Assembly (NCBI GenBank): GCA_963745075.1
Contig: CAVUWV010000015.1
Span: forward strand, 1 to 64,000
DNA: 64,000 bases
Direction of reading: 5' to 3'
Source of the DNA: Candidatus Hydrogenedentota bacterium
GTDB taxonomy: Bacteria > Hydrogenedentota > Hydrogenedentia > Hydrogenedentales > SLHB01
In this document: positions 1-64,000 of the stretch, in pieces
Numbering within the stretch: position 1 is the stretch's first letter
Layout of the letters: each line of letters opens with the position of its first letter
The notes under the pieces: model-generated
Told to the model about the DNA's origin: nothing
Seen by the model: the letters and a program-made list of their open reading frames with translations, nothing else
The model's database searches: none
Translations under genes and position numbers: made by a program

Positions 1-1594
1 ACAGGTCAAGAAGGGCGACCTGCTGGTCGAACTGGACGGCAGCAAACTTCAGGATAGCCTGGTCGATCAGGAGATCAAGACCCAGAACGCGGAAGCCAGC
101 TTCGTCAACGCCCGCGAAAGCCTCGAAGTCGTAAAGAATCAGGCCCAGGCCGACGTGGAGAAGGCGCAACTTGGTGTACACCTTTGCCCAGGAAGACAAG
201 AAGAAGTTCATCGAGGGGGATTACCCGCTCCAGGATCGCGATGCCCAAGCCAAAGTCACTTTAGCAACCGGAGACATGAAACGCGCCCAGGAAAAACTGG
301 ACGGTTCCCGCCGTCTCGCCGAGAAGAACTACATCACCACGACCGAACTCGAGGCGGACCAGCAAAGTGCGTTGAAAGCGCAACTCGACCTCGAGATGGC
401 GGAAGAGCAGCAGAAACTGCTCAAGGACTTTGAGTACAAACGCCAACTCGCCCAGCTCGAAAGCGACGAAAAGCAAGCCGAAATGGCCCTGGATCGCGAA
501 AAGCGCAAGGCATCCGCCAATGTGGTGCAGGCGGAAGCCGATTTGAAGGCCCGGGAACTGGAACACACTCGGGAAGAATCGAAGCTCGAAAAGCTCAAGG
601 AACAATTGGAGAAGACCAAGATTTATGCACCGCGCGATGGGTTGGTCGTGTATGCCACGACCGGACAGGGGAGCTTCCGTGGAAACTCCGAACCCTTGGC
701 GGAAGGGCAATCAATTCGCGAACGCCAGGAACTCATCTACCTGCCGACGACGGACAGCTACAAAGCCGAAGTCAAAGTCCACGAATCAAGCCTGGCAAAG
801 GTACGCAAAGGTCTGCCGGTTACGCTTACGGTGGATGCCCTGCCCGGCCATACCTACCAAGGCGTGGTGGAGTTTATCGCGCCCTTACCCGACGCGCAAA
901 GCGTGTGGATGAATCCCGACTTGAAGGTTTACAACACGGATATTCATATTACCGGCAGCACCGAGGGGTTACGCACCGGAATGAGTTGCGGGGGCGAGAT
1001 TCTGGTCCAGGAGTTCGAGGACGCCTTGTACGTGCCGGTTCAGTCGGTCGTGCGGGAGAGCGGGGTTCCAACGGTGTACGTCGTCAACGGGCAGAAAGTC
1101 GAACGGCGAAAGGTCGCGATCAGGTCTCGACAACAACCGTATGGTTCAGGTGACCGATGGATTGAAACAGGGGGAAACCGTTTTGTTGGCACCGCCGCTC
1201 GCGGCCGACGAATTGGGCGCCCAACCCGCCGCGCAGGACCAGGATGGCGGCGCACCAGCCACTTCTGATGCTTCCGCCGATTCGGCCACTTCCGCGCAGC
1301 CGGCGGTGGCGCCCAACGATTCCTCCGGGCAGCCGCAATCGCCCGCCTCAAGCCCCGGAGACGCCGCTGCCGGTACCGATACACAACGCAGGTCTCCAGA
1401 CGCGGGAGGCGGCGGAGGCGGTGCCAGGTCACGGTTCCAGAACGCAACGCCCGAGGAACGCGAAAAGATGCGCAAGCAAGTGGGAAGAGCGCATGAAGAA
1501 CATGAGCCCCGAGGAACGGGCGCAAATGCAGGAACGAATGCAACGGCGATCCCGCGGCGAAGGCGCGGACGGCGGCCAGCGTCGGCCCGAATAG
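1..1594 (+). CDS. Efflux periplasmic adaptor (MacA/HlyD family), 5'-truncated by the window edge, with three apparent +1 frameshifts
   Basis: Frames join as QVKKGDLLVELD...coiled coil...KIYAPRDGLVVY...GLRTGMSC...VPVQSV...IGLDNNRMVQVTDGLKQGETVLL after removing single bases at ~172, ~1122 and ~1479; lies upstream of an ABC ATPase and a MacB-type permease. Confidence 0.85.
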
Positions 1595-1595
1595 C

Positions 1596-2298
1596 ATGGA
1601 ACCAGACGATTCGGATTCCATCGTCCAGTTGGACGATGTTCGCAAAACATACATCATGGGAAGCGAGGCGGTGCACGCGCTCGCCGGAATCTCCATGATG
1701 GTCAACCGCGGCCTCTTCTGTGCGATCATGGGCGCAAGCGGGTCGGGCAAGAGCACCATGCTGAACCTGCTCGGATGCCTGGACCGGCCGACCTCCGGCC
1801 GCTACGTGCTCGCGGGAAAAGACATCAGCACGCTGAACGACGATCAACTCAGCGACCTTCGGCTGGAGTATCTGGGATTCATCTTCCAGAGCTTCAATCT
1901 CATTCCGCAGTTGACCGTCCGCGAGAACATCGAACTCCCGCTCTTCTACCAGGGGTGGGATGCGGCCGTGTGCGCCAAGCAAAGCTACTGCCCTGGCCGA
2001 ACGCGTCGGTCTCGGGAACCGCGTGAATCACCGCCCCACCGAACTTTCCGGCGGACAACAGCAGCGTGTCGCCATCGCTCGCGCTCTTGCCAACGACCCT
2101 CACCTTATCCTTGCCGACGAACCAACCGGAAACCTCGACTCCTCCACAGGCGAGCAAATCATGGCGTTGTTGACCGATTTAAACCAACAGGGCAAGACCA
2201 TCGTGATGGTGACCCATGAACCCGATGTGGCCGCGCACGCGCAGCGGCGCATCTACATGCGCGACGGCCTCATCGAACGGGTGGAGGAGAATCCGTGA
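1596..2298 (+). CDS. ABC transporter ATP-binding protein (MacB/LolD type), +1 frameshift at ~1978
   Basis: Walker [10 protein letters not shown] in ORF 1596-2219; [20 protein letters not shown] and VTHE in ORF 1960-2298. Confidence 0.92.
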
Positions 2299-3569
2299 GA
2301 CGACAGATTCGGATTCTTCGAAACGTCCATCTCGGAATCAAGAATCTCTTACTGCACAAACTGCGCTCGTTCCTCACCATGCTGGGCATGGTGTTCGGGG
2401 TCGCCAGCGTCATCGCGATGTTGTCCATCGGCGAAGGCGCGAGCAAAGAAGCCCTCGCCCAGATCCGCAAGTTGGGCAGCACCAACATCATCATTAGCGC
2501 CGTGAAACCGGTCGAAGACCAGGAAAGCTCCAACACTACGAGTTTCGTCAGCATCTACGGGCTCCTCTACCAAGACGAAACGCGCATCCGCGAGGTATTC
2601 CCCGCCGTCATTCGAACCGCCCCCGTCAAACTGGTGCGAAAAGAAGGCCGCCTCTACGAACGTTCGCTCGAACTTCGGGTCGTCGGCACCACGCCCGAAT
2701 GGTTCGAACTCGTCCATCGACGCCTCTTGGGCGGACGGCCACTCGTTCCCAGAGACTTGGAAACCCACGCGCCTGTGGTGGTGCTGACGGAATACGGGGC
2801 ACGCCGCCTTCTGGCCACGCAGGAATCGATCGGACAGTCCTTGCGCATTGGCACGGATCAGTTCGAAGTCGTCGGCATCGTGCAAAGTGAAGAAGGCGGG
2901 AATGGGACCGGCATTCAGTTGCCCGACCAGCAGGTGGACGCCTATATCCCGTTGGATGTGGCCCGTGAACGATACGGCGACGTCACCATGCGGCGGACCA
3001 GCGGCTCTCGCGAGCGCGAACAGGTCGAACTGCACGAACTCATCGTTCAAGTGGCTTCCAATGACGACGTGGAAGCCACCGCGTTCGGCATTTCCGCCAT
3101 GCTCGAGCGATTCCACAAAAAGACCGACTATAGGGTCGACGTTCCCCTCGGGTTGCTTCGCCAGGCCGAATCCACCAAACGAACATTTAACATCGTCCTC
3201 GGTTCCATCGCTGGTATCAGTCTCTTGGTCGGCGGAATCGGCATCATGAACATCATGCTGGCGAGCGTGACCGAGCGGACCCGCGAGATCGGCGTCCGCA
3301 GAGCCATCGGGGCGAAGCGAAGACAAATCGTTGTCCAGTTCCTCATTGAGACGGTCGTTCTTTCCACCATGGGCGGCGTAATCGGGATTATCGTCGGCGT
3401 ATCCATCCCCATAGCGGTCACCTTTCTGGCCCACATGCCGACCGTCATCGCCCCCTGGAGCCTTTTGCTCTCGGTTGGTATCAGCATGACGGTAGGCGTG
3501 CTTTTCGGTCTGTATCCGGCCGTGCGAGCCGCCAATCTCGACCCCATCGAGGCCCTTCGGCACGAATAA
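2295..3569 (+). CDS. ABC transporter permease (MacB/FtsX family)
   Basis: [10 protein letters not shown]...[54 protein letters not shown]. Confidence 0.93.
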
Positions 3570-3596
3570 CTGCCGAAATCGACGAATTATAGGTCT

Positions 3597-3636
3597 CCAC
3601 CTTCCACCGTGCCCCACCACTTCCCCATTTTTCCCC
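3597..3636 (-). promoter_or_regulatory. Inverted MraZ-box-like array (TGG repeats on the minus strand)
   Basis: CCA at 3604, 3614 and 3625 (10-11 nt period) in ccaccgtgccccaccacttcccca; mirrors the array at 3840-3895. Confidence 0.5.
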
Positions 3637-3708
3637 TTTCACGAACAAATTTCTTGAACAATTTTCCAAACAATCATGCCAATTTTTCCAGTTTTTCTCA
3701 TTTCCTAT

Positions 3709-3765
3709 ATTCTATATCTTGTGGCACATTCGTCAAATTAGATCGGTTTCTACAACATCTTGTGG
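3709..3765. promoter_or_regulatory. Two tandem NrdR-box-like sites
   Basis: attCTATATCTTGTGg (3709-3724) and ctaCAACATCTTGTGg (3750-3765) match all strongly conserved positions of acaCwAtATaTwGtgt; 41 bp apart. Confidence 0.55.
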
Positions 3766-3830
3766 CCTTTAGAGATTTTCCTTCATCGCTGTAACCTATT
3801 GGTTTCAAAGGAGAACCAACGATTTTCCTC

Positions 3831-3895
3831 TTGACAGGAGTGGGGGATGGTGGTACGCTGGGGTTGTTGAGTGGGGAATACTGGTAGAATTTGGA
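3831..3895 (+). promoter_or_regulatory. Sigma70-type dcw promoter overlapped by MraZ-binding repeats
   Basis: TTGACA (3831-3836), 17-nt spacer, TACGCT (3854-3859) with TGn extension; TGG repeats at 3841, 3851, 3872, 3882 and 3892 (~10-nt period). Confidence 0.75.
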
Positions 3896-3913
3896 GCGCG
3901 GAAGGAGTTCTTC

Positions 3914-4402
3914 GTGTACTACGGAGAAGCCATCACCAAATTGGACGATAAGGGGCGTATCACCGTTCCTCGCCGCATCCGCGAAACCATGGACTACGAG
4001 GGCCACCTCGTCTGGTACATGGCCCGAGGCTACGACCACTCCATCTTTCTGTTCCACAAGGACGAGTGGAACAAGATCCGGCAGCAGGCGGGACGCAAGT
4101 CCGCCATGGACGCCAAGACCCTGGCGTTTCGGCGGATGTTCTTCAGCAGCGTCGCCGAAGCCCGGCCCGACGGTCAGGGCCGCATGGCGGTGCCGCCGCA
4201 CCTGCGCGACTACGCCGGAATCGACAAAGAAGCGGTGCTAATCGGCGTGGACGACCACCTGGAACTATGGGATAGAGAGGCTTGGCACACGTTCCAGGAG
4301 TCGCACGATGCTGGGTATGAGGACATGGCGGCCCCGTTGTTCTCGATGGGGGAACCGGAGCTTGCCGCAACGGCGAAAGGTGGGCATGAGGATGAAAGTT
4401 GA
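3914..4402 (+). CDS. mraZ: Division/cell-wall cluster transcriptional repressor MraZ
   Basis: Two AbrB-like repeats (LDDKGRITVP, DGQGRMAVP) and IGVDDHLELW; first gene of the dcw cluster. Confidence 0.95.
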   Translation: MYYGEAITKLDDKGRITVPRRIRETMDYEGHLVWYMARGYDHSIFLFHKDEWNKIRQQAGRKSAMDAKTLAFRRMFFSSVAEARPDGQGRMAVPPHLRDYAGIDKEAVLIGVDDHLELWDREAWHTFQESHDAGYEDMAAPLFSMGEPELAATAKGGHEDES

Positions 4403-4736
4403 GCGAACGGACATCGGTGGGGTAACGGTGCTGCGGCTCCAGGGCGACATTGACGAGACAGGTGTGGACGCATTGCGTACGGCAATGTACGAATGCATCA
4501 GCGACGGCCGCACGAAACTGGTCCTGAATCTGAGCAGCATGCGTTTCATCAGCTACATGGGCGTGGGCGTTCTGGTCGAACGGCTTCGCAAATTGCGCGC
4601 CAAAGGCGGCGATATGAAGCTGGTGGGCATCAATCTCTACACGCAACGCCTCTTCCGCATGGTGGGGGTCCAGTCGCTGTTCGACACGTTCGAGAACGAA
4701 TCGAAGGCCGTTGGCGTGTACCAGGAGGCGGCATAG
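4392..4736 (+). CDS. STAS-domain (anti-sigma-factor antagonist-like) protein
   Basis: VTVLRLQGDID...LVLNLSSMRFISYMGVGVLV...GGDMKLVG...LFRMVG; start overlaps the mraZ stop. Confidence 0.85.
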   Translation: MKVERTDIGGVTVLRLQGDIDETGVDALRTAMYECISDGRTKLVLNLSSMRFISYMGVGVLVERLRKLRAKGGDMKLVGINLYTQRLFRMVGVQSLFDTFENESKAVGVYQEAA

Positions 4737-4746
4737 CGCCCGCACC

Positions 4747-5707
4747 GTGTGCGGGTAATCGAGGCGGCCGGACTCCGCACATTCCGGTGTTGGCCGCGCC
4801 CGTCCTCAAATGGCTCGCGATTCAGCCGGACGGAACCTATGTCGATTGCACGGCCGGCGCAGGCGGTCATTCGGAACTCATTGCACAATCACTAAGCGGC
4901 GGACGGCTCCTTGCGTTGGATCGGGATCCAACGGCAGTTGAATTGGTCAGAAAGCGGCTGGCCTCTTACCCGTCCGTACGCGTTGCGCACGCGAACTACG
5001 CGCATCTGGCCACGGTCTTACACGATCTTGGTATCGGCCCCGTGCAGGGCATCTTGATCGACGCGGGTGTATCAAGCATGCAAATTGACGATCCCAAACG
5101 CGGGTTTTCGCTCCAGCATGAGGGTCCGCTGGACATGCGGATGAATCCTGCTGAAGGCATGACGGCTTTGGAATATCTGGCAACCACAGATCCCGACGAA
5201 TTGACACGGGTTCTTCGTTCTTACGGCGACGTGGGACCAGCCCGCCGGATCGCTAAACTGTTGTCGGTGCGGGCGAGGGAGGGGCGCATTCGGACGACCC
5301 TCGATCTGGTACGGGCCGTTCAAGAATCCTTGTCTTTTGTGCGAGGAATCCCCGACGAAGTTCGAACCGTGTTTCAAGCCATTCGCATTGCCGTGAACGA
5401 CGAACTCGCCGGCCTCGCCGAAGGCGTTCACCAAGCCATCGAGTGCCTCGCGCCCGGCGGCCGTCTCGCCGTCATCTCGTTCCATTCCGGCGAAGACCGT
5501 ATTGTGAAGAGCGCATTTAACCGGGAAGGCAAACCCCAACGTGAGCTCCATCCCGACGGCCGGCTCAAGCGGGAGATCGCGCCGCGGTTGAAGATTCTGA
5601 CGCGTAAACCCACTATTCCCGATGCCCGCGAAGTGTGCGACAACCCTCGAGCGCACAGTGCGCGCCTGCGCGTCGCGGAGCGGGTTTCGGAGGAACCGGC
5701 GTCATGA
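4747..5707 (+). CDS. rsmH: 16S rRNA m4C1402 methyltransferase RsmH (start uncertain; GTG at 4747 needs one extra base removed at ~4750)
   Basis: HIPVL, VDCTAGAGGHS, DAGVSSMQID, GPLDMRM, FQAIRIAVNDEL, ISFHSGEDRIVK, NPRAHSARLR. Confidence 0.95.
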
Positions 5708-6111
5708 CCCGCGGTGCACAGGCGAGACCGGCTCGGCGCGTGCTGTCGGGAGCCCTGAAATGGGTCCCAGTTCTGTTGATACCGTTCTCCGCATTCTTCT
5801 TTGAGACGTGGTTGCAGTTGCAGATCTTCAAGCGAGACTACGAAGCCGCCGAGCTGAGCCGTGAAATTCGGGAAACCAATCAGCGCATTGACGGACTGGA
5901 AGAGCGGGCAGACGAATTGATGACCCTTAAACGAATTACCGAGCAGGCCCCCGACCTCGGATTGGTGGAACCCGAACCCAATCAGATCGCGGTCGTGAAG
6001 GTCACCCCGGGACCCGAGGTGACCACGGACGACGCGTTCTATGAAATGGCCCGTTTGCCGGTGCCGGAACGAAGCAATTCCAAAGCCGCGCGCGATGTCG
6101 GCGAGCCTTGA
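5704..6111 (+). CDS. ftsL: Cell division protein FtsL-like (single TM plus coiled coil)
   Basis: Located between rsmH and ftsI with ATGA overlap; hydrophobic segment followed by a heptad coil and A..LGLVEP. Confidence 0.65.
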   Translation: MTRGAQARPARRVLSGALKWVPVLLIPFSAFFFETWLQLQIFKRDYEAAELSREIRETNQRIDGLEERADELMTLKRITEQAPDLGLVEPEPNQIAVVKVTPGPEVTTDDAFYEMARLPVPERSNSKAARDVGEP

Positions 6112-8297
6112 GGTGCAGAGCTATGACCGCATCGAAAATGCAGCGCCCCTCGCCGGCTTCAGAACTTCCCATCACCAAAAAGCACCGGGTGCGTATTCGA
6201 GTTGTTTTTTGGGGCTTTCTCATTGCATTCAATTTCATCATCATTCATCTCGTCAAACTTCAGGCGTGGCCCGATGAGAAGTTCCTGAAGAACGATCGGG
6301 CCCACGTAGGCGAAGTTCCGTTGACCATTCCGCGCGGCCGGATTTTTGACCGGGAGGAACGAATTCTGGCCCGCGATCGACAGGCGCCGTCCATCTGGGC
6401 CAATCCCCGCTACATCGCCGACCCCATAGACGCGGCCCAACGGCTGAGCACCAAGCTGAACCTGAATGAAGACGTCGTACTCGAGCGATTGACCCGCCGC
6501 ACCGCCGATGGTGAAAAGATGCAAGCCGTTCCCATCAAACGGTACTTGACGGAAGATGAATTCAACGCGCTTGGCGATTTGAACGCGTTTGTCGGCGGCG
6601 GGCTGCAAGTGAAGCGTGAACCCGTACGGTACTATCCCGAGGATTCGCTGGCGGCCCATGTCCTCGGATATGTGAACCTCGATCGCGGCGGGGCGCAGGG
6701 AATTGAATACGCGTACGATTCATATCTCCGCAGTATCGAGGGCGTGCATCGGTCGCGCGTGGACGCGCGAAGAAACCTGCTGGCCTCGTTGACCCTCGAA
6801 TACGTGCCCCCCGCGGGCGGCAACGACGTCGATCTGACCATTGACAAGCCCATCCAGCACACGCTCGAACGGGAACTGATGGCGGTTATGGAACGCTGCC
6901 AGGCACCCCGGGCCATGGGGATGCTGATGGATCCGAAAACCGGCGCCATCCTGGCCCTCGCCTGTATGCCGACTTTCGATCCCAATGCCTACTGGGAGTA
7001 TACGAACGAGCAGCGCAAGAACCGCGCCGTGACGGACGTATTCGAGCCGGGCTCCGCCTTTAAGATCGTCACCGCGTCCGCCGCCCTCGAAATGGGATTG
7101 GTAACTCCGGATACGCTAATCAACTGCGAAGGGGGACGCTGGAATGCCTTTGGGCGGCGTGTGATCTCCGACGCCCATGACATGAACGTCGTGCCGTTCC
7201 GCGAAGTCTTCGCAGAGTCCAGCAATATCGGTATCATCAAAACGGCGGGCAGGATCGTCGACCGGGGCGGTAATGAACTCCTCGATCGGTGGATTCGCAG
7301 TTTCGGCTTCGGCAGCACAACCAGCCGTGACTTTCAGTTGGAAAGCGCCGGCATCTACGCACCACTCAAGAAATGGTCCAAACTGTCCCCAATCTCCTTA
7401 CCGATCGGGCAGGAGATCGCGGTAACCGTGCCGCAACTTGCGCGTGCATTCGCCGTCATCGCCAACGGCGGCTATCTCGTCGAGCCGCATCTGGTCCAGT
7501 CCGTCAAGAACCGCGAAGGTGAAGTGCTCTACCGCTTCGAGCCTGTCGAGCAGAAGCGGGTGATTTCTGAACGAACCGCCAACATTATGAAGGAACTGTG
7601 CTACGAAGTGGTGGCCCATGGAACGGGTACGCGCGCCGCGATCCCCGAGTTCCGCGCCGGCGGGAAGACCGGTACCGCCCAAGTGGCGCGGCCCGACGGC
7701 AAAGGGTACTATGATGACCGCTATACCGCCGTCTTCGCGGGGTTCGCGCCAATCTCCGATCCGCGCGTTTGCGCCGTGATCGTGGTCTACAATCCGCAAA
7801 GCAAGCTCTACTGGGGCGGCTATGTTTCCGGGCCGGTGTTCAAGAATGTGGTTCGTGAAGCGCTGATCCGTCTCGAATGTCCCGAAGACCCGATGGAAGA
7901 CTACCACGGCGAGGAAGCGATCGAGGACGGCGACGCGGATACGCTCGTCGCGCGCGAAGGTATGCCGCCGGAAAGCGAACCCGTGGTCACTACCCGTAGC
8001 GAAGCCGAACTCGCCTATGAAAACGCGGAACTTATGGCGAAGGAATCGGATCAAAACGATACGACCCCGCGGTTGCCCAGTTTCGATGGACTAACCAAGG
8101 CCCAGGCCAAAGATGCACTCGCCAAACTGGCCCTACCTTGGGACGCCCAAGGCAGCGGCTGGGTCGTGGCACAAGAACCTGCTCCGGGAACGCCCCTGGC
8201 CAACGTGGACCAGTGCCGGCTTGTTTTCTCGAACACCAGACACGATGAGTTGGAAGATGACTCTGCACGACTTAAAAAGACTGCTGCACTGCAGTGA
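6108..8297 (+). CDS. ftsI: Class B penicillin-binding protein FtsI with C-terminal PASTA-like domain
   Basis: RGRIFDR, RYYP, EPGSAFK (SxxK), SSN, GKTGTAQ; C-terminal LPSFDGLTK...GSGWVVAQEPAPGT. Confidence 0.93.
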   Translation: MRCRAMTASKMQRPSPASELPITKKHRVRIRVVFWGFLIAFNFIIIHLVKLQAWPDEKFLKNDRAHVGEVPLTIPRGRIFDREERILARDRQAPSIWANPRYIADPIDAAQRLSTKLNLNEDVVLERLTRRTADGEKMQAVPIKRYLTEDEFNALGDLNAFVGGGLQVKREPVRYYPEDSLAAHVLGYVNLDRGGAQGIEYAYDSYLRSIEGVHRSRVDARRNLLASLTLEYVPPAGGNDVDLTIDKPIQHTLERELMAVMERCQAPRAMGMLMDPKTGAILALACMPTFDPNAYWEYTNEQRKNRAVTDVFEPGSAFKIVTASAALEMGLVTPDTLINCEGGRWNAFGRRVISDAHDMNVVPFREVFAESSNIGIIKTAGRIVDRGGNELLDRWIRSFGFGSTTSRDFQLESAGIYAPLKKWSKLSPISLPIGQEIAVTVPQLARAFAVIANGGYLVEPHLVQSVKNREGEVLYRFEPVEQKRVISERTANIMKELCYEVVAHGTGTRAAIPEFRAGGKTGTAQVARPDGKGYYDDRYTAVFAGFAPISDPRVCAVIVVYNPQSKLYWGGYVSGPVFKNVVREALIRLECPEDPMEDYHGEEAIEDGDADTLVAREGMPPESEPVVTTRSEAELAYENAELMAKESDQNDTTPRLPSFDGLTKAQAKDALAKLALPWDAQGSGWVVAQEPAPGTPLANVDQCRLVFSNTRHDELEDDSARLKKTAALQ

Positions 8298-9720
8298 GCC
8301 TTCGGTCGCGGCGACGCCAATCGAATCGGTCACAGAAGATTCGCGCCGGGTTAAGCCCGGCGCAGTTTTTGTGGCCGTGCAGGGCGAGCGTTCGGATGGC
8401 CATGTTTTTGCCTCCGACGCCGTAAAGGCGGGTGCGATCGCCATTGTCGGGGCTCGGGCCGATATTACGGAATGGGATGGCGTACCGTATTTCCCCGCGG
8501 ACGAGCCCCGCGTGGTGCTGGGCCGTATCGCGCACACGCTCGCCGGGAATCCGACGGAAAGTCTTTCTGTGATTGGAGTCACGGGCACAAACGGCAAATC
8601 CAGCACAGTCCTGTTGGCCCAACGAATCCTGCGAACGAGCGGGGACAAGGCCTCCTGTTTAGGTACATTGGGCTACGAAATCGCGGGAGAAACCATTCCG
8701 GCTCCCCATACGACCCCCTTCGGCGAGGATTTGGCCGCATTGCTGGGACGTGCCCGCGATGCCGGCGAAACCCATGTCGTCATGGAAGTCAGTTCCCACG
8801 CGCTCGAACAGGAACGTGTCGCGGGCATCCGATTCACGGTCGGTGCGTTCACCAATCTGACGCAGGATCACCTCGACTATCACCAGGATATGGATCGATA
8901 CCGGCGCGCCAAGATTCGTCTGTTCGACCGGATAGAAGGAGAAGGATGTTGCACTGTCGTGAACGCCGAGGACCCCAGCGCGAAATTCTTTATCGCGGCG
9001 TCCCGAGTTCCGTGCCATACATACGGTGCTACCGGACACTGCCGGGCGGAAGATGTTCATATGACGACGGAAGCGACCACATTCCGCCTGGTCACCCCAT
9101 GGGGAGATACCCAATGTTCGACCCGGTTACTGGGGCGGCATAATGTGAGCAACGCGTTGTGCGCAGCGACCATTTGTGGTGCGGTCGGTGTTCCCGTGGT
9201 TCGAATCCGTGATGGCATTGCAGGTTTATCGAGCGTACCGGGTCGTTTTGAGCGCGTCGAATCGGATCACGAGTTTCAGGTGGTCGTCGACTACGCGCAT
9301 ACGGACGACGGCCTCCGCAACGTGTTGCAGGCCGCGCGCGAAATCTGTTCCGGTCGTGTGCTCCTGGTTTTCGGCTGTGGCGGCGACCGGGATAAGGGGA
9401 AACGTCCCAAGATGGGACGTGCCGCGGCTGAATTGGCGGACTTTTCTTACGTTACCTCCGACAACCCACGCACGGAAGATCCGGATCGGATTCTGCTCGA
9501 TGTCGAAGTTGGTCTACAGCATGCCGGAAAACGGAAATACGACGACTATCTCATAATTGCGGATCGTGCGACGGCGATACGCGACGCGATTGGCGAGGCA
9601 AAGTCCGGAGACCTCATCCTGATTGCGGGCAAAGGCCACGAGGACTATCAGATTCTCGGCACCAAACGCATTCACTTCGACGACCGCGAAATTGCCCGCG
9701 CGATACTCGAGGAGCGTTAG
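8257..9720 (+). CDS. murE: UDP-MurNAc-tripeptide synthetase MurE (DAP type)
   Basis: DSRRVKPG, GVTGTNGKSS, MEVSSHAL, TNLTQDHLDYH, VDYAHT, GCGGDRD, SDNPR, AGKGHEDYQ. Confidence 0.96.
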   Translation: MTLHDLKRLLHCSEPSVAATPIESVTEDSRRVKPGAVFVAVQGERSDGHVFASDAVKAGAIAIVGARADITEWDGVPYFPADEPRVVLGRIAHTLAGNPTESLSVIGVTGTNGKSSTVLLAQRILRTSGDKASCLGTLGYEIAGETIPAPHTTPFGEDLAALLGRARDAGETHVVMEVSSHALEQERVAGIRFTVGAFTNLTQDHLDYHQDMDRYRRAKIRLFDRIEGEGCCTVVNAEDPSAKFFIAASRVPCHTYGATGHCRAEDVHMTTEATTFRLVTPWGDTQCSTRLLGRHNVSNALCAATICGAVGVPVVRIRDGIAGLSSVPGRFERVESDHEFQVVVDYAHTDDGLRNVLQAAREICSGRVLLVFGCGGDRDKGKRPKMGRAAAELADFSYVTSDNPRTEDPDRILLDVEVGLQHAGKRKYDDYLIIADRATAIRDAIGEAKSGDLILIAGKGHEDYQILGTKRIHFDDREIARAILEER

Positions 9721-9721
9721 G

Positions 9722-11071
9722 ATGACCTGGACCTACACCTTGAGCGACCTCGCGGCTGACATCGGTGCCGCCATTCCATCGGGATTCGCCGACAAAACCT
9801 TTTCGTCGGTCTCCACAGACACGCGAACACTCCATGCGGGGGACGTATTCTTTGCGTTGTCAGGCGAGAACTTTGATGGTAACTCCTTTGTGGAGGACGC
9901 GTTCGCAAAAGGCGCGGTTGCAGCGGTCACCACAATGCCGACGAAGACGGGTCCTTGTATCGTGGTCGAGAATCCTTTGACCGCGCTCCAAAGGTTTGCC
10001 GCGTACCACCGGGCACGGTATTCACCGTTGCTACTCGCCATTACCGGGTCCTGCGGAAAGACCACGTCGAAAGACTTTGTGGCGGCAGTTCTTGGGTCCC
10101 GCATGAACGTGATCAAGACCGAGGGGAATCTCAACAACGAAATAGGTTGCCCCTTATCGTTGTTGCGAATCGACGACACGACGGATGCCGCCGTGATCGA
10201 GATGGGCGCCGCCAGCCCGGGGAATATTCGCGAATTGTGTGCGCTCGCCAAACCGACGGAATCGGCAATTACGTTGGTCGCTCCCTCCCATCTCGAAGGG
10301 TTCGGGACCGTCGAACGCATTGCGGCAACCAAAGCCGAGATTGTCGAGAGCCTGCCTCCCGACGGCGTCTTCTATGTAAACATTGATGACCTGTGGTGCG
10401 TGAAAACGGCGGGAACATTTACGGGCAAGCGCGTTCGTTATGGGAGTTCCGGCGACGTGGCGCTGCGTTCCTGTACGTTTAATGACGATGGCGATATGGT
10501 TTTGGAAATCGACCCCGTGGGCACCCTGCATTTACCGCTGGCCTGTCGAGCCCACGCCAGCAACGTCTTACTCGCCGTGGCCGTGGGGTTGCGGCATGGG
10601 GTTACGGACTTCGAAGCCCCACTGCGGGAGGCCGCGTCCAAGCGATTGCGGTTCACGATTCAGACGATCGGTCCCGTTCAGGTCATCGACGACACCTACA
10701 ATGCCAGCCCTGCCAGTATGGCCGCCGCGCTGGAAGGATTGGCCGAGCGCCCCGGTAACGGCGCGCGGATTGCCGCATTGGGCGACATGCTCGAACTCGG
10801 CCCCCAATCCGAGGCGCTTCACCGTGATATTGGTGAATTAGCCGGCCGGTTAGGTATCCGTTCCCTGTTTGCGCGGGGAGACTACGCCTCTGGTATGATC
10901 GAAACCGCGCGGCGCAGCGGCGTATCCCACGCGGAAGTTATCCAGGACCCCCAGTCCATGGCGGAAGCCATCCATGGCGTCTCCCGCCCCGGTGATATTG
11001 TGCTCGTCAAAGGTTCTCGAGGCATGCGTATGGAGCGCGTGATCGAGGCGCTCGCCACGCTCGAAACCTAG
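9722..11071 (+). CDS. murF: UDP-MurNAc-pentapeptide ligase MurF
   Basis: STDTR, ITGSCGKTT, GNLNNEIG, DDTYNASP, LGDMLELG, LVKGSRG. Confidence 0.96.
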   Translation: MTWTYTLSDLAADIGAAIPSGFADKTFSSVSTDTRTLHAGDVFFALSGENFDGNSFVEDAFAKGAVAAVTTMPTKTGPCIVVENPLTALQRFAAYHRARYSPLLLAITGSCGKTTSKDFVAAVLGSRMNVIKTEGNLNNEIGCPLSLLRIDDTTDAAVIEMGAASPGNIRELCALAKPTESAITLVAPSHLEGFGTVERIAATKAEIVESLPPDGVFYVNIDDLWCVKTAGTFTGKRVRYGSSGDVALRSCTFNDDGDMVLEIDPVGTLHLPLACRAHASNVLLAVAVGLRHGVTDFEAPLREAASKRLRFTIQTIGPVQVIDDTYNASPASMAAALEGLAERPGNGARIAALGDMLELGPQSEALHRDIGELAGRLGIRSLFARGDYASGMIETARRSGVSHAEVIQDPQSMAEAIHGVSRPGDIVLVKGSRGMRMERVIEALATLET

Positions 11072-11080
11072 AGGAAACAC

Positions 11081-12565
11081 ATGCTGTATTACCTGGGACT
11101 ACTGCTGCGGTCCGACATAACCTTGTTCAACGTGTTCACGTACCACACGGTGCGCGCGGGTGGCGCAGCCATCACCGCGTTCGCCGTTTCCCTGATAATC
11201 GGTCCCACGGTTATTCGGTTGTTGCGATCCCTGAAGATCGGCCAATACATCCGTAAAGAACACGTGGCCGATCTCCATGCATTGCACAAGAGCAAAGCCG
11301 GCACGCCCACCATGGGCGGTTCGCTCATTATCCTGTCCGCACTCCTCTCGCTCGCCCTTTGGGGGCGGTTTACGAACCGGCTTCTGCTGCTTGCCATCGG
11401 CGCGATGGCCTTGCTGGGCGCCGTGGGATTTCTCGACGATTACATCAAGCTCCGCAAGAAAGACAACCAGGGATTGAGCGCCAAAGCCAAGTTCGCGGGT
11501 CAGATTCTCGTAGGGGTCTTCATGGGTCTATACCTCGTGTACAGTCCCATCGCCGTTAGCGCAACCTATCTTGCTTCCTATGACGTCAAAGATTGGGGAA
11601 AATTCGCCGCGGCACTCAAGCAAGCGGACACGGTCGTGCCGAAAACCCCGGTGGATCGCCTGGTAAGTTTCATGCCCGAACAGGTGCGGGAGTCCGTTCT
11701 CGAATCGGATCTCGACCGGCCTTGGGATTCGGAGGCGCGCGAAGACGTCCTCGACGGTCTGGAGGCCTCCCTCAGACGGTACGACTTCTACAACCCCGAA
11801 ACCTGGAAAGGTATCGCGCTGACCAACGAGGCGCAGGAACTTCTCGCTTACGGTTCGCAACGACTGTCCGATCGGGAAGTCCTTCGTCTCAACCGGTTGC
11901 TCGTCGAAGCGGCTCTTCCGGATCTTATCGTGCAATCGCCGCCCGACATTCACACCAAGGTGGAAATCCCCGGACTGAAGATGGTTCTGCTGCCCCTCGG
12001 CGGCATGTATGTGCTGCTCGTACTGTTCATCATCGTCGGATCATCGAATGCGGTGAACCTTACCGATGGATTGGATGGGCTTGCCATCGGGGCATCCGTC
12101 ATCTCGCTGCTCGCGTACACGGGTATCGCGTACGTTGTCAGCCGTGCGGACTGGTCGCAGTATCTCTTTCTCATTCACGTTCCGGAGGCCAGCGAACTGA
12201 CCGTGTTCGGTGGCGCCATGCTCGGCGCCGGTCTGGGATTCCTGTGGTTCAATTCCCATCCCGCAGAAGTTTTCATGGGGGATACCGGCTCGCTGGCCTT
12301 GGGCGGCGCGCTGGGCACCATGGCGATCCTCACCAAACAGGAACTGTTGCTCGCCCTCGTCGGCGGATTGTTCGTCATCGAGGCCATGAGCGTCATCATC
12401 CAGGTGGCGTCGTTCAAACTGCGCGGCAAGCGCGTCTTCAAGATGGCGCCCTTGCACCATCATTTCGAATTGCTCGGTTGGTCCGAGAGCAAAGTCACCG
12501 TTCGCTTCTGGATAATCGCCATACTCTTTGCGTTGATGAGTCTTGCAACCCTGAAACTGCGCTAA
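11081..12565 (+). CDS. mraY: Phospho-MurNAc-pentapeptide transferase MraY with ~130-aa insertion
   Basis: KAGTPTMGG, GFLDDYIK, NAVNLTDGLDGL, FMGDTGS, MAPLHHHFE; 494 aa. Confidence 0.96.
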   Translation: MLYYLGLLLRSDITLFNVFTYHTVRAGGAAITAFAVSLIIGPTVIRLLRSLKIGQYIRKEHVADLHALHKSKAGTPTMGGSLIILSALLSLALWGRFTNRLLLLAIGAMALLGAVGFLDDYIKLRKKDNQGLSAKAKFAGQILVGVFMGLYLVYSPIAVSATYLASYDVKDWGKFAAALKQADTVVPKTPVDRLVSFMPEQVRESVLESDLDRPWDSEAREDVLDGLEASLRRYDFYNPETWKGIALTNEAQELLAYGSQRLSDREVLRLNRLLVEAALPDLIVQSPPDIHTKVEIPGLKMVLLPLGGMYVLLVLFIIVGSSNAVNLTDGLDGLAIGASVISLLAYTGIAYVVSRADWSQYLFLIHVPEASELTVFGGAMLGAGLGFLWFNSHPAEVFMGDTGSLALGGALGTMAILTKQELLLALVGGLFVIEAMSVIIQVASFKLRGKRVFKMAPLHHHFELLGWSESKVTVRFWIIAILFALMSLATLKLR

Positions 12566-12567
12566 CG

Positions 12568-13920
12568 ATGGAACTTCGCGGAAAAAAAGTGACCGTCGTC
12601 GGAATGGGCAAAACGGCCCTGTCCGCCGTTCGCCTGTTGTTGCGCGAAGGGGCGGAGCCCTACGTTACCGACGCGGGCTCGCCCGAACGGCTTCAATCGC
12701 AGATGCACCAGTTGGACGCGCTCGGCGTCGCCTACGAGTGTGGCGGCCACAGCACCCGCGCCTTCGAGAACGCGGACTGGATTCTGCCAAGCCCGGGGGT
12801 GTCTCCGCGCCTGCCGGCGATTCAGGAGGCGGTACACCAGGGGACGGCCATTCTTTGCGAACTCGAGTTGGCCTGGAACTTCAACAACGCGCCCGTACTG
12901 GCCGTGACCGGTACCAACGGAAAGACCACGACGACCGAATTGCTGCGTGCTCTGATCGACGCCTGCGGTTATCGCGTCGTCCTGGCAGGGAACAACGAGA
13001 CCCCCTTTTCATCCGTCGTCCTGAGCGGTTCGCGCCCCGACTATGTCGTATTGGAAGTGAGCAGCTACCAGGCCGAGTTGGTGAGGACGTTCCACCCCTG
13101 GATTGGCGCGATCCTGAACGTGACGCCGGACCATCTCGCTCGGCACGAGACGATGGAAGCGTATGCCGCGGCTAAAGCGCACCTCTTTGCCAACCAAGGA
13201 TCGAACGATTTCTGCGTATTGAACGCGGACGATCCGTGTGTGGCTGCCATGGCGGGCGATCTCAATGCGACCGTGCACTGGTTCAGCCTGGACGGGCACG
13301 TCGAGTCAGGCCTGTGGTCGGACGGCAAGCGAATCCTTGAGGGCGACGAGTGTGTCGCCGAGACCTCGGATTCCCTGCTCCGCGGCAGGCATAATCTTGC
13401 GAATGTCTTGGCGGCATTGGCGATGATGCGGGCGGGCGGCTTTGACCGGTCGGGTACGCTCGACGGGTTGCGCAGCTTTCGCGGGGTTGAACACCGAATC
13501 GAGTTCGTCACGGAACGCGAAGGCGTGGCTTACTACAACGATTCAAAGTCTACCAATGTAGAAAGCCTGCGCGTTGCACTCGAAAGTTTCGACGCACCGG
13601 TCATTCTCCTTGCCGGAGGCCAGGGCAAGGGTTCCGACTATCGAGTTCTCCGAGACTTGGTGCAACGGCGTGTGAAACAGCTGATTCTGTTGGGGGAAGA
13701 TGCGCCTCGTATGGAAGACGCGTTCGGTGACCTCGTCCCCGTCACGTTAGCGACCGGTATGGAAGATGCCGTCCAACGTGCTGCGGCGTTTGCGATGCCG
13801 GGAGATGCCGTACTGCTCTCCCCGGCATGTGCCAGTTTTGACATGTATCGCGATTTCGAACATCGTGGCCGCGTGTTCAAAGCGTGCGTCACGCAACTCG
13901 AAGAGGGCCTCTTGCGGTGA
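12568..13920 (+). CDS. murD: UDP-MurNAc-L-Ala:D-Glu ligase MurD
   Basis: SPGV, VTGTNGKTTT, LEVSSYQ, PDHLARH, YNDSKSTN, LLSPACASFD. Confidence 0.96.
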   Translation: MELRGKKVTVVGMGKTALSAVRLLLREGAEPYVTDAGSPERLQSQMHQLDALGVAYECGGHSTRAFENADWILPSPGVSPRLPAIQEAVHQGTAILCELELAWNFNNAPVLAVTGTNGKTTTTELLRALIDACGYRVVLAGNNETPFSSVVLSGSRPDYVVLEVSSYQAELVRTFHPWIGAILNVTPDHLARHETMEAYAAAKAHLFANQGSNDFCVLNADDPCVAAMAGDLNATVHWFSLDGHVESGLWSDGKRILEGDECVAETSDSLLRGRHNLANVLAALAMMRAGGFDRSGTLDGLRSFRGVEHRIEFVTEREGVAYYNDSKSTNVESLRVALESFDAPVILLAGGQGKGSDYRVLRDLVQRRVKQLILLGEDAPRMEDAFGDLVPVTLATGMEDAVQRAAAFAMPGDAVLLSPACASFDMYRDFEHRGRVFKACVTQLEEGLLR

Positions 13921-15050
13921 AACGGGAAACAATCTTCGTATTCAACATCGTGCTCGCATTGTTGTTCATTGGCATCCTGATGGTATACAGCGCAAGTGCC
14001 GTTCGTAACTTCAACACGGATGGCATGCCGGCGGGTAACTCCCTCTCCTTGTTCTGGCGGCAACTGGCGTACGTCGGCGTCGGGATGGCGGGGTTAATCG
14101 TTGCCGCACGCTTTGACTACCATAACTTCCGCAGCCGTCTGGTTTTGTGGCCGCTGGTCGTCCTTGCGCTCACGTTCCTAATTCTGGTTCTCGTCCTGGG
14201 TGACGAACGGCGCGGTGGGCAACGGTGGATCGAGATTCTCGGATTCACCATCCAGCCGTCCGAACTGGCGAAGGCGGTCCTCGTCATCCTCCTCGCCGTG
14301 AAGCTGGCGGAGAATCAAGCATATCTCCAACGCTTTTGGAGAGGGTTCCTGCCGCCCCTTGCGATCGTTGCGCTGTTTGCCGGGCTTGTGCTCATGGAGC
14401 GCGACTTGGGCACTCCGGTCGTCATGGTTTCGGCGGCCATGCTCATGCTGGTCATGGCAGGGGGACAATGGGGCCACATCCTATCGGCGTGCGTTCCCGT
14501 AGTCACGGGAGTGTACGCCCTGATCCAGGGAAGCGGATACCGATCGGAACGAATTGACGCTTGGCTCGATCCTTGGAAGCACCGTTCGGATAAGGGCTTA
14601 CAGCTTATCGAGTCCTTGGCGGGGTTCGCCCGCGGCGGAATTTGGGGACAGGGCCTTGGCGCGAGCGAGCAGAAACTGCGGTATCTTCCCGACGCCCACT
14701 CCGACTTTATCTTTGCCGTCTGGGCCGAGGAAATGGGCCTGTTCGGGAGTGTGGCGCTGGTTGTGTTGTTTGTACTCTTTCTCATTGTGGCGATTCGTAT
14801 CGCCGTTTGCGCGCGCGACCTCTTCGGGTCCTTGCTCGCGGGTGGCATCGTCGCACTGATCACGATGCAGGCTTGTTTTAACATGGCCGTCACGACCGGT
14901 ATGCTACCTACGAAGGGCTTGGCGCTCCCCTTCATCAGCGCGGGGGGCAGCGCGCTGATTGTGAATCTGACGATGGTGGGCATTCTGCTGAACATCGGAA
15001 TTCAGGCCGTGGAACCGGAAGAGGATCTCCAACTCGCCGCGGCGAAGTAG
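13917..15050 (+). CDS. ftsW: SEDS peptidoglycan polymerase FtsW
   Basis: MVYSAS, RWI...IQPSELAK, YLPDAHSDFIFAV, LPTKGLALPFISAGGS. Confidence 0.95.
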   Translation: MKRETIFVFNIVLALLFIGILMVYSASAVRNFNTDGMPAGNSLSLFWRQLAYVGVGMAGLIVAARFDYHNFRSRLVLWPLVVLALTFLILVLVLGDERRGGQRWIEILGFTIQPSELAKAVLVILLAVKLAENQAYLQRFWRGFLPPLAIVALFAGLVLMERDLGTPVVMVSAAMLMLVMAGGQWGHILSACVPVVTGVYALIQGSGYRSERIDAWLDPWKHRSDKGLQLIESLAGFARGGIWGQGLGASEQKLRYLPDAHSDFIFAVWAEEMGLFGSVALVVLFVLFLIVAIRIAVCARDLFGSLLAGGIVALITMQACFNMAVTTGMLPTKGLALPFISAGGSALIVNLTMVGILLNIGIQAVEPEEDLQLAAAK

Positions 15051-15076
15051 GTTGTTCTCACTCAGTTGGTGTTTTC

Positions 15077-16201
15077 ATGCGACTAATGATTACGGGCGGC
15101 GGGACCGGCGGTCACACGTCCCCGGCCCGGGCCATCCTCGAAGAGCTTCAAGAACGCGATCCCCAACTGATCGCGCAGTGGGTGGGGTGCAGGCATTCGA
15201 TGGAAGAGCGCGTCAGCGCCGACATGGGGATACCATTCAGAAGTCTGCCGGTCGAGGGATGGCCGAGGCGGCGAACCCCTCGCCGGCTTTGGGTTGCCGC
15301 CAAACTGATCTGGTCCGTGTTGCGCGCCTGGATGGTGCTCCGCAAGTTTCGTCCCCAGGTCGTTGTGGGAGTCGGCGGGTACGTATCCCTGCCGCTGATG
15401 TGGATAGCGCAACGGATGAAGATCCCGACGGTCATTCACGAACAGAACCGTTTGCTCGGCGTTGCAAATCGTATGCTCGCCCCGCGTGCTTCCCGCGTTC
15501 TCCTCAGCTTTCCGGAGACAAGAGGCGCCTATCCCGAAGACCGATCCCGGATCGTCGGCAATCCCGTTCGCGCGGCATTCATCAATCCTCCCGATCGCTT
15601 GTCCGCCCGCGAGGACTTCGAACTCGATCCGGCGATCCCGGTTGTACTCGTCTGCGGTGGTAGCCAGGGCGCCCGGCGATTGAACGAAGCGATAAAAGGA
15701 CTCCTCTCGGAGGTGCCGCATGAGCGAGTGCAGTTCATCTGGATGACCGGATCGGCCGACGCGACGATGGCCCGGACCGCGGCTGAAAGGGCCCGCGCGA
15801 CCGTTCGGGTCTACCCGTACATTGACGATATGGCAAAAGCCTGCGCGGCCGCCGACCTTATCATCAGCCGGTCGGGAGCCTCGACGACCGCCGAGATAGC
15901 GCTGCTCGGTAAACCGGCTATTCTGGTTCCCTATCCACACGCCACGGACGACCATCAGCGCCACAACGCACAGGCCTTTGTGAATGCCGGCGCCGCGGTT
16001 CTTCTCGATGACGACGCATGTACGGCAGAAAACTTGCGCGCCACCATGCTCGGACTTCTGGACCATCCCACGTCTCTGGAGAGGATGGCGGCCGCCGCGC
16101 GCACCTTGGCCAAGACCCATGCAACGGACGATATCGCGGCGGAGATCCTTGCGCTTGTTTTCGACGAAGGCACACGACGTGGAGCGGAAACGCCCGGTTA
16201 A
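15077..16201 (+). CDS. murG: Lipid II GlcNAc transferase MurG
   Basis: GGGTGGH, GGYVS, HEQN, GNPVR, GGSQGA, SRSGASTTAE, HQRHNA. Confidence 0.96.
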   Translation: MRLMITGGGTGGHTSPARAILEELQERDPQLIAQWVGCRHSMEERVSADMGIPFRSLPVEGWPRRRTPRRLWVAAKLIWSVLRAWMVLRKFRPQVVVGVGGYVSLPLMWIAQRMKIPTVIHEQNRLLGVANRMLAPRASRVLLSFPETRGAYPEDRSRIVGNPVRAAFINPPDRLSAREDFELDPAIPVVLVCGGSQGARRLNEAIKGLLSEVPHERVQFIWMTGSADATMARTAAERARATVRVYPYIDDMAKACAAADLIISRSGASTTAEIALLGKPAILVPYPHATDDHQRHNAQAFVNAGAAVLLDDDACTAENLRATMLGLLDHPTSLERMAAAARTLAKTHATDDIAAEILALVFDEGTRRGAETPG

Positions 16202-16225
16202 CTTCGTTGCAATCCCTACGGGCGA

Positions 16226-16254
16226 TTGACTATCCCTTAGCCGACTGATACATT
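16226..16254 (+). promoter_or_regulatory. Sigma70-like promoter for the first HD-GYP gene
   Basis: TTGACT, 17-nt spacer, TACATT with TGn extension. Confidence 0.55.
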
Positions 16255-16287
16255 GCTGTTGGCAGTCTGGAGCATTAGCGAGGTAGG

Positions 16288-17289
16288 ATGAGTACCGAAA
16301 AACTGGCGAATCGGACCTTTGCGTGGGGTAACGTAGAGGACGGCTTTCGGAAAATCCCCATTGCGAGCCTGCGCTTGCATTCGGTTCCGCCTTTTGACAT
16401 TCACATTGGCACCAGTGCCGGACGCAGTCCGGTCCTCTACCGCGAGCGCAACCTCCCGGTCACCAACGACGTGTTTACCTCGCTCGAAGAGAACAAGCAC
16501 GAGTTCGTGTTTGTGTCGACGGACCAGGAAAAGGACTACCTCCACTACACGGAGGAACACCTCGACGAGGTGCTGACGGACGAGTCGGTCCCGGTCAATG
16601 AAAAGTCGCAAGTCATCTACAGTTGCGCGCAGGGTCTCGTCTCCCAAGTCCTGGAAGAACCTCGATCCAAGGGATTGATTGGGCGCAGCCAGGATCTGGT
16701 ACGTTCCACCACTAACTTTCTCGTCAACGAGCAGGCGGCTTTTTCTCATCTGCTGCAGCTCGTATCGTACGATTACTACACGTACACGCACAGCGTGAAC
16801 GTCTACGTCTTCAGCGTCACCTTGGCGCAACGGGTTGGCTTCACGGATCCGATGCTCCTTCAGGAATTCGGCGAAGGCGTTTTGCTGCACGATATCGGCA
16901 AGAGCATGATCGATGCCTCCATCACCAACTGCAAAGGCAAATTGAGCGACGAACAATGGAAATCGATGCGGATGCATCCCGTCTACGGCTACGACATCAT
17001 GCGCGAACACGGGACACTTACCGACGAGGCCCTCGACGTTGTCCGGCACCACCACGAAAAGATTCGCGGAGGTGGCTATCCGGATAATCTCAGGGGCAAG
17101 CAGATCAATCCCCTCGTTCGGATTTCAACGATTGCCGACATTTTTGACGCCCTGACTACACGCCGTTCGTACAAGAACGCCATGGGCACCTTCGAGGCCC
17201 TCAAAATCATGCGCGATGAAATCAACGGCGACCTCGACGAAGACTATTTCCGGGCTTTCGTCGGGATGATGGGGAATCCGGGCGGTTGA
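16288..17289 (+). CDS. HD-GYP domain phosphodiesterase, paralog 1
   Basis: YTYTHSVNV, LLHDIGK, HPVYG, HHHEKIRGGGYP, IADIFDALTTRRSY. Confidence 0.9.
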   Translation: MSTEKLANRTFAWGNVEDGFRKIPIASLRLHSVPPFDIHIGTSAGRSPVLYRERNLPVTNDVFTSLEENKHEFVFVSTDQEKDYLHYTEEHLDEVLTDESVPVNEKSQVIYSCAQGLVSQVLEEPRSKGLIGRSQDLVRSTTNFLVNEQAAFSHLLQLVSYDYYTYTHSVNVYVFSVTLAQRVGFTDPMLLQEFGEGVLLHDIGKSMIDASITNCKGKLSDEQWKSMRMHPVYGYDIMREHGTLTDEALDVVRHHHEKIRGGGYPDNLRGKQINPLVRISTIADIFDALTTRRSYKNAMGTFEALKIMRDEINGDLDEDYFRAFVGMMGNPGG

Positions 17290-17340
17290 CGAGACGCTCC
17301 CTTTGCCGGTCTGCGTATCTTTTGTCGAAGAATTACTAAT

Positions 17341-17381
17341 GTCAATAATCTATTGACGTCTGCCATCTGAGGGTGTATCCT
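17341..17381 (+). promoter_or_regulatory. Promoter with a palindromic operator for the second HD-GYP gene
   Basis: Perfect 7-3-7 inverted repeat GTCAATA-atc-TATTGAC overlapping TTGACG; 17-nt spacer; TATCCT. Confidence 0.6.
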
Positions 17382-17434
17382 GAGGGTCGGGTGGAGGTTT
17401 AGGTCGCAACCCAGAGGGAGGCGGTCGGTTCCTC

Positions 17435-18403
17435 ATGTCCGTCAGCCTGAAACGGGATTTTCGCGCCATACCGCTTTCCACGATCCGCATGGATTCGGTT
17501 GCCGACTTTGACATCCATATCCAGACGCAGCCGGGACAGACTCCGGTGCTGTTTCGCGAGCGTCGGTTACCCGTTACCCCTTCCGTCATCGCCAATCTCG
17601 TCGAGCAGCACCACCGCCACGTGTACATTCCCGTGGAACAGGCAAAAGCGTATCGGCGCTACATCACCGACCACATCGAAGCCATTCTCCGGGACCCGGA
17701 TCTTCCCACGAGCGAAAAGTGCGAAGTCCTCTATGATTCCGCTCAGGGACTCGTCGCGGAGGCGTTCGAAAAGCCCCACTCCAAGGAATTGATGGTTCGC
17801 AGCAAGGAACTTGTGGCCAGTTCCATCGATTTCATGTCGCGTGAGCGTGCCGCGTTTCAGTACCTCATTCAACTTGTATCCTACGACTACCACACGTACA
17901 CGCATTGTGTGAACGTAAGCATCTTCAGTGTGGCCCTGGCGCAGCGGCTTGGCGAATTCAACCGGGGCGCGCTACGGGACCTGGGGGAAGGAACCCTCCT
18001 GCACGACTTGGGCAAGAGCTTGATCGACCCTTCCATTACCCAGAACCGGGGCGAGTTGTCGAAAGATGAATGGCGGGTGATGAAGAAACACCCCGAATTC
18101 GGCTACGACATTCTGGCGAAGCACGGCTTACTCAGCCCCGCAGCGCTCGATATCGTGCGTCACCACCACGAGAAACTGGACGGAAGCGGGTATCCCGACG
18201 GACTGCGCAATGGCGAGATCATGCCCCTGGTTCGGATTTGCACGATTGCGGACATCTTCGATGCCCTCACCACGCGACGCTGTTATCGGGGCGCCATTGG
18301 CACGTTCGAGGCGCTCAGTCTGATGAAGACGGAAATGACGGGCCAACTCGATCCCCGGTATTTTCGGATCTTTGTGGAATTGATGGGAAATCCGGCGCCG
18401 TAA
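17435..18403 (+). CDS. HD-GYP domain phosphodiesterase, paralog 2
   Basis: HTYTHCVNV, LLHDLGK, HHHEKLDGSGYPDGL, IADIFDALTTRRCY; collinear with paralog 1. Confidence 0.9.
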   Translation: MSVSLKRDFRAIPLSTIRMDSVADFDIHIQTQPGQTPVLFRERRLPVTPSVIANLVEQHHRHVYIPVEQAKAYRRYITDHIEAILRDPDLPTSEKCEVLYDSAQGLVAEAFEKPHSKELMVRSKELVASSIDFMSRERAAFQYLIQLVSYDYHTYTHCVNVSIFSVALAQRLGEFNRGALRDLGEGTLLHDLGKSLIDPSITQNRGELSKDEWRVMKKHPEFGYDILAKHGLLSPAALDIVRHHHEKLDGSGYPDGLRNGEIMPLVRICTIADIFDALTTRRCYRGAIGTFEALSLMKTEMTGQLDPRYFRIFVELMGNPAP

Positions 18404-18429
18404 ATGCGCCTGGTTAATCGTTGTGCCGA

Positions 18430-19104
18430 CTACCGATGCGCCGGTTCCGGCGGCATCTCCTTGAGAATCGTTACCCCGGTGCTGGTTCCAATGCGCGTCG
18501 CGCCGGCCGTGATCATCGCCATCGCATCACCGTACGACCGAATGCCGCCGGCCGCCTTAATCCCCATGGAATCGCCGACCACCTGTCGCATGAGCGCCAC
18601 GTCTTCCGCCGTGGCGCCGGCCCGTCCAAACCCCGTCAACGTCTTAACAAACGCTGCGCCTACCCGTTTGGACATCTCGCAGGCGGCGATTTTCTCCTCG
18701 GTGGTCAGGTAGCTCGTTTCGATAATGACCTTGACCGGCGTGCCCTCGACAGCTTTGACCACGGCAGCGATTTCCCGTTCGACAAAACTGGGAAACCCGG
18801 ACTTCAACGCACCAATGTTGATCACCATATCGATCTCCGTGGCGCCGTTGCGGACACATTCCCGCGATTCCTCCACCTTGATCCGGGCCGTGCTGGCCCC
18901 CAAGGGGAACCCGACCGTCGGGTCGATCCCAACCCCGGTGCCGTTCAATCGTTTCGCGCAAAACGCGGTCCAAACCGGGTTGATGGAGACGCACGCAAAT
19001 CCGCACTTCATGGCGACTTCACATAGCTCGGTAATGTCGTTTTGCGTTGCGTTCGCCCGGACCTGCGTGTGATCGATCATTCGTGCAAGTTGTGCTCGAG
19101 TCAA
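18430..19104 (-). CDS. deoC: Deoxyribose-phosphate aldolase
   Basis: IDHT, VGFPLG, GATEIDMVINIG, VKVIIET, FVKTLTGF, KAAGGIR, RIGTS. Confidence 0.93.
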   Translation of the reverse strand: MTRAQLARMIDHTQVRANATQNDITELCEVAMKCGFACVSINPVWTAFCAKRLNGTGVGIDPTVGFPLGASTARIKVEESRECVRNGATEIDMVINIGALKSGFPSFVEREIAAVVKAVEGTPVKVIIETSYLTTEEKIAACEMSKRVGAAFVKTLTGFGRAGATAEDVALMRQVVGDSMGIKAAGGIRSYGDAMAMITAGATRIGTSTGVTILKEMPPEPAHR

Positions 19105-19349
19105 CGGTCTATTCTCCTGGCTGCGCTACGGGAAACAATCGGGTAGGGCCACAAGGTGCCAAAGGGTGTCCAACCTCGGATGAATACCCACCATCCGGGC
19201 ATAGTTTCGCGCATTCACACAGTTATTTCCACTTTCTGGCCCGCCCGCCCGTGGCGCGCAGAATCGCCGGCCCGCCCACGCCGCCGGTTGTTGCCGCATC
19301 GTTCGGATGGTAGACTGGCCAAAACAATCGCGGAATGGAGAGGTGAGCC

Positions 19350-20783
19350 ATGGATGAGAATGCCTATTTGGCGGAGTTGACCAGGAAACCGTTCATGACC
19401 CGGATTGCAGGGTACTTTCGGTTGAGTGGTCCAGGGTATATGCAAAGCGCCATGACCTTGGGCGCAGGATCGATGGCGTCCTGCGTGGTGCTGGGGTCAT
19501 TGCTCGGCTACAAGTTGCTGTGGGTTCAACCCCTCGCCATCATTCTCGGCGTGTTCCTGTTAGGGGCCGTCGCCAAACAAACCTGCCAAACCGGAGAACG
19601 CACGTACAAAGTCTTTTGGGAACGTTTGCACCCTGCGCTGGCATTGCTCTGGGCCGGATGCGCGATGGTCGCCACGATTATCTGGCATTTTCCCCAGTAC
19701 TCACTCACAGCGGACGGCGTAGTTACGTTGGCGGACGGCGTGGGCGTCTCGCTGGGATCCACCGGCGCACGCGCGGCTGTCGGTGGTCTAATTGTTATCG
19801 GTGCGTGTTTCGTTGTACGCATGTATTTCGCCGGCGCGCGGGGGCTGAAAGCCTACGAAGTCGCCATTAAGATTCTGGTGTGGTCGATTGTCATCGCCTT
19901 CACAATTGCGGCGTTCGCCACGGGATTTCAATTCAAGCAATTCCTGTCCGGCATCAGCGGATATGCGTTTATGAAAGACGTACTGGCCGGCGATTACGAT
20001 CCCCGCGCCACCAAACCTATCGTCGGAGCCATTGCGGCCGCCGTCGGCATCAATATGCTCTTTCTGTATCCGTATTCGTTGCTGAACAAGAACTGGGGCA
20101 AGAACCACAAGGAACTTGCGTATTACGACCTGATTACCGGGATGTTGATTCCCTTCTTAATCACCACGACGTTTGTGACCGCCGCCGTCGCCAACACCAT
20201 CGGGCCCGCCCCCGGGGAAGTGGCCGGAGAGCCGGTTCGAAACATCCTCGATATCATTCCGGCGCTCAGCCAGACCTTTGGCGAGAACCTCTCCCTGTTC
20301 CTGGTCGGTTTTGGAATGCTGGCGATCGGGTTTTCGACCATCATCACCCACATGCTCGCCTGCGGATTCATCGGGTGCGAGATGTTCGGATACGATCATC
20401 GCGGCGGCGCAAGGTTCTGGTTCTCGCTGGTGCCGGCCATCGGCGTGTTGGGCGTCGTCATGTCGTCACCCTGGCAGGTTGCGATAACGGCGTCGAGCCT
20501 GGCCGCGTCCTTAATGCCCGTGTCGGTGTTGTGCTTCCTGCTTCTCTTGAACAACCGGGACTACATGGGCGACGAGACGCCGCGCGGGGGCATGAAAGTG
20601 GTCTGGAATCTGATGTTGACGGCCTCCATCGTTATACTGAGCGTTTCCGGGTACTTTGGATTGACCAAGAACTGGCAGGAATTGAAATCGAAGCTGTCGG
20701 CGCCTTCCGCAGAGGCGGCCTTGGTCGTAGATGTCGACCATCCGGTCCATCGGTCCGGGCACTCCGCGAATTACAGGAACTGA
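19350..20783 (+). CDS. NRAMP-like (APC fold) membrane transporter
   Basis: GPGYMQSAMTLGAG, GYKLLW and ~11 hydrophobic segments; upstream TTGTTG-17-TAGACT (19288-19316). Confidence 0.7.
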   Translation: MDENAYLAELTRKPFMTRIAGYFRLSGPGYMQSAMTLGAGSMASCVVLGSLLGYKLLWVQPLAIILGVFLLGAVAKQTCQTGERTYKVFWERLHPALALLWAGCAMVATIIWHFPQYSLTADGVVTLADGVGVSLGSTGARAAVGGLIVIGACFVVRMYFAGARGLKAYEVAIKILVWSIVIAFTIAAFATGFQFKQFLSGISGYAFMKDVLAGDYDPRATKPIVGAIAAAVGINMLFLYPYSLLNKNWGKNHKELAYYDLITGMLIPFLITTTFVTAAVANTIGPAPGEVAGEPVRNILDIIPALSQTFGENLSLFLVGFGMLAIGFSTIITHMLACGFIGCEMFGYDHRGGARFWFSLVPAIGVLGVVMSSPWQVAITASSLAASLMPVSVLCFLLLLNNRDYMGDETPRGGMKVVWNLMLTASIVILSVSGYFGLTKNWQELKSKLSAPSAEAALVVDVDHPVHRSGHSANYRN

Positions 20784-20789
20784 TCCACA

Positions 20790-20830
20790 AAAGAACGGCG
20801 CGGGGCATCTTTTCAAATGCACCGCGCCGT
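20790..20830 (-). terminator. Hairpin terminator between convergent genes
   Basis: acggcgcggggcat / atgcaccgcgccgt stem with one mismatch; U-rich tail on the minus strand. Confidence 0.55.
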
Positions 20831-23058
20831 CAACCTGTTTTGCAAGCGGTGGCGAATACCCCGCGTCTTCAAGTACCTCGCGCGATTCGATATGCCCGGC
20901 GAGTTCTTCGGGAGTCCACCACGTCGACTGCAACTGCCGCGGGCTGAACGCTTTTTCCGCTTGGTCGCGGTAATGGGGCGAATCCGGCCGATCGCTTTGG
21001 CCAATCGGCACGTAGGCCCAACTCTTGATGGGCGTGCTCAACACGATGATTTGTGTCGAACGTCTGACCGCTTCTGCCCCAGCGCGTATGGTCCGGTTGT
21101 TCGCCGCCGTATCCCACGCTGCGAAGGGTCCGCATGCCCAAGCTCTTGTCGCCACCGCCGCCCACCGGCCAGGAGACGTCGTCCCGGCCGACGCGGAAAA
21201 CGTCGCCGTACTTTGCATCCAGCGATCCCTCGTCCCGCGTGAGGCTCCGCATCGCATTTGCGAACGATTGTCCCGCCGCCAGGAGTTCATCGGAAGAAAA
21301 CTCCAGTGGTGGGGTGGTCTTTCCCAACGGCTCCAGATAATTGTCGATACGTGACGCGGCTTTGTCGACGACATCGCGTCCGTGGTCGTCCACCAGTTGC
21401 TTGCGCCAGTAGAAGTACTTGAGCGCTCCCGTCGAGTCTCGCGTCAACAGTTGGTCCCAACCGAGCAGATCGTCGATGCCCGCCGCGTACTCGGCATCGG
21501 CCCGCAACGTTTCGTGGTGTTGTTCGTCCGCCATGCGCAAGACCTCGATCCACCGTTCGCACCCGTAGGGATGAACGTCGACCGCATAGGCCAAGGCGTC
21601 GTCGATCGTCACGGAATCATTCGCCTGCAACAGTTGCACGGCCCGCGCACCACGCGGATTCGTCCATCCGTCCCGGGGGTCGCCGTATCCCAAATCCGAC
21701 CAAAGGTACGGAATCGTTTCGCTCAATTTGAAGGGACTGTTGACCATCATGGAATCCGGTGGAATATTGCAGTTCTGCATATAGCCCTGAGGCGGGTTCA
21801 ATACCTGGACATGATCGCTCGATGGATGAAGTCCTTGCCATTCCGTGGCCGACGTGCTCCCGTCCACGGGGCGCGACCAGTCAAACCCCTTCGGCCGGAT
21901 TGGAACGCGGCCCGCGCGCTGATAATAGATGTTGCCGGACGTGTCCGCCACCATGACGTTCTGGGGGAAGACTTCGTTTGTCGCGAGCGCGGCCTCGGCG
22001 CCTCGGTAGTCCTTGCCGAAATTCAGGTCGTACCATGCTTCGTTTCCCGCGACCGCATCGGCGTAAGACGATTTGATCGCATAGGCTTTTCCGTTGCGAA
22101 TTGCAACCACCGGACCGTAGTGGGAATCGAGGATTGGAATGGTCTGTTTGCCGACGCCCTTGATGTCCAATGTAACCTCGCGCCGATGCAAATCCCGCCA
22201 TTCACCGTCGTAGAGATATTGCATCGGGTTCTCGGCATTCAGCGTAAGCTCGTACACGTCCGACGTGTCAGGCCCCCCGGTGGTCATGGCCCACGCCAAG
22301 TACTGATTGTGTCCGAGACCAATGTAGGGTTGTCCTGCAAGCGAAAATCCGCTTCCCACCCAGTCGCCCGCGTGCACGCGGAACTCCCAGAAACGGGACG
22401 CCCCAAACCAGCCCAGGTGCGGGTCGACGAGAAGTATCGGCACGCCTTCGGCAGTCCGCTTACCGCTGATTGCGAACTGATTCGATCCGCGTTGGGTCTC
22501 GTCGAAGCCCGGTTCGATGCCGCCCCGCTCGAGATCCCCGAAACCGTCGTCGAACGACCACGACTGCAAGAAGAGCCGGCCAAAGGCCATCACCATGTAC
22601 TCGTCCACTGCTTCGTGTTTCCACCATTCCGGCACGTCGCCGGGATGCGCCGCATAGTAGTCGTTGATTCCCCGCACAAACGCCTGCGTTTGGGCGCGTA
22701 CTTCGGGCCGGACTTGATCGGCGTTGCGCTTGGATCCCTCGTACAGTTCCCAGAGGTGCGCAACGCGATCGGTATCCAGCGCCCCTTTGCCCTCGACGCT
22801 CGACAACTCGCCCATGCCCCGCATTAAGTTCTTCAGCAGTTCCGTCGGCCGATCCTCCGCTTGCGCCCAACCCATGGCATAAAACCCATCCAGGATGGTC
22901 GGCGCGTAAATGTGCGGAATGCCCCAGGTGTCCCGATAAACAACCGTTTCGCCAGCATCGTCGCCCGTTCCCGGGAGATCGGCCGCCCAGACGGTTAGCC
23001 ATGGAACCAACATAACGGTAAGTAGGAAAATGAACGCAAGTCTCCCGTGGGATTGCAT
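20830..23058 (-). CDS. Penicillin acylase family (Ntn hydrolase), +1 frameshift at ~21060, 3' end uncertain
   Basis: Signal peptide, YRDTWGIPHIYA, GWAQAEDR, GSNQFAI (catalytic Ser), DPHL; continues in another frame as GQSDRPDSPHYRDQA. Confidence 0.88.
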
Positions 23059-23196
23059 GAGAAAGTCTCCTTTTACTCAAAAACCGACAATATGGGTGAA
23101 GATTCAGACATATTCCCGTAAGAAAAGACGAGCGTCAACGGTAGCATGTGACGGCCCCGGTATCCAAGAGGAATTTGCCACCGAATCGGTGCGGGT

Positions 23197-23225
23197 TTGA
23201 CGCAATACCTTGCGCTCGTTAGTAT
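23197..23225 (+). promoter_or_regulatory. Sigma70-like promoter
   Basis: TTGACG, 17-nt spacer, TAGTAT. Confidence 0.5.
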
Positions 23226-23325
23226 TATGACCGGGCGGTTGCGGTCGGCGCATGAAGAGGGGTCGTGTGAATGGTCTTGAACTTCGAAGAGAGTTCAGGT
23301 CGATTCGGAATTGGGGGACGACGTT

Positions 23326-25851
23326 TTGCGCCTGGTGAAGTGCTATCTTCCCGTAGGTATGTGCCTTGTTGGACTGGTCGGATTCGCCGCCCGGGCCGAT
23401 GAACGCTACGTATTCCGGCCCTGCGGTACGCCGCTGCCCATTTCCGACGACCGAATCATGGATCTGTACGAGTCGCCGGACGGCCATCTCTGGGTCGCGG
23501 TATGGGGCCGGGGCGTGTGCCGGTTGCAGGGAACCGAGTCACGTACCTTCACCGCTGCCAGCGGTTTACCCAGTAACTGGAGCCGGTGCGTCACGCCTGA
23601 CAATCAGGGACGCATCTGGGTTGGCGGCGCCGACGGTCTTTGTCGAATTGACGGCGACCAAGTGCTCGCCTTCACCTCAAAAGATACGCCCGCAATGCCG
23701 TCCAATTCGATTCGTTGCGGGACGCGGCTCGATTCGGGAGCCCTGTGCTTCGGCATGTCCGATGGCGGGGTTCTCTGTGTCGGCCGTAGCCCATTCGTCC
23801 CCGCAACGGCCGATACGCCCGCGACAGGTGACCCAGCGCTTGGGGTGGACCCGGATTGGACCTACGTCGGTTATCCGGATATACCGGCCCGCGACGGAGT
23901 CGACGACATACTCGAAACGTCCGACGGCAGCATCTGGCTTGCCCTTCACACGGGTGCGGTTCTGCGGTTCAAGGGGGGCCGTTGGCAACGATATGACGAC
24001 GCATCGGGATTGCCAGTCGGCGTATATTCGCTATACCAGGATTCCGCCGGTAGCGTGTGGGGGGTAGGAGGCGCACAACTGGCAGTTTTCGACGGGGAGA
24101 GTTGGGCCGTCCTTGAGGATGCCGCCGAGAACCCTCGAGCGGTGGCCGAATCTTCCGACCATAAACTCGTCGTCGGTACGGAACGCGGTTTGCGAATCCG
24201 CACCGATGGCACGTGGAAGACCCTGGATCTGGGTCCGGAAATTGGGACGCCGGCCGTCTGGTGCTTGTTGTTTGGCACGACCGGGACCCCTTGGGTTGGC
24301 ACGCGCGAAGGTCTGATCCGCGGTTACCGGCCGATTTGGAGAAGGTTCTCCGCCACGGAAGCGGGTGCCCTCATCCGCTCCGCACCACTGTACGCCGATT
24401 TGCACACCCCGCCCCTCAGCGCCGATCACGACGGAAACCTGATTACGTTCGAGTCCGGCCGGTGGCGCACGAAAGCGTCCGTCCCGGACGATCGGTTCCG
24501 GCCCAAATGGTTTTCTTCGCCGCGCGACGGAGTGCTCTGGGCACTTTGCCCTCATGATGCGCTTTGCATCAACGTGGATTCCGGCGAGATAGTGCGCGCG
24601 GTGCCCTTGCCGACTGGCGCCGAGTGCGCCCGAATCAAGTGGGGCCCCGACGGCACCCCGTGGCTATTGGGACGGGACGGCGTCCACGTTCTCGAAAAGA
24701 ACGGCTGGCGGGCGCTCGATCGGTCTCCCAAGACGCGTGACAGTTGGGCCTTCGACCTATGCGTTTCGAAGGACGGGTCGGTCTTTATCTGTTACGAAAC
24801 AGCCATTGACCAGTGGCGGGACGGTATCGTTCGCCCCTTTCACTCGACCGACCGGCTTTTTCACGACGGACACTATACGACGGTGCGTTGTTTGCGCGAC
24901 GGCACGGTTTGGTTCGGCACCTACGGTCGCGGAATTCTCGTGTATGACGGGGCTGGAGTCACGCAGATCACGCGTAACGATGGTCTCTTGAGTGACCACA
25001 TTTCACAAATCTTCGAAGCGTCGAACGGTGCCATCTGGATTTCCTACCGACGTAAAGGCGTGGCGTCCTGCCGAAACGGGCGGTGGGTCAACTTCAGCCA
25101 CCGTCACGGCTTGCCCAATGTCGCCGGCACGGCCTTCGGCGAGTATCCCGCAGACACCATTTGGCTGGCGGCAAGCATGGATGAAATCTACCAGTACACG
25201 TCAGACAACCAAGGACCGGATACCACGATCACTGCCGCGCCCGATACCATCGCCGCCCGTGGTACGGGCGTGTTTTCGTTCAATGGGGTGGACGCCTGGC
25301 AACGCACCCTTCAACGGGATTTGGCCTATACCTGGAGGATCGTTCCGGATGGCGGAACGGAACCGCCCTGGGGACCGATTCAATCGACCACCACTGCCGT
25401 GGTCTCCGGTCTTCCCGCCGGCTTATACACGTTTCAGGTGCGCGCGACCGACGAAGACCGGAATGAGGATCGAACGCCCTCCGTCATCCCGGTAACCGTC
25501 GAACCGCCCTTCTACGCCAGGGCGGAGTTCGCCGTACCGGTCGGCTTGCTGACCGCGCTGGTCGCCCTATCCCTGGTTTTTCTGTATGTGAAACAGTCAC
25601 GGTTGCAGGAGTCGGAAAAGAGACTGCGTCACGCGCTCGCACACATCAAGACACTCGGCGGACTGATCCCGATCTGTTCCTCATGCAAACGAATCCGCGA
25701 CGATAGCGGGTACTGGAATCAGTTGGAATCGTATATCAGAGACCACTCCGAAGCCCAGTTTTCCCATGCCATCTGTCCGGACTGTGCCAAACAGATTTAC
25801 GGCGTGGACGACCTCATGGACGGTTCGGGATCCGACGATCCGGAGTCGTGA
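23326..25851 (+). CDS. Membrane sensor: two-component-regulator beta-propeller repeats, Y_Y_Y-like domain, TM and C-terminal CxxC...CxxC domain
   Basis: Repeats such as GLPSNW...DNQGRIWVG and DGLLSDHI...ASNGAIWIS; LPAGLYTFQVRA; TM; LIPICSSCKRIRDDSGYW...SHAICPDC; start approximate. Confidence 0.8.
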   Translation: MRLVKCYLPVGMCLVGLVGFAARADERYVFRPCGTPLPISDDRIMDLYESPDGHLWVAVWGRGVCRLQGTESRTFTAASGLPSNWSRCVTPDNQGRIWVGGADGLCRIDGDQVLAFTSKDTPAMPSNSIRCGTRLDSGALCFGMSDGGVLCVGRSPFVPATADTPATGDPALGVDPDWTYVGYPDIPARDGVDDILETSDGSIWLALHTGAVLRFKGGRWQRYDDASGLPVGVYSLYQDSAGSVWGVGGAQLAVFDGESWAVLEDAAENPRAVAESSDHKLVVGTERGLRIRTDGTWKTLDLGPEIGTPAVWCLLFGTTGTPWVGTREGLIRGYRPIWRRFSATEAGALIRSAPLYADLHTPPLSADHDGNLITFESGRWRTKASVPDDRFRPKWFSSPRDGVLWALCPHDALCINVDSGEIVRAVPLPTGAECARIKWGPDGTPWLLGRDGVHVLEKNGWRALDRSPKTRDSWAFDLCVSKDGSVFICYETAIDQWRDGIVRPFHSTDRLFHDGHYTTVRCLRDGTVWFGTYGRGILVYDGAGVTQITRNDGLLSDHISQIFEASNGAIWISYRRKGVASCRNGRWVNFSHRHGLPNVAGTAFGEYPADTIWLAASMDEIYQYTSDNQGPDTTITAAPDTIAARGTGVFSFNGVDAWQRTLQRDLAYTWRIVPDGGTEPPWGPIQSTTTAVVSGLPAGLYTFQVRATDEDRNEDRTPSVIPVTVEPPFYARAEFAVPVGLLTALVALSLVFLYVKQSRLQESEKRLRHALAHIKTLGGLIPICSSCKRIRDDSGYWNQLESYIRDHSEAQFSHAICPDCAKQIYGVDDLMDGSGSDDPES

Positions 25852-25909
25852 TGCTGCACTCGCGCGGTCGCCGACCGCACGATAATCAGTAGACTTCCCT
25901 TGCATCCAA

Positions 25910-27283
25910 TCACTGATCTGCTGCGCGCACCTCTAACGTCACGTTTTCCGGGTTGGCACCCAGTCGTTGTTTCGCACCGGCGGGGTTCTGCACGGTAATC
26001 GTCCCCGAAACATCGTGCAGGTTCGTGCCGCCCTCGTCGTCGAAGAACGCGATGGCGGGGCGATCCACCATATCGTAGACGTGGCAATCCACGAACTCGA
26101 CGCCGCCCAAGTTCTCGGTCATGGAATAACGTCGCAGGTGCAGAAACACCGGTACGCGCAAGCCGCTGTAGTCGCGAAATGCGGACACCCACGGTTGCTT
26201 CCAATTGCAGTTGACAAAACGCACGAGCGCGCCGTTCGCGGACTTGTCGTACACCTTTACACCTTCCTTGCCCGTGTTCTCCGTCGTGCAATTGATGAAT
26301 TCGATGGTCCCTTTGGGCCCGTCGTCGCGAATCGCGCCCACGCTGATTCCCGCCCATCCGCGCTGGTTGATGTCGGTGAAGTCTTCGAGCGTCATCCCCG
26401 GTGAACCCATCCGCGCGACACAATTCTCGAAGCGGATGGAGACGGGTTCGCTTGCGCTCGTCATGGGTTTCAGGTACACCAGGATCTGGTGACCGCTGTT
26501 GTTCTCGAAACGGCAATTCCGAATCACACAGTTCACGAAACGCTGCTCGGGGCCGTCCGGTTCGAGATCGATGCCGGCCTCCGGCGGCGTCCCGCTGGTA
26601 CCGGAGAATTCGCAGTTTTCAACCAGCAGATTCTGCGCACTGATAACGCTGAGCCCCTGGCGATGATTGTCATGGCTCACGCAGTTGCGGAAGGTGATGT
26701 CGTCGCACCAGCCGAGTTCACCGCCCCCATCCACGTAGAAGCCGTCGCCGCCGGTGCTTTCGACGTGCACGCCTTCAACCAGCACATGCTGGCATCCCCG
26801 GAACGCCATGCCCATCCGCCACTCCGCCCGTTCGTAGGGAGGGTTCTGGTAATCCTTCTTGCGCATCCGCAGCGTAGCGCCGTAGCCGCGAACGGTGAGG
26901 TTCTGTGCGCCGACCGCGGTAAAGAGCGAGTCGCCGCGTCCCTTGAATTCGTCTTTCTTCGCCAGCACCAGCACGCCCGGCTCGAAGGTCAGTTCCAAGT
27001 TGCTGCGCAGCGTGATGGGACGAACGATCCACGGAGCGCCCATGTACGGAATCGTGACCGTCTTCGCGCCGGAATCAATCGCCGCCTGGATCGCGTCCGT
27101 CGCATCCTCCTTATCAAAACCCCACCACGCAGCATTGGCGTCGCTGCGCGACCCTGCCGTCACTTCATTGATCGCGGTTGGGTTGGGGGCGTTGGACGGC
27201 GCCGGTTCGTCCGACCAAACCGGCGACAATGTCCCGGCGAGGAGGGCACTGAAGATTATCAACGCGTGGGTATGAATTCGCAT
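25910..27283 (-). CDS. Secreted right-handed parallel beta-helix (pectin-lyase-fold) protein
   Basis: Signal peptide, DATDAIQAAIDSG, TGGDGFYV, NHRQGLSVISAQNLLVENCEFS, AGIDLEP. Confidence 0.8.
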   Translation of the reverse strand: MRIHTHALIIFSALLAGTLSPVWSDEPAPSNAPNPTAINEVTAGSRSDANAAWWGFDKEDATDAIQAAIDSGAKTVTIPYMGAPWIVRPITLRSNLELTFEPGVLVLAKKDEFKGRGDSLFTAVGAQNLTVRGYGATLRMRKKDYQNPPYERAEWRMGMAFRGCQHVLVEGVHVESTGGDGFYVDGGGELGWCDDITFRNCVSHDNHRQGLSVISAQNLLVENCEFSGTSGTPPEAGIDLEPDGPEQRFVNCVIRNCRFENNSGHQILVYLKPMTSASEPVSIRFENCVARMGSPGMTLEDFTDINQRGWAGISVGAIRDDGPKGTIEFINCTTENTGKEGVKVYDKSANGALVRFVNCNWKQPWVSAFRDYSGLRVPVFLHLRRYSMTENLGGVEFVDCHVYDMVDRPAIAFFDDEGGTNLHDVSGTITVQNPAGAKQRLGANPENVTLEVRAADQ

Positions 27284-27379
27284 GGTCTACCTCCAAAGGG
27301 ACTGAAAGTGGAAGCGGTAGTATGGCGCTTTTCAGCGGCTCATGCCAAGTTCAACCCGGTTCCAAAGCGAGCCAACGGC

Positions 27380-28957
27380 TTAGGTTTCTACGCCGCAACG
27401 CCACCTTCGCGACAACTTCTGGCCGAAGCTGCTGTACCAGGATCGGCCAAAGGCGAGCATGACCAATGCAAATGCGACGGAAATCGCCGTCTGCATGATC
27501 AGGGTCCATATGCCGGGATTCGCCGGACCGGTCATCGCCTGTCGTCCGGATGTAGTCATGAAAAAGGCCATCGAGATAAACCCGCTGAATACGCCGGAGA
27601 GAATGTAGACGCCGAACAGGGCGAGCATTGCTTTGAACGTCAGCATCGCGGGATTGCCTCGCCACGTCGAAGCCACGCACCCGAGACTGGCATACGCGTA
27701 GAGACTCACCCAGGTGCCGACTAACGAGATGATTAAACATGCTGCTGCGATTCCCAAGTCAAACGGAGTCAATTCATGCGCCAGAAATAGTCCATACATC
27801 ACGATATATGACCAAACATTGGCCGCGATCATCGCCGGGAGGAAGAGTAAGCTCCGTCGCAAGTGGGTGCGATGGATGCCGCGCGCCAAGTGGTGACCGG
27901 CGGCCTCCGTCAGATAGAGGAGATCGGCCCCGCCGTTTTGGCGAACGGCGGTGATGCAGGAAGCGGCGTCGTACACAATCAACATTACAACAAGGAGTGC
28001 GCCGAACCCTCCGGGAACGACCATGAGAATAACCGTGAGCAGAACGACCAGCGGCCACCACGGCCAGCGGTACAGGGCGCCGCCCACGCCGGCCGCATTC
28101 GCCGCATACAGCCGGTCCACAGGGTTCAATCGCAGATACCGTATTCCGTCCAGCCACGAACTGTACCGCGGCCGTCCGCGTGCAGAGCGCCGGCGTACTC
28201 CCGCGTCGTCGGTCATTCGGGGCAATCGGACCCAAACCAGGGACACGGCAAGGAGGGTTGGAACCAGCGAATACAGTCCGTTGCGCCACACCGCGCCGAA
28301 CGCTAAGTCCGGATACGCGGTGTGAATCAGCAGGGTCAAACCACTTGCAGTGCCGAACCCAGCCGATTCCAAAACGACTGTATCGATAGAGGAAGCGAGA
28401 ATAAGCCAGGCCACTACCATTCCCACTGTCATGAAGAATGCATCAATTGCCCGCCACGCCAGGGTCGAGCACAGCAGGCCCAGTGCGGTCGTGACCATGC
28501 ACAGGAATGCCGTCGAGATCTGCTGGCTGATCAGCATTTTGAGAGTCAGTCCGCCAAGAAATGACGCAATGGCCTGAAGCGGCAGGCAACCCAACGCGAG
28601 CAGCTCGACTTGAAGAAAGATGGTGGCCCCTTTCGCGATCACCAGATCGCCGCCCCGGATATTTGTGAGGAGGAGAATGCCGAGGGACCGTTCCTGCTTC
28701 TCTGTGGCGATGACGCCCGAGGCAAATAGCGGCGCCAATACACAACCCACAAAGACCAGATAGGCGAGCACCGTCTTCGACACAAAGGAGCCCGCGAAGT
28801 TGGCCATCTCATTGGCCGACGCGCCCCCGATAGTCATGAAGAACCAAACAAGAAGCAACACCGCCGCGCACAGCCCCGGTGCGACAAACCTCAAGCCATG
28901 CGTGCTCTTGCGTCGCGCGGTGCGATTCAGTTCAAGTTGTGCCAGGGGGAGCTGCAT
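27380..28957 (-). CDS. ABC-2-type permease-like membrane protein
   Basis: ASGVIATEKQERSLGILLLT...AKG motif and multiple TMs; immediately downstream of the ABC ATPase. Confidence 0.75.
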   Translation of the reverse strand: MQLPLAQLELNRTARRKSTHGLRFVAPGLCAAVLLLVWFFMTIGGASANEMANFAGSFVSKTVLAYLVFVGCVLAPLFASGVIATEKQERSLGILLLTNIRGGDLVIAKGATIFLQVELLALGCLPLQAIASFLGGLTLKMLISQQISTAFLCMVTTALGLLCSTLAWRAIDAFFMTVGMVVAWLILASSIDTVVLESAGFGTASGLTLLIHTAYPDLAFGAVWRNGLYSLVPTLLAVSLVWVRLPRMTDDAGVRRRSARGRPRYSSWLDGIRYLRLNPVDRLYAANAAGVGGALYRWPWWPLVVLLTVILMVVPGGFGALLVVMLIVYDAASCITAVRQNGGADLLYLTEAAGHHLARGIHRTHLRRSLLFLPAMIAANVWSYIVMYGLFLAHELTPFDLGIAAACLIISLVGTWVSLYAYASLGCVASTWRGNPAMLTFKAMLALFGVYILSGVFSGFISMAFFMTTSGRQAMTGPANPGIWTLIMQTAISVAFALVMLAFGRSWYSSFGQKLSRRWRCGVET

Positions 28958-28958
28958 T

Positions 28959-29963
28959 TCACTCGCCCATCCGAGGTGTAAGTTCATTTCCCGGTAACGC
29001 CGGCGGGCCAGCGGGTGCCGGTTGTGTTGCACGAAGTTCGACGTCTGTAAGCCGGAGGAATGCGTCCTCCAAAAGAATCTCTTCCTCCTTGATGGTGAGC
29101 ACGCCAAAACCGGACTCGACGAGTTTTGCGGCCACGAAACTGAAGTCCTCCACGTCATCCGAAAGTTCGACGGAGATGTGCGAGTCCAGGATCTCCGCGT
29201 TACGGACGCCGCCCAAGCTTGTCAGTAGCTCACAGGCGGCATCCGTCCGATCGATAAGCCGGATTTCGAGCCGATGAGCGGTTCGGGCCTGTTTCAGGGC
29301 TTGGTCGATGGTGCCGAAGTAAAGCAGTCTCCCGCGATCGATGATACAGATGCTGTTGCAGAGGTGGCGCAATTCGGACAGGATGTGCGATGAAATGAGG
29401 ATCGTTTTCCCCATCTGACCCAGCGTCCGGAGCACTTCCAATACCTCGATTCGCGCGCGCGGGTCGAGTCCCGACGCGGGTTCATCGAGGATCAGGACCT
29501 GCGGATCGTGAATGAGGCAACGGGCAAGACCCAACCGTTGCTGCATGCCGCGTGATAACCCGTCGATCAAGGTGTCGCGTTTCTCCGTCAACCCGGTCAG
29601 CGCGATGCAGTCAGACACGATCCCGGTGCGGCGGTCGGCGGGGATGTTGTAGGCCGCTGCAAAGAATTCCAGGTACTCGGCCACTGCCATATCCCGGTAC
29701 GCACCGCTGGAATCGGGCATGTACCCGATCAAGGGCCGGACCGCGGCGGGGTTCATGACCACGTCGTAGTCCATCACCCGCGCAATGCCGCTGTCGGGCC
29801 GCAACAACGTCGCCAGAATACGCATGGTCGTCGTCTTGCCCGCGCCGTTAGGGCCAAGCAAGCCGCATACGTCGCCCGCATCCACCTTCAACGACAGGTT
29901 TGCCAATGCCTGCGTCTGGCCGTATCGCTTGCTGAGATTGGTCACGGAAATCGCGTTCTCCAT
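28959..29963 (-). CDS. ABC transporter ATP-binding protein
   Basis: GPNGAGKTT, LSRGMQQR, ILDEPASGLD, ISSH. Confidence 0.93.
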   Translation of the reverse strand: MENAISVTNLSKRYGQTQALANLSLKVDAGDVCGLLGPNGAGKTTTMRILATLLRPDSGIARVMDYDVVMNPAAVRPLIGYMPDSSGAYRDMAVAEYLEFFAAAYNIPADRRTGIVSDCIALTGLTEKRDTLIDGLSRGMQQRLGLARCLIHDPQVLILDEPASGLDPRARIEVLEVLRTLGQMGKTILISSHILSELRHLCNSICIIDRGRLLYFGTIDQALKQARTAHRLEIRLIDRTDAACELLTSLGGVRNAEILDSHISVELSDDVEDFSFVAAKLVESGFGVLTIKEEEILLEDAFLRLTDVELRATQPAPAGPPALPGNELTPRMGE

Positions 29964-31880
29964 TACGACTCCTCGTCCGCGTCGAGCGTGCCGAAGGCGA
30001 CAGTTTGGCGCTCTTGCGCGGGATACGTCACCGCGATGAACCTACAAGGCCCACGTTCGGGCCGCTGTTCTCCGTCGATGGTAAAACCAGAAGGCTGCGG
30101 TTCGGTATCTCCCGCCACAAGCATTAAGGCGCCGCGCGACAGGGCGTCTCGCACGTGAAACTCGCGTAAGTCTGCCGAGCGGCCCATGTCTTTCAAATTG
30201 CGTGGCAGTTCGGTAAATGACCAGAAATCAACCGGCCAGGATAAGTCGGCTTTCTTATTCGGCTTTTCCATCGGCACGACCGTGTCACCCTGAGGAATGC
30301 CTCCGGCGATCTCCCAGATATCGTTCCCGAAAACAAGCCGCGCGAAGGGAAGGGGATACCCCGTCCGGTTTTCGACTCGCACGGCATGGCCACCCGCTTC
30401 AACCTTTAGCCGAATGCCATCGTCACCGTTGGGGATGGTGTCGTTTGCGTAGACGACCCGTTCTTGCCATCCGGGAATCCGCTGGGTAAGCACTCCGGAA
30501 TTGGCATCCAGACTGGGCGCGGAAGAACTGAAGGACGAACTTGCAAATGTCCGTACGGGATACACGGGAGCACCCCCGGCCTGGCCCACCTCGTAGTCGC
30601 CCACCATGGGGACAAATACCGATGCAAGATGGAACTGCAACGCGACGCCCTCGTCAGGCACGTACAAGGTGCGTTGCACTGCCGTCACGCTCAGTTCACC
30701 GCCAATCCAGGCTTTCGCGCCGAACCAGGCCGCCAGGGTAAATCCAAGGACCATGAGTGGAAAAGTAAGAAATGTCAACCGCGGGGAACCGAGGCGTCGC
30801 ACGAGCCAGTAGTCGACGGGCCCCACCACGAAGGCATACAGCGCGATGAGCACGATCACCAGCCCCATCCGTAAGCCTGCCTGGCGGCTGGTTTGTACGA
30901 GTGAGCTCAAGCTTCGCTTTCGACTTTCGTTATTACTGTAATACGTAGACGTATCCTGTGGAGGCGAGTCCCGTAAGAATGTCAGAATATTCGGCCATAG
31001 CGCCGTGCGCTCCGGCCATTTGGTCCATTCCACGCTACTGGGCGGCACGGCGAAGCAGACGACCGAACCCAGCCCGACGTTGCGTCGGATAACCAGGGGG
31101 ACACCGTTGGACTCGACCAGTACCTCGCCCCGTTCGAACGTCGCCGCGCGCAAAGGGGACTTCTTCGCCGAAGATGTCAAAGCGGATCTGATCCAGACCC
31201 TCGGGGCGAAACGGGAGCAATGCCGGCAACGTTCCGCTTAGCAGGCTGTCCGTGCGCTGCGACGCGTCAACTACCAGGATCCCGCCGCGTAAGACCCATT
31301 CGTAAATCGCGTCGACCTTGCTTCGCGATAGCGGAGTAGCCGGCGCCGGGCTGAGGAAGAATGCATCGTACATGAGCAGTCCCTCAAATCGATCCGGCAA
31401 CTGCTCGGGCGTGATCGTGAAATCAACGAAACGGGTGTTGTCCTCCTTGTCTTCCGCTGGCGGTGCGGACGGCGGGATCCGTTCGAAGGAGCCAATAACC
31501 GGAATTGCGGACGCGGACGCGTTCAGACTCTCACTGTAGTCCAGTAAGATTTGTCCGCGATCGGTCCGGTACTGGACCCGCACGCGCGTCACCGGTTCGG
31601 GGACAGCCGGCACGTACAAAAAGACGGCCTTGCGCGAGTTGGTTGGAAGCTCCAATCGCGTGATGGCTTCTGCGCCGTCCGTGCCCAAGGCTTCGAGTGA
31701 CGCGACGAGTTCCCCGGTCCGGTCCCGGCCGTCATTTTCCAGAATGACCATGACGGGCGTGATGCTGTCGCTGCGAACGTAGCCGCCCGCACCGGCGAGT
31801 ACCGTGGCCTTGATCCCCTGTGCGTTGCCTGCCGTCGCGGCGAGGAGCAACGCGCATGCGAACCCTGCTTGTCGCATCAT
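29963..31880 (-). CDS. Membrane-anchored hypothetical protein associated with the ABC module, +1 frameshift at ~31144
   Basis: Signal peptide, WVLRGGILVV, GLGSV, YAFVVGPVDYWLV TM pair; ORFs 31035-31880 and 29963-31180 join on removing one base. Confidence 0.7.
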
Positions 31881-31950
31881 GATCCTCCAGGGATCATGCT
31901 AGCGAGGTAGAAATCTCGTGTCAATCGCAGGTCCGTGTGTCCGTGAAGCC

Positions 31951-33854
31951 TTACTCGGAAACAAACGCCGGGCAGAGGGTCTGAATCTGTTCGATGTCGA
32001 ATTGATGGAGCAGACCGAAGGTGAACAACGTCGGCGCGGCGTCGTACTGGATTCCGTCGGCGAGGGTCTGCTTCAACGTTGTCAGCCCACCGGAAACACG
32101 CAGCGTGTCGATACCATCAGGCTGTAAGGAGCCGGCCACCAGGGCAGCCAGACTCGTTTGGCGTCCCGTCGCATGCACGTACAGCGGCACATCGCCATAT
32201 TCCTTCTTGGTCGCGCGAACGATCGCCGTTAATTGTTTCACCTGCTCCCCAAGCAAGCGGGCACCCGTAGCGTCGACCAACATCGCACTCTGAGACGGAC
32301 GGCTCCCCGACGGCGCGCATTCTCCGTCGTACAGCAGATCGACGGCGATGACGCGCCGGCCTTGGTCCAGCAACGGCGCGGCGTCTTCCGCAAGCGTTGC
32401 CTTACCCTTATCGGCCAACAGGACGGTCGTGCTCTTTGCCACGGGGTCTTCCGGTTCGAGGAGGATAAAGGGAACGGACCACGGTCCGGCCGTGAAGACG
32501 CCGCGCGCACGTGCAATTCCCTCGCTGGTCTGTTCGTCACGGACGTTCACCTGGCAATCCGTGGGTTCCCAGTGAACGATCTCGGCGAGCAGGTTGCGTT
32601 TGGTCTCCGGGTCATCCGGAAGCGCTTCCGGCAAGCTTTCCATCTGCTTCGTTGCGAGCGAGTGAAACGTCTCATTGCCGTCCGGGACGCCGACCGTCAA
32701 TTCTTCCGCCGTACGAATCTCGCCGTCGTGGGGCGGTTCTTCGTCCGGCCAACCGAGGTTCCATTGTTCGCTGAGAAAGCGGTAAAGCGCGAGTCGGTTG
32801 TCCAAGTCGTAGTTGTGCGTGCCCGGCTCGAGATTCTCGTGCATTTGAAACCGTGACGTCGCATCAAACAATGCGTAGAAGGGCAGGATGGGATCGTACA
32901 CGCTGGGCCAGGCCCGATCCGATTGGAAGCAGCAGTCGTCTTTCACATTGTAAATCAGCATCGCCGGACGCGGCGCGAGCATGGCGGTCAACTGCGTGTA
33001 ATCGGCAAACGTCAGCAGGTCCACCGGGATCTGCTCCAAATCGCCGATGTCCTGGGGAAATTCCGCGCGCACCGCAATCCCGATGTATCCTGCGTTGGGC
33101 ACGCAGAGTTTAATCCGAGGATCGAGCGAACTCAGCGTGATGGTCTGCCAGCCACCGCCGGAGAGTCCCGTCATGGCCACGCGTTCCGGGTCGGTCGAAG
33201 AATAATCGGCCAGCACATCGAGTCCCGCGCTTCATGGCTTGGTAGAAGACAGACAGGCCACTAACGCCGCACACGTCGAGGTATGCGGAATCATTGTGCC
33301 GATTGCCGGGATTGGCCAACTCCCCGAAGAACAACCATTCCGGATGTAGGGCCAACACGCCCCGTTTCGCGAGGCTGATGCAGCGGGCCTGCACCATTTC
33401 AACGCTCTTGCCGGGAGGACCCACATGGCCGTTCACGCTCAACACCGCCGGGACCTTTCCTTCCACGTGTTCCGGTTCGTAGAGCAGCGCGGGGATCCAC
33501 ATCCCCGGAACCGCTTCGTATCGAAGCTTCCGGATCCGGTATCCCTCGCCCGTATCGATCGTGTCCGCCCATTCCATGTGCACGGGACCCGCATACCACT
33601 CGTCCGGAACTCCGCGATACACCAAGCCGCTCAGTATCTTCTTCGCGAAGCGCGTCCCGCGTATGTTCCCAATCCTCGGCAGTTGCCGGGACTTCCAGTG
33701 GGGGAACATGGTCGACGACGAAGTCGCGAATCTCCCGGTCGGTGGTACCCTCTTCCAACACTGGTGTCGTGAGCCATTCGGTTATTGCCGTCTGCGCCGA
33801 GTCTGACAAGGCGCCCGTCGTTGCAAGCGTTACCAGCAGTACCGTGCCTATCAT
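31951..33854 (-). CDS. Alpha/beta hydrolase (acetylxylan-esterase-like, two-domain), +1 frameshifts at ~33642 and ~33225
   Basis: KLRYEAVPGMWIPALLYEP, NGH, MTGLSGGG nucleophile elbow, DDCCF, HNY. Confidence 0.8.
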
Positions 33855-33979
33855 TCGTCGATTCCTCCTCCTCGTCAAGGCTACCACTATACTGAATCAA
33901 GCGCGGGAGCCATAGATCGGCGTGAAACGGACTGGATATGGTAGGATAATGTCCGTTCATCGTAGGGAGTCTTGGTGGA

Positions 33980-36944
33980 ATGATTCGATCCTGGCGAATC
34001 GCCGTGCTCGCGGCGGCATTCATTCTTGTCCATTCCTTTGCAGGGGCCGAGTCCGATCCGGCGGAACAGTTGGCGGATTCTCTGGTGCAAGGTGTGCGTG
34101 GCATTGAACGTGACGCGAAATCCACTGCCGTGCTGGACAAATTCCTCGATTCGCTCAATTCCCCGCCCGAATCCCGCCGCCGACGCGGAAGCCCTCTTCA
34201 AGTCCCAAGTGCATCCACTTCTCGCCGAACACTGTTTCGCGTGCCACGGGCCTGACAAGCAGAAGGGCGGCCTACGTCTGGATACGCCCGTTGCGCTGCG
34301 GGACGGTGGCGCGGACGGCCCGGTGATTGTGCCCGGAAACCCCGACGCGAGCCGGCTCGTCCAGGCGATCCAGTACAGCGATGAGAGTCTGCAAATGCCC
34401 CCAAAGGGAAAGCTCCCCGACGATGCCATCGCCACATTGACGGAGTGGGTGGCAAAAGGCGCGCCGTGGCCCAACGCGGATGATGACCTCGCCAATCTGG
34501 AGAAACTGAAGAGGGATGAAATCGCGCATTCGGACAAGTATTGGGCTTTCCGTCCAGCTTCTCGTCCCGCGGTTCCGGAACTCGACGATGCGGAGTGGGG
34601 GACGAACCCCATCGACGCCTTTGTCCTGGACGCACTCCGGAAGAGGAATCTTGATCCGTCGCCGACGGCTGACCGTCGTACGCTGATTCGCCGGGTGTAC
34701 CTGGATGTGCTGGGGCTGCCGCCGACCCCCGAAGAGGTCGATTCGTTTGTTGCCAGATCCTGATCCCGATGCGTACGCACAACTCGTCGACCGGGTACTC
34801 GCCTCGCCCCACTACGGTGAGCGATGGGCGCGTCATTGGCTCGATGTCGCGCGATTCGCCGAGACCAACGGGTTCGAAACCAACACACCGCGGCCCAACG
34901 CGTGGCCCTATCGGGACTATGTCATTCAAGCTTTTAACGAGGACAAACCCTACACAGATTTCGTGCGCGAACAGATCGCCGGTGACACGTTGGGCGTGAT
35001 TCCCGCCACCGGTTTTCTGGTGGGTGGCCCCATGGACCAAGTGAAGAGTCCCGAACGTCGTCCTGACCAAGAACCAACGCGATGGCGAGTTGCATGATAT
35101 GGTTTCCACCATCGGCGGCGTGTTCCTCGGGCTGACGGTGGGATGCGCCAAGTGCCACGACCACAAATTCGATCCGATTACTCAGCGCGATTATTACCGC
35201 ATGCGGGCGTTGGTCGCGGGCGTGCAACACGGGGAACAGGAAATCCCGCCTCCGGACTACCCGGAGAAGCTGAAGGAAGCTGAAGCGGCGCGCGCGGATC
35301 TGCGCGGTATCGAAACGCGGCTGCTGCGTTTTGTGCCCAAGGCCCGGCTTGATGGTGATGCGGACAATCCTTCGCGGCCCCCGGTGTCTCCGGGAATGAA
35401 TCTGGATCGATTTGATCCGGTAGAGGCCCGATTTGTCCGGTTCACCATCCTCGAAACCAATTCGAGCGAGCCATGCATCGACGAATTGGAAATCTTTTCC
35501 ACCGGTCCGGACTCCGTGAACGTTGCCCTGGCAGACCTCGGTGCGAAAGCAACCGCCTCCAGCGAGTATCCCAACAATGCCAAACACAAGATCGTCCATC
35601 TGAACGACGGAGAATATGGGAACGACCACAGTTGGATCCCGGCGTCGGGTCCTGTAGCGTGGGCGGAGATTGAGTTCCCGGAGGCCACCACCATCGATCG
35701 TATCATGTGGGCACGCGACCGCGACGGGGCTTTCTCGGACCGGCTCGCCACAGAAGTATCGGATCGAAGTTGCGGTCGAACCCGGCCAATGGAATCTGGT
35801 CGCCACTTCGGACGATCGGCAAGGGTACAAAGCGGATGCGGACGAGGTGCCCCTGTACTCGTCCGAAGGCATGGGCGAGGCCGCGACCCGCGAATTGAAT
35901 GGATTGCTCCACAAAGAACGCAAGCTCAAGAAATCAATTAAGCGATTGACCGAGGTCCCAAAAGTATATGCGGGTCGTTTCGAACAACCCGGTCCGACCC
36001 ATATTCTCCGTCGCGGCGACCCAATGCAGGAAGGGGACGAGGTCGTTCCCGGAACACCCAAGTACGTGGGCATTCCCTGCGACCTCCCCGCAGACCTGCC
36101 CGAGCAGGAACGGCGCCGGGCTTTGGCGGATTGGATCGCCAGCCCCGAGAATCCGCTCACCGCGCGGGTCATCGTGAATCGAATCTGGCAGCATCACTTC
36201 GGTCATGGCATCGTCGATACGCCCAGCGATTTCGGCGCCATGGGGGCCCGGCCGACTCATCCCGAATTGCTGGATTGGCTCGCGTCGGAACTGGTCGCCC
36301 GGGGATGGCGATTGAAAGCCATACATCGCCTGATTCTGTTGTCGAGCACCTACCGGCAGTCCGCGACGCCCCGTCCGGAAGCCATGACGGCGGACGCCGG
36401 CACCCGGTTCCTCTGGCGGTTTCCGCCACGCCGCCTTGAAGCGGAACCGATTCGGGATTCCATTTTGTTCGTGAGCGGTAAGCTCGACCTCACCATGGGC
36501 GGGCCAGGGTACGACGCCTTCAAACCAGACAACAGTTACGTGCACATTTACGTGCCGAAAGAAGAATTCGAAGCGACCGATTTCCGGCGCATGATCTACC
36601 AGTGGAAACCGCGTGTCGAGCAGGACATCACCTTCGGGGTCTTCGACTGTCCCGACGCGACCCAGTCAACACCGAAACGGGTGAGCAGCACGTCGCCCTT
36701 GCAAGCCCTGAGTTTGCTCAACAGCCCGTTTATGAACCGGCAAGCCACCGTGTTTGCACGACGGCTGGAAGACGAATCCGGCGCCGATTGCCACGAACAG
36801 GTTCGACGGGCATTTCTGCTGGCTTTCGGCCGACCGCCGGACGACGAGGAATCGCGCGTGTCGGAAGCGTTTGTGCGCGACGAAGGCCTTGAGTTGTTCT
36901 GTCGCGCCTTGTACAACGCAAACGAATTCATTTATCTGAATTAG
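33980..36944 (+). CDS. Planctomycete cytochrome c / DUF1549 / DUF1553 protein with an F5/8-type-C-like insert, four +1 frameshifts
   Basis: [82 protein letters not shown]. Confidence 0.88.
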
Positions 36945-36973
36945 TTTCTAGTATGGACCTTGGAGATTGTTGC

Positions 36974-38451
36974 ATGGAGCCTTTGTCGCACCACGGCCGG
37001 TACCTGTTAGACCGCCGTTCGTTTCTACAGTACGCGGGCACAGGGCTCAGCAGCATCGCGTTGGCCGCACTGCTGGGCGGTCAGAAGGCACTGGCGGAAG
37101 GGGAGGGGCCCATCCGGCCGCAAATCGACTCCGCTGCACCCATGGCGCCGCGTCCACCCCATTACCAGCCGCGCGCGACGAAAGTGCTGATGATCTTCTG
37201 TTCCGGCGCGGTGAGTCACGTCGATAGTTGGGACTACAAGCCAGAACTCATCAAGCGCGACGGCCAGCCCATGCCGGGTGGCGATGCCCTCATCACGTTC
37301 CAGGGCGAGCAGGGTAATCTGACAAAAGCCGCTGTGGAATTTCAAGCAACGGGGCGAAAGCGGGAAGTACGCGTCCGATCTGTTGCCCCACATGGCCGAA
37401 CTGGTCGACGACTTTTGCTTCATTCATTCCATGACCGCTCGCAGCAACACCCACGGTCCGGCGGAGAGCCAGATGAACACCGGCTTCACCCTCGACGGAT
37501 TTCCCAGCATGGGATCCTGGGTGTCCTATGCGCTCGGCGCCGAGGCCGACGACTTGCCCGCGTACGTGGCCATTCCCGATCCGCGCGGCGTGCCCCAGAT
37601 GGGTCCCAACAGTTGGTCGGCGGGATTTCTACCGGCCGTGTTCCAAGGCGTGCCGTTCGGCGCCGACAAACCCATTCCCCATCTCGCCACGCCGGATTCC
37701 ATCAGCAAAAATGCCGAGCATGCAACGCAGGACTTCTTAAAGTTCCTGAACGAGAAGCATCTTGAAAAATTTCCAGGCGACACGGAACTCAGCGCGCGGA
37801 TCTCCAGTTACGAATTGGCAGCGCGAATGCAGCTGCGCGCCGCCGAAGTGAGCGATTTCTCCCGGGAATCCGCCGCGACACGGCAAATGTACTGCGTTGA
37901 CGACGCGAACGACGTGAAAGCGGGTTTCGGCCGGAATTGCCTGTTAGCGCGCCGCCTCCTGGAGCGTGGGGTGCGTTTCGTGCAGCTTTTCAATGGCGCA
38001 TACGCCATGGGCGAAGGTGTCGGCAACTGGGATGGGCACAAGGTGCTTCGCGAGCAGTACAGCGTCCATGCGCCGATTCTTGACGAACCCTGCGCGGCCC
38101 TGCTGAAGGATTTGAAAGCCCGGGGACTTCTGGATGACACGCTGGTCGTGTGGGCCACCGAGTTTGGTCGCATGCCCACGTTCCAGAAGGGCGCCAGCGG
38201 CCGCGACCACAATCCCAAAGGTTTTACCGCGTTCCTGGCCGGGGCCGGCGTCAAGCGCGCGCTTCAGCTACGGCGCCACCGATGAATTCGGCTACAAGGC
38301 CGTGGAGAACGTGACGACCATCTACGACCTGCACGCCACGATCCTGCATCTCCTCGGCCTGAACCACAAGCGGCTAACCTTCTACCACAACGGCATCGAG
38401 CGGCGCCTCACCGACGTGCACGGGGAAATTATCCATCCGATTTTGGCATGA
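36974..38451 (+). CDS. DUF1501 family protein with Tat-like signal, +1 frameshifts at ~37325 and ~38262
   Basis: [79 protein letters not shown]. Confidence 0.9.
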
Positions 38452-38517
38452 AGTCGTGACAATGTATGCTCGCCTTCGCTAGATTACTCTTCAAAGCCAA
38501 CCAGGGAGTAGTCACCC

Positions 38518-39885
38518 ATGACCCATTCATTTCGCATGCCCGTTGCCCTTGCAGCCTTGGCTGCCATGACCGGTGCGTCGTCCGCATCCGCACTGCAGAT
38601 CGCCAGCTTCTCCACCGAGGTCACGTGTCCCATGGGCCATGCGCTGATGGGCGGTGGAATCATGCCGGCCAAATCGGTAGTCGACCCATTGTACGCGAAC
38701 GGTCTGGTGCTTCTCGGCGCGGGCGATCCTATCGTCATTATTGTGATGGACTGGTGCGAAATCCGAAACGACGCCTACGACTACTTTCGCGACCAAGTCG
38801 CTGAAGCGGCGGGTACGATACGCGAGCGGGTGCTGCTATCGTGCGTGCACCAACACGACACGCCAATTCCGGATTTCACCGCGCAGCGCCTCCTCGACGA
38901 CCATGGACTGACCAAGGCCTTGTGCGACGTGGCGTATGTGAAGGCGAGCATCGAGAACGTGTGCGACGCGTTGCGCGAGTCTCTCGCTGAACCGCGCACG
39001 ATTACTCACTACGGTATCGGTCAGGCCAAGGTCGAAGGCGTCGCGTCGAATCGTCGCGTCGTGGCCGAAGACGGTTCGGTTTCATTTCCACGAAACAGTT
39101 CGACCCCGGACGCTACAATCCGCGAAGCACCCATCGGCGCTCACGATCCCTATCTCAAAACGTTGAGTTTCTGGGACGGCGAACAAGCCGTCGCGGCGCT
39201 GCATTTCTACGCCGTGCATCCCATGAGTTACTACGGCAAGGGCGGCGTCTCCGCGGACTTCGTCGGGATGGCCCGCCGCCGCCGGCAGAACGACGACCCC
39301 AATATCCATCAGTTCTATATCTCCGGATGCAGCGGCGATGTGACCGCGGGCAAATACAACGATGGGGCTCCCGAAAATCGGCCGGTACTGGCGGACAGAA
39401 TCTATCAGGCCATGGTCGCCGCGTGGGACGCCACGCAAAGGTATCCAATTCAGGACGTGACGTTTCGCGTCGCCAAACTGTCGCTCGAACCGAAAAGCAC
39501 GGAAGGGTTCACCGAAGCGGATATGAAAGCCATCCTGGCCGACCAGAACCAGGGTACGTTTCAACGCATTCTCGCGGCCATGGGGCTCAGTTGGCGCATG
39601 CGCCTCGACCAGCCCATCGATGTGCCCGCTATCGATTTTGGGAAGGCGCAATACCTCTTGATGCCAGCGGAGTCCTTCGTGCAGTACCAACTTATGGCCC
39701 AGGAGTTGGCGCCGGACCAGTTTATCGTTACCGCAGGCTACGGCGAATGCGCGCCGGGCTATATCCCCACGACGCAGACCACGGCCGAAGGATTCAATGA
39801 CGAGCACTCGTGGTGCTGGGTCGCCCCCGGCGCGGAAGAACGCATGCGCGCCGCCATGGCGGAAGCATTGGGAGTGAAATACTAG
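38518..39885 (+). CDS. Secreted hypothetical protein (neutral/alkaline ceramidase-like)
   Basis: Signal peptide, DWCEIRN, HQHD, YAVHPMS, SADFVG, GCSGDV, GYIPT. Confidence 0.6.
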   Translation: MTHSFRMPVALAALAAMTGASSASALQIASFSTEVTCPMGHALMGGGIMPAKSVVDPLYANGLVLLGAGDPIVIIVMDWCEIRNDAYDYFRDQVAEAAGTIRERVLLSCVHQHDTPIPDFTAQRLLDDHGLTKALCDVAYVKASIENVCDALRESLAEPRTITHYGIGQAKVEGVASNRRVVAEDGSVSFPRNSSTPDATIREAPIGAHDPYLKTLSFWDGEQAVAALHFYAVHPMSYYGKGGVSADFVGMARRRRQNDDPNIHQFYISGCSGDVTAGKYNDGAPENRPVLADRIYQAMVAAWDATQRYPIQDVTFRVAKLSLEPKSTEGFTEADMKAILADQNQGTFQRILAAMGLSWRMRLDQPIDVPAIDFGKAQYLLMPAESFVQYQLMAQELAPDQFIVTAGYGECAPGYIPTTQTTAEGFNDEHSWCWVAPGAEERMRAAMAEALGVKY

Positions 39886-39928
39886 GCTCAACCCCTTCCA
39901 AGAGACTTCAGTGGTTGCATCGCAAAAA

Positions 39929-39966
39929 GTAGGGGCGGCACGCCATCAGGCGTGCCGCCCCCTTTG
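39929..39966. terminator. GC-rich hairpin between convergent genes (terminator or GTAG-type REP)
   Basis: GTA-GGGGCGGCACGCC-atca-GGCGTGCCGCCCC 13-bp stem, flanked by A-rich and T-rich runs. Confidence 0.7.
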
Positions 39967-39979
39967 ATCGATTTGTACG

Positions 39980-40738
39980 CTACATTGCCATGAAGCCGCC
40001 GTCGACGATCATCTCCGAGCCGGTCATCCAACTGGATTCATCGGATGCGAGGAAGAGCGCCGCGTTGGCGATGTCGCGGGCGCTGCCGAGCCGGCGAAGG
40101 GGAATCTCACCCGCGATGGCTTTCCGCTTGTCGTCGTTGAGGTACGGGGCCTGGAGCGGGGTGTCGATGAACCCCGGATGGATGACGTTGCAGCGAATCT
40201 GTTCGGCCGCGAACTGAATCGCCAGCGATTTGCAGAGGGAGATCATCGCGCCCTTCGCGCAGGTGTAGGAATCCTGCGCGAGCGTGAACCCGGCCAGCGC
40301 GGAAATAGAACCCACCAGGATGATGGAGCCGCCGCCCGCTTTCTTCACCGCGGGAATGCCGTGCTTCGTCAGGAAAAACGGCCCTTTCAGGTTGATCGCC
40401 TGGACCAGGTCCCAATTCTCTTCCGTGGTGTCGACGACTGACTTGTCACGGTCCTTCCACAACACCCCCGCGTTGGAATACAGAATGTGCAACGCGCCGA
40501 ACGCCTTCACGCCTTCGTCGATGGCCTTCTTCACGTCGGCTTCCTTGCTCACGTCGCCTTGAACGAACAGCGCCTTGCTTCCCGCTGCTTCGACCTGTTT
40601 CACCGTTTCCTGCCCGGCTTCGGCGTTCAGGTCGAACACAACAACTTTCGCACCTTCCTGGGCAAACAGCACCGCCGCTTCGCGGCCCATGCCCAGTCCC
40701 GCGCCGGTGATAATCGCTACTTTGTCTTTCAGTCTCAT
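39980..40738 (-). CDS. Short-chain dehydrogenase/reductase
   Basis: TGAGLGMG, SNAG, YTCAK, IRCNVIHPGFIDTP, VDGG. Confidence 0.93.
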   Translation of the reverse strand: MRLKDKVAIITGAGLGMGREAAVLFAQEGAKVVVFDLNAEAGQETVKQVEAAGSKALFVQGDVSKEADVKKAIDEGVKAFGALHILYSNAGVLWKDRDKSVVDTTEENWDLVQAINLKGPFFLTKHGIPAVKKAGGGSIILVGSISALAGFTLAQDSYTCAKGAMISLCKSLAIQFAAEQIRCNVIHPGFIDTPLQAPYLNDDKRKAIAGEIPLRRLGSARDIANAALFLASDESSWMTGSEMIVDGGFMAM

Positions 40739-40810
40739 GGTACTTCTACTCCTGATGGATGTACCGGCGGGGACTGCCGGGTGTGCAACCCTACGCACGT
40801 GATTGAAATA

Positions 40811-42154
40811 CTAGATCAACTCAAAATACCGGCGTCGTTCCCAGTCTGTGACGTACTTCTCGAACTCGCCAATCTCCCAGCGCGCCACGCCGACGTAATG
40901 GTCCACCACGTTGTCGCCAAGCAAAGTCCGGACCGTCTTACTCGCCTCCAGCGCGTCCGTCGCCTGCGTCAAGTTGCGATGTAACGACGGCGGATTTTCG
41001 AGTTCGTAAGCGTTGGCCTCGACGAACGGCCCGACAGGCTCCAACTCGTTTTCGATTCCGTACAATCCCGATGCGATCATCGCGGCGTAGATGAGGTGCG
41101 CATTCGCGTCGGCGCCCGGAATGCGATTCTCCAAGCGCATGGACTTGCCATGCCCCGCCACCCGGAACGAGGTCGTGCGGTTGTCGCCGCCCCACGTCAC
41201 GTTGCTCGGCGCGAAGGACAGGTCTTCGATGCGCTTATACGAATTGACGCTTGGCATGTAGAAAAGTTGGAGGTCTTTGCACAGCGTCATCATGCCGCCG
41301 AGGAAGTGACGCATCGTCTTCGACATGTGGTGCTCGCCCTTCTCGTCGGGGAAGGCCGGTTTGTCGTCGTTCCAAAGGCTCATGTGAATGTGCGCGCCAT
41401 TTCCGGAGTGCGTGGAATCCCATTTCGCCATGAACGTCGCCTGAATGTCGTTCAGCGCCGCCATCTCCCGCACGCAGTGCTTGAAAATCACGTGCCGGTC
41501 GGCGATCTCCAGCACGTCGCCGTACACGAGATTAATCTCGAACTGCCCGTGCCCCCATTCCGCCTTGTTGCACTCGATGTCCACGTTCGATTCGGCGAGC
41601 GCGCGGCGGATGGGACCGATGATCCACTCGTCCATGGATGACCGGAAGATGGAGTAGTCCGAAATATAGCGGGACATGGGTTCGAGGTTTCGATAGTCCT
41701 TGGCGCGCGACCCGTCCAGGGTCTCCTTGAACAGAAAGAATTCGATCTCCGGCGCGGCCTTGACGGAAAACCCCATGGCCCTGGCCCGCTCGATCTGTTT
41801 GCGCAGCAGCGACCGCGGCGCAATATCGACCGGGTTGCCATCGTGGTCGTAGGTGTCGAAAATCACCAGGGCCGTTTTGTCGAACCAGGCGTACTTGCGC
41901 AACGTCGACCAATCGGGCACGCCGGTCATGTCCCCGTAGCCTTTGTGCCAACCGGTGAAGTCGAGACCGGGGATGAGCATCCGCTCGATGTCCCAGCCGA
42001 AATTACAGTCGCACGTATGCACGCCGGCATGTAGATCGTTCAAGAAAGCCGTGGCCGTGCAGCGTTTGCCGTAGAGGCGCCCCTGTAAGTCAATGCCCGC
42101 CGCAATGACCGTATCGACGGACCCGTCCTTCACCCACTTTTCCAATTCTTTCAC
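40811..42154 (-). CDS. Glutamine synthetase family protein (gamma-glutamyl-amine ligase-like)
   Basis: DLQGRLYGK, EIEFFLF, EWGHGQFEIN, ATFMAK, GNGAHIHMSL, NSYKR, WGGDNRT, LENRIPGADAN. Confidence 0.88.
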   Translation of the reverse strand: MKELEKWVKDGSVDTVIAAGIDLQGRLYGKRCTATAFLNDLHAGVHTCDCNFGWDIERMLIPGLDFTGWHKGYGDMTGVPDWSTLRKYAWFDKTALVIFDTYDHDGNPVDIAPRSLLRKQIERARAMGFSVKAAPEIEFFLFKETLDGSRAKDYRNLEPMSRYISDYSIFRSSMDEWIIGPIRRALAESNVDIECNKAEWGHGQFEINLVYGDVLEIADRHVIFKHCVREMAALNDIQATFMAKWDSTHSGNGAHIHMSLWNDDKPAFPDEKGEHHMSKTMRHFLGGMMTLCKDLQLFYMPSVNSYKRIEDLSFAPSNVTWGGDNRTTSFRVAGHGKSMRLENRIPGADANAHLIYAAMIASGLYGIENELEPVGPFVEANAYELENPPSLHRNLTQATDALEASKTVRTLLGDNVVDHYVGVARWEIGEFEKYVTDWERRRYFELI

Positions 42155-42260
42155 GCGTCAACCCTCCGCCCGGCACGACCAAAATCCATCAAAAATTGCC
42201 GTGAGTATCGCACACGTGCAATCCGGTGCGCAATCGGCGGCTCGAATCGACGTTTGAAGA

Positions 42261-42421
42261 AACATCCCCCTTGATCCCCCTTCAAAGGGGGAAACCGCGC
42301 AGGCTTCGCCGCGCGCTCGCCCACAAAGACGAGCCAATACTTTCTACCGGCGTTAATCCTCCGAAGGTATAGCTGGAGACGTTTCGAATTCCCCCTTTGA
42401 AGGGGGATCAAGGGGGATGTT
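42261..42421. repeat. 161-bp element with perfect 33-bp terminal inverted repeats (MITE/REP-like)
   Basis: aacatcccccttgatcccccttcaaagggggaa (42261-42293) and its exact reverse complement (42389-42421). Confidence 0.85.
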
Positions 42422-42435
42422 CTTCGCGTCAGCGG

Positions 42436-43245
42436 TCAAGAGAAGAACGGATCGTATTCCGCTTCGGCTTCGGGGTTGGGGGTGTTGTCCTCGATCCACT
42501 GTTGGAACGCTTCCGGCTCCAGGACATTTAGGAACCCCCGCATCCGGTAGTGACCAAGCCCGCAGAGTTGGGCGCACGCGATTTCGAAGGTCCGGGTTTC
42601 GTCGCCTTTCAGTTTGCGGTACTGAGCGGTCGACATGGTGGGAACGAACGAGATGTGCGTGCGCACGCCGGGGATGACGTCCTGTTTTACGCGCATCTCC
42701 GGGATGTTGAAACTGTGAATCACATCCTGGGAACTAAGCCACAAAACCACAGGCTTGTTCACCGATACATAGAGCTGGTTCCGCGTGACGATGTCGTCTT
42801 TGCCGTAGGGGTCCTCGCGATCCAGTCCGACGGGGTTGAGTTCATCGTCCACGAACGATGCATCCGTGCGCCCGAACACGCCGTCCTTGCCGGCGTAGTG
42901 AAAATTCCACGCGAACTGTTGCGCCACCACCCGCACTTGTAAAGCCTCATCCTCGTTCGGGACAGCCACAACATAGCGGGACCAGAACGGTATCGACAGG
43001 CCGACGAGCAGGAGTACTTCAATGACGATTACACCCGCTTCAATATAGTAGGTGGCGCGGCTCCGGGCGCCGTCGTGGTTTGCCCGGGGATTTCGGGATT
43101 TCCGGAAGCGGAAGAGCACATACACACCGTAGACAAACCAGCCCATAAAAAGGAGCGCCATGAACACGTGCGTGTAGACCAGGAGGCGGTCGATTTGTGC
43201 ACCGTGCTCCGAGCCCAACACCGGAAGTCCCCACCACTGGCTCAC
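42436..43245 (-). CDS. coxB: Cytochrome c oxidase subunit II (CuA)
   Basis: AQQFAWNFHY, SQDVIHSF, KQDVIPG, CAQLCGLGHYRM; GTG start inferred. Confidence 0.92.
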   Translation of the reverse strand: MSQWWGLPVLGSEHGAQIDRLLVYTHVFMALLFMGWFVYGVYVLFRFRKSRNPRANHDGARSRATYYIEAGVIVIEVLLLVGLSIPFWSRYVVAVPNEDEALQVRVVAQQFAWNFHYAGKDGVFGRTDASFVDDELNPVGLDREDPYGKDDIVTRNQLYVSVNKPVVLWLSSQDVIHSFNIPEMRVKQDVIPGVRTHISFVPTMSTAQYRKLKGDETRTFEIACAQLCGLGHYRMRGFLNVLEPEAFQQWIEDNTPNPEAEAEYDPFFS

Positions 43246-43502
43246 GACAGGTCGGCCTCCATCGGGATGCGCGGTTCCTCGGGCGCTTCGTCCAATGTTG
43301 CCGTCGCACCCTTCATGCGCAGCAAAATCCCAACGGTGACCACACTCATGAATCCGACCACCATGCCGGTTACCGCAAGCAGCGTCAGGATTCCCATGTT
43401 CATCCCCTGGGTCTGCGGCGAGTCGGCGTCGCCGAAGCACGTGGCGCACCCCCACGCAACCGGGGCGAGTAGACAAGCCGTCGTTACGATCAGGCTCTTC
43501 AT
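43242..43502 (-). CDS. Small membrane protein with a CxxC motif in the cox operon
   Basis: Signal-like N-terminus, CATCFG, one TM; overlaps both neighbours by 4 nt. Confidence 0.7.
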   Translation of the reverse strand: MKSLIVTTACLLAPVAWGCATCFGDADSPQTQGMNMGILTLLAVTGMVVGFMSVVTVGILLRMKGATATLDEAPEEPRIPMEADLS

Positions 43503-43702
43503 AGCCAGTGCGTGTCCTTCGTTATTGCAACAAACCGATAGCCGTGGAGGACAAGCGCGCAAAAGACGATCGCGCAACCGATGCCTGCGAATAGATAGCG
43601 TGCGCCAGATTCATCCGCATGTTCCAAGGTCCAAACCCCTGTGGCGGCGCAGAACAGGGCAGCCAACACAACAAACACGGTATGTGCCAACTTCAACGAC
43701 AC
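43499..43702 (-). CDS. Small two-TM protein in the cox operon
   Basis: MSLKLAHTVFV..., two hydrophobic helices, coupled to the next gene. Confidence 0.6.
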   Translation of the reverse strand: MSLKLAHTVFVVLAALFCAATGVWTLEHADESGARYLFAGIGCAIVFCALVLHGYRFVAITKDTHWL

Positions 43703-43723
43703 GGCTTCTCGACCCCTCCCGGT

Positions 43724-44308
43724 TCAAACAAAATAGATTAGAACGAACGTCACAACGGACATGAGACCCAGAAACTGCCAGTACAGCCCCAAACATTCCA
43801 GCCGATTGACATACTGCCGACGGTCCCGCAGCACGAGACCTCTGCCCAGTGTCGCCAGGTAAAACGCAACCAGAACGCCTGCAACGATGTGAAACCGAAG
43901 GAGGCCAGTCAACAGGTAATACATGCCGTAGAAGGTGCTTGTCGCCGCAACGACGCCGCCTGAACCCACGATGCGGTGTTCTATGGCGATCAACAGGATA
44001 GATCCGGCACCAAGCGCTATGGATACCCACAACCAAATCACTTCCCGGTTCTTGGAAGCGCGAACCCAGGCGTTCGCGCCCGCGATTGCCAGCAGGATCA
44101 CGCAGAGCACGTTCGCCGCACCAATTCCGGTAGGCAAGACCGCGCTGCCCTTTGGCCATTCCGTCGCCGCCGTTCGGAGAAAGACGTAGCTCGAGAACAG
44201 CGCGCCGAAAAACATGGTTTCCGCCGCCAGGAAAAGCCACGTACCGACTTTGGCGTTATAGAGCCCCGTATCCGGGCGCGGTTCGCTGGTGTAAGGCACC
44301 GCGCTCAT
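43724..44308 (-). CDS. coxC: Cytochrome c oxidase subunit III (short form)
   Basis: GTWLFLAAETMFFGALFSSY, FYGMYYLLTG, GLYWQF. Confidence 0.85.
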   Translation of the reverse strand: MSAVPYTSEPRPDTGLYNAKVGTWLFLAAETMFFGALFSSYVFLRTAATEWPKGSAVLPTGIGAANVLCVILLAIAGANAWVRASKNREVIWLWVSIALGAGSILLIAIEHRIVGSGGVVAATSTFYGMYYLLTGLLRFHIVAGVLVAFYLATLGRGLVLRDRRQYVNRLECLGLYWQFLGLMSVVTFVLIYFV

Positions 44309-46053
44309 GCTTCCTCCGGCTGCCACTGCGGCGTGAAGTCTTCGGCCTGCCCGGGAACGCTGTATTCGTTGGGTCCGCGATAGGCCTTCACCGGCTGGTC
44401 GAAATTTCCTGCGAATCGCGGCGGTGAGGACGTCTGCCATTCCAGCGTCGTGGCGTCCCACGGGTTCGCCGCAATCTTCGGGCCCCACTTGAGGCTGTAG
44501 AAGAAATTGATGATGAACGGAATCTGTACAACCGCCAGCGCAAAGGCCGAATGGGTAGCGACCTTGTTGAGAAAGAAGATCTCCTGTCCGAAACCGTACG
44601 TGGCGCCGCCATCGTACAACCGCCGCGACACGCCACCCAAGCCCTGCAGCAACATCGGAATGAAGATCGCGTTCATGAACAGCAGCGACGGCCAGAAATG
44701 TACCTTGCCCAAGAAATCGTTCATCTTTCGGCCGGTCACTTTCGGGAACCAGTAGTAGATGCCGGCGAAGATGGCGAACAATGTGCCGGGCGCGACGATG
44801 TAATGAAAGTGGCCGATAACGTAGTACGTATCGTGCAGTTCGATGTTGGTCGCCGACAAGGCCAAGGGCAATCCCGTGAGCCCGCCGATGCCGAACATGG
44901 GTAAAAACGCGAGGGCAAAAAGCATCGGCACCGTAAACCGGATCGACCCGCCCCAAAGGGATACCAGCAACGACGTTGCAAGAATGATGGACGGGATCGA
45001 GATGATCAGCGTCGTAGCTTGGAAGAAGGTGCTGATGGTCGTGCCCATGCCGGTAAGGAACATGTGGTGCGCCCACACGATCATGGACATAAAACCCATG
45101 AACACCGCCGCGCCAACCATGCCCTTATACCCCCAAAGCGGTTTGCGCGTATTGTTCGCGATGATCTCCGCGATGATGCCGAAGGCAGGAAGGATCAGGA
45201 CATACACTTCCGGATGAGCGAGAAACCAGAACAGATGCTGCCACAGCAGCGCGCTTCCGCCTCCGCTCACTTCCAGGGGCTTGCCGGAAACGATGAGCCC
45301 CGACGGCAGGAAGAAGCTCGTGCCTTTCAGCCGATCCATGAGCTGCAAGGCCGCCGCCGCCGCAAGCGGGGGAAAGGCCAAGAGCAGGAGATACGCCGTC
45401 ACCAACTGTCCCCACACAAAGAACGGCAAGCGCATCAGCGTGAGACCTTCCGTGCGAAGCTGGACGACCGTTGTGATGATATTAATCGCCAGGAACAGCG
45501 AGGACAGATACACGAGCGCGATCCCGATAAGCCAGGCAGTCTGACCGCTCAACTCGATCGTCGAGAGGGGCGGATAGCCGGTCCAGCCGGAATTGGCGGG
45601 ACCCTGCGCCGTGAAGAAACTCGCGCCGATAACGATGATTCCGCCGAGGTAGCAGAGATACCCCGCGCGGCTCAGCCGGGGAAAGGCCAGGTTCGGCGCG
45701 CCGACCATGAGCGGGACCAGGTAGGTGCCGAACCCGCCGACCAGCAACGGTACGACGGCGAGAAACACCATGAAGGTGCCGTGCATGGCGCCGAGTTGGT
45801 TGTAGAAATTCGGCAGCATTACGCCGCCGGGCATGCGCAGGTCGTTGTCGCCAAAGAATCGGCCGAGAAGCGGCACGGGTTGTCCCGGATACGCCAACTG
45901 CCACCGCATGAGGAGCACGAAACAGAAGGCGACAAACAGCATCACCAGCGCCGTAAGGCCGTACTGAATGCCGATCACCTTATGGTCGCAGGAAATGACG
46001 CGCCGGAACCAGCCGGCCTGCGGCCGTTCCGAATCGATACTGCTGTTCGTCAT
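44305..46053 (-). CDS. coxA: Heme-copper oxidase subunit I, atypical A-family
   Basis: DHKVIG, MHG, GWTGYPPL, FWFLAHPEVY, WAHHMF, LHDTYYVIGHFHY, SRR. Confidence 0.95.
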   Translation of the reverse strand: MTNSSIDSERPQAGWFRRVISCDHKVIGIQYGLTALVMLFVAFCFVLLMRWQLAYPGQPVPLLGRFFGDNDLRMPGGVMLPNFYNQLGAMHGTFMVFLAVVPLLVGGFGTYLVPLMVGAPNLAFPRLSRAGYLCYLGGIIVIGASFFTAQGPANSGWTGYPPLSTIELSGQTAWLIGIALVYLSSLFLAINIITTVVQLRTEGLTLMRLPFFVWGQLVTAYLLLLAFPPLAAAAALQLMDRLKGTSFFLPSGLIVSGKPLEVSGGGSALLWQHLFWFLAHPEVYVLILPAFGIIAEIIANNTRKPLWGYKGMVGAAVFMGFMSMIVWAHHMFLTGMGTTISTFFQATTLIISIPSIILATSLLVSLWGGSIRFTVPMLFALAFLPMFGIGGLTGLPLALSATNIELHDTYYVIGHFHYIVAPGTLFAIFAGIYYWFPKVTGRKMNDFLGKVHFWPSLLFMNAIFIPMLLQGLGGVSRRLYDGGATYGFGQEIFFLNKVATHSAFALAVVQIPFIINFFYSLKWGPKIAANPWDATTLEWQTSSPPRFAGNFDQPVKAYRGPNEYSVPGQAEDFTPQWQPEEA

Positions 46054-46162
46054 GGGTACCCCTGAGCGTAGCGATCAAAACGAGCGAGAAGGGAGAATCC
46101 ACCAGGAAAGCGGCAATAGTAAAACGATTCCCTGTCCGTGGATCAAATTCACGGCAAAATCG

Positions 46163-46204
46163 AAAGAAAAGGCGGAGGACGACAGAACGGCCATCGTCCT
46201 CCGC
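46163..46204 (-). terminator. Rho-independent terminator
   Basis: gcggaggacga / tcgtcctccgc stem followed on the minus strand by cttttcttt. Confidence 0.7.
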
Positions 46205-46220
46205 GCTAAGAGATGAATTC

Positions 46221-46943
46221 TTATTTGCGTTTCGGACGCTCGAACGTGAAGTCCTGCTTGACCGGAGCGCCCTCGCTAACAGTCACCATCGCGGTCTGGG
46301 CGGGCAACCGCTCGTGCCACGCGGTGATTTCGTATTCGCCCGGCTCCAATCCGTCAATCGTGTAGACGCCGTCCTTTTGCGTGATGTCGTAGAAGGGATT
46401 GTCCAGCACCGCACAGTAAGCGTGCATCCAGCGATGAATGTCGCACTTGATCTCGAAAGGTTTCTCGGCCTTCGGCAGCTTGACCTCGATCTCCTTCAAC
46501 GAGGGCGGCATGGCCCGGTTGAACGGCGTATTGTCCTCCGGCATGCCGTGGACGTTATGCATGATGCCGTCCGGATTGAGGATCTTCAGGGTCTGGTCCG
46601 GGTGTAAGACAAACACCCGCGGTTTGTACTGACATCCCTCCTGGGTCAGGATCACCGGCTCGCTCGGGGCCGGGTACTCCTTGTCCGGAAGCCCCTTCGT
46701 GACGCGCACCAGGATATTCCCCATCGTCTGGCCTTCGCCCAGGACGAGGACTTCATTCACAGGGGGATTGTCTTTGTGCATGGCCGCGCAGGCCGGGTCC
46801 GACGACACGTCGATGGGCGGCAGTTTGGGCACCTCGCCCGAGTATTTCACCACGCCGGTGACGCTGCCCGCCATTGCACTCATCGAAAGAATCAACGCCG
46901 CACACGCGACGATACCGGGAATACGGATTGTGCTTGCGTTCAT
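46221..46943 (-). CDS. Secreted cupredoxin-like / carboxypeptidase-regulatory-like domain protein
   Basis: Signal peptide, QEGCQYKPRV, HNVH, KCDIHRWM, GLEPGEYEITAWHE. Confidence 0.7.
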   Translation of the reverse strand: MNASTIRIPGIVACAALILSMSAMAGSVTGVVKYSGEVPKLPPIDVSSDPACAAMHKDNPPVNEVLVLGEGQTMGNILVRVTKGLPDKEYPAPSEPVILTQEGCQYKPRVFVLHPDQTLKILNPDGIMHNVHGMPEDNTPFNRAMPPSLKEIEVKLPKAEKPFEIKCDIHRWMHAYCAVLDNPFYDITQKDGVYTIDGLEPGEYEITAWHERLPAQTAMVTVSEGAPVKQDFTFERPKRK

Positions 46944-47213
46944 GACCGATTGATACTCCTTACACCTGGAACAACTACTTCGGGTACGCCTTGCAGTGCG
47001 CATAGCGGAAAACCCTAGCAAATGTGGCCACGCCGGTCAAACGGACGGAGCGGAATGATTGGTGCAAGCGTTGGACATCCAAAACGGGGATGGTATTCAA
47101 CTGCCCTCTTGGCATCTCAACATAACAGTGGTACGATGAAGCCGGTGAGCGTCGCTGAATTCCGTTTCGTGGGCTATTCCGCACCTGCGGTGCCTTGGAA
47201 GGAGTTTTTCATC

Positions 47214-47681
47214 ATGGCAAGCGAACCTGGAGAAGCCAGTAAATCCCGGAGGTACTGGATCAGTAATTGGTCGGGGGTATTCCCATATTTCATATCAATA
47301 TTCCTTGTGTTGGTGTTCGCCTCCTGCGATACGATCAATGCTCACCGGATCATTGTAGAACGTCAGAAGGTGCAAGATACGTTCGAGCCGATCCCGGATA
47401 CACTGTTGGTGACCGTGCGAACCACTTTGGAGACTTTCGGCCTAACGCAGACCAGCGTCAGCGATGTGCGGGAAGAGTGGCGTTGGAGGGAACCGGACAA
47501 TCCTCCGGGCCTTTGGGTAAACATTCAACAAATCAATTCATCCTTCGAAATTGGATTGTCCCAGGATCTATTCGGTCCAATTGGTCCGACTGAGAAGTAT
47601 CAGAGGGTCAAGACCGCACTTATCGACGCGGTGGAATCGGTAGTAGGCAAGAATCAGGTGCGAGTCAAGAAAGGTTACTAA
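47214..47681 (+). CDS. Hypothetical (lipo)protein
   Basis: Hydrophobic stretch ending FASC; GGAG RBS; upstream TTGGCA-17-TACGAT (47109-47137). Confidence 0.55.
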   Translation: MASEPGEASKSRRYWISNWSGVFPYFISIFLVLVFASCDTINAHRIIVERQKVQDTFEPIPDTLLVTVRTTLETFGLTQTSVSDVREEWRWREPDNPPGLWVNIQQINSSFEIGLSQDLFGPIGPTEKYQRVKTALIDAVESVVGKNQVRVKKGY

Positions 47682-47760
47682 ACGCGCTCGACCCTTTGGC
47701 CTCACCGACTACCATCCAGTATAGTCCTCGTAAACGAATCTAAACGGGGAGTAGTAACTG

Positions 47761-49836
47761 ATGCGTTTTGTCCTTGTTGTCCTTGTCGGTCTCTTGGTTC
47801 CTCTTGCGGCCTTGGCCGATCCTGCGGAGTCCATTCCAGAGACGGACAAGCGCTGGCTGGTCTATCCCGACGGTATGCCCGAAGAGGCGAACGCCCTCCG
47901 CTTCACGATCGACGCGTGCAGCGAGGCCCTTGCCCAACGCACGGACCCAGCATCAAAGGAGGAATGGGACGCCCGCGCATCGCACGTGCGCACGGCTCTC
48001 GCCCAGGGATTGGGACTCGACCCCATGCCGGAGCGGACTCCTCTGAACGCGCGGGTCACCGGCACGGCAGATCGCGAACTGTACACCATTGAAAATGTGG
48101 TCTTCGAGAGCCGTCCGAACTTCTACGTGACCGCGAACGTCTACATTCCCAAGAACGTGACGTTGCCCGCGTCCGCCATTGTCATTGTGGCCGGACACGA
48201 CATGGACAACGGCAAGAATTGTCCGACCTACCAGATGGCGCATCTCGGTCTCGTGCGCCAGGGATTCATCGTCATGGCCCACGACCCCATCGGTCAGGGC
48301 GAGCGGAAGCTACCCGGCTTCGGCCACGAACTGGGCTACGGCTCGCTGCTTGTGGGGCAGACCAACGAAGGCTACATCGTGTGGGACACGATCCGCGCCA
48401 TCGACTACCTCACCAGCCGTGACGATGTCGATGCCAGCAGTATTGGGCTTTGCGGGAATTCCGGCGGCGGGGAAAACACCTTCTACACGATGCCCTTCGA
48501 CGATCGCATCCGGGTGGGCGGCTCCTTCTCGTTTGTCTGCTCCTACGAGGAGTGGCTGAAACACGGCGGCAATCACTGCATCTGCAACCATTTACCAGGG
48601 ATCGTGCACGAGATGGAGGAATTCGAAATCATCGGACTTAACGCACCGCGCCCGTTCATGTTCGGCAACGGCGCCAAGGACACGATTTTCCCCATCGCGG
48701 GAGTGCGCGAAACCTACGAGCGCATACAGAATCTCTACAGCCTCGTCGCGACCAAAGATCGCGTTCGCAGCGTGGAGGCGGACGAACCGCACGGCTGGTC
48801 GCAGCCCCTGCGCGAGGCCTGTTATGGCTGGATGAATCTCTGGCTGCGCGATGAAGGCAACGGAGATCCGGTGCCGGAACCCAAATACGAAAGCGAAGAC
48901 CCGAAGATCAACGACCTCCTCTGCCTCGACGGCGGGACGATGCCCGAAGGCTACGAAACAGTCGTGACGCTGAACCAGAAGCTTGCAGATGTGCTGCGTG
49001 CAAGATACGCGACGCCTCCCGATTCAAAGGAAGCATGGGAAGCACTTGCTCCAAAGTGGCGCGAAGAGGTGTGGTCCGTCCTGGGTGGGCGGCCCGACCC
49101 GTTCACGCCCACAGCCCGCGTCGTCAATGCGTTCGAGTCGGACGGTCTGCACGTCGAAGTGCTCGCCATCACCACGGAACCGGGGATGGAAGTCGGCGCG
49201 GTCTTCACGCGTCAGGTTGGCGCGAATGGCCCGACGCCCGCTACCGTCTTCATCGGTGGGCACGACGACAAACGCACGGCCATCCTCGAAGGTTACGCCG
49301 CGGACACCGTGAAGAGCGGCAACGCCGTATTGGTGCTCGACCCGCGCGCCACCGGCGAGGCCACGTGGCACGATAACCACATCACAAGCACCGCCATCTG
49401 CCTGGGCCGGCCCATCTTTGCGCAGCAAGTCTGGGATGTCCTCCAGGCCGGTCGCTATCTCGCGGCGCGGGATGACATCATCGACGACGCCGTCATGTGC
49501 CACGGCGTCGACACCGGCGGCGTCATGGCCGTATACGCTGCGGCGCTCGACAATGTCTTCGCCGGAGTTTACGCCGCGGACGTGCTCGCCAGTTATCGAT
49601 ACTTCATCGAAGATGAACAACCCCAGTCGATCACGCTCTGCGTCCCGAGCATCCTGAAGACCATCGACATCCCGCAACTCGTCGCCCTCGCCGCACCGAC
49701 ACCGATACAGATCGACAACCCAGACGGGTATGGCAAACGGCCACTGGACGCCGCCGCCCTTGGCAAGGAATTCACTTTCGCGACAACGACGTATGCGTTG
49801 ATGGGCGTTCAGGATAACATTCAACTCGGATCGTGA
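47761..49836 (+). CDS. Secreted two-domain alpha/beta hydrolase (acetylxylan-esterase-like)
   Basis: FESRPNFYVTANVYIP, AGH, DPIGQGER, CGNSGGG, HCICNHLPG; degenerate second domain. Confidence 0.82.
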   Translation: MRFVLVVLVGLLVPLAALADPAESIPETDKRWLVYPDGMPEEANALRFTIDACSEALAQRTDPASKEEWDARASHVRTALAQGLGLDPMPERTPLNARVTGTADRELYTIENVVFESRPNFYVTANVYIPKNVTLPASAIVIVAGHDMDNGKNCPTYQMAHLGLVRQGFIVMAHDPIGQGERKLPGFGHELGYGSLLVGQTNEGYIVWDTIRAIDYLTSRDDVDASSIGLCGNSGGGENTFYTMPFDDRIRVGGSFSFVCSYEEWLKHGGNHCICNHLPGIVHEMEEFEIIGLNAPRPFMFGNGAKDTIFPIAGVRETYERIQNLYSLVATKDRVRSVEADEPHGWSQPLREACYGWMNLWLRDEGNGDPVPEPKYESEDPKINDLLCLDGGTMPEGYETVVTLNQKLADVLRARYATPPDSKEAWEALAPKWREEVWSVLGGRPDPFTPTARVVNAFESDGLHVEVLAITTEPGMEVGAVFTRQVGANGPTPATVFIGGHDDKRTAILEGYAADTVKSGNAVLVLDPRATGEATWHDNHITSTAICLGRPIFAQQVWDVLQAGRYLAARDDIIDDAVMCHGVDTGGVMAVYAAALDNVFAGVYAADVLASYRYFIEDEQPQSITLCVPSILKTIDIPQLVALAAPTPIQIDNPDGYGKRPLDAAALGKEFTFATTTYALMGVQDNIQLGS

Positions 49837-49925
49837 CGTCCGAGGTTTCCGCAGTGCCATTGTGGCCCAATCTTCGAATTGCCACCGATGAGCAAGTGTC
49901 CTGAACGGCGCTATCACGCTGAAAG

Positions 49926-50002
49926 ATGTAGCGCAGGCGTCTCGCCTGCAAGATTCGGCGGTCCAAACAAATCACGATGGATGCGAGACGCCTGCGCTAC
50001 AT
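49926..50002. repeat. GTAG-type REP doublet (REPIN-like)
   Basis: atGTAGcgcaggcgtctcgc (49926-49945) and its exact reverse complement (49983-50002); internal GCAGGCG-tct-CGCCTGC palindrome. Confidence 0.75.
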
Positions 50003-50029
50003 TCTCGACTCGTGTTGAAGGCCACCGCC

Positions 50030-50058
50030 TTGCACGTGCGTAGCGTACGTGGTAGGCT
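50030..50058 (+). promoter_or_regulatory. Sigma70-like promoter
   Basis: TTGCAC, 17-nt spacer, TAGGCT with TGn extension. Confidence 0.45.
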
Positions 50059-50151
50059 CCCCCCTTTAACGCCTCGAGCTGCAAGAGGCGCCTGGTCGGT
50101 CGCGGTACACGCCGCAGTTACTCACGAATAACGCAAGAGGTGGTTTGATCT

Positions 50152-53100
50152 ATGTACTTGACGAACATCCGTTTGTCGCGCAACGCCGTGCTCGCGGTAT
50201 GCCTCTGCGTTGCGCCGGTATTTGCGGTCGCGCAGGACGCGACGGCTGAAAAGGACAGTGTTGATCGCGATTACAGCGAGGAACTTCCCCGCATCCCGCC
50301 GACGGAACCCCAGGACGCCTTATCGACCTTCAAGGTCCGTCCCGGCTTTCAGATGGAGTTGGTAGCGGCGGAGCCGCTTGTGCGCGATCCCATTGCCATG
50401 GCCTTTGACGAGCAGGGTCGTCTGTTTGTCGTCGAGATGCGCGGCTACTCCGAAGAGCGGGACGAAAACATCGGCGAAATCCGCATGCTGGAGGACATGG
50501 ACGGCGACGGCATCTACGACAAGGCTTCGACCTACGTCGGTGGCCTGGCATGGCCGACGGCCGTAGCCTGCTACGACGGCGGCGTGTTCGTAGGCGTTCC
50601 GCCGGACATCCTCTACTGCAAAGACACGGACGGCGACGGCCAGGCGGACACCAAGGAAGTTGTCTTCACCGGTTTCAACCTCACCAACGTCCAAGGTCTG
50701 TTAAACACTTTTCTCTGGGGCCTCGACGCGCGCATTCACGGCGCTACCAGCAGCTCCGGCGCGGATGTTCGCCCGGCCGATGACCTGTCCCGCTTGCCCA
50801 TCTCGCTCCGCGGCCGCGATTTCAGCTTCGACCCGAAGACACGGGATTTTCGCCCGGAAAGCGGCGGCGGCCAGCACGGCATGAGCTTCAACGACTGGGG
50901 CCGGAAGTTCGTCTGCTCCAACAGCGACCATATCCAGCTCGTCATGTTTGACGACGCCTACATCGATCGCAACCCCTATCTCGCCGCTCCGGGTCCGCGC
51001 GTCAGCATCGCCGTGGACGGGCCGGCGGCGGACGTATTCCGCATCAGCCCCGTCGAGCCGTGGCGCATCGTTCGCACGCGACTCCGGGTTAAGGGACTCG
51101 TTCCAGGTCCGGTCGAAGGCGGCGGAACAGCTGCGGGCTACTTCACCAGCGCCACGGGCATCACGATCTATCGCGGCGACGCCTGGCCCGAGGAATATCG
51201 TGGGAACGCGATCATTGGCGACGTAGGCGGCAACCTCATCCATCGAAAAGTCATCTCGCCCAACGGCGTCGAGCTTTCGGCGCAACGAGCAAAGGGCGAA
51301 GAAAAGGTCGAGTTTATCGCGTCCAAAGATATCTGGTTCCGCCCCGTCCAGTTTGCGAACGGCCCCGATGGCAACTTGTACGTGGCCGACATGTACCGCG
51401 AAGTCATCGAACATCCGGATAGCCTTCCGCCGGTCATCAAGAAGCACCTGGACCTGAACGCCGGACGTGACCGGGGCCGGATCTACCGGATCGTGCCCAC
51501 GGATTTTGAACAACCCACCATCCCCAATCTTGGAGCTGCATCTTCGCAGGATCTCGTGAAGCTCCTCGATCATCCCAACGAATGGCATCGCGAAACGGCC
51601 GCGCGCCTGCTCTACGAACGCGAGGCAAAGGACGTTGCTCCGGACATCCGTAAGTTGTTTGCCAATTCGACGAGTCCCGCCGGCCGCATCCAAGCCCTGC
51701 ACACGCTGGCGAATCTCGGTGCATTGGACCCGGATACCATCTCCAAAGGCCTGAAGGACATTGACTCCCACGTGCGCGAACACGCGGTGCAGCTATCGGA
51801 GCCGCTTCTCCCGGACAACGGCTCCTTGCGGAATCAGGTCATCGCGTTGGCGACCGATCCGGACCTCCTCGTCCAGTACCAGGTCGCGTTCTCGCTCGGT
51901 GAATGCAAGGGCTCGGACCGAAACCGGGCACTGGCTGGCATCGCGAGGCAACACAGCGACGATCGGTGGTTCAAACTGGCGGTGCTGAGTTCGGCTGTCT
52001 ATGGTTCCGGCGAAGTATTCGCCGCGTTGGCGGATGATGCGGACTATCGCGCCAGCGACGCGGGCCGGTCGTTTCTCGAGGATCTCGCGTTGCAGGTCGG
52101 CGCGACGGGACTCGAATCCGACGTGGCCCTTGCGCTGCAACGAATCGATGGATTGCCTTCCGGCGAGGACGCGCTGGCCCAGAATGCCGTTCGCGGACTG
52201 ATCCAGGGTATGAAACAGGCGGGTAAGGGCGGTCAGGCCCAAAGTGTGCTGGCCAAGAGCGAACGGGCCGAAGCATTGCTTGCCCAAATGCTCGCATCGG
52301 CACATGACGTGGCGGGCGACACCGATCAAGTCGTCGCCAAGCGCGTCGACGCGATTCAGACCATGGCATTCGACACGTACGAGAACAGCCGAGACTTGCT
52401 ATTCTCCCTGCTCGACCAACGTCAACCAGTCGAGGTGCAGCGTGCGGCGCTGGCGACTTTGCGGAAATTCGACAATCTCGAAATCGCCAAGGCCATCCTG
52501 GATGCGTGGCCAGGAATGACACCACCCCTGCGGGCCCAGGCCGTCGAAGCGCTCTTCTCCCGCGAGCCGTGGCTGGTCGCCATGTTGGACGCCATCGAGG
52601 ACGGTTCCTTCCGCGCGGCGAACCTGGACTCGGTTCGGGTGCGTTCCCTCTTGGCCTACGACAACGCCGATATTAAGACTCAGGCTCAGGCGGCATTCGC
52701 CGATTATGACTTGGGGTCGCGCCAGGATATCGTGGACGCCTATCAAGATGTGTTGAACATGAAAGGCGATCCCGGGCGTGGCAAGGCCGTGTTCACGGAG
52801 AACTGCAGTAAGTGCCACCGCTTACAGGGTGTTGGCTTCGAAGTGGGTCCGGACCTCTCGACCGTCGCGCAAGCGGGGCCGGACAAGATTCTGACGAACG
52901 TGCTCGATCCCAACCGGGAAGTGAACCCCCAATACGTCAATTACACCATCGATACGACCGATTGGGAATCGCACAGTGGTATCATTGCCTCGGAAACCGC
53001 CACGAGCATTACCCTCAAACGGGCCAATGGCGAGACTGACACGGTGTTGCGCGTGAATATTGAGGACATTAAGAGCGATAATCTGACTATCATGCCGGAG

Positions 53101-53169
53101 GGCTGGGAGCAGACCATCAGCAAACAGGATTTGGCAAACCTGATCGCGTACCTGACGTCGCTCAAATAG
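50152..53169 (+). CDS. PVC-type heme-binding CxxCH protein (dehydrogenase-like propeller, HEAT-like repeats, cytochrome c)
   Basis: AAEPLVRDPIAMAFDEQGRLFVVEM, WFRPV...GPDGNLYVADMYR, RGRIYR, CSKCH, GPDL, MPEG. Confidence 0.88.
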   Translation: MYLTNIRLSRNAVLAVCLCVAPVFAVAQDATAEKDSVDRDYSEELPRIPPTEPQDALSTFKVRPGFQMELVAAEPLVRDPIAMAFDEQGRLFVVEMRGYSEERDENIGEIRMLEDMDGDGIYDKASTYVGGLAWPTAVACYDGGVFVGVPPDILYCKDTDGDGQADTKEVVFTGFNLTNVQGLLNTFLWGLDARIHGATSSSGADVRPADDLSRLPISLRGRDFSFDPKTRDFRPESGGGQHGMSFNDWGRKFVCSNSDHIQLVMFDDAYIDRNPYLAAPGPRVSIAVDGPAADVFRISPVEPWRIVRTRLRVKGLVPGPVEGGGTAAGYFTSATGITIYRGDAWPEEYRGNAIIGDVGGNLIHRKVISPNGVELSAQRAKGEEKVEFIASKDIWFRPVQFANGPDGNLYVADMYREVIEHPDSLPPVIKKHLDLNAGRDRGRIYRIVPTDFEQPTIPNLGAASSQDLVKLLDHPNEWHRETAARLLYEREAKDVAPDIRKLFANSTSPAGRIQALHTLANLGALDPDTISKGLKDIDSHVREHAVQLSEPLLPDNGSLRNQVIALATDPDLLVQYQVAFSLGECKGSDRNRALAGIARQHSDDRWFKLAVLSSAVYGSGEVFAALADDADYRASDAGRSFLEDLALQVGATGLESDVALALQRIDGLPSGEDALAQNAVRGLIQGMKQAGKGGQAQSVLAKSERAEALLAQMLASAHDVAGDTDQVVAKRVDAIQTMAFDTYENSRDLLFSLLDQRQPVEVQRAALATLRKFDNLEIAKAILDAWPGMTPPLRAQAVEALFSREPWLVAMLDAIEDGSFRAANLDSVRVRSLLAYDNADIKTQAQAAFADYDLGSRQDIVDAYQDVLNMKGDPGRGKAVFTENCSKCHRLQGVGFEVGPDLSTVAQAGPDKILTNVLDPNREVNPQYVNYTIDTTDWESHSGIIASETATSITLKRANGETDTVLRVNIEDIKSDNLTIMPEGWEQTISKQDLANLIAYLTSLK

Positions 53170-53190
53170 GTCCGCGAAGGAGAATGCAGT

Positions 53191-53931
53191 ATGGCACAGC
53201 ACGGTGCGAGGACGAGCAATTGGCGCGTTAGGACCGTTGTTCATGCCTTGGGTGTTATCGGTCTATGCACGATAACCACCGCATGCTGGCCGCGAACTAA
53301 ACCGAGTGATACCGCCGACGTAACGAAAGCAGTGCCCGCAGAAGCCACCGTTCCGGCGGTTAATATTGTACCTGTATCACCGATTAATTTTACGGTACGG
53401 AGTCAGAATCCGGATTTTCAGAGTGCGATCGGCGAGTTGTCCAACGACTTGGGTCTGCGTTTCTCGCCGATGGACAATCTGCCTGGCGCTTATCAGGCGA
53501 CGGCCTCGTACTCGAGTGTCGAAGAGAATCTGTTGCAATGGCATCAGGCCGCGCTGAAACACGGAGCCTTTCTGTTTCGGATCGACTGTAATTTCGGGTT
53601 CAGCGATCGGCCGGACGTCGTGACGGTGCTGCCCACCACGGACAAGTACGAAGTCCTCCAGGCAGTGGGAACCGACGGTGTGAATTTTGAAGTGGACAAT
53701 GCCGCGGTCATCGCCTGGTTGCGCACGATGGAAGAGCAGAATCCCTTTACCTTGACCGGTGCGGGGCCGGACTTTGTGGAAGGTTACTTCGTTTCCCCGC
53801 CGCAGAACGCGCCGGCCTTAGCGAAGCGGATGTATGAGTTTTGCCCGGACATCGTCGATCAGGGCACCGGTACGGTCGAGGCCCTTGCAAACGAAGTGGC
53901 CAAGGGCAAGCTCTACTTGTGGTGGGACTGA
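53191..53931 (+). CDS. DUF4253-like lipoprotein
   Basis: TTAC lipobox-like motif; C-terminal FCPDIVDQG...LWWD. Confidence 0.75.
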   Translation: MAQHGARTSNWRVRTVVHALGVIGLCTITTACWPRTKPSDTADVTKAVPAEATVPAVNIVPVSPINFTVRSQNPDFQSAIGELSNDLGLRFSPMDNLPGAYQATASYSSVEENLLQWHQAALKHGAFLFRIDCNFGFSDRPDVVTVLPTTDKYEVLQAVGTDGVNFEVDNAAVIAWLRTMEEQNPFTLTGAGPDFVEGYFVSPPQNAPALAKRMYEFCPDIVDQGTGTVEALANEVAKGKLYLWWD

Positions 53932-53946
53932 AGTTTAGGAACAAAC

Positions 53947-54921
53947 ATGGATAGGTCGGTGAAGAACCAGAGCAACCAACATCCAACCCTAACCCGCCGC
54001 CGTTTTTTCGGCTCGGCCGCCGCCCTCGCCGCGGCGACCGTTGCCAGAAGTCAGGAAACGCAAGAAACCCCGGCAAAGCCGGGCCCCTTCTTCGACATCC
54101 ACACGCACCTCGGACAAAAGTGGGGCAACCGTCCTCCAATGGACGCGGAACGGCTCCTCAAGTGGATGGACGATCATAACGTCGCGCAAGCCGCCGTGCT
54201 GCCACTCGTTTCGCCGGAGTCCTGGGACCATGTCCTGACGCCTGACTTTGTGCTCAAGCAAACCGAGCCATACCGCGACCGGCTCATTCCCTTCTGCGCC
54301 ATCGACCCCCGCACCATCAACTTGAACGGTTACAAGGCCAAGCTTGATTTGATGCTTCGTTACAAGGAAGCGGGCGCACGCGGTTTCGGCGAACACAAAT
54401 GCGGCATTCCGATCAATGATCCGCGCAATCTGGAAATCTTCGCGGGTTGTGCCGAAGCAAGACTCCCCGTGCTTATCCACATCGACAACAACCGCAATAT
54501 GGACAAACCGGGGCTTCCCGGATTGGCCAAGATGTTGGAACAGATACCGGACGGCATCTTCATCGGTCACGCAAACGGTTGGTGGGCCAATATTTCCGGC
54601 GACTGTACGCAGGACGATATGGGCTCGTATCCCGACCGCCCCGTAACGCCCGGCGGCGGAATCGACGCCTTGATGGACCGCTTCCCCAACATCTATGGCG
54701 ACTTGTCCGCGGGCAGCGGCGCGAACGCGATTACGCGCGACAGCGACTTCGGGCGCGATTTTGTGATTCGACGGGCCGATCGGCTTCTCTTCGGAACCGA
54801 TTACCTCGCACCCGGACAGAAGGTTGCGCAATTCGATTTGTACAGTGGAATGGACTTGCCGGACGACGTGCAAGCCTCCGTGTTTCGGGACAACGCCCGG
54901 ACCTTATTAGGGCTTCAATAA
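53947..54921 (+). CDS. Tat-exported amidohydrolase family protein
   Basis: TRRRFF, DIHTH, GFGEHK, LIH, IGH, LFGTDY. Confidence 0.85.
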   Translation: MDRSVKNQSNQHPTLTRRRFFGSAAALAAATVARSQETQETPAKPGPFFDIHTHLGQKWGNRPPMDAERLLKWMDDHNVAQAAVLPLVSPESWDHVLTPDFVLKQTEPYRDRLIPFCAIDPRTINLNGYKAKLDLMLRYKEAGARGFGEHKCGIPINDPRNLEIFAGCAEARLPVLIHIDNNRNMDKPGLPGLAKMLEQIPDGIFIGHANGWWANISGDCTQDDMGSYPDRPVTPGGGIDALMDRFPNIYGDLSAGSGANAITRDSDFGRDFVIRRADRLLFGTDYLAPGQKVAQFDLYSGMDLPDDVQASVFRDNARTLLGLQ

Positions 54922-54933
54922 GAAGGAAGAATC

Positions 54934-55854
54934 ATGCGCAAGAATGGATTTACCCTCATCGAACTGCTGGTGGTCATCGCGATCATCGGCATCCTGGCAG
55001 CGATTCTCTTGCCTGCCCTGGCCCGTGCGCGGGAAGCCGCGCGCCGGGCGTCGTGTCAGAATAATCTCAAACAGATGGGCATCATCTTCAAAATGTACGC
55101 GAACGAAAGCCCCGGCGAGGGATACCCCCGCGTTCACGGCGATCAGGCTTTTGGCGCGGCCGCAAACGCCACCGGCTGCGATCCAGACTCCCTTCAGGAC
55201 AAGACAGCCTTCGGTCCGAATATGCCATCGATTTATCCGGAGTACTTGACCGATTTGAACGTGCTTCTTTGTCCTTCGGACCGAGATATTTCTAGCGATA
55301 ACCCGCTTCTGATCGTCACGGATGACGGCAGCGGCACGTGCCAATACAACCACGTCGTGACCTATGCGGACCAAAGCTACAACTACTTGGGCTACGTGCT
55401 CGATCAGGTGGACGCGTCAGACTCGACCGTGACTGCGCCATTTCCCGGCCCGGCGCAGTTGGTGGGATTGTCTCTCATGTTCAGCACCGTTTTGTTCAAT
55501 ATGGACCCGGCGGACGACAATGTCGCCGACGGAAGCGTGAATCTCGGCGATTACGGGATGGGCGGCCAGGGGTACGGCAACGGCGGCAGCGATACGATCA
55601 ACCGTATTCGCGAAGGTATCGAGCGGTTTTTGATCACCGATATCAACAATCCCGCCGGTTCGGCCAAAGGCCAGACGGAACTTCCCATTATGTGGGACAA
55701 AATCAGTACCAATCCGACCGGTGGTATCGGCTACAATCACATTCCGGGTGGCTGCAATACGCTCTATCTGGACGGACACGTCGAATTCATCAAGTACGGA
55801 GAAACGTACCCGGCGACGCGTTCCAACGCGACCTTGAATTCGCTGTTCGAATAA
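54934..55854 (+). CDS. Prepilin-type N-methylation / DUF1559-like (H-X9-DG) protein
   Basis: [61 protein letters not shown]. Confidence 0.9.
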
Positions 55855-55862
55855 ACGAGGAG

Positions 55863-56747
55863 ATGGCAATGTGCGGGATTCGTCGTGAGCTTTCACGTCG
55901 CGAGTGGCTGCAACAATCGGCCCTCGCGACGGGCGGGGTCGCATTTTCATCCATAACGGCTCGCGCCCAGGATGCGAGTGCGATCCCACGCTTCCGGATC
56001 GGCGCGTGCGACTGGTCGCTGGGAAAACAATGCGACGTGGGTGCGTTCGCCGTCGCCAAGGAACTGGGGCTTGACGGCGTGCAGGTCAGCCTTGGCACCG
56101 AAGCCAACGATATGCAACTGCGGCGCGCGGACATTCAGCAGCAGTATCGCGATGCGGCGAAAGAACAAGGTGTGGCAATTGCCTCGTTGGCCATCGGCGA
56201 GATGAACCGTATCCCGTACAAAAGCGATCCCCGCGCGGAACAATGGGTGCGCGACAGCATTGACGTTTGTACCGCGCTCGGCGTAAACGTCGTGCTGTTG
56301 GCCTTCTTCAGTAACGGCGATCTGCGCGACGACCCCCAGGGCATCGACACGGTCGTCGAACGCCTCAAACGCGTTGCGCCGAAGGCCGAAGATGCTGGAG
56401 TCTACTTGGGTATCGAGTCGTGGCTCAGCGGACCGCAACACATGGAAATCATTAACCGCGTCGGGTCGCCGAACGTGAAGGTCTACTACGATCTCGGCAA
56501 CAGCCATTTGCGCGGGTACGACATCTACCAGGAAATCCGCGACCTCGGCCTGGAACACATCTGCGAGTTTCACGCCAAAGATTACGACAACATCTTCGGG
56601 CAGGGGAAAGTGGACTTCGTCAAAGCCCGCAAGGCCATGGACGACATCGGTTACCGCGGTTGGATCCAGATTGAAGGCGCCAAACCACTCGGCTTCATGG
56701 AAAGTTACACCGCCGACTGCAAGTACCTGCGGAGCGTGTTTTCGTAG
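55863..56747 (+). CDS. Tat-exported sugar-phosphate isomerase/epimerase (xylose-isomerase-like TIM barrel)
   Basis: SRREWL, GLDGVQ, LGIE, YYDLGN, HAKD, GYRGWIQIE. Confidence 0.82.
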   Translation: MAMCGIRRELSRREWLQQSALATGGVAFSSITARAQDASAIPRFRIGACDWSLGKQCDVGAFAVAKELGLDGVQVSLGTEANDMQLRRADIQQQYRDAAKEQGVAIASLAIGEMNRIPYKSDPRAEQWVRDSIDVCTALGVNVVLLAFFSNGDLRDDPQGIDTVVERLKRVAPKAEDAGVYLGIESWLSGPQHMEIINRVGSPNVKVYYDLGNSHLRGYDIYQEIRDLGLEHICEFHAKDYDNIFGQGKVDFVKARKAMDDIGYRGWIQIEGAKPLGFMESYTADCKYLRSVFS

Positions 56748-56768
56748 ATCGCTAAGTGGTACCCCTAC

Positions 56769-57857
56769 CTACCGACGCTCGAACCGGCCAACGGGATAGC
56801 CTTCGCGGTACGAGATAATGTACGTGCCGTTTGGCGTTTCGTAGCGCACGTCCTCATCCCGGCGGTCAAAGTCGGACGGCGTGGTGCGGACCTTCGCGTC
56901 GGGACTGTCCGGAAGCAGGTATTGTTCGGCAAATCTGCTGACGATTTTCGTGCGGTTCCCTAAACTGTGTCCCGTCGTCGTCAGGATCTCGCCGTCCAAG
57001 TCCGCATCCGTGATAAAATGCGGTTCCACATCCAGCCCGGCATCTTGCATGTTCTGCGCCATCTCGCGGGCGAGTTCCGGCAAACACGCGTCGTCCGTTG
57101 TGCCATGCACGATCACGATCTTCGTGGAGTTGTCGAGCGCTTTCATTTGCGCCAAATGCGCCGGATTCCCGACGAACCGGATGGCCTGAGCGTCCGCGTT
57201 CAGATAGCGGGGATCGTCCGGATTCGGGCTGTATCCGGCATCGAGCTTGCTTCCGTCCGGCAAATGAAATGCTACGTCGTCGCTCAGTTTCGGCATGCCG
57301 CAGATATCGATGATGCACGCGAAGGTGCGCGGTGCGAACTTGTTCTCCATGAGGGTGACGTTGCCGCCCCCCGAACCGCCGGTGGAGAAAATGCGCCCTT
57401 TGGCAAATGGCATCTTGGCTTGCTCCAGCCCGTCCCAGACGTAGTAGAGAGCACGCAACGCGTCCAAGGCTTGATAGTAGCCGTGATCGTAGGGAACACC
57501 CAATTCCGCATCGTACTTACCACTCTGCACGTAGTCCACGTCGATCGCAACGACGTTGAATTCGTGGGCCAGGACCTTCGGATCCGGTGCGCCATCCGCG
57601 CCCATGCCGCCCCAGTTGTGCAGGCTCAGCATCAGGCCCGTCCGCTCGCCCACGTGACCCAATTCGCCGCCGGGATACGAGAGATAGACCCGAATCGTTC
57701 TGGGTCCAGGTTCCCGAGGCCAATCCTGGGCATCGATGTTCACTTCGCCATCGACAGCGGGAAGGGGAGGTGTCTCAGCCAAAGCGAAACTCGACAACGC
57801 GAACAGGAAAACTATGCCAGCACAGTATCCGGCAGCGATCCACCCACTTTTTCTCAT
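56769..57857 (-). CDS. Secreted alpha/beta hydrolase (DUF2920-like)
   Basis: Signal peptide, LHNWGG, QALDALRAL, GGSGGG, VHGTTD, GHS. Confidence 0.65.
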   Translation of the reverse strand: MRKSGWIAAGYCAGIVFLFALSSFALAETPPLPAVDGEVNIDAQDWPREPGPRTIRVYLSYPGGELGHVGERTGLMLSLHNWGGMGADGAPDPKVLAHEFNVVAIDVDYVQSGKYDAELGVPYDHGYYQALDALRALYYVWDGLEQAKMPFAKGRIFSTGGSGGGNVTLMENKFAPRTFACIIDICGMPKLSDDVAFHLPDGSKLDAGYSPNPDDPRYLNADAQAIRFVGNPAHLAQMKALDNSTKIVIVHGTTDDACLPELAREMAQNMQDAGLDVEPHFITDADLDGEILTTTGHSLGNRTKIVSRFAEQYLLPDSPDAKVRTTPSDFDRRDEDVRYETPNGTYIISYREGYPVGRFERR

Positions 57858-57878
57858 TCAACTTTCCCTTGGCCCACA

Positions 57879-57911
57879 GTCCATCCTGTCCACAAAGTCC
57901 ATCTGGCCCAT
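57879..57911. repeat. 9-nt-period tandem GTCCAY repeat
   Basis: gtccat (57879), gtccac (57888), gtccat (57897), gcccat (57906). Confidence 0.55.
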
Positions 57912-57932
57912 CACGCTCACGCAATGCCCCTG

Positions 57933-58457
57933 TTATCCGCCAAGCGCGTCGCAAAACGCCTTGTGCACGTCGTCCGTGAAAAGCACAAACCGCACCATAT
58001 CGATGCTGTCGTGTCCCTCGAGAAACTCCCGCACTGTCTCGATAGCAATCTTCGCCGCGTCTGGAATCGGATACCCATATACACCGCAACTGATCGCCGG
58101 AAACGCCACACGGCGGGCACCGTTTTCTTCGGCCAGCTCCAGGCTCCGCCGATAGCAGCTCGCCAGCAACTCGGGCTCTCCGTGTTCTCCGTCCCGGTAG
58201 ACAGGCCCGACCGCGTGGATAACGTACTTCGCGGGTAGATTACCGCCCGTCGTGATTTTTGCGTCCCCGGTGTCGCATCCGCCCAGTTCGCGGCACTCGG
58301 CCATGATGTCCGGTCCGCCGGCCCGATGAATCGCGCCGTCGACTCCGCCGCCGCCACGGAGCCCGGAGTTGGCCGCGTTCACAATGGCGTCCACGTATTC
58401 CTTCGTGATGTCGCTTTGGACGATTTCGATGATTGCCTTGTTCACATGGGTCTTCAC
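57933..58457 (-). CDS. ymdB: Macrodomain O-acetyl-ADP-ribose deacetylase (YmdB-like)
   Basis: DIT...DAIVNAAN...GGGGVDGAIHRAGG, VIHAVGP, AFPAISCGVYGYP. Confidence 0.92.
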   Translation of the reverse strand: MKTHVNKAIIEIVQSDITKEYVDAIVNAANSGLRGGGGVDGAIHRAGGPDIMAECRELGGCDTGDAKITTGGNLPAKYVIHAVGPVYRDGEHGEPELLASCYRRSLELAEENGARRVAFPAISCGVYGYPIPDAAKIAIETVREFLEGHDSIDMVRFVLFTDDVHKAFCDALGG

Positions 58458-58481
58458 GATTTCATCTCCCGCTCGCGGAAC

Positions 58482-58874
58482 TCAAAAATCGGGCGGCTGC
58501 CGCTTAATACCGACGCTGGACTCGAGTTCGTCTTCGACCTGCGCCGGGTCAACTGCATTGACCAGGACCAAGTTCCGGAGGTGCGTGTAGCTCTCATCGT
58601 CGATCTCGGCGAATTCCAAGGCCAAATGCCCGGGCTCGCACCGGGTCACGGTTCCCTTCGCCGTGATTCGAATCGGCGGTTCGGCGCCCGGCAGCACCAA
58701 GGTCACTTCGCACGTTTGTCCTTCCGCACACTTTGCGTCTAGGGAAAGTTGGAGACCGCTCAAGCTGAGGTCAACCAGCCGGCCTCCCATCGTTTGACCG
58801 TCGGGCGCGGTCAACTCCGCGATGATATCAGTATGGATCCGGGTGAAATCACGTTGATCGTCGGGATCATGCAT
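58482..58874 (-). CDS. PilZ domain protein
   Basis: QRDFTR (RxxxR) and DLSLSG (DxSxxG). Confidence 0.85.
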   Translation of the reverse strand: MHDPDDQRDFTRIHTDIIAELTAPDGQTMGGRLVDLSLSGLQLSLDAKCAEGQTCEVTLVLPGAEPPIRITAKGTVTRCEPGHLALEFAEIDDESYTHLRNLVLVNAVDPAQVEDELESSVGIKRQPPDF

Positions 58875-58934
58875 AGATGCCTCCTCCCATTCGGCCCGAT
58901 TTTAGTATATCACGGGCTCGATATGCCCCGAGAT

Positions 58935-59687
58935 CTATGCGGGTTCCGTGTCCTTCAGCCTACGGAGAAGCCGGCGTTGCCGTTCCAGGAACGTGCTGAC
59001 GAAATCGGTCGCGGGCGACTGCAGTATCTCTTCCGGCGTGCCGATTTGGTGGCAATGCCCATCCTTCAATACGGCAATTCGATCGGCGAGATCGAGAGCT
59101 TCTTCTTGATCGTGCGTGACGTAAATGGCCGTGATGCCCAACCGCTTCTGGAGTTCCGCAAGCTCCTCGCGTGTGGCATAACGCAACTCCGCATCCAGGT
59201 TGCTTAGGGGCTCATCGAGCAACAGAATCGCCGGATGCACAGCCAGGGAACGCGCCAATGCGACCCGTTGCTGTTGACCGCCACTCAGATCCGTGACCGG
59301 GCGGCTTCGCACTCCATCCAGTTGGACGCGTTGCAGCGCTTCATCAACCCGCGCGCCAATTGTGTCTTTCGGCATCCCGCGCGCGCGCAAGCCAAAGGCC
59401 ACATTGTCGAACACGTTCATATGGGGAAAGAGCGCATAGCTTTGAAAGACCATCGCCGCGTTGCGGCGCTCGGGCGGCAATGCGGTCACATCCTGCCCAT
59501 CGAAGTAGAGCCGGCCGCTGTCCGGGGTTTCCAGGCCCGCTATCACGCGGAGAGTGGTCGTTTTTCCGCATCCGCTCGGCCCCAACAACGCAAAGAATTC
59601 GCCCTGCCGGATCTCGCAACTGAAATCGCGGATTCCGCCGCCTTCCGCGTAAACGCGTGTGATACCGTCGCAATGAACCGCGCTCAT
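58935..59687 (-). CDS. ABC ATPase (Fe3+/polyamine type), short
   Basis: [42 protein letters not shown]. Confidence 0.92.
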   Translation of the reverse strand: MSAVHCDGITRVYAEGGGIRDFSCEIRQGEFFALLGPSGCGKTTTLRVIAGLETPDSGRLYFDGQDVTALPPERRNAAMVFQSYALFPHMNVFDNVAFGLRARGMPKDTIGARVDEALQRVQLDGVRSRPVTDLSGGQQQRVALARSLAVHPAILLLDEPLSNLDAELRYATREELAELQKRLGITAIYVTHDQEEALDLADRIAVLKDGHCHQIGTPEEILQSPATDFVSTFLERQRRLLRRLKDTEPA

Positions 59688-60679
59688 GGGGCGTTGTACA
59701 CCTCATTCTCCCAGCGCGCGCACCACCGCTTTTCGTTTTTTGCGAACGTGGTCCAGTCGATCTTCATGGCGTCGATACGGAGTTTCGCGATCCAGTCCGG
59801 CAACGTGGCGGGATCCAGATCCGTGCGCGTCGGCACCTTGGAATAGGCCTTGGCCTGTTGCGCCAGCGATTCGGGGCTGGTCACGAACTCGTAGAACTTC
59901 TGCGCCCATTCCGGATGAGGCGCGCCTTTGATAATGGCAATCCCTTCGGTCAACACCGGCGTTTGCGGGGGCACCACACAGTCGAGGGGAAACCCGTTTC
60001 GTTCCCGCTGCAACGCCACGTCGGGCATAAGCCATACGCTGACCAAGTCCTCTTGTTTCTTCATGTGGTCGAAAAGAAGTTGCGGATTCTCCAGGTAGGC
60101 TTCGCACTGTTTATGGAGTTTCCGCAACCATGCAATACCGGCGTCTTCGTTGGGCGCCCGCAGGATCATTGCGCCGATGAACGTGCGCATGGTACCCGAA
60201 GGTAAAGGTTTTCGCAGGGTGATTTTCCCCTTCCATTCCGGCGCAAGCAGATCGTCCCAGGTCTGAGGAACCTGGTCGGCGGTGTAGTGACGGTTGTTGT
60301 ACATGATGGCGAGCGGCGACCGGTACGTGCCATACCAGCGATCTTCCGCGTCTTTGTAATCCGCTTCCACCGCGTTTGCCCACGTGGGTCGATAGGGTTC
60401 CAGCAGATCTTCTTGCGCCGCTTGCATGAACATCGTCGACGGACCGCCCCACCAGATGTCGCCCTGTGGACGCGACTTTTCCGCTTTGACCCGGCTGTAC
60501 ACTTCCTGCGAGCCGGCGTCCACCCATTGCACGTCGACCTGCGGATACGCCGCTTCGAACCGCGCCTCGTAATCTTTCAGGATATCCGGTCCATGGGGAC
60601 TGTACACGACCACGACTTCGCGGGAAGAACAACCCGCCATCACCAGAGCAACCAACGCAGCAAACAATCGAATCTTCAT
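59684..60679 (-). CDS. ABC substrate-binding lipoprotein (Fe3+/polyamine/phosphonate-type family)
   Basis: MAGC lipobox, VYS, DIWWGG, PQTWDDLL...WKGKI, IIKGAPHPE. Confidence 0.85.
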   Translation of the reverse strand: MKIRLFAALVALVMAGCSSREVVVVYSPHGPDILKDYEARFEAAYPQVDVQWVDAGSQEVYSRVKAEKSRPQGDIWWGGPSTMFMQAAQEDLLEPYRPTWANAVEADYKDAEDRWYGTYRSPLAIMYNNRHYTADQVPQTWDDLLAPEWKGKITLRKPLPSGTMRTFIGAMILRAPNEDAGIAWLRKLHKQCEAYLENPQLLFDHMKKQEDLVSVWLMPDVALQRERNGFPLDCVVPPQTPVLTEGIAIIKGAPHPEWAQKFYEFVTSPESLAQQAKAYSKVPTRTDLDPATLPDWIAKLRIDAMKIDWTTFAKNEKRWCARWENEVYNAP

Positions 60680-61914
60680 TCTTTCACCTGTCTTTCAACA
60701 GCTTCCAGCGCGCATGGAATTGGAACCGGCGGCGCAACCAGATTCCGGATCGCGTCAAGGTCTTTAATGCCCGTGCCCGTGATGATACAGCACACCCGCG
60801 TGTCGTTCCCGTTCCGCGGCACCTGGTTCAACGCCGCAATGACGACCGCGCAACTCGGTTCGCAGAGAATCCCCTCCGTCGAAGCCAGCAGCAATTCTCC
60901 CGCGATGATCTCATCGTCGGTCACCGTCGGCGCGACCCCGTTGGTCGTCCGTATCGCAGGAAGTACCGTATGCCCGTCAAAGATAATGTCGTCCGCGATG
61001 CCGCCTGCAATAGTTTTCGGGTTTGGCCACGGCGTCTTTAATGTCTCCAAAAACGGCGTTCCCATAGCGATGGCCTGTTTGACGGGTGCGCAGCCTGCCG
61101 CTTGTACACCTGCTAAGCGCGGGATCTTCTTCACGAGGCCCATGCGTTCGAGGTCCAGGATGCCCCGCCAGATTCCGCCTAAGAGCCCGCCGCCACCCAC
61201 CGGCGCAACGATCCAATCCGGCAAACTTCCGCCGTTCTGGTGATATAACTCGTACGCAATGGTCTTCGAGCCCTCTACGTTATACGGTTCATGCATGCCG
61301 GACGTGGACAGGTGATACCACCCGAACCGATCGCAGGCCGCGATGCACAATTCGAAAACTGCGCCCGCCGAGGGACTGTCCACGCACAACACCTTCGCGC
61401 CGTATGCCGACGCTTGGGCGATCTTCCCCGGGGCCGCCATGCCGTGCATGAACAATACCGCGCGCATGCCTGCCCGCGCCGCATAGGCAGCCGTCGCACA
61501 TGCGACGTTGCCCGACGAAACCACGGCGACCGTGTCGAATCCCAACTCCCGCGCGTGCGTGATTCCCACGGAAACTTGCCGGTCTTTGAACGATCCCGTC
61601 GGGTTAGAGGTCTCGTTCTTCAGCGTGACGTGTCCAAAACCGTACTTTGCGGCCAGCCGCGGCGCTTCGACCAACCGCGTCGCGCCTTCGCCCAAAGACA
61701 CGATCGAGCCGGCATCCGCGATGGGGAGATACTCCTGATAATGCCAAAGTGACTTCGGTGGGGATTCAAAAGTGCTCGGGTCACCGTCCCCGCGAAACCG
61801 GAGGCTGTAGGGTTCGCCGCAGCTTCTGCACGTTGCGCCGCGCGGCTCCGTCGATGCGGTGTGCCCGCAACCGTAGCAGTAAAACTCGAACTGGGATCGA
61901 ATGCGATCGTTCAT
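60676..61914 (-). CDS. Threonine-synthase-like PLP enzyme
   Basis: N-terminal CxxC...CxxC, SLGEGAT, NPTGSFKDR, SSGN, PVGGGG, CEPSCA, TGTGIKD. Confidence 0.85.
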   Translation of the reverse strand: MNDRIRSQFEFYCYGCGHTASTEPRGATCRSCGEPYSLRFRGDGDPSTFESPPKSLWHYQEYLPIADAGSIVSLGEGATRLVEAPRLAAKYGFGHVTLKNETSNPTGSFKDRQVSVGITHARELGFDTVAVVSSGNVACATAAYAARAGMRAVLFMHGMAAPGKIAQASAYGAKVLCVDSPSAGAVFELCIAACDRFGWYHLSTSGMHEPYNVEGSKTIAYELYHQNGGSLPDWIVAPVGGGGLLGGIWRGILDLERMGLVKKIPRLAGVQAAGCAPVKQAIAMGTPFLETLKTPWPNPKTIAGGIADDIIFDGHTVLPAIRTTNGVAPTVTDDEIIAGELLLASTEGILCEPSCAVVIAALNQVPRNGNDTRVCCIITGTGIKDLDAIRNLVAPPVPIPCALEAVERQVKE

Positions 61915-61960
61915 AGCCGCCTATTCTGGCAAATTGCGGCGAGAGGTACAACGCCCGGCA

Positions 61961-62674
61961 TCAGCGGAAGAGGGACACTTTCAGGAGTTTCCGATAGATT
62001 CGGAACGAATCGCGAAACTTGTTGAAGTGAGAGGAGGGATTGCCTTCCTCGTAGATCGTCTGAATCGGCGCGGTTGTGACCCGGAATCCGGCACGAACGG
62101 CTTTTACGAGAATCTCCATCTCTGTCTCGTAGCGTCCGCCGGGAATTTCCCCAACCACAAACTCCAGCAATCGCCGCGAGTGCAGACGAAAACCGGATTG
62201 CGTGTCGCTGATGCGCTGTCCCAGCAAGATCCGGGTGATTCCCGCGGTGAGCTTGTTTCCAAATCGGCTACGCCAGGGCACGTGCGCCTGATCGAATTCC
62301 CGGGCGCCGATGACAAGATCGGCGTTCTGCTCGACAAAAGCTTCGTACAGTCCGGGCAATTCATTGGGATTGTGTTGCCCGTCCGCATCGACGATCGCCG
62401 CGCAGGTCACGTCCGGAAGGGCCAGCGCTTCTTTGAATCCCCGCATCATGGCGAATCCCTTGCCTTGATTCTCGGGAAAGACGATTACGGTTGCGCCAAG
62501 TTCGCGGAGTGGCTCAGCCGCCCCGTCGGTGCTGCCGTCGTCGACGACGATGACATGGTCGAGGAGTTCGCTCAGGCCCGCAATAACCGGGGCCACCCGC
62601 TCACCCGCATTGAAACAGGGCACCACGGCCGCCACATGTGCTCGCATGTCGCGATCGGGCCCGTCTGGAGTCAT
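61961..62674 (-). CDS. Glycosyltransferase family 2 (DPM-synthase-like)
   Basis: VVPCFN, VVDDGSTD, NQGKG, DADGQH, DTQSGFR; start approximate. Confidence 0.9.
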   Translation of the reverse strand: MTPDGPDRDMRAHVAAVVPCFNAGERVAPVIAGLSELLDHVIVVDDGSTDGAAEPLRELGATVIVFPENQGKGFAMMRGFKEALALPDVTCAAIVDADGQHNPNELPGLYEAFVEQNADLVIGAREFDQAHVPWRSRFGNKLTAGITRILLGQRISDTQSGFRLHSRRLLEFVVGEIPGGRYETEMEILVKAVRAGFRVTTAPIQTIYEEGNPSSHFNKFRDSFRIYRKLLKVSLFR

Positions 62675-62881
62675 CGCATTGTCTTCACCGGCATTACACA
62701 TGGCCGCAACTGTACCACGTTCCGCGCCGAGACGCACTCCGGTGGACGGGCCCCGAAACCTGAAGATGGATTCCCGCGAATGCGGCAATCCATCTTTCGA
62801 CTTACTTGAGAATGCGCTTACGCAGTACGCGAGCCGATTGCGCTATACTAACTCCACGATCGCACGTAGGGGGGATTTGCC

Positions 62882-63889
62882 ATGACAGGACGTGAACGCA
62901 TTTTGGCAATGCTCGAAGGCGAACGGGTCGATTCACTCCCGTTCATGCCCATTACCATGATGTTTGCCACGGACCGGATCGGTAAGCCGTACCGGGACTA
63001 CGCCGCCGACCACCGCGTCCTGGCCGAAGCGCAAATCCACGTCGCGAATGAATTCGACTTCGACTTCGTCTCGACTATTTCGGACCCGGCCCGCGAAGCC
63101 TCGGACTGCGGAGCGGCCGTCGAATGGTTCGACAATCAGCCGCCGGCCATTGACGAGTCGCATGCCTTGCTCGCCGACACTTCGGCGCTCGACGCACTGG
63201 AAATCCCAGACCCCCTCGTGACCACGCGCATGCGCGACCGCATCGACGGCATCGCCTTACTGAAAGAACATGCGGGTGCCGAGAAACTCGTCGAAGGCTG
63301 GATCGAGGGGCCCTGCGCGGAAGCGGCCGATCTTCGTGGCATTAATACGCTGATGTGCGATTTCTTCGAGCAACCCGATTTCATCCACGCGTTGTTCGCC
63401 CGAGTGGTCGAACTGGAGACCCGCTTCGCGCAGGCGCAAATCGACGCCGGAGCGGATATCATCGGTATCGGCGACGCGGCCGCGTCCCTGGTCGGCCCGC
63501 AGATTTACGAAGCGTTCGTCTGGGCCTACGAGAAACAACTCGTCGACGCCGTGCACGCCATGGGTGGCCGCGTGCGGCTGCACATTTGCGGGAACACAGG
63601 GTCGATCCTGAAGGGCATGGGTGAACTGGGTTGCGACATCGTCGACCTCGACTACATGGTGCCTCTCGCCGCCGCTCGGGAAGCCATGGGTCCCGGGCAG
63701 GTCTTGCTGGGCAATCTTGATCCCGTCTCGTGCCTGCGCGCCGGTACGCCCGAATCGGTTACAAAAGCGATTGCCCAGTGCCACGCGGAGGCCGGCCCAC
63801 GCTACATTGTAAGTGCCGGGTGCGAAGTCGTGCGCGACACGCCGGACGACAACATTCGGGCACTCCGCGACTACGCACGAAGCCACTGA
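62882..63889 (+). CDS. Uroporphyrinogen decarboxylase superfamily protein (MtaA/CmuA methyltransferase-like)
   Basis: MTGRERI, EGP, QIDAGAD, LHICG, GNLDP, SAGCE (Zn-ligand pattern H-x-C...C). Confidence 0.85.
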   Translation: MTGRERILAMLEGERVDSLPFMPITMMFATDRIGKPYRDYAADHRVLAEAQIHVANEFDFDFVSTISDPAREASDCGAAVEWFDNQPPAIDESHALLADTSALDALEIPDPLVTTRMRDRIDGIALLKEHAGAEKLVEGWIEGPCAEAADLRGINTLMCDFFEQPDFIHALFARVVELETRFAQAQIDAGADIIGIGDAAASLVGPQIYEAFVWAYEKQLVDAVHAMGGRVRLHICGNTGSILKGMGELGCDIVDLDYMVPLAAAREAMGPGQVLLGNLDPVSCLRAGTPESVTKAIAQCHAEAGPRYIVSAGCEVVRDTPDDNIRALRDYARSH

Positions 63890-64000
63890 CGAATCCGGCT
63901 GTCTCCTTGCGCCCCGGTTAGCGTGCCGGTAGAATCGCGCCCGGCTTCATCACAGCTCGGCCTATCGGTCCGGGCGGAATTCCAGGGAACCCCATTACGA

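Follow-up and report, generated by a model that had tools for sequence, protein, structure and literature searches.

Judged on its sequence, the CoxI protein encoded in the 64,000-nucleotide stretch of DNA analysed here (the window) is of A-family descent, departs from the A1 type in both its D- and its K-channel, and is neither a B-type oxidase nor a NOR. It likely reduces O2 to water, and its residues predict that it pumps less than the approximately 1 H+ per electron of A1-type enzymes. The original prediction had presented the altered residues as a crippling set in one odd protein. The residues stand, but we found them to be arranged in two nested conserved layers that resemble rescue and uncoupling combinations. 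We give somewhat less than an even chance to the view that nature repeatedly built a non-pumping A-family oxidase: a Glu of subunit II and a Ser/Thr ladder would have replaced the channel lysine, and a joint loss of Asp132, of the Asn gate and of the cap formed by subunits III and IV would have followed on more than one occasion, recreating the decoupling suppressors of the laboratory.

The coxI gene is one uninterrupted open frame encoding 582 aa, and its product matches PF00115 above the cut-off. Residues of CoxI were mapped by HMMER alignment to the P. denitrificans protein 1AR1 and, for numbering, by a MAFFT alignment that included E. coli CyoB; R. sphaeroides numbers are used unless stated otherwise, and the equivalences between bovine, Rhodobacter and Paracoccus residues are tabulated in the part of PMC12901375 available to us. 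In both alignments T110, N121, S128, S355 and L358 of CoxI correspond to Rhodobacter N121, D132, N139, T359 and K362, which confirms the substitutions N121T, D132N, N139S, T359S and K362L that had been proposed by manual alignment, with E286 kept as E282; the positions of Asp132 and Lys362 hold N and L, not Asp and Lys. The motif GHPEVY reads AHPEVY, as had been noted, and this amounts to G283A (A279 of CoxI). The metal-site motifs and the cross-link Tyr also proved to be present, since the alignment recovers all six His ligands (H91, H280, H329, H330, H415 and H417), Tyr288 (Y284) and the Arg pair. Not mentioned previously were S142G, G204L, S299A, D407N and the loss of H549; G204 and H549, which we take to be D-channel sites by their roles, were placed through T204 and F549 of E. 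coli. The earlier statement that these are true codons holds: a frameshift or assembly error was ruled out as their source because the gene is one open frame and the nearest relatives, which come from other assemblies, carry the same residues. All seven of these (P0002-P0008, 83-92% identical) agree with it in the segment of helix VIII, and the D-channel segment, which six of them cover, is likewise the same.

An AlphaFold model of CoxI (mean pLDDT 84) has A-type aa3 oxidases as its best fold matches (TM 0.83-0.85), and the best PDB match is likewise of the A type. The six His and the position of the cross-link Tyr in helix VI (Tyr-I) are traits of heme-copper O2 reductases. When compared with the A1 criteria in Table 2 of Sousa 2011 (PMC3084760, the available part), CoxI keeps four of the eight D-channel residues (N199, Y35, S193 and E278) and has D124N, N113T, N131S and S134G at the others, while in the K-channel one of four is identical (Y280) and K354L, T351S and S291A are found. 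The XGHPEVY motif reads AHPEVY, and the TIGR02891 score is 550.9 bits against a cut-off of 670.75. As in the A1 type, the accompanying subunit II has the ligands for CuA (H177, C224, C228, H232 and M235). The alternative K path of B-type enzymes is matched at one of three positions, with L358, S355 and A295 at K354, T351 and S291. A NOR is contradicted by the presence of the Tyr and by HPEVY, compared to HLWVE in the two qNORs of the host genome.

The operon has the order cupredoxin gene, coxI, short coxIII, two small membrane ORFs and coxII (Table 1). Upstream of the cupredoxin gene, an element TTGA[A/C]N-17-TANNNT was recognised by eye in 9/9 D-less loci examined, which hints at housekeeping transcription; the TTGACC-17-TAGGGT version of this operon was absent from the output of an automatic promoter scan. 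FNR-type boxes gave 16 matches compared to 18.2 expected, none of them upstream of the operon. Terminator-like sites numbered 11, compared to 7.3 +/- 2.8 in shuffles, so that the hairpin before coxI is a weak signal. The cupredoxin-like protein, whose copper motif is conserved across loci, is likely the electron donor to the oxidase; it carries a C-terminal carboxypeptidase-regulatory-like domain (PF13620, below cut-off), and its gene has a dN/dS of 0.10-0.12. For coxIII this ratio is 0.09-0.19. In this operon coxIII and coxII have no CoxIV gene between them. The 86-aa ORF, for which the longer frame that holds it gave no Pfam or NCBIfam match, possibly encodes a copper-assembly factor. In CoxII, Q226 is found within the CuA site where Glu is usual, and the protein has the entry Glu69, a new buried Glu76 (43018-43020) and His26.

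Table 1. Positions in the window of the oxidase operon and of the altered or retained residues of CoxI.
Feature	Position	Strand	Remarks
Predicted housekeeping-type promoter	47012..47040	-	TTGACC, 17 nt, TAGGGT; TG one base before the second hexamer
Secreted cupredoxin-like protein, 240 aa	46221..46943	-	His ... C-x2-H-x2-M type-1 copper motif
14-pair hairpin and T-rich tail	46172..46204	-	Between the cupredoxin gene and coxI; possible attenuator
coxI	44305..46053	-	582 aa; subunit I of a heme-copper oxidase of the A family, without the lysine and the D entrance
Altered D-channel entrance and gate	45661..45726	-	T110 (N121), N121 (D132), S128 (N139), R129 (N140), G131 (S142)
CoxI T110 codon	45724-45726	-	Rhodobacter N121
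CoxI N121 codon	45691-45693	-	Rhodobacter D132
CoxI S128 codon	45670-45672	-	Rhodobacter N139
CoxI helix IV	45481..45510	-	Y182 (G198), L188 (G204, possible plug), N191 (N207, kept)
AHPEVY	45202..45219	-	CuB His, Glu286 and cross-link Tyr kept; G283A
Rebuilt helix VIII	44971..45000	-	S352 (A356), S355 (T359), I356 (G360), L358 (K362), T360 (F364), S361 (S365)
CoxI S355 codon	44989-44991	-	Rhodobacter T359
CoxI L358 codon	44980-44982	-	Rhodobacter K362
N403 at D407	44845..44847	-	Exit-side water cluster
Short CoxIII, 194 aa	43724..44308	-	Eroded motifs: TGLHxLH to TGLLRFH; YWHFVD to YWQFLG
67-aa two-helix membrane ORF	43499..43702	-	SLKxFH type
86-aa membrane ORF with CxxC	43242..43502	-	CATCFG; conserved in the clade
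CoxII, 269 aa	42436..43245	-	CuA ligands intact; no cytochrome c domain

The first of the two layers is the loss of the K-channel lysine. K362 is replaced in 120/120 of the nearest proteins (I in 84, L in 24, V in 8 and M in 4), and 114/120 have Ala at G283. Lys362 is missing from 221 of the 249 rows and present in 28 of a pooled CoxI set, which comprises matches of at least 330 aa, skips six re-fetched loci and contains some genes twice. One of these 221 (L082) belongs to another branch. In a tree of 56 hand-picked rows, from which 15 trait columns were removed, the rows without the lysine group as a single clade (SH-aLRT 100) with members from Verrucomicrobiota, Planctomycetota, Acidobacteriota, Marinimicrobia, Ignavibacteriota and Hydrogenedentota; it branches among Lys-bearing A sequences in this tree of A-type sequences without a B, C or NOR outgroup. 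The lysine-less rows have Ser at A356 (S352 in CoxI) in 220/221 cases, compared to 0/28 for the Lys rows, T or S at F364 in 209/221, and I, V, M or L at G360; many new invariant polar residues, such as Q216, N301, Q345 and Q470, also occur in the clade. In CoxII, the Pro seven residues past the entry Glu has become Glu/Asp76 in 21/21 aligned D-less and 51/52 D-intact lysine-less rows and in 0/24 Lys rows, counts from which 26 loci were dropped as duplicates, short versions or non-oxidases and which lack 21 loci without coxII within the available stretch. The entry Glu69 itself is kept in just 9/21 aligned D-less rows. A complex prediction for CoxI with the N-terminal 100 residues of CoxII scored 0.68, compared to 0.00 for the best control, against a mark that 116/157 solved and 2/215 mismatched pairs reached; its runs share at least 94% of contacts, with a partner pLDDT of 66-68. 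Because so familiar a pair can score well through memorisation by the predictor, we used this prediction just for the facing residues, which are 69, 72, 73, 76 and 77 of CoxII and 349, 352, 353, 356, 357, 360 and 363 of CoxI; Glu76 occurs in no pair among the 25 contacts listed. From conservation and this predicted interface we infer that a Glu/Ser/Thr path substitutes for the K-channel lysine. The host operon has the traits of the clade, with a hydrophobic residue at 362, Ser356, the buried Glu of subunit II and the order coxI-coxIII-small ORFs-coxII.

The second layer, the loss of the D-channel entrance, lies within the first and occurs mostly in Hydrogenedentota. Among the 221 lysine-less rows, 149 have Asp or Glu at 132, 69 have neither and 3 have a gap. 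As had been asked of homologues, the substitutions do co-occur: N139 is lost in 62/69 lysine-less rows without Asp132 (54 of them to S or T) and kept in 146/148 with Asp132, although related and partly duplicated rows make these counts look more independent than they are. Asn139 remains in 7/69 D-less rows, and in one main-lineage member (L129) Asp132 is present and N139 absent. The main D-less lineage, which includes the host CoxI, has 63 rows (SH-aLRT 100). It shows T, S, G or N at 121, N, G or S at 132, S139 in 49/63 and G142 in 62/63; G204 is L or I in 63/63 (G in 137/143 D-intact rows), D407 is N in 61/63 (D in 140/143), H549 is mostly absent, and the helix V Glu/Gln that 142/143 D-intact lysine-less rows have is lost. 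The claim that the enzyme lacks the D-channel is borne out for the entrance residues. It may nevertheless overstate the case because Glu286 (63/63), Asn207 (61/63), Tyr33 (61/63) and Ser200 (62/63) are conserved in this lineage, as is the cross-link Tyr Y284 (63/63).

The entrance was probably lost at least twice, and about two origins are all that the trees support. A second D-less lineage (L119, L123, L128 and L132) is nested within a family of otherwise D-intact enzymes, where it shows N121T/I, D132G, N139S/T, S142G, S200A and no H549; it keeps G204, the helix V Glu and E286 (4/4). Forcing it together with the main lineage was rejected (p-AU 0.0215, for groups named after the tree had been seen). 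Region-wise identities gave no clear sign of recombination as its source. Over positions 100-140 it is marginally more similar to the main lineage, which convergence also predicts. A third origin, for L113 and L120, was not supported, because placing both with the main lineage improved the tree by 25 log units. The double loss of Lys362 and Asp132 may recur elsewhere, since 13 of 150 cluster representatives (50% identity) lack both by pairwise alignment and several of these are approximately 40% identical, although some sequences may be faulty.

Other subunits change along with the D-channel. A CoxIV-like ORF between coxIII and coxII, recognised by eye as hydrophobic and with an MH motif, occurs in 37/43 operons with Asp132 and in 0/16 without; two of the six Asp132 operons that lack it belong to D-less branches. 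The first His of the CoxIII motif TGLHxLH is present in 3/23 D-less compared to 41/42 aligned D-intact rows, and the His of YWHFVD in 2/23 compared to 38/43. Near coxI of the second lineage, and likewise of the sister sequences L122, L124 and L125, which are D-intact, no coxIII was found, although some of these contigs are short, and coxII lies directly 3' of coxI where both were mapped. Since the D-intact sisters are also without a nearby coxIII, the gene content suggests that in the second lineage subunit III was lost before the D entrance; borrowing from another operon is possible.

The nearest named homologues of CoxI are from Candidatus Hydrogenedentota. Besides the D-less operon, the host genome (90% complete) has an A1-type oxidase with Lys362 and Asp132 on one contig (C12) and, on another (C13), an A2 oxidase within a gene run of ACIII-like sizes, recognised by the sizes and order of its ORFs and not by a family scan. 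It also holds ctaA, ctaB, a bd oxidase and the two qNORs. Compared to three genomes of the same genus (G104, G106 and G107), coxI has dN/dS values of 0.073, 0.054 and 0.051, and coxII of 0.05-0.10; those of the A2 coxI (0.035-0.049) are near, all of these ratios being rough because dS is near saturation. The coxI gene is under purifying selection, and a pseudogene is rejected by these values. A decaying or non-catalytic paralog, which the usual co-occurrence of a canonical A2 oxidase and the eroded CoxIII motifs might suggest, is hardly credible given the same ratios, the invariance of all ligands and the conserved promoter-like element. The A2 oxidase with D and K residues was found in 20/23 genomes of the main D-less lineage (in one as a partial gene) and not in the other three, G065, G071 and G080 (94, 60 and 63% complete), and four genomes (G111, G047, G048 and G044) contain D-less and D-intact lysine-less copies together.

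The working of the enzyme to which we give a near-even chance is that of an accessory, cupredoxin-fed O2 reductase which takes its chemical protons through an ungated remnant of the D-channel and a rebuilt K-type path, and which pumps few or no protons. Electrons would pass from the cupredoxin to CuA, heme a and the heme a3-CuB-Tyr centre, the ligands being present in the sequences and the donor and heme types presumed. For the oxidative half, protons would enter from the cytoplasm through a D-channel without carboxylate and Asn gate (T121/N132/S139/G142), by analogy to R. sphaeroides mutants; the remnant retains N207, Y33, S200, S201 and E286, and the subunit III/IV cap is eroded. For the reductive half, conservation and the predicted interface point to a K-type path between subunits I and II, along Glu69(II), Thr360, Glu76(II), Ser355/Ser352 and Tyr284. 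Charge separation would be kept and pumping given up, and the enzyme would presumably run beside the ACIII-linked canonical A2 oxidase in conditions where the removal of O2 or the flux of electrons outweighs yield.

The D407N mutant of R. sphaeroides pumps normally, and for this reason D407N is the weaker as evidence. We take D407, partly with the help of the table of residue equivalences mentioned above, to be the Asp bonded to the propionate A of heme a3. Mutating that Asp can decouple (PMC4321873, available passages). In the available part of PMC12901375, N139S/T/D (bovine N98S/T/D) keep O2 reduction and lose pumping, and K362M blocks the reduction of heme a3, with an added N139T/D restoring the PR-to-F step. 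Proton uptake after the loss of Asp132 is restored in D132N/N139T, where turnover is still impaired, and by removal of subunit III (passages of PMC3840923 and PMC8361435, respectively). Because the natural pattern matches these laboratory rescues and the upper D-channel is conserved, we favour the ungated, non-pumping remnant. Counting against it are the impaired turnover of D132N/N139T, the rows that keep N139, the frequent absence of Glu69(II), the loss of the helix V Glu/Gln, and the L/I204 common to all 63 main-lineage rows, by which the channel may be sealed.

If Leu204 and Tyr198 did seal the D-channel, the enzyme would follow a B-family-like plan with a single rebuilt K-type route, possibly half-stoichiometry pumping and a higher O2 affinity. 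Such a plan, which we consider unlikely though well above the remaining alternatives, fits L/I204, the eroded or lost subunit III and lost subunit IV, S361 regained in 52/63 rows, A/G at 359 and Glu76(II) in all aligned D-less rows, and an A-to-B transition through D-channel loss is described in the available part of PMC11214002. However, E286, N207, Y33 and S200 are conserved, where ba3 has I235, I162 and F24 (PMC12901375, same passages), one of the three B-type K residues (Thr, Ser, Tyr) is present, and the second lineage keeps G204. The ungated remnant and the B-like plan both give a low-yield O2 reductase.

A non-electrogenic O2 scavenger that draws protons from the periplasmic side, as in cNOR, would account for the exit side altered by D407N and the loss of the helix V Glu, and D132N mutants are thought to turn over via back-leak through the exit path (PMC4321873, same passages); the conserved N-side polar ladder with Glu76(II) and the bd oxidase already in the genome make it improbable. 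That NO or H2O2 is the true substrate instead of O2 has a slight probability. K362M mutants keep peroxidase activity, and the host, with its two qNORs, probably meets NO. Nevertheless, the cross-link Tyr, which marks O2 reductases in the available passages of PMC11214002 and PMC3084760, is invariant, the NOR-type Glu ligand motif is absent, no nitrogen-cycle gene recurs among the neighbour loci listed, and nirK and nosZ were not found in the 90%-complete genome. Equally slight is the probability that full pumping of H+ or Na+ persists by a route unrecognisable from sequence: Q216, N301, Q345 and Q470 are candidates for it, but they also occur in D-intact members, so that none is a specific substitute for the D-channel, and no new conserved carboxylate except E167, on the P side, is found in the 45 alignment columns with the best separation between D-less and D-intact rows. 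The original prediction of other routes or no pumping holds. We found no support for the coupling to another ion that it also raised, nor for NO reduction, and both keep a slight probability.

From iron oxidisers and from Thioclava, A-type enzymes that are lysine-less and D-intact have already been published (bioRxiv 10.1101/2020.03.01.968255 and PMC8239418, in the parts available). For the D-less layer, no description was found in a full-text search mainly of open-access papers, and the supplementary figures of Degli Esposti may list such sequences; likewise no measured activity of any member of the lysine-less clade was found in the literature. This is important because point mutants remain the basis on which the gating of pumped versus chemical protons, and the need of A-type enzymes for two channels, are debated. 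Natural pairs for testing are provided by an enzyme under selection that lacks both K362 and D132, by its kin that keep Asp132 (sometimes in the same genome) and by the second lineage, which made the same changes. If our reading is true, the clade is a natural series (K-less pumping, K-less decoupled and two-subunit decoupled) that would help to locate the gate of the proton pump and to model the A-to-B transition, and counting every 'A-family' gene as an efficient, low-affinity pump can mislead.

Among known systems, the A1-type aa3 oxidases (P. denitrificans 1AR1/7ATE and R. sphaeroides 1M56/2GSM) share with the present enzyme the fold, the six His, Tyr288, Glu286, the Arg pair, a CuA subunit II and a subunit III gene. 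They differ at K362, S299, D132, N121, N139, S142, G204, D407 and H549, all changed here, and in the present operon there are an adjoining cupredoxin, no cytochrome c domain, the new Glu in helix 2 of subunit II and an eroded CoxIII. The oxidase of T. thermophilus (ba3, B-family) resembles it in having no D-channel entrance and PS[LIV] in helix VIII, the residue after S309 presumably fitting this pattern, and the second lineage resembles ba3 further in having no neighbouring coxIII. Its sequence match is far weaker, however (E about 1e-5 to 1e-7, compared to 1e-110 for the A type), and the host CoxI keeps Glu286 and has neither the Thr nor the Tyr that B-type enzymes have in the K path. The lysine-less oxidases of acidophilic iron oxidisers and Thioclava (Degli Esposti; the two sources named above), here compared by description in the parts available, also have a hydrophobic residue at K354, but they are of the A2 type, keep the D-channel and have lost the entry Glu of subunit II, whereas the host CoxI has an A1-type PEVY. 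Closest in their combination of changes are the decoupled and rescue mutants of R. sphaeroides (N139S/T, D132N/N139T, subunit III-depleted D132 and K362M/N139T), which in the available passages share the loss of Asp132, a small hydroxyl at 139 and a weakened subunit III. In contrast to these mutants, the enzyme described here is natural, selected and repeated, and its changes are joined to the loss of the lysine, to N121T and S142G and, in the main lineage, to G204L, a combination for which those passages contain no joint test.

The helix V residue at position 231 of CoxI is Glu or Gln in 142 of the 143 lysine-less rows that retain Asp132, and it is Ala or Val across the main D-less lineage. 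This change from Glu/Gln to Ala/Val covaries with I182Y.

Genes resembling ctaA, ctaB, a SCO protein gene and DUF420, labels that were assigned by eye from the sequence, follow the operon at several D-less loci (L143, L146, L148 and L129). The ctaA and ctaB genes of the window's genome are located away from the D-less operon, on contig C23. In one D-less member (loci L095/L146 of genome G059; protein P0034) CoxI and CoxIII are joined in a single open frame of about 800 aa. We also observed that the titles of loci L033, L053 and L070 (Bifidobacteriaceae, Enterobacteriaceae and Chitinophaga, respectively) poorly match the oxidases on those contigs, and these taxon labels may be wrong.

Further features of the window and its genome are listed in the Table. 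The overlapping frames of two of the window's genes possibly reflect frameshifts or assembly errors. The A1-type oxidase carries Val at the position of N121 and Thr at that of H411, and no full-length match with a similar score was found for it among the other 134 genomes searched.

Features of the window and of its genome (G000).
Location	Feature
Window 34026-36944	DUF1549/DUF1553-like gene for planctomycete-type cytochrome, in three overlapping frames
Window 36953-38451	DUF1501-like gene, likewise in three overlapping frames
Window 42266-42416	CCCCTTTGAAGGGGG hairpin repeat, two copies in inverted orientation, between coxII and glutamine synthetase-like gene
Window 45361-45363	Codon of CoxI residue 231
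G000:C12:119862-126220	A1-type oxidase operon: coxII, coxI, coxIII and genes resembling ctaG, Rieske protein, cytochrome b
G000:C26:18453-22808	625-aa membrane protein, weak COX1-family match, immediately upstream of one qNOR

Lys362 and Asp132 are also absent from a Thermoanaerobaculia oxidase (L057; 50% identical), which is placed on a long branch of the tree and whose coxI is directly followed by coxII. Seven cluster representatives (P0122, P0124, P0125, P0142, P0161, P0245 and P0266) lack both residues while keeping the Tyr, and these are possibly more independent losses.

The second D-less lineage comprises the lysine-less second-copy oxidases L119 (G045), L123 (G048), L128 (G047) and L132 (G044), all four with Glu at position 345; its sisters, likewise lysine-less second copies, are L122, L124 and L125. 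Among these seven oxidases coxI is directly followed by coxII where both were mapped, and for none of the seven was coxIII found near coxI. All seven look like two-subunit, B-like A-family enzymes.
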